A stretch of 64,000 bases of DNA from Octopus vulgaris (GCA_951406725.2 OX597835.1:15748001-15812000); one strand, 5' to 3'. Shown: positions 1 through 64,000, counted from the first letter of the stretch. Notes: a model not told the origin generated them from the letters alone. Numbers and translations are program-made.

Positions 1-110
1 GTTAAGAGGTGACTGTCTTAACTTCACGGCCATGCCTGCACTTATTACCAACTCTTTAATGCCCATAACATCAAGGTTAGCTACTCAGGCTTAGATAATC
101 CCATTCAACG

Positions 111-545
111 TTACTGGTTACAACAGAAACAAATATGCAGTCTGCACTCTGCTCTCGTCCGTTGAAAGAAGCTCGTGAAAGACAACACTTTTCTAATCCC
201 ATCAAACTGAAAGCAGAATCTTGTTTGGATGAAGTCCTCCTTTGGAAATTGTGGTGGTTCACTGCGCTTCCACCATGATCTTTTGTATTTCATATTGTTA
301 TAGACAATCCATTTTTCATCCTCTGACATCATTCTCTTCAAAAGAAAACATTTTCTTCATGTTTCTGCAACGATTGGAAATCCATTGGGGGACGTTAGCC
401 TCATTCAGTTGATGTGGGACCGATGCATCGAGGCTGCTGACATAACCAAATTGATGTGGATGGTTTTCAACACAAGGTTTGTATATTTGGAGAATATCTG
501 CAATCATCCTAATCGTATTACAGAGGTTGGTATCAAATAGTTCCT
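111..545 (-). mobile_element. Degraded mariner (DD34D-type) transposase fragment
   Basis: Frameshifted frames read ...IADILQIYKPCVENHPHQFGYVSSLDASVPHQL... and ...EDEKWIVYNNMKYKRSW..., matching the mariner WVPHEL and TGDEKWI-Y-N motifs. Confidence 0.8.
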
Positions 546-854
546 GGCCAGCCAGAGTGAGATCCATCTTGAATCGAAAAATCTCCCTCATCAAAATCTT
601 CAAAAACTACTTCGGGCACACATGTTCTGTAACAGCATCCACTTTGTACTCAACGCATATCTCCCTGAAGGTTTCTGCCCCCTTCTTATCGTTTTTGAAA
701 ATAAAAGAAAGTATGAGGTGCTGATAAAATAAGTATCAGTTGAGCACTGGGGTTGATGTATCTGATTTGTGCCCCCCACCAACATTGCTGGCCTTGTGCC
801 AGAAAATTTTGAAGTCAATATTTTGTGGTCTTGCAGCCACAAGATTGCTTGGAG

Positions 855-1185
855 ATACATGTCCTCATGCACCACCTCCAGCCTGGTGAGCTTTGCATCC
901 ACATCTTTTTCTCGTGCAATGGCAATGCATTTATTTGCTGGGGTCATTGTTGATGATCTCCTGGATTTCAGCGACGAATTCTGGTGTTCTGATGACGTCC
1001 GATTGTCGGTCATTGGTTTTTCCTCTCGGCTGTTGCCTCGTAGTCGAGTCCCAAACCCCACCAGCAGCTCCTTTCTGGCTTTTCCCACCATCCATCTGCT
1101 GCTGACGTTGCGTAAGTCTGAAATCTCATTGCTTGTCCCTCCGGCACAGATTCCAACGAGGACTCCATGCCTCTTCCACAAATTG
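855..1185 (-). mobile_element. Degraded Tc1/mariner-superfamily (maT-like) transposase N-terminal HTH fragment
   Basis: Joining frames gives KRHGVLVGICAG..NEISD..KARKEL..DYEATAERK..SDVIRTPEFVAEIQEIINNDPSK*..AIARE..VVHEDM, with stops and frameshifts. Confidence 0.6.
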
Positions 1186-1259
1186 GTGGTGGTGGCCAAC
1201 AACTCTGCAAAAATATATAAATAAAGCAAGAATGGTTATTGTTTTTAAGAAGAAAAACT

Positions 1260-1671
1260 GGATGTTTTTGGTTTGAACGGCAGGTTTTAACATAATTTCT
1301 AGGTAACTAAAAAATTTTAAACTTCGTATACTGGTAGAATGTGTTTATAAAACATCTTTTTCTCTTGGCTTTATTGAGAAAATTCTATAGTTTGTAAGAT
1401 ATTTGTTGTGTTTTATTCTTCAATTTCTGCAATTTCAACCAATCACTGACGTCTATTGAGGTAAACAACATTCTGTGCCGTATGAATATGTCCCTCGTTT
1501 AAGAAACAGATTGGGTTTATTTACATTTGTGAAGAAAAAAAAATACTCTTCCCCCTACCCCTAACCCTAAAATAGATTGAAATGTAATAGATCGATACTA
1601 GGGTCATAATTATGGGTGACAATTTCATATGACACCGCTAGATAAAACTGCCGTTCAAACCGAAAACATCC
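1260..1671. mobile_element. MITE with 24-bp terminal inverted repeats
   Basis: ggatgtttttggtttgaacggcag (1260-1283) and ctgccgttcaaaccgaaaacatcc (1648-1671), one mismatch. Confidence 0.8.
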
Positions 1672-2039
1672 GACATCGATAGTAAAAAAAAAAATAAAAT
1701 ACGTAAAAGTGGCAGTTGAAAATTGCGAACGAATACAGTCCCCGGCCTATCTCGGTATTTACGCAGCACATTTTCTTCTGGTATGCGATTATAGTATGAA
1801 TGGTGCTGTGATAAGTAGTCATCCTCGTTAAACTAATACCCGGAACTAAGTTACTCTGAGATGATATTATGTGTATATACTTTAAAACTTGTGTGGAAGC
1901 ATTGCATTTTAGCAAAGGAATATCAAAGACAGTGTTATTAAGAGAAAAGAGGTGATAATTTAAAAAACAGTTTGAGAAAAAGTATCGAATAAAGCAGAAA
2001 TGTATTAGTGTGGACCGTAAAACTGTCTGAATAGAGGTG

Positions 2040-2111
2040 CTCCACGCATGCGTTTAATTAAACCCACGTGGAAACCGTTGAATGTAAACAATTTTCTGCA
2101 AGGTGCCCCAA
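2040..2111 (+). promoter_or_regulatory. Putative ZNHIT6 proximal promoter / 5' UTR
   Basis: CpG-retaining patch with the palindrome ACGCATGCGT (NRF1-like, 2044-2053) and E-box CACGTG (2065-2070) just upstream of ATG 2112. Confidence 0.4.
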
Positions 2112-2125
2112 ATGACGTCTCCAAG
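2112..2125 (+). CDS. ZNHIT6: ZNHIT6 coding exon 1 (MTSP-S)
   Basis: ATGACGTCTCCAAG|gtaat; phase 2 fits exon 2. Confidence 0.6.
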
Positions 2126-5100
2126 GTAATTTCATTAAGGCTATATTTTCGTTATTATGGGTTTACATTTTTCTAGCTGAAATATAATATTTATTCCATG
2201 TAATCAAAGATTAATTATGGTTTTTAGTGTTTTACTTTCACTGCTATTGACTCGATATAAATGTATTGAAATGAAAATTTTCCGTCTGTGCGACATGGAC
2301 AATAATTAATTAAATATATGTCATATTTCGTTGACTTAATTTTCTTTAATTTTAACCCCATACTTACATGTCATTAAAGCGAAAGATAAGATAGTCTAAA
2401 GAAGTTCTAGCTGGGTGTTTTAATATTAATAATTAGTGTTCGCCCCCTTAATGGATATTATAACGAACAACGTATTTACTGTTTTCACACCTTCTTACCA
2501 TGTTTTGTTCTCCACGGTAACTGCTGTGTATTTACTTTTTAACAGTTGAAATATGTCACAAACATATTTCGGTAAATTTTTACCCATATTTCAACTAACC
2601 TAAATTTTACAAATAGTAAATAAATAAAAATGAAAGAAATAGCAGGTGATTTTGTTTTAATATAAATAAGTTTGTGGTATAACAAATGTAGATGGAGTTT
2701 TGGAATAGCTGTCCCTCGAAGTCTTACAGGAAAGAAGAAAGAATTGTCCCTTCATTTTTCAGTTTTCCTGTCTTTCCACGTACAATACGAAAATGTCTAA
2801 GAACAAATATTAATGCCAGTTGAGCACGGTTCTGATCCACCGAAGTCAACTTTGCCTTCCAATTTTCCGTAGAAGATAAAATAAAGTACCTATTAGATAC
2901 TTTGCTTTGTGATTGGATTTGGTTGATGGAAACTGAAAGAAGCCTGTTATATGTGTGTGTCTGTGTTTGTTCCCACCCATCACCACTTGACAACTGGTGT
3001 TGGTGTGTTTACATCCCCATAACTTAGCAGTTCAGCAAAAGAGACTGATAGAGTGAGTACTAGGCTTAAAAATAAGTCCTGGGGTCGATTTGTTTGATTT
3101 AAAAAAAAGAAAACCTTACGGTGATGCTCCAGCATGGCCACAGTCAAATGACTGAAACGAGTAAAAGTGTAATTTAATTTTTAGAACAATATTGTAGGGT
3201 AGGTCTTAGGGCCCAGATCTGGTCAGGTAAAATATTTGGGCTGGATCTGGCTGGTTTAGATGCTGAAGGGTCAAGGCAATGTCATTTGATAAGCAAGCAG
3301 CTGTCCCTCTTTACAATTTTATTAATAACTGGTTGTTGATTGCCAGTTAATTAAATTAAAGTTCCTTGGTCTTGTTATTAAATTACTGAATATATTTCTG
3401 CATTTTTAGTGAAATTGCCAAATGTGATGTCTGCCAGAAGCAACCATTTAAATACAGGTGTCCTTGTTGTTCAAAGCAAACCTGCTCGTTAACGTGTGTT
3501 AAGCAGCACAAGAATGATACAGGTTGTTCTGGTGTTCGAAATAAAACTGCTTTTGTAGCTGTTGATGATTTCAGTGACTTAAATCTTTTAAATGGTAAGT
3601 AAATGTCTTCTCTATTTAATATAACTTTATTATTATTTAATTTTCACAAAAAAAAAAGAAGTTAATTTCATTTCTTTCATTTTTTATAACAATGAAATTG
3701 CTGTCATCATCATTATCATTTAACGTCCGCTTTCCATGCTAGCATGGGTTGGACAATTTGACTGAAGACTGGCGAACTAGATGGCTGCACCAGGCTCCAA
3801 TTTGATCTGGCAGAGTTTCTACAGCTGGATGCCCTTCTTAACGCCAACCACTCCGTGAGTGTAGAGGGTGCTTTTACGTGCCACCGGCAAAAGGGCCAGT
3901 CAGGCAGGACTGGCAACGGTCACCCTCAAATGATGTTTTTTACGTGCCACCTGCACAGGAGCCAGTCCAGCGGCACTGGCAACGACCTTGCTCGAATATT
4001 TTTTCACGTGCCAGTAAAGCGACGCTAGTAATGATCATGCTCGAATGGTGCTTTTTACGTGCCCCCAGCACGGAAGCCAGTTTGCTGCTCTGCCAACGAT
4101 CTCACTCTGATGGTGATAAGCTCGTAAACATTTTATAAATGGTTTCGGGAAGTATATATAAGTACAAGGGTAGCTGTGTGCGTGAGAAGCTTGCTTTGCA
4201 ATCAGTTGGTTTTGGGTTCAGTCCCACTGAGTGACACCTTGGATAAGTGTCTGCTACTATAGTCCTGAGATTAACAATGCCTTGTGAGTAAATTTGGTAG
4301 ATGGAAACTGGGGGGGAAGCCCATCATATATATATATATATATATATATAGGTCTATTAAAATTACTAAGTCTCTCTAAAAGAGATTACGGCAGCGTTAC
4401 TGGAAATTAATAGTTATCGCCATACTAATATGGCAATCTTATAAATATAAGACTAAAGCTGTCGATGATTAGCTCCAAGAGACCACCGCCTCAAGCTAGC
4501 TATTTGACACACAATCTGCATCCATTATAGACTTTCGAACATAGTATGGCGATAACTATTAATTTCCAGTAACGCTGCCGTAATCTCTTTTAGAGAGACT
4601 TAGTAATTTTAATATTTCTATTATTGAAAACAAGTGGATATATTCCACTGAAACTAGGTAAATAGATTCTTCGAACAGGGACAGTCAGTAGCGACAACCT
4701 GCTGGGTCTGACTACGCTGCATTGATAAAGGGCAACTACCCTGAAACGCGTCTGCAGCTGTCTGACTGGCAGGATGAAGCGGCTGACCTCCCCTGTTCGA
4801 AAGTCTATAATGGACGCAGATTGTGTGTCAAATAGCTAGCTTGAGGTGGTGGCCTCTTGGAGCTAATCAACGACAGCTTTAGTCTTATATTTATAAGATT
4901 GCCATATTAGTATGGCGATAACTATTAATTTATATATAGGTCATTATTGTTTAATGTTTGCTTTCCATGCTGGCATGGATTGCACAGTTTGACATGGAGC
5001 TGACTAGCAGGGAGTTCTCCGTACTCCGGTTGTCTGTTCTGGCATGGTTTCTATGGCCGGATGCCCTTCCTAATGCCAACCACTTAGCAGTGTGCCAAGT

Positions 5101-7924
5101 TCTTTTTACATGCCACTGGTATAGGTGCATTAGTGCAGCTCAACACAGGTACATTTTAAGTGGCACCAGCACATGAAAGGACAAGCCTGTATATGTGGAA
5201 AACAGTGGTTTTAATTAGCTTGATGCGTCTTATCAAGTACAGCAAATTGCCACGTCTACTGATGTGTGTGTGTGGGGGTTGTGTCTGTCCCGCCCCCTAC
5301 CAGTTGCCAACTGGTGGGAGTGTGGTGGGAGTTGGTTATGTGCCTGTAACATAGAGGTTCAACAAATGAGACTGAACAGAATAAGTGTCAGACTGGAACC
5401 AATTTGTTCGTCTCAACTCTTGAAGGCAGTGCCCCAGTATGGCCGCAGTCCAATGATTGAAGCAAGTAAAAGAAAGGGAAAAGATATGTGTGAATAGAAT
5501 CTGTCCCATTGGGAGATAAAATAACAATATTTCAGCAGACTGGAAAGATGTCAAGGAGGTTGTTCACCAAGGAATATATAACTTTAATGTGATCAGTCAC
5601 CATCATCATCATCATCATCATCATCGTCGTCGTTTAACGTCCGTTCTCCATGCTACCATGGGTTGGACGGTTCGACTGGGGATCTGGGAAGCCAGAAGGC
5701 TGCATCAGGCTCCAGTCTGATCTGGCAGTGTTTCTACAGCTGGATGCCCTTCCTAACGCCAACCACTCCGTGAGTGTAGTGGGTGCTTTTTACGTGCCAC
5801 CTGCACTGGAGCCAGGCGAGGCTGGCATCGGCCACGATCGGATTGGTGCATTTTACGTCATATGTCTGTTTTCCATACTGGCAAGGTTTGATAGGAACTG
5901 ACCAGCTGAAGGGCTGTTTTGGCATGGTCTTTATGGCAGCATGGTCCTTCCAAGTAATTTCATGTTCTGGTGATAATTCTTTCTCTTTTCTTTTTCTTTT
6001 CTTCAGATTATCGTCTGCTTGAAGATACTGCACGGGTCACTGATAAATGCAAACGAGATCCACTGTTAAAACATCACAAGTCACGTTCTGTAAGTGAACT
6101 GTTTACCATTCCCGACTGGGAACTAATTTTTGTATTCATTTTTAAGTGCAGCTTTTCTTTGTCTGTTAAAACTTTCTAAACTAAAGGGGAGAAGTACAAG
6201 AAGTAGAGTTTACTCAGACCTTGCAAAATGAGGTTTAGACAGACACTGGTTGTCTTTGAAATGGAGTTGAGGAGGCTTTTCGTCTCGCAAGTTGCTTAGT
6301 GACTTTACTAGTGTTGGAACCATAGAAAAAAAAACCCAGTATATTTTGTAAAATGGTTGGTGTTAGGAAGGACATTCAGCTGTAGAAAGCATGCCAAAGC
6401 AGATACTGGAGCTTGATGTGGCCCTCTGGCTCATCGGATCCTGTCAAATCATCCAACCCATGCCAGCATGGGAAATGGACATTAAAAGATGATGAATGTC
6501 CAATCAGATTGTGTTAAGGGTGAGGACAGCTGTGTAAAGAAGCACTGAGCTCTAATTGTGGAGGGTACCTGTGGAAGGGATAGACCCAGGAAGACATGGG
6601 ACGAAGTGGTGAGAAAGGATCTTCGGATGCTGGACCTCACTGAGGAAGTAACAAGGGACTGGGAGATGTGACGATTTGTTGTATTTAAGATGATGTGTCA
6701 AGCTGAGTAAAATCGCTGTCTTCCATGCATACAGGCTTGTTCTTTTAGGTGCCGGTGCCACATAAAAAGCACCTGTGCTGGTGCTGCAGAAACGCACCTG
6801 TGCCAGTGGCACATAAAAAGCACCCAGCACACTCTGTTAAGTGGTTGGCATTAGGAAGGGCATCCAGCCATAAAAACCATGTTACATCAAACAATTGGAG
6901 TCTGGACAGCTCTCTGACTTACCTGCTCCTGTCAAACCATCCAACCCATGCCAGCATGGAAAAACGGACATTAAACAATAATGATGATGTGAGAAAATCA
7001 TCATCATTACCATTTTAATGCCCACTTTTCCATACTTGCATGGGTCAAGTGGAGTTTGTTGAGGGAATTTTTACAGTCAGATGTCTGCTCTTTTTGTTGC
7101 CAATCCTCACATGTTTCCTAATAAGGGAATGGTTCCCATGAATAAGCACGATTTTCACAGAGGATTGGAAATGGATGTCACTGCTTGTATGACGGTGACA
7201 CTCATTTACAGTTGTTGTGTAGCATCGGTTGTCAAGTGATGTTGTGGGGTGGGAGGACAAACACAGACACACATACATTCATATATATATATATATATGA
7301 CGTGCTTCTTTCAGTTTCTGCCTACCAAATCCACTCACAAGGCTTTGGTCGGCCTGAGGCCATAGTAGAAGACACTTGCCCAAGGTACCATGCAGTGGGA
7401 CTGAACCTGGAACCATGTGGTTGGTAAGCAAGCTACTTACCACACTGCCACTTCCAGTATAAATTAATATTACCGGTGCCTGGCACATTGGAAAAAAAAA
7501 ACTGCCAGTACACCACATCAGACAGTTTGAGAAACATTAATTTAGACGATATGGGGGGAAGAAAGCTGTTAATATTTAGTCAAACTGAAAAGCTTTATGA
7601 AGCATTTATTCAATATTTCAACAATTATTTTCTAGTTGCTGTGGCTGACCAAAGAAACCCACAAAAGGCACATCCATTTGAAATCTCTTCCTTATAATAT
7701 GGAACGGCGGAAACATAACACAAGTATATTCAATTTCAAGTAAGTGATTGGTTATCTTTCATCCTCTTTACTTGTTTCAGTCATTTGACTGTGGCCATGC
7801 TGGAGCACCGCCTTTTAGTCGAGCAAATCGACCTCAGGACTTGTTCTTTGGAAGCCTAGTACTTATTCTATCGGTCTCTTTTGCCGAACCGCTAAGTTAC
7901 GGGGATGTAAACACACAAACATAT

Positions 7925-7989
<65 letters not shown>

Positions 7990-10900
7990 GCTTCTTTCAG
8001 TTTCTGTCTACCAAATCCACTCACAAGGCTTTAGTTGTCCTGAAGCTATAATAGAAGACACTTGCCCAAGGTGCCACGCAGTGGGACTGAACCTAGAACC
8101 ATGTGGTTGGTAAGCAAGCTACTTACCACATAGCCACTCCTACGCCTATAGTAAAAGACCTTCAAGATTCTATGCTGAGGGGGCCAAATCTCAAAATCAC
8201 ACCTGCACCTGTTATATTTTAAATGATTTAATTAATTAATTTATTAAAACTAAATAAACGCTTATCATTAATTTCAGATCTAAACTAATTCAGTGGGACG
8301 TATCTTGGGTATTTCCACAGGCTGGAGTTTCACTTAAAGAAGAAAGGTAAGGCAGAATTAATTAAAGAATAAATTCTCTAATAGGTTTTCACATTGAACG
8401 TTCTCCCAATATTTGAATATTCAATTTCTTTTCTTTAGAATGTCTGAAGACTTGACCATAATGGAAGCATTTCAAAGTATATTCAACACAAGCAAGGCTG
8501 CATCGTTGTTTTTATATAAGCTCAATCAATATCGAAATGCAGACCCAGAGAAGCTGTGCTTTTTAATGAAAGCAGAAATGCATCCCTCAAAAGATATGCA
8601 GTAAGATTTTAATTATTATTTCAACATGTCTTGAATTTGTTTTTCACATGTATGGATGTATGGATGTGTGTATGTATGTATGTATATGCAACAAACAAAC
8701 CAACACATGTATGTTTGATATAATGTGGCATTCAAATGGTTGTGCCAAAAACAGTTAGTTAGCCTCTGACATAGACAGCACAAAGGAAACTACCTATTCC
8801 ATTCCTTTTATTCACACACACACACATATATGTAAAGGTTGGCAACACCATGCAACCATGGAAAAGTAGATAGCAAAACAATCATGATGATACACACACA
8901 TGTGTGTGTGTGCATGTATGTATGTCATCATCATCATTATCATTTAACGTCCACTTTCCATGTTGGCATGGGTTGGACAGTTTGACCAAGGACTGGCAAG
9001 CCAGTAGACTGTACCAGGCTCCAATCTGATCTGGCAAGGTTTCTACAGCTGGATGCCCTTCCTAATGCATCTGTCAGTTATGACAATGAGTGTTCCAGTT
9101 GATCTCGTAAATGGAACAGCCTGCTCATGAAATTAACATGCAAGTGGCTGATCTTTCTACCATAGGCACAAGGCCTGAAATTTTGGGTGGAGGGTCAATA
9201 AATTAAATACACAACTGGTACTTAATTTATTGACTCAAAGGATGAAAGGCAAAGTCGACCTTGGAATTTGAACTCAGAATGTAGCAACAGGTGAAATACC
9301 GCAATGATAATGATTATGATGACATACATACATATATGCATGCACACACACAGATGTGTGTGTATATCATCATATTTGTTGTGCTATCTACTTTTCCATG
9401 GTTGTATGGTGTTGCCAACCTTTATCTGTTTCCATGTTTTCACAGAAGATTGGAAAACAAGGGACTCTGTTTGTATGACTGACATTCATTTATTACAAAC
9501 TCACAATGTCAAGACAAGGGGACACACACACACACACACATGACAGGCTTCTTTCAGTTTCTTATTTCTTTATTGTCCACAAGGGGCTAAACATAGAGGG
9601 GACAAACAAGGACAGACAAATGGATTAAGTCAACTACATCGACCCCAGTGCATAACTGGTACTTATTTTATCGATCCCCAAAAGGATGAAAGGTAAAGTC
9701 GACCTTGGCAGAATTTGAACTCAGAACGTAACAGCAGACGAAATACCGCGAAGCATTTCGCCCGCATTGCTAACGCTTCTGCCAGCTCGCTGCCTTCGAC
9801 TTTTACTTCCTCTAAGTGATCGGGTTTGATCGTCTTCTCTGGGCCATCAGAGAACGTGCCGTCAACTAAACATACTCAAGGCTTTGGTTGGCCTTGCACT
9901 ATAGTAGAGGATATTTGACCAAGGTTCCTCACAGTGGGACTGAACTTGAAACCACATGGTTGAAAGTTGTAAACCACAGCCATACCTTTCTATGCAGAAC
10001 ATTAAGCTTGTGAGATATATGTGTGTGTGTGCATATAATTTCTTTTTCTTTTCTATTCTGTCTCCTAATTTTGACTAAAAAACCTGGCTATTACAAGTTT
10101 GTCCCCTTTACATATACAGACGTCTGTGACTTTGTCCCTTTGCTCTACTCAATCAAATTTTTCTATTTTGTGAGACTATAAGTTCTCGTGCATATGTTCC
10201 AGTCTCAAGACAGGCTACAGTAATAAGAAACAATTTAAGCTAAGACCATTTTCTTCCCTTATCTAACCTATATCAGCATGGGGGGGAAAAAATGTGATGA
10301 TGATGATGATAGTAATGATCCTTTTTTTTTTCTTGCTTTTAGTTATTACACGTTACAAGCAGACAAAACATTTCTTGATAATTTATATGGAAAGACCCTT
10401 CTGGAGCATCCTGTTATCCACGTTATTTTTGCTGAGGAAAAATCATCTTATTTGTTTCTAATCAATGACAGTAAGTGAATTGTATTTCATTCTTGACATT
10501 TTTGCGATTCTCTTTCTCATATATTATTATGATTCATTATGTAACTTTAATACATAACATATAGAACATATATATACCTTAATACATAATATACATAACT
10601 AGCAGTATCGCCCGGGTTTGTAAGGGAAATAACTATATAAGCATTTTTAGAGAGTTACTTCCTTTATAGATGCCAATTCGGGCTTTCTTAGCCATTTCTG
10701 TTTTGGTGTCTTCAAGCCATGAAGTCGTTGTTCTAAAAGAACGCTGGTCTCCTTGACAACGCGTTACGATGTTGATTTCTTTACACTCCCTTCCCCACAG
10801 CTTCACGAGGGAGGGAAGGGGGAGAAGCAAACAGGTGCAGCTGTGAGCGTGGACGCCAACTCCGCCGCCATCGACACACGAAAAATTATGCATTAAAATG

Positions 10901-12317
10901 GAATAAAAAATGATGTTAAATTATTTTTAAAATTGTAGACTCATCGTTGACGCGCGCTAATAGTCAGACGGGCTTGATATTAATCACGACTATAAGATAC
11001 CCGAATTTGGTTAAACTGCACCGCAAAATGTGGGAGTAGTTAGGAATCTAAATCGAAGGGGACAGACACTCACACAACTAGAGTTTTATATATATATATA
11101 GATATTAATACACAATATCTATAACATGTATACCTTAATACATAATACTCTTACTTGTTTCAGTCATTTGACTGCGGCCATGCTGGAGCACTGCATTTAT
11201 AGTCGAGCAAATCGACCCCAGAGCTTATTCTTTGTAAGCCTAGTACTTATTCTATCGGTCCGGTCTCTTTTGCCAAACTGCTAAGTTACAGGGGCAGTAA
11301 ACACACCAGCATCAGTTGTCAAGCGATATTGGGGGGAAAACTTGATTGCATAGCAAGCTTTCCATTTGCCTTCCCTTCTGACTGCATTCAGCAACGCAGT
11401 CAACTGCAGCAAGCAGTGCTTAGTCGAGTGCATTCAAATTGCCTGTTACAGCAGAGTCTCCTTCAATCTAGAATAACAAAAGTTGGCAGTGCAGCTTATT
11501 AGATGTATGATGAATATATTAAAATTCCAATAATCTCGGTCCGTTAATAACTACGTCTCCTAACAAAAAGTCTCAAAACTTTTGGAATGCACCGCATATA
11601 TAATCTGAAGATGTATTTTATGCAATTCAGTTGGATTTGATTACAGTTAAGTTCACTGCCATCAAGTCATCGCTGGAGAGTTCACCATTCAAATATAGCC
11701 ATGGCATCTCTCCATTAACCCTTTCGTTACCGTGTTTATTTTGAGATGCTCTGTGTTTCATTCAATTAATTTCAAATATAACAAAGAATTTAGTAAAAGA
11801 ACTCAGTTATCATTAAACTAGTGTTGGGAACATAAATTGTGACTAAGGTTTGGTGGAAGATTTTAATTCAATACTTATGAAAGTAAGACATTTGTACTAC
11901 AGAGCCAGAAGCAGTTTTGGCTGGGTTGGTATCAAAAGGGTTAAGAATTGTTTCTCTATTATATATTTTAACCCTTTTGTTACCATATTGCTGTTGAGAT
12001 GCTCTGTGTTTCATTAATTAATTTTAAATATAACAAAGAATTTAGTAAAAGAACTCGGTTATCATTAAACTAGTGTTGGGAACATAAATTGTGACTGAGG
12101 TGGTGGAAGATTTTAATTCAAAACTTGAAAGACATTTGTACTACAGAGCCAGAGGCAGTTTTGGCCGGGTTGGTAACGAAAGGGTTAAAACTATTTTGTT
12201 GAGAAAAAACAGTGAACTCACCAGACACGTTTGATTCATTATGTAATCTTGTATACTTTCTCATTTATTCCAGATTCAGAAACAGCAAAAGACAAATTAG
12301 AAGAGACAGGAAGTTGA
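2112..12317 (+). CDS. ZNHIT6: Box C/D snoRNA protein 1 (zinc finger HIT domain protein 6), 8 coding exons, about 262 aa
   Basis: Exons 2112-2125, 3410-3594, 6007-6089, 7636-7739, 8278-8346, 8439-8600, 10343-10470, 12274-12317. All are GT-AG with compatible phases (789 nt). The zf-HIT CDVC..KYRCPCC..TCSLTCVKQHK..CSGVRNKT is followed by LLNDYRLLED and LLEHPVIHV, typical of BCD1/ZNHIT6. Confidence 0.92.
3410..3594 (+). CDS. ZNHIT6: ZNHIT6 exon 2 (zf-HIT domain)
   Basis: tttag|T GAA ATT GCC AAA TGT...AAT G|gtaag; EIAKCDVCQKQPFKYRCPCCSKQTCSLTCVKQHK. Confidence 0.95.
4355..4930 (+). mobile_element. Penelope-like/retrozyme-like insertion with inverted arm and terminal redundancy
   Basis: 4355-4540 is the reverse complement of 4794-4930 plus 4541-4614. 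tagtatggcgataactattaattt recurs at 4541 and 4908. tatatataggtc flanks both sides as a TSD, and a hammerhead lies inside. Confidence 0.75.
4716..4758 (+). ncRNA. Minimal type I hammerhead ribozyme, U3:A8 core variant
   Basis: gctgca-TTGATAA-aggg caacta ccct-GAAA-cgcG-TC^-tgcagc. Confidence 0.75.
6007..6089 (+). CDS. ZNHIT6: ZNHIT6 exon 3
   Basis: DYRLLEDTARVTDKCKRDPLLKHHKSRS; ttcag| and |gtaagt. Confidence 0.93.
6510..6990 (+). mobile_element. RTE-clade LINE 3' end (ORF2 C-terminus, 3' UTR, (GAT)n tail)
   Basis: Reads VEGTCGRDRPRKTWDEVVRKDLRMLDLTEEVTRD. The same 3' end recurs at about 3705-4100, 5601-5860, 14183-14358, 26245-26385, 29300-29560 and 49745-49936. Confidence 0.7.
7636..7739 (+). 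CDS. ZNHIT6: ZNHIT6 exon 4
   Basis: LLWLTKETHKRHIHLKSLPYNMERRKHNTSIFNFK; phases 0/2. Confidence 0.88.
7764..8147 (-). mobile_element. Dominant tRNA-derived SINE with internal (TA/CA)n microsatellite
   Basis: A/B-box-like head (tggctatgtggtaag...ggttcagtccca). Near-full copies also at about 12655-13051, 19345-19710, 23519-23915, 30093-30482, 41478-41871, 42451-42822 and 54905-55322, plus many fragments. Confidence 0.85.
8278..8346 (+). CDS. ZNHIT6: ZNHIT6 exon 5
   Basis: SKLIQWDVSWVFPQAGVSLKEER; |gtaag donor. Confidence 0.9.
8439..8600 (+). CDS. ZNHIT6: ZNHIT6 exon 6
   Basis: MSEDLTIMEAFQSIF...LCFLMKAEMHPSKDM; phases 2/2. Confidence 0.9.
10343..10470 (+). CDS. ZNHIT6: ZNHIT6 exon 7
   Basis: YYTLQADKTFLDNLYGKTLLEHPVIHVIF...; |gtaagt donor. 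Confidence 0.92.
10599..11102 (-). mobile_element. Non-autonomous Helitron
   Basis: The minus strand starts TC(tatata) and ends ...gcgatactgCTAG, inserted between A and T. It is homologous to 52404-52803, but its terminal hairpin is partly deleted. Confidence 0.75.
11719..12184 (+). mobile_element. Tandem pair of piggyBac-type MITEs (family 1)
   Basis: Units 11719-11940 and 11972-12184, each ttaa|CCCTTT...AAAGGG|ttaa. Confidence 0.85.
12274..12317 (+). CDS. ZNHIT6: ZNHIT6 terminal coding exon
   Basis: ttccag|AT TCA...AGT TGA (NSETAKDKLEETGS*); the phase fits and AATAAA follows at 12340-12345. Confidence 0.7.
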
Positions 12318-13816
12318 AACTAGGGGCAGAGTTTATGTAAATAAAAATAGTTTAGGAAATTGTATTTTGTTTCGTCACACACAGGAAAGTTTTTGATGAT
12401 AAAATCAGTTTTGTTTCTTAGACTTTTAAGCTGTTTACTTTATTAAAATAATCTTTTCTTTTACTTGTTTCATTCATTAGACTGTCGCCATGCTGGGGCA
12501 CTGCCTTGAAGAAATTTTACTTGACTGAATCGACCTTGGTACTTATTTTATCGATATCTTTTGCCGCACTGCTAGGTTATGGAGATGTAAATGCAAGCAG
12601 TGGTGGGGGACAAACACAAGCACAAAAACACACACACACATTTGCATACACTCTTATTCTTTTACTTGTTTCAGTCATTTGACTGTGGCCATACTGGAGC
12701 ACCGCCTTGAGTTGAGCAAATCGACCCCAAGACTTATTCTTTGTAAAAGCCCAGTACTTATCCTATAGGTCTCTTTTGCCAAACCGCAAAACGGGGACGT
12801 AAACACACCAGCATCGGTTGTCAAACAATGCTAGAGGGACAAACACAGACACACAAACAAACACATACCTACATATATATATATATATATGATGGGCTTC
12901 TTTCAGTTTCTGTCTACCAAATCCACTCAAGGCATTGGTTGGCCCGGGGATATAGCAGAAGACACTTGCCCAAGGTGCCACGCAGTGGGACTGAACCCAG
13001 AACCATGTAGTTGGTAAGCAAGCTACTTACCACACAGCCACTCCTGCACCTATTGTCAATGATTTGTTAAGAAGTATGGTAGCTGCAGGGGAAATATTGC
13101 AAGTTATGGACCCCAAGCTCTTCCATGTAATCTGCTTCTCCCACCTTGTGCACAACTGTGCTCTAAAAATAAAGGCCTTCTTTACAGTAGTTGATTGTTT
13201 GATTGCCAATGTCAAGAGCAAGCCAAAACAATTGACTGTGCACCTCAGCTAATTGTGACCAGGCAGGACAGCTGGTTGGAGGCCAGCAATGACTTTGCTA
13301 AGAACCGTGCAGAAGTTTTTAAAAATCCTAATGTAAGGACTAACCACACCCAAATCTGTTCAAACTATCTGCAGTTGAAAAAGTTGATTTTGAAAGCTGA
13401 GTCAACAGCCTTCGCCATCCACATCATCATCATCGTTTAACGTCTGTTTTCCGTGCTAGCACGGGTTGGACAGTTCAACCAGGCTCCAGTCTGATCTGGC
13501 AGAGTTTCTACAGCTGGATGCCCTTCCTAACGCCAACCACTCCACAATGCTTATAAAAGCTTCAAAAATATGAAATTCCATGAAGACCCATGTTACATCA
13601 TGAATTACATTGAGGTTTCACCCATGGAATATGCAGAATGCCAAGTGACATTAGCTGCTGTAGAAGGCAGTTTTCAATGCCAAAAAAAATCCTTGTTAAA
13701 GACAGGAATTTTTTGCCTACAAATATTTATCGTACTACAATAAATGAGTTTTTAAAATTGTTTTGATAATACTTGTCTGTCATAATCAAAACTAGAGTGA
13801 ACCCTCTAATGTTTAT

Positions 13817-14090
13817 CACGTGACCGACCAGACCATCAGATGTTGTTACACATCGCTGGTCACAATGCGTTCGCATTGTTTTAGCTTTCAAATGAAGCCA
13901 CCCCACTGGCTAAGCGAGCAGGCCAACAGAAGAAAGAGTACAGTAGGGATCACCACCCCCTGCCGGAGCGTCGTGGAGCTTTTTAGGTGTTTTCGCTCAA
14001 TAAACACTCACAACGCCCGGTCTGGGAACGAAACCGCGATCCTGCGACAGCGAGTCCGCTGCCCTAACCACTGGGCCATTGCGCCTCCAC
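13817..14090 (-). mobile_element. tRNA-derived SINE (second family)
   Basis: Head gtggaggcgcaatggcccagtggttaggg...gtttcgttccc on the minus strand; 11-bp TSD ctaatgtttat. Confidence 0.8.
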
Positions 14091-14699
14091 CTAATGTTTA
14101 TAGATTTGTTACTAATAATAAGGTTAAGCTGAGGTAAAAATCTATTGATAAAGATAAAGTTTAAAAATTATATAAATAATGCGGGTGGCACGTAAAAAGC
14201 ACCCACTACACTCACGGAGTGGTTGGCGTTAGGAAGGGCATCCAGCCGTAGAAACACTGCCAGATCTGACTGGGCCTGACGAAGCCTTCCAGCTTCACAG
14301 ACCCCAGTTGAACCGTCCAACCCATGCTAGCATGGAAAGCGGACGCTAAATGATGATGAAGGTTAAAAATATTACTCTAATTATTACATATGAAATGTCA
14401 TCAGTAACAAAATATCTCAGATGGTAATATAAATAGATGAACTCTTTCTACTCAGAAGCAATATTCTTGATCAAGTTACACTGGGTGATAACTGAAAACC
14501 TGGTAACGACATGCCAACAGCTAATTAAAAAAAGAAATGCATGAAATAAATGTAAACATTAATTAATTAATTAGAGATAAAAGAAATGTTTATGCTTAAC
14601 GATTTTATTTATTTCATAATGGTAACCGACAAAAACAAGGAAACATTTTGGAAACTTCAACTTAATAAATTCGTTTTTTTTCTGTTCACATTTTCCTTT

Positions 14700-14796
14700 A
14701 ATATATATATATATATATATATGTGTATATATATATATATTATTTATCTGTGTATATATATATTATTTATCTGTGTATATATATATATATTATTTA

Positions 14797-14833
<37 letters not shown>

Positions 14834-14922
14834 TATCTGTGTATATATATATATTATTTATCTGTGTATATATATATATATATATATATTATTTATCTGT
14901 GTATATATATATATATTATTTA

Positions 14923-14953
<31 letters not shown>

Positions 14954-15272
14954 TATTTATCTGTGTATATATATATATATTATTTATCTGTGTATATATA
15001 TATATATATTATATATAATTTATCTGTGTATATGTATATATAATACATATATAAATAAATTGTGTGTGTATGTATATATATTATATATAAAATATTTATC
15101 TGTGTGTGTATATATATTTAATTTATCTGTTGTATCTATGTATGTATATATATATAAATAGTGTGTGTGAGTACATATATTATTTATCTGTGTGTGCATG
15201 CATATATATATGAATGATATCTGTATGTATGCGTGTGTGTGTGTGTATATATATATATATAAATCATTCATC

Positions 15273-15304
<32 letters not shown>

Positions 15305-15325
15305 CATATATATACACACATACAT
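14700..15325. repeat. Compound (TA)n minisatellite with recurring tattatttatctgtg unit
   Basis: Directly visible tandem array; source of the spurious YI/CV ORFs. Confidence 0.9.
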
Positions 15326-15687
15326 AGTTTGGCACTTTGTACTCCATTCCTTGCTTTGTGGAATTCAGTTAGTGATTTTTTTTTTCTCTTCTTTAAGGCA
15401 ATTTCATTTTAGTTTTTTTTTTTTTTTTTCAAATATTTTCTTTAATTAACCATTTTGTGCAAATTGCCAACAAAATATATTTTTTTTCGTAATTGGTTAA
15501 AAGATAACGTGGGTGTCTATATACAGTAATGATGCAAATCTTTTTATAGTTTTTTTAAAATTTTTTTTTACAAGAATATTGTCCAAACGGCACAAGATGA
15601 GCAGAATTGCCATCTTGCAAAGATTGTCTTTGAATAATAATAATATTAATTATAATAATAACAATAGTAATTCTTTGAAGTTCGTCA

Positions 15688-60607
<44,920 letters not shown>

Positions 60608-61754
60608 CTGTAAATAAAAAAGGAAAACATTAAAAAATACAGATGAATTATGCTGACGTGGTTTGAAGGAAGGTTGTTGGTCTGGGTGTGGAGATGACCA
60701 GTTGAGTTGATGAATGAAAATATGTTTCTTGGGATGTATGAAGAAGTAATTGAACAACACTCACAAATATTTAACAGATTTTCTTATCACACATAAAGAC
60801 AAACTGTGTTGGTCTTTTACGGATGGCAGCAGCAAGAATTACATTCGAGGAATTTATGGTCAGTTATTGATATGGCAACGTGTAGCATGCTCAACATAAC
60901 TGGAAACAATTGTGCTATATTCGTGGTGACAGAGGTTCCCGTCATTTATCTTAGCCGCCTTCCTGGGTTGTCTGGGTGGTAAAAATGCATACCGTCTGGT
61001 GCGGCAAGAATGGAGACACCCATTGCTCAGCTGCCTCAATATTCTGAAATTAACTACCACCAAAAGCAGTCTTTTATTAATTACCACCAAAAGCAGAAGA
61101 GTCTCAAATGGCTTCATGCCAATTGGCTGCTTGATAGACCGATCACGTGAATCTATTGTGGTTCAGGCGTGATGTCTGACCGGTTACCTAACGGTTCAGT
61201 TTCAAATCACCACTACAATACTGTCATCACATTTTTTATCATACATTAATCATACTGAAATTTTTCCATATCATTAAAAGAAATTTAATATATCAAAGTT
61301 TAACATCTATTTTTTTCCATGCCAGTTTCCAAGGTAATATTTCTTTGAGGCCAGACACATTTTTTCACAGATTAGAAATGGAAAAATAAAAATTTACCCC
61401 CCACCCCACCCAAATGCTTGTATAACAACAATGCCCGTTTACAATCATGTGATGTCAAGTCAAGAGTACACACAAACACACATATACAGCTTTCAGTTTC
61501 TGTCTATCAAATCCACTTACAAATCTTTGGTTGGCTCAGAGCTATGGGAGAAGATACTTGCTCAAGGTGTCATGCGATGAGACTGAACTCAAGACCTCAT
61601 GGTTGGGAAACATGCTTCTGTACTACACAGCTACACCGAAAAGCCATGCCTGCACCTATAATCATCATCATTTAACATCCGTTTTCCATGCTAGCATGGG
61701 TTAGCCCATGGATAACGGAAGTTAAATGACACACACATACACAATTATATATAT

Positions 61755-62098
61755 GATGATGGCCGTCCACTCCTGACCGAGGAAGACCATTGCCGACCTT
61801 CAGGAACATTGTGCGCTCTAGGACTAACTTATATTTTGCATTTGTGGCTCCGTTGGTGGCTAATGAGCCCTGCTCTTGACAAGCATACACGACTGCAAAC
61901 ATTGCTGACCAAGCTTTCCCCATTCACTATACGAGCCGTGCGCTTTCGGACAGCTCGCCTAAGTTCTTCATGCTGGATACGTGCTCTCTCAAAAGTGTCG
62001 ATCCCCTCCTTAACCGGCTTCCTCCATCTGTGGTAATGACAGGCATTGTTCTCCCAGTCAGTGTCCTGCATATCACAGGCCTTTAACGAGGACTTGAC
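61755..62098 (-). mobile_element. RTE (BovB-like) LINE 3' end with C-terminal zinc-finger-like motif
   Basis: KSSLKACDM..DWE..A..WRKPVKEG..FE..R...CSRVCLSRAGLISHQRSH*, then a (CAT)n tail. Confidence 0.75.
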
Positions 62099-62371
62099 AC
62101 ACACACACACACACACATGATAGGCTTTCAGTTTCTGTCTACCAAATCCACTCATGAGGCTTTTGTTGGCCCAGGGCTGTAGTAGAAGATACTTGCACAA
62201 GGTGCCAGTGAGACTGAACCCAGAACCATGTGGTTGGGAAGCAAGGTCCTTACCACACAGCCAAGCCTGCACCTATATAGGTCAGGCAAATCAAATTAAA
62301 GCCTGGTCCTTATTCTGTCAGTCTCTTTTACTGAACTGCTAAGCTACATGGGCATAAACAAACACTGGTGT

Positions 62372-62413
<42 letters not shown>

Positions 62414-63459
62414 GATGAGCTTCTGCAGCTTCCATCTACCAAATTCACTCACAAAGCATTGGAAATTATGAACACACTAAATGTCGAGATACGAGGCACA
62501 AGCAATTCCAATGACCCAGTTTTCAGCAATGTGACAATTATAACACTTTAAAAAAATAAAGTTACATTGTTATTCCCAAAGCTACTTATTTTGCTTTTTA
62601 TCCACTTTTTCTACAAAAGTAGTGCATTTGTTTAACTATTTTTAGAAATAGTTTACTTGCTTTGTGTCTGTTCATCCATAACAGACTCAGCTGGACAAAT
62701 ATTTTTGAAGCATTGTTCAACAGCCAGATGCCATTCCTGTTATTAGCCTTTATTCTTCAAGTAAGAGTGTTTTTTTGTCTTGTTTTTATTCCATGCATCT
62801 TCGTCAGTAATGTTATATAAGTGGAATCATGGCCACGTGGTTGAGAAGCTCTTTATAAAGCCATTGAATTCTGGGTTTCAATTCCAATTCACAGCACCTT
62901 GGACAAATGATGTCCACTGTCGCCTCCAGGCTGACCAATGCTTTGTGAGCAAATGTGGCAGATGGAAACTGCATGGAAGCCCATAGTGTGAGCACGTGTA
63001 TGTGTGTGTATATATACAGGGTTATTCAAAAAGAATGAACCGATTTCATTATGCAATATTTTAATAAGGAAAAGCAATAGAAAACTCCAGCTGAGTCACA
63101 AGTATTTACTCACAATAAACTTTTATTCCCTGTCTTACAAGTGTTCAATGACTGAAACCAGTAGATCCAAGGCTCCACTACAGCCCAGGGCTGGTCAAAT
63201 TCCCGTGAGCAGATTTGGCAGATGGAAACTGAAAGAAGCCTATCATATATGTGTGTGTGTGTGTGTATTACTATCTCCTGGTCTTGACATTCTATGGTGA
63301 TTGTATGCAGAGTCTACTTTTATGCAAACAGGGCCCAAACAATAAACCATTTCCCTTGAATAAATATGTTAAAAATTAAGTTTGTGAGTTGCTTCATTTA
63401 TTAGAGACAGAGCCATTTAAACCATACAATGATTGTTTTCAACAACACACAACACCAAC

Positions 63460-63951
63460 ACATAAAATTATCAACCATCGTACAAACAATAACTCTGAGC
63501 ACCTTTTCAAACTCCACCCATCTAACACCCGTGGACATATTTACAAAGTCAGAAAACAGCACAGCTCCCATGACTTCAGGAAACATTTTTTCACGCTGAG
63601 AGTTGCTGAAGCATGGAACAAACTGCCGGCATCAGTTGTTAGTTGTCGGAGCACTGCATCCTTCAAAACTTCCATGCTTTCTGAGATTCGCCAATACTAC
63701 ACCTAATTTTCTCAAAACTTCCATGCTTTCTGAGATTCGCCAACACTACACCTGATTTTCTCAAAACTTCCATGCTTTCTGAGATTCGCCAACACTACAC
63801 CTGATTTTCTCCCCTCCATACACACACAAGCATGTATCTGACTCATGCATTGTTCGCTTTCCAGACATTTGTACATTACTGCATATACTCAGACAAGTTG
63901 TGGTGCACCTGAGCACTGTATACAATAATTTCATTATTATTATTATTATTT
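63460..63951 (+). mobile_element. CR1-clade LINE 3' end with a triplicated 49-bp segment
   Basis: NTRGHIYKV...RKHFFTLRVAEAWNKLP..VV....SFK, then an (ATT)n tail. The same tail appears inverted at about 31615-31705. Confidence 0.85.
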
Positions 63952-64000
63952 TAAGAAGCAACCAGCATGATATTAGTGACCAAATATTCTTGTGACAAAA

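Follow-up and report, generated by a model that had tools for sequence, protein, structure and literature searches.

The locus and its host gene

The window analysed here, i.e., the whole 64-kb stretch of Octopus vulgaris DNA, carries on its plus strand a gene model of eight exons with GT-AG introns that corresponds to ZNHIT6. The predicted product is identical in 261 of 262 residues to the box C/D snoRNA protein 1 of O. sinensis, which was also returned by a homologue search, with 100% identity across the query. This protein evidence by itself would assign the DNA to Octopus, i.e., to O. sinensis or a species very close to it. A zf-HIT domain match lies in the exon at 3411-3593, and the BCD1 domain is matched by three downstream exons, two of which exceed the curated cut-off. 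The relevant parts of the model are the following:

2112-2125, 3410-3594, 6007-6089, 7636-7739, 8278-8346, 8439-8600, 10343-10470 and 12274 onward, plus strand: ZNHIT6 coding exons
3595-6006, plus strand: intron 2 of ZNHIT6/BCD1, in a gene model that counts coding exons only

A 577-nt insert is found in intron 2, the location previously proposed for it, with 760 nt separating it from the donor splice site and 1075 nt from the acceptor. It was inserted where a (TA)n run (4326-4350) ends, and it is flanked by two abundant interspersed repeats that have 25 and 14 further BLAST matches in the window. The hammerhead motif carried by the insert is oriented in the sense of ZNHIT6.

Anatomy of the insert

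The insert consists of one 366-nt unit, with a short repetition of its beginning, and a shorter inverted copy. The features that can be distinguished are listed below in order of position:

4343-4354, no strand: target-site duplication, left copy, 12 bp, which closes the (TA)n run 4326-4350
4355-4541, minus strand: inverted arm, 5'-truncated and head-to-head, the reverse complement of 4794-4907 joined to 4542-4614
4355-4403, minus strand: tail of 49 nt present in the inverted arm only, the reverse complement of 4566-4614
4542-4907, plus strand: non-coding unit, 366 nt, GC 42% (0.418)
4607-4629, plus strand: 8-bp hairpin predicted by folding, with 4614 as the last base of the 5' side of the stem, in a 3-way junction (4599-4658)
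4662-4808, plus strand: long imperfect hairpin predicted by folding (z -8.2), an extended helix I capped by the hammerhead
4716-4759, plus strand: type I hammerhead motif (hand-built descriptor and fold), core 4722-4752
4898-4919, plus strand: 9-bp hairpin predicted by folding over the unit junction, with the truncation point 4542 (= 4908) in its loop
4908-4931, plus strand: terminal redundancy, 24 nt, identical in 24/24 positions to 4542-4565, its last T being common to the duplication
4931-4942, no strand: target-site duplication, right copy, 12 bp

The preliminary description had reported a duplication of at least 12 bp, and it is in fact exactly 12 bp long and cannot be extended; only 11 bp are unambiguous, because T4931 is common to the end of the element. 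This 12-mer occurs twice in the 64-kb window when both strands are scanned, and only at the flanks of the insert. The terminal redundancy of the unit was also recovered, but the boundaries first given for it (a start at 4541, a restart at 4908 and a period of 367 nt) had to be shifted: position 4541 is an A but position 4907 a T, which moves the start of the unit to 4542 and sets its period at 366 nt, and aligning with a 367-nt unit required a 1-nt gap. Similarly, the inverted copy, formerly placed at 4355-4540, does span the unit junction, although the arm ends at 4541 and is one base longer. This arm of 187 nt is identical to the forward sequence in 183 positions, without gaps. The four mismatches fall within the first 114 of the 187 nt, and two of them are CpG transitions, the kind of change attributed to CpG decay. 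Covariation was considered for these differences and rejected, given that three of the four keep the pairing but a C or a T opposite a G always pairs. The joint of the inverted and forward copies is blunt and shows no microhomology.

The 3' ends of the two arms do not coincide: the forward copy ends at the equivalent of 4565 and the inverted copy at 4614, 49-50 nt apart. From these end points we infer two starts of reverse transcription, start 1 at the outer end of the tail (4355) and start 2 at the end of the terminal redundancy (4931). The tail had not been mentioned in the preliminary description. The forward copy amounts to 1.07 units with one ribozyme; no tandem array was detected at the locus at a score of 80, and no further copies of the unit were found in the 64-kb window. 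At the inversion joint no self-priming palindrome was found, and the priming homology at the right end is limited to 1 exact nt and patchy AT matches.

The hammerhead motif

The ribozyme motif was recognised with a hand-built descriptor that accepts a C3-G8 or a U3-A8 core and was applied with a relaxed and a strict rule; residue names (U3, A8, A10.1, U11.1 and U1.7) follow the numbering scheme of hammerheads. A single site matched on both strands of the 64 kb, so that the one hammerhead reported before in the unit stands as one type I motif, and the cut predicted by the descriptor falls after 4752, the position already proposed. All the required type I parts are present, i.e., core residues 3-9, GAAA, NUH and helices I to III in type I order. 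Helix I has 6 bp (4716-4721/4753-4758); helix II has 4 bp, with A10.1-U11.1 (A4729-U4742) as the closing pair and a 6-nt loop that ends in A; and helix III has 1 bp and a palindromic 4-nt loop. The core is the U3-A8 variant, with GAAA, UC17 at 4751-4752 (GUC17) and an unpaired U1.7. Shuffled versions of the unit contained the motif in 4 of 20,000 cases under the relaxed rule and in 1 of 20,000 under the strict rule, and 30 shuffles of the whole window gave on average 0.03 and 0.0 matches, respectively; these rates are somewhat optimistic because the U3-A8 option was allowed after being seen here.

No hammerhead family of Rfam matched the whole window at the gathering threshold, nor the segments 4300-5000 and 4695-4785 at E values up to 10. 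Two other Rfam matches were discarded: MIR6217 (70.6 bits, gathering 110), which reflects only the hairpin formed with the inverted arm, and snoZ40, which was considered a chance match. The U3-A8 pair is a published natural covariation that was first seen in PLE-associated motifs (PMC4209133). The same source describes the canonical metazoan hammerhead as having helices of 6, 4 and 1-2 bp with a palindromic loop, being present in small tandem repeats and working as a dimer. Judged by the lengths of its helices, the octopus motif is of this canonical type and not of the minimal type of PLEs. It also fits the minimal tertiary contact, formed by an unpaired U1.7 and a terminal A in loop II (PMC11875169), since U1.7 is unpaired and loop II ends in A. 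On the other hand, the G10.1-C11.1 pair, which is highly conserved in hammerheads (PMC4209133), is absent and A4729-U4742 occupies its place; because of this replacement by A10.1-U11.1, the activity of the ribozyme may be low or lost.

The predicted cost of forming helix III in the monomer is approximately 5.7 kcal/mol, and the intermolecular helix III duplex between two copies has a predicted energy of -8.9 kcal/mol. For an axolotl motif of the same shape, cleavage of the monomer was 6% per hour and the dimer cleaved well (PMC7229834). Of nine retrozyme dimers tested in a preprint, only one cleaved (bioRxiv 10.64898/2026.07.22.740005). Because helix III needs a partner copy, the lone copy in ZNHIT6 is predicted to cleave the pre-mRNA poorly. 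It cannot release a circle either, because circles need two cuts and the locus has one hammerhead.

Comparison of the unit with non-LTR retrozymes

Retrozymes have been described as elements of 150-450 bp with a GC content below 50%, highly self-paired and with a ribozyme that is free to fold (PMC7229834). The octopus unit falls within these limits, with 366 nt, a GC content of 0.418 and a longest ATG frame of 22 codons. Folded as a circle, it reaches a predicted -127.8 kcal/mol (z -7.9), a stability that was equalled by 0 of 200 shuffles and by 0 of 67 GC-matched segments of the window, the best of which gave -110.6. Helices I and II are kept in this fold with pair probabilities of 0.94-1.0, at a cost of 1.1 kcal/mol. 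Most of the stability of the unit is supplied by the 147-nt hairpin at 4662-4808, and the unit outside this ribozyme hairpin is only mildly structured (z around -2.1 and -2.3). A Pol III promoter was considered, using the general consensus of its boxes, and rejected: the A-box-like 11-mer at 4767 has 2 mismatches and lies only 28 nt from the B-box-like 9-mer at 4795, which has 1 mismatch, and the presence of four A-like and three B-like matches in the unit adds to this rejection. When bacterial and archaeal genomes were scanned for further copies with an exact gapped motif, 0 matches were obtained, a result with no bearing on octopus.

The unit resembles the metazoan non-LTR retrozymes of coral, mussel (350-390 bp) and axolotl (330/350 bp) in its size, in a GC content below 50% and in the lack of an ORF (PMC7229834; bioRxiv 10.64898/2026.07.22.740005); it also shares with them a canonical type I hammerhead, a strong self-pairing and a duplication of more than 4 bp, and its helix III is similar to that of the dimer-dependent axolotl HHR_Amex1. 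It differs from this group in the U3-A8 core and in the A10.1-U11.1 pair. Furthermore, unlike the retrozymes regarded as active, for which a recent preprint uses a two-ribozyme rule (bioRxiv 10.64898/2026.07.22.740005), the octopus locus has only 1.07 units, and its inverted arm with a tail is not among the retrozyme features described in the accessible parts of PMC7229834 and of this preprint. U3-A8 is shared with the hammerheads of the Cercyon PLEs of Schistosoma, which are mostly single, dispersed motifs (PMC4209133). Nevertheless, in Cercyon this covariation occurs among minimal motifs with a long helix II and a short helix I, whereas in octopus it is found in a canonical frame of 6 and 4 bp within a 147-nt hairpin.

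Penelope-like marks of the insertion

PLE insertions carry at their 5' end a 5'-truncated copy in inverted orientation, along with a tail of 30-40 bp that is often one-sided, and are biased towards microsatellites (PMC8557442); an inverted pLTR with a tail, duplications of 8-10 bp and a mostly head-to-head orientation have also been described (PMC3846280). The octopus insert shows a head-to-head, inverted and 5'-truncated copy, a one-sided tail, a duplication of 11-12 bp and a (TA)n target. The combination of an inverted copy, a tail, a duplication and a (TA)n target is the textbook set of Penelope-like marks. The tail is the most diagnostic of them; its 49-50 nt exceed the usual 30-40.

These marks are shared with the EN+ PLEs, i.e., Penelope/Poseidon, Neptune, Hydra and Naiad (PMC8557442, PMC3846280, PMC11167929), and so are a palindromic helix III and a type I hammerhead that precedes the inferred starts of reverse transcription. 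In contrast with the EN+ PLEs, the octopus insert has no ORF for an RT or a GIY-YIG protein, its tail measures 49-50 instead of 30-40 nt and its hammerhead is canonical and not minimal. The inferred starts are found 179 and 228 nt downstream of the ribozyme cut in octopus, versus around 85-92 nt in the anole Poseidon. Naiads are without canonical hammerheads, whereas the octopus insert has one. Another point of comparison is provided by the non-autonomous Chlamys PLEs, such as MRC1, which are short non-coding passengers that form pLTRs and head-to-tail copies (PMC8557442); however, these are green-algal elements, generally devoid of canonical hammerheads, and their 3' end resembles that of an autonomous family.

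The insert does not encode the telomerase-like RT and GIY-YIG endonuclease that an autonomous PLE carries. None of the 169 stop-free frames of at least 75 aa in the window matched an RT or a GIY-YIG domain, and no coding remnant was found in the insert; therefore, the enzyme would have come from elsewhere in the genome. Potential sources have been reported: the supplement of PMC8557442 lists Naiad and Hydra families of octopus with a (TA)n preference, and 31 recently active Penelope-like families have been counted in O. vulgaris (PMC13282606). Cephalopod Naiads have been described as long inactive. A PLE hammerhead from octopus had already been tabulated, in Hydra-1_oBim (PMC8557442 supplement), and it differs from the motif in the insert. 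An exact search with the 14-nt ribozyme motif gave 0 matches in the readable consensus text of the supplement of Craig et al.

Origin of the insert

We propose that the insert is a single, young and dispersed copy of a 366-nt, non-autonomous, Penelope-derived non-LTR retrozyme that was written by a PLE RT/GIY-YIG protein, a reading to which we assign a probability of roughly 0.7. In the proposed mechanism, a donor located elsewhere would yield an RNA longer than one unit, and the enzyme would cut AT-rich DNA with a stagger of 11-12 bp. Both DNA ends would then prime internally, at two nearby sites (the equivalents of 4565 and 4614). One cDNA, of 390 nt, would cross the uncut 4752/4753 bond, circuit the unit once and end within the loop of the hairpin at the unit junction; the second cDNA, of 187 nt, would stall 15 nt into the ribozyme hairpin, just short of its G-C-rich core. 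The blunt joining of the two cDNA ends would complete the insertion.

Since the ends of the insert do not coincide with the ribozyme cut, a cleaved linear monomer did not serve as the template. The tandem or circular template suggested in the preliminary description is retained in part, given that a template longer than the unit is the simplest reading; a tandem is one possible reading of it, and the forward copy also parses as two truncated 3' pieces connected by a template jump at 4614/4615. The product would be identical with a circle or with an uncleaved tandem transcript as the template, so that circularity is compatible with the insert without being necessary. What can be kept of the circular-RNA footprint that had been claimed is a unit of retrozyme size and a retro-insertion of the Penelope type. 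Within this model, an uncleaved tandem transcript seems to us the somewhat better candidate, and a ligated circle a slightly weaker one.

Experimental work with a purified PLE protein from anole provides a precedent for several of these steps (PMC11167929). This protein cuts AT-rich DNA and extends both strands, and it initiates within the RNA at two sites separated by the length of the genomic tail; cleavage by the ribozyme is dispensable, and the unprocessed RNA is the main substrate. A different origin of the inverted joints of PLEs, i.e., self-priming and not priming by the two ends, was proposed by Arkhipova et al. (PMC3846280); contrary to what is expected from self-priming, there is no palindrome at the octopus inversion joint. 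The divergence between the arms (4/187) suggests an age of roughly 3 million years, according to the calibration in PMC13282606, or less if the arms derive from different RNAs.

An unlikely alternative is that the insert is made of three 5'-truncated fragments of the 3' end of a longer PLE, autonomous or not, in which case the apparent 366-nt unit would have arisen by chance from one truncation point and no tandem or circular short RNA would be needed. The RT would have copied from 4931 to 4615, jumped to the start at the end of the tail on an RNA of the element and continued from 4614 to 4542; the inverted piece would stem from priming at the other DNA end. It speaks for this possibility that the forward copy could be split precisely at 4614/4615, the exact outer end of the inverted arm, that truncated copies in partial tandem, with the hammerhead near the 3' end, are typical of PLE inserts (PMC8557442), and that U3-A8 was first seen in PLE-associated motifs (PMC4209133). 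However, the helix sizes of the hammerhead, together with U1.7, are of the canonical or retrozyme type and not of the PLE minimal type, the length of the unit is within the known range of retrozymes, and neither a coding remnant in the insert nor an RT or GIY-YIG domain in the 169 frames of the window was detected. In addition, a predicted structure of 14-15 bp, with pair probabilities mostly above 0.9, spans 4614/4615. The joint fold at this position depends on three choices of its boundaries, made after viewing the fold and with results that vary with them: as good a score was reached by 50, 16 and 2 of 255 alternative truncation points, by 204, 146 and 138 of 2000 shuffles, and by 84, 44 and 28 of 605 window segments, respectively.

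Two further explanations fit worse than a short unit or a longer PLE. One of them, highly improbable, is that a retrozyme RNA was mobilised by a LINE (RTE, CR1, L1 or R4) through twin priming, and that the offset of 49-50 nt is an overlap at the inversion point. L1 elements produce, through twin priming, 5' inversions with target duplications, which counts in its favour. Moreover, LINEs are the most active retroelements of O. vulgaris by coverage (PMC13282606), and Cervera and de la Pena leave them open as partners of retrozymes (PMC7229834). Nevertheless, neither a poly(A) stretch nor a short-repeat tail is present at the 3' end of the insert, the inverted arm copies again 138 nt of the forward arm instead of a non-overlapping piece upstream, and the (TA)n target and the one-sided tail fit PLEs. 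The least probable of all is an event at the DNA level (repair capture, fold-back or template switching on a satellite monomer) or an artefact of assembly. The sequence is indeed rich in hairpins and in AT and adjoins a microsatellite, and complex PLE inserts are troublesome for short-read assembly (PMC8557442); against this, the 12-bp duplication is clean and unique in the window, the four differences between the arms, including two CpG transitions, would not result from a collapsed assembly, and the window contains not a single N.

Significance of the insert

Much of what the insert displays is already in print, namely retrozymes, the proposal of their PLE origin, dispersed intronic monomers, PLE inserts with an inverted copy plus a tail, and U3-A8. 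Animal retrozymes have been argued to be non-autonomous derivatives of PLEs, and their monomers are dispersed, also in introns, and common in Xenopus (bioRxiv 10.64898/2026.07.22.740005). As a lone intronic insertion, the octopus copy is ordinary. In searches judged by title or by the beginning of the abstract, with most of the subscription literature outside their reach, none of the papers listed dealt with an octopus retrozyme. The link between retrozymes and Penelope has been deduced from their co-occurrence, from pLTR homology and from the type I hammerheads that both share, and in the accessible text of these studies the mechanism is left open (PMC7229834; bioRxiv 10.64898/2026.07.22.740005). 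In this context, the insert represents a clean specimen of a retrozyme-type unit with PLE-specific marks of insertion and with two exact end points named. It would extend retrozymes to cephalopods, and its hammerhead is a ribozyme variant missed by Rfam.

A broader and still doubtful reading is that octopus harbours a whole family of this kind, with a 366-nt RNA circle, a dimer-dependent hammerhead with U3-A8 and A10.1-U11.1, and dispersed copies that all bear the Penelope signature, defined here as two fixed internal starts 49-50 nt apart, a head-to-head inversion and a (TA)n target. If such a family of circles exists, its junctions would document, as direct physical evidence, the mobilisation of retrozymes by Penelope enzymes and the priming of both target strands by these enzymes with a circle as the template, for which the case has so far been made mainly from co-occurrence and pLTR homology.

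Double-stranded RNA and effect on the host gene

The arms are predicted to form a duplex of approximately 138 bp in the ZNHIT6 pre-mRNA. In the fold of 4250-5050, 127 of the 138 arm pairs have a predicted probability above 0.9, an alternative 73-bp hairpin is excluded, and the helices of the ribozyme stay formed in the loop. Since such duplexes are heavily hyper-edited in octopus (PMC5625713), A-to-I editing of this duplex by ADAR is likely. The long dsRNA anticipated in the preliminary description is hence also predicted by the fold, but it is not special within the window, where other inverted pairs of 80-181 nt with 85-98% identity are found, one of them in another intron of ZNHIT6; intronic dsRNA is therefore ordinary here. 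The duplex would be spliced out with the intron, and the insertion is probably neutral.

Sequences within and beside the insertion

The 577-base insertion in ZNHIT6 intron 2 is flanked by two abundant SINE-like repeats, at 4150–4325 and 4943–5100, which have 25 and 14 other BLAST matches within the window, respectively. One of these flanking repeats ends in a (TA)n run, and the other normally carries a CAT-repeat run at its head. Inside the 366-nt unit of the insertion, motifs resembling an A box and a B box occur at 4767–4803, directly downstream of the predicted ribozyme cut; however, a Pol III promoter at this position is unconvincing, given that the two boxes are only 28 nt apart and that both contain mismatches.

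Other repeats in the window

Further long inverted repeat pairs were found in the window, with arms of 80–181 nt that are 85–98% complementary:

Long inverted repeat pairs
8833–9424, inside ZNHIT6 intron 6
23519–24856
41563–42734
54730–55953, 98% complementary

The last of these overlaps a tandem duplication of 179 nt (55553–55914), and it may represent a second young complex insertion.

A C-rich minisatellite at 37243–38430 consists of 38 copies of a 32-nt period with 93% matches; each of its three forward frames runs without a stop for more than 400 codons, and none of these frames has a Pfam match. Three further tandem arrays were found:

Tandem arrays
20380–20656, period 18 (x15)
33297–33757, period 36 (x13)
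63663–63811, period 49 (x3)

The 18-nt array is overlapped by a Pfam Hexapep match (20365–20751), which is likely an artefact.

Genes

Compared with the reference protein of O. sinensis, the ZNHIT6 model has a single residue changed, A for S at position 172, encoded by the exon at 8439–8600; the window may therefore represent a different allele or a sister species. Convergent with this gene is a multi-exon ABC transporter gene (17567–46354, minus strand), with two membrane and two ATPase domains according to Pfam:

Pfam matches of the ABC transporter gene
26579, 28183 and 45824, minus strand, ABC_membrane
17567, 20705 and 34893, minus strand, ABC_tran
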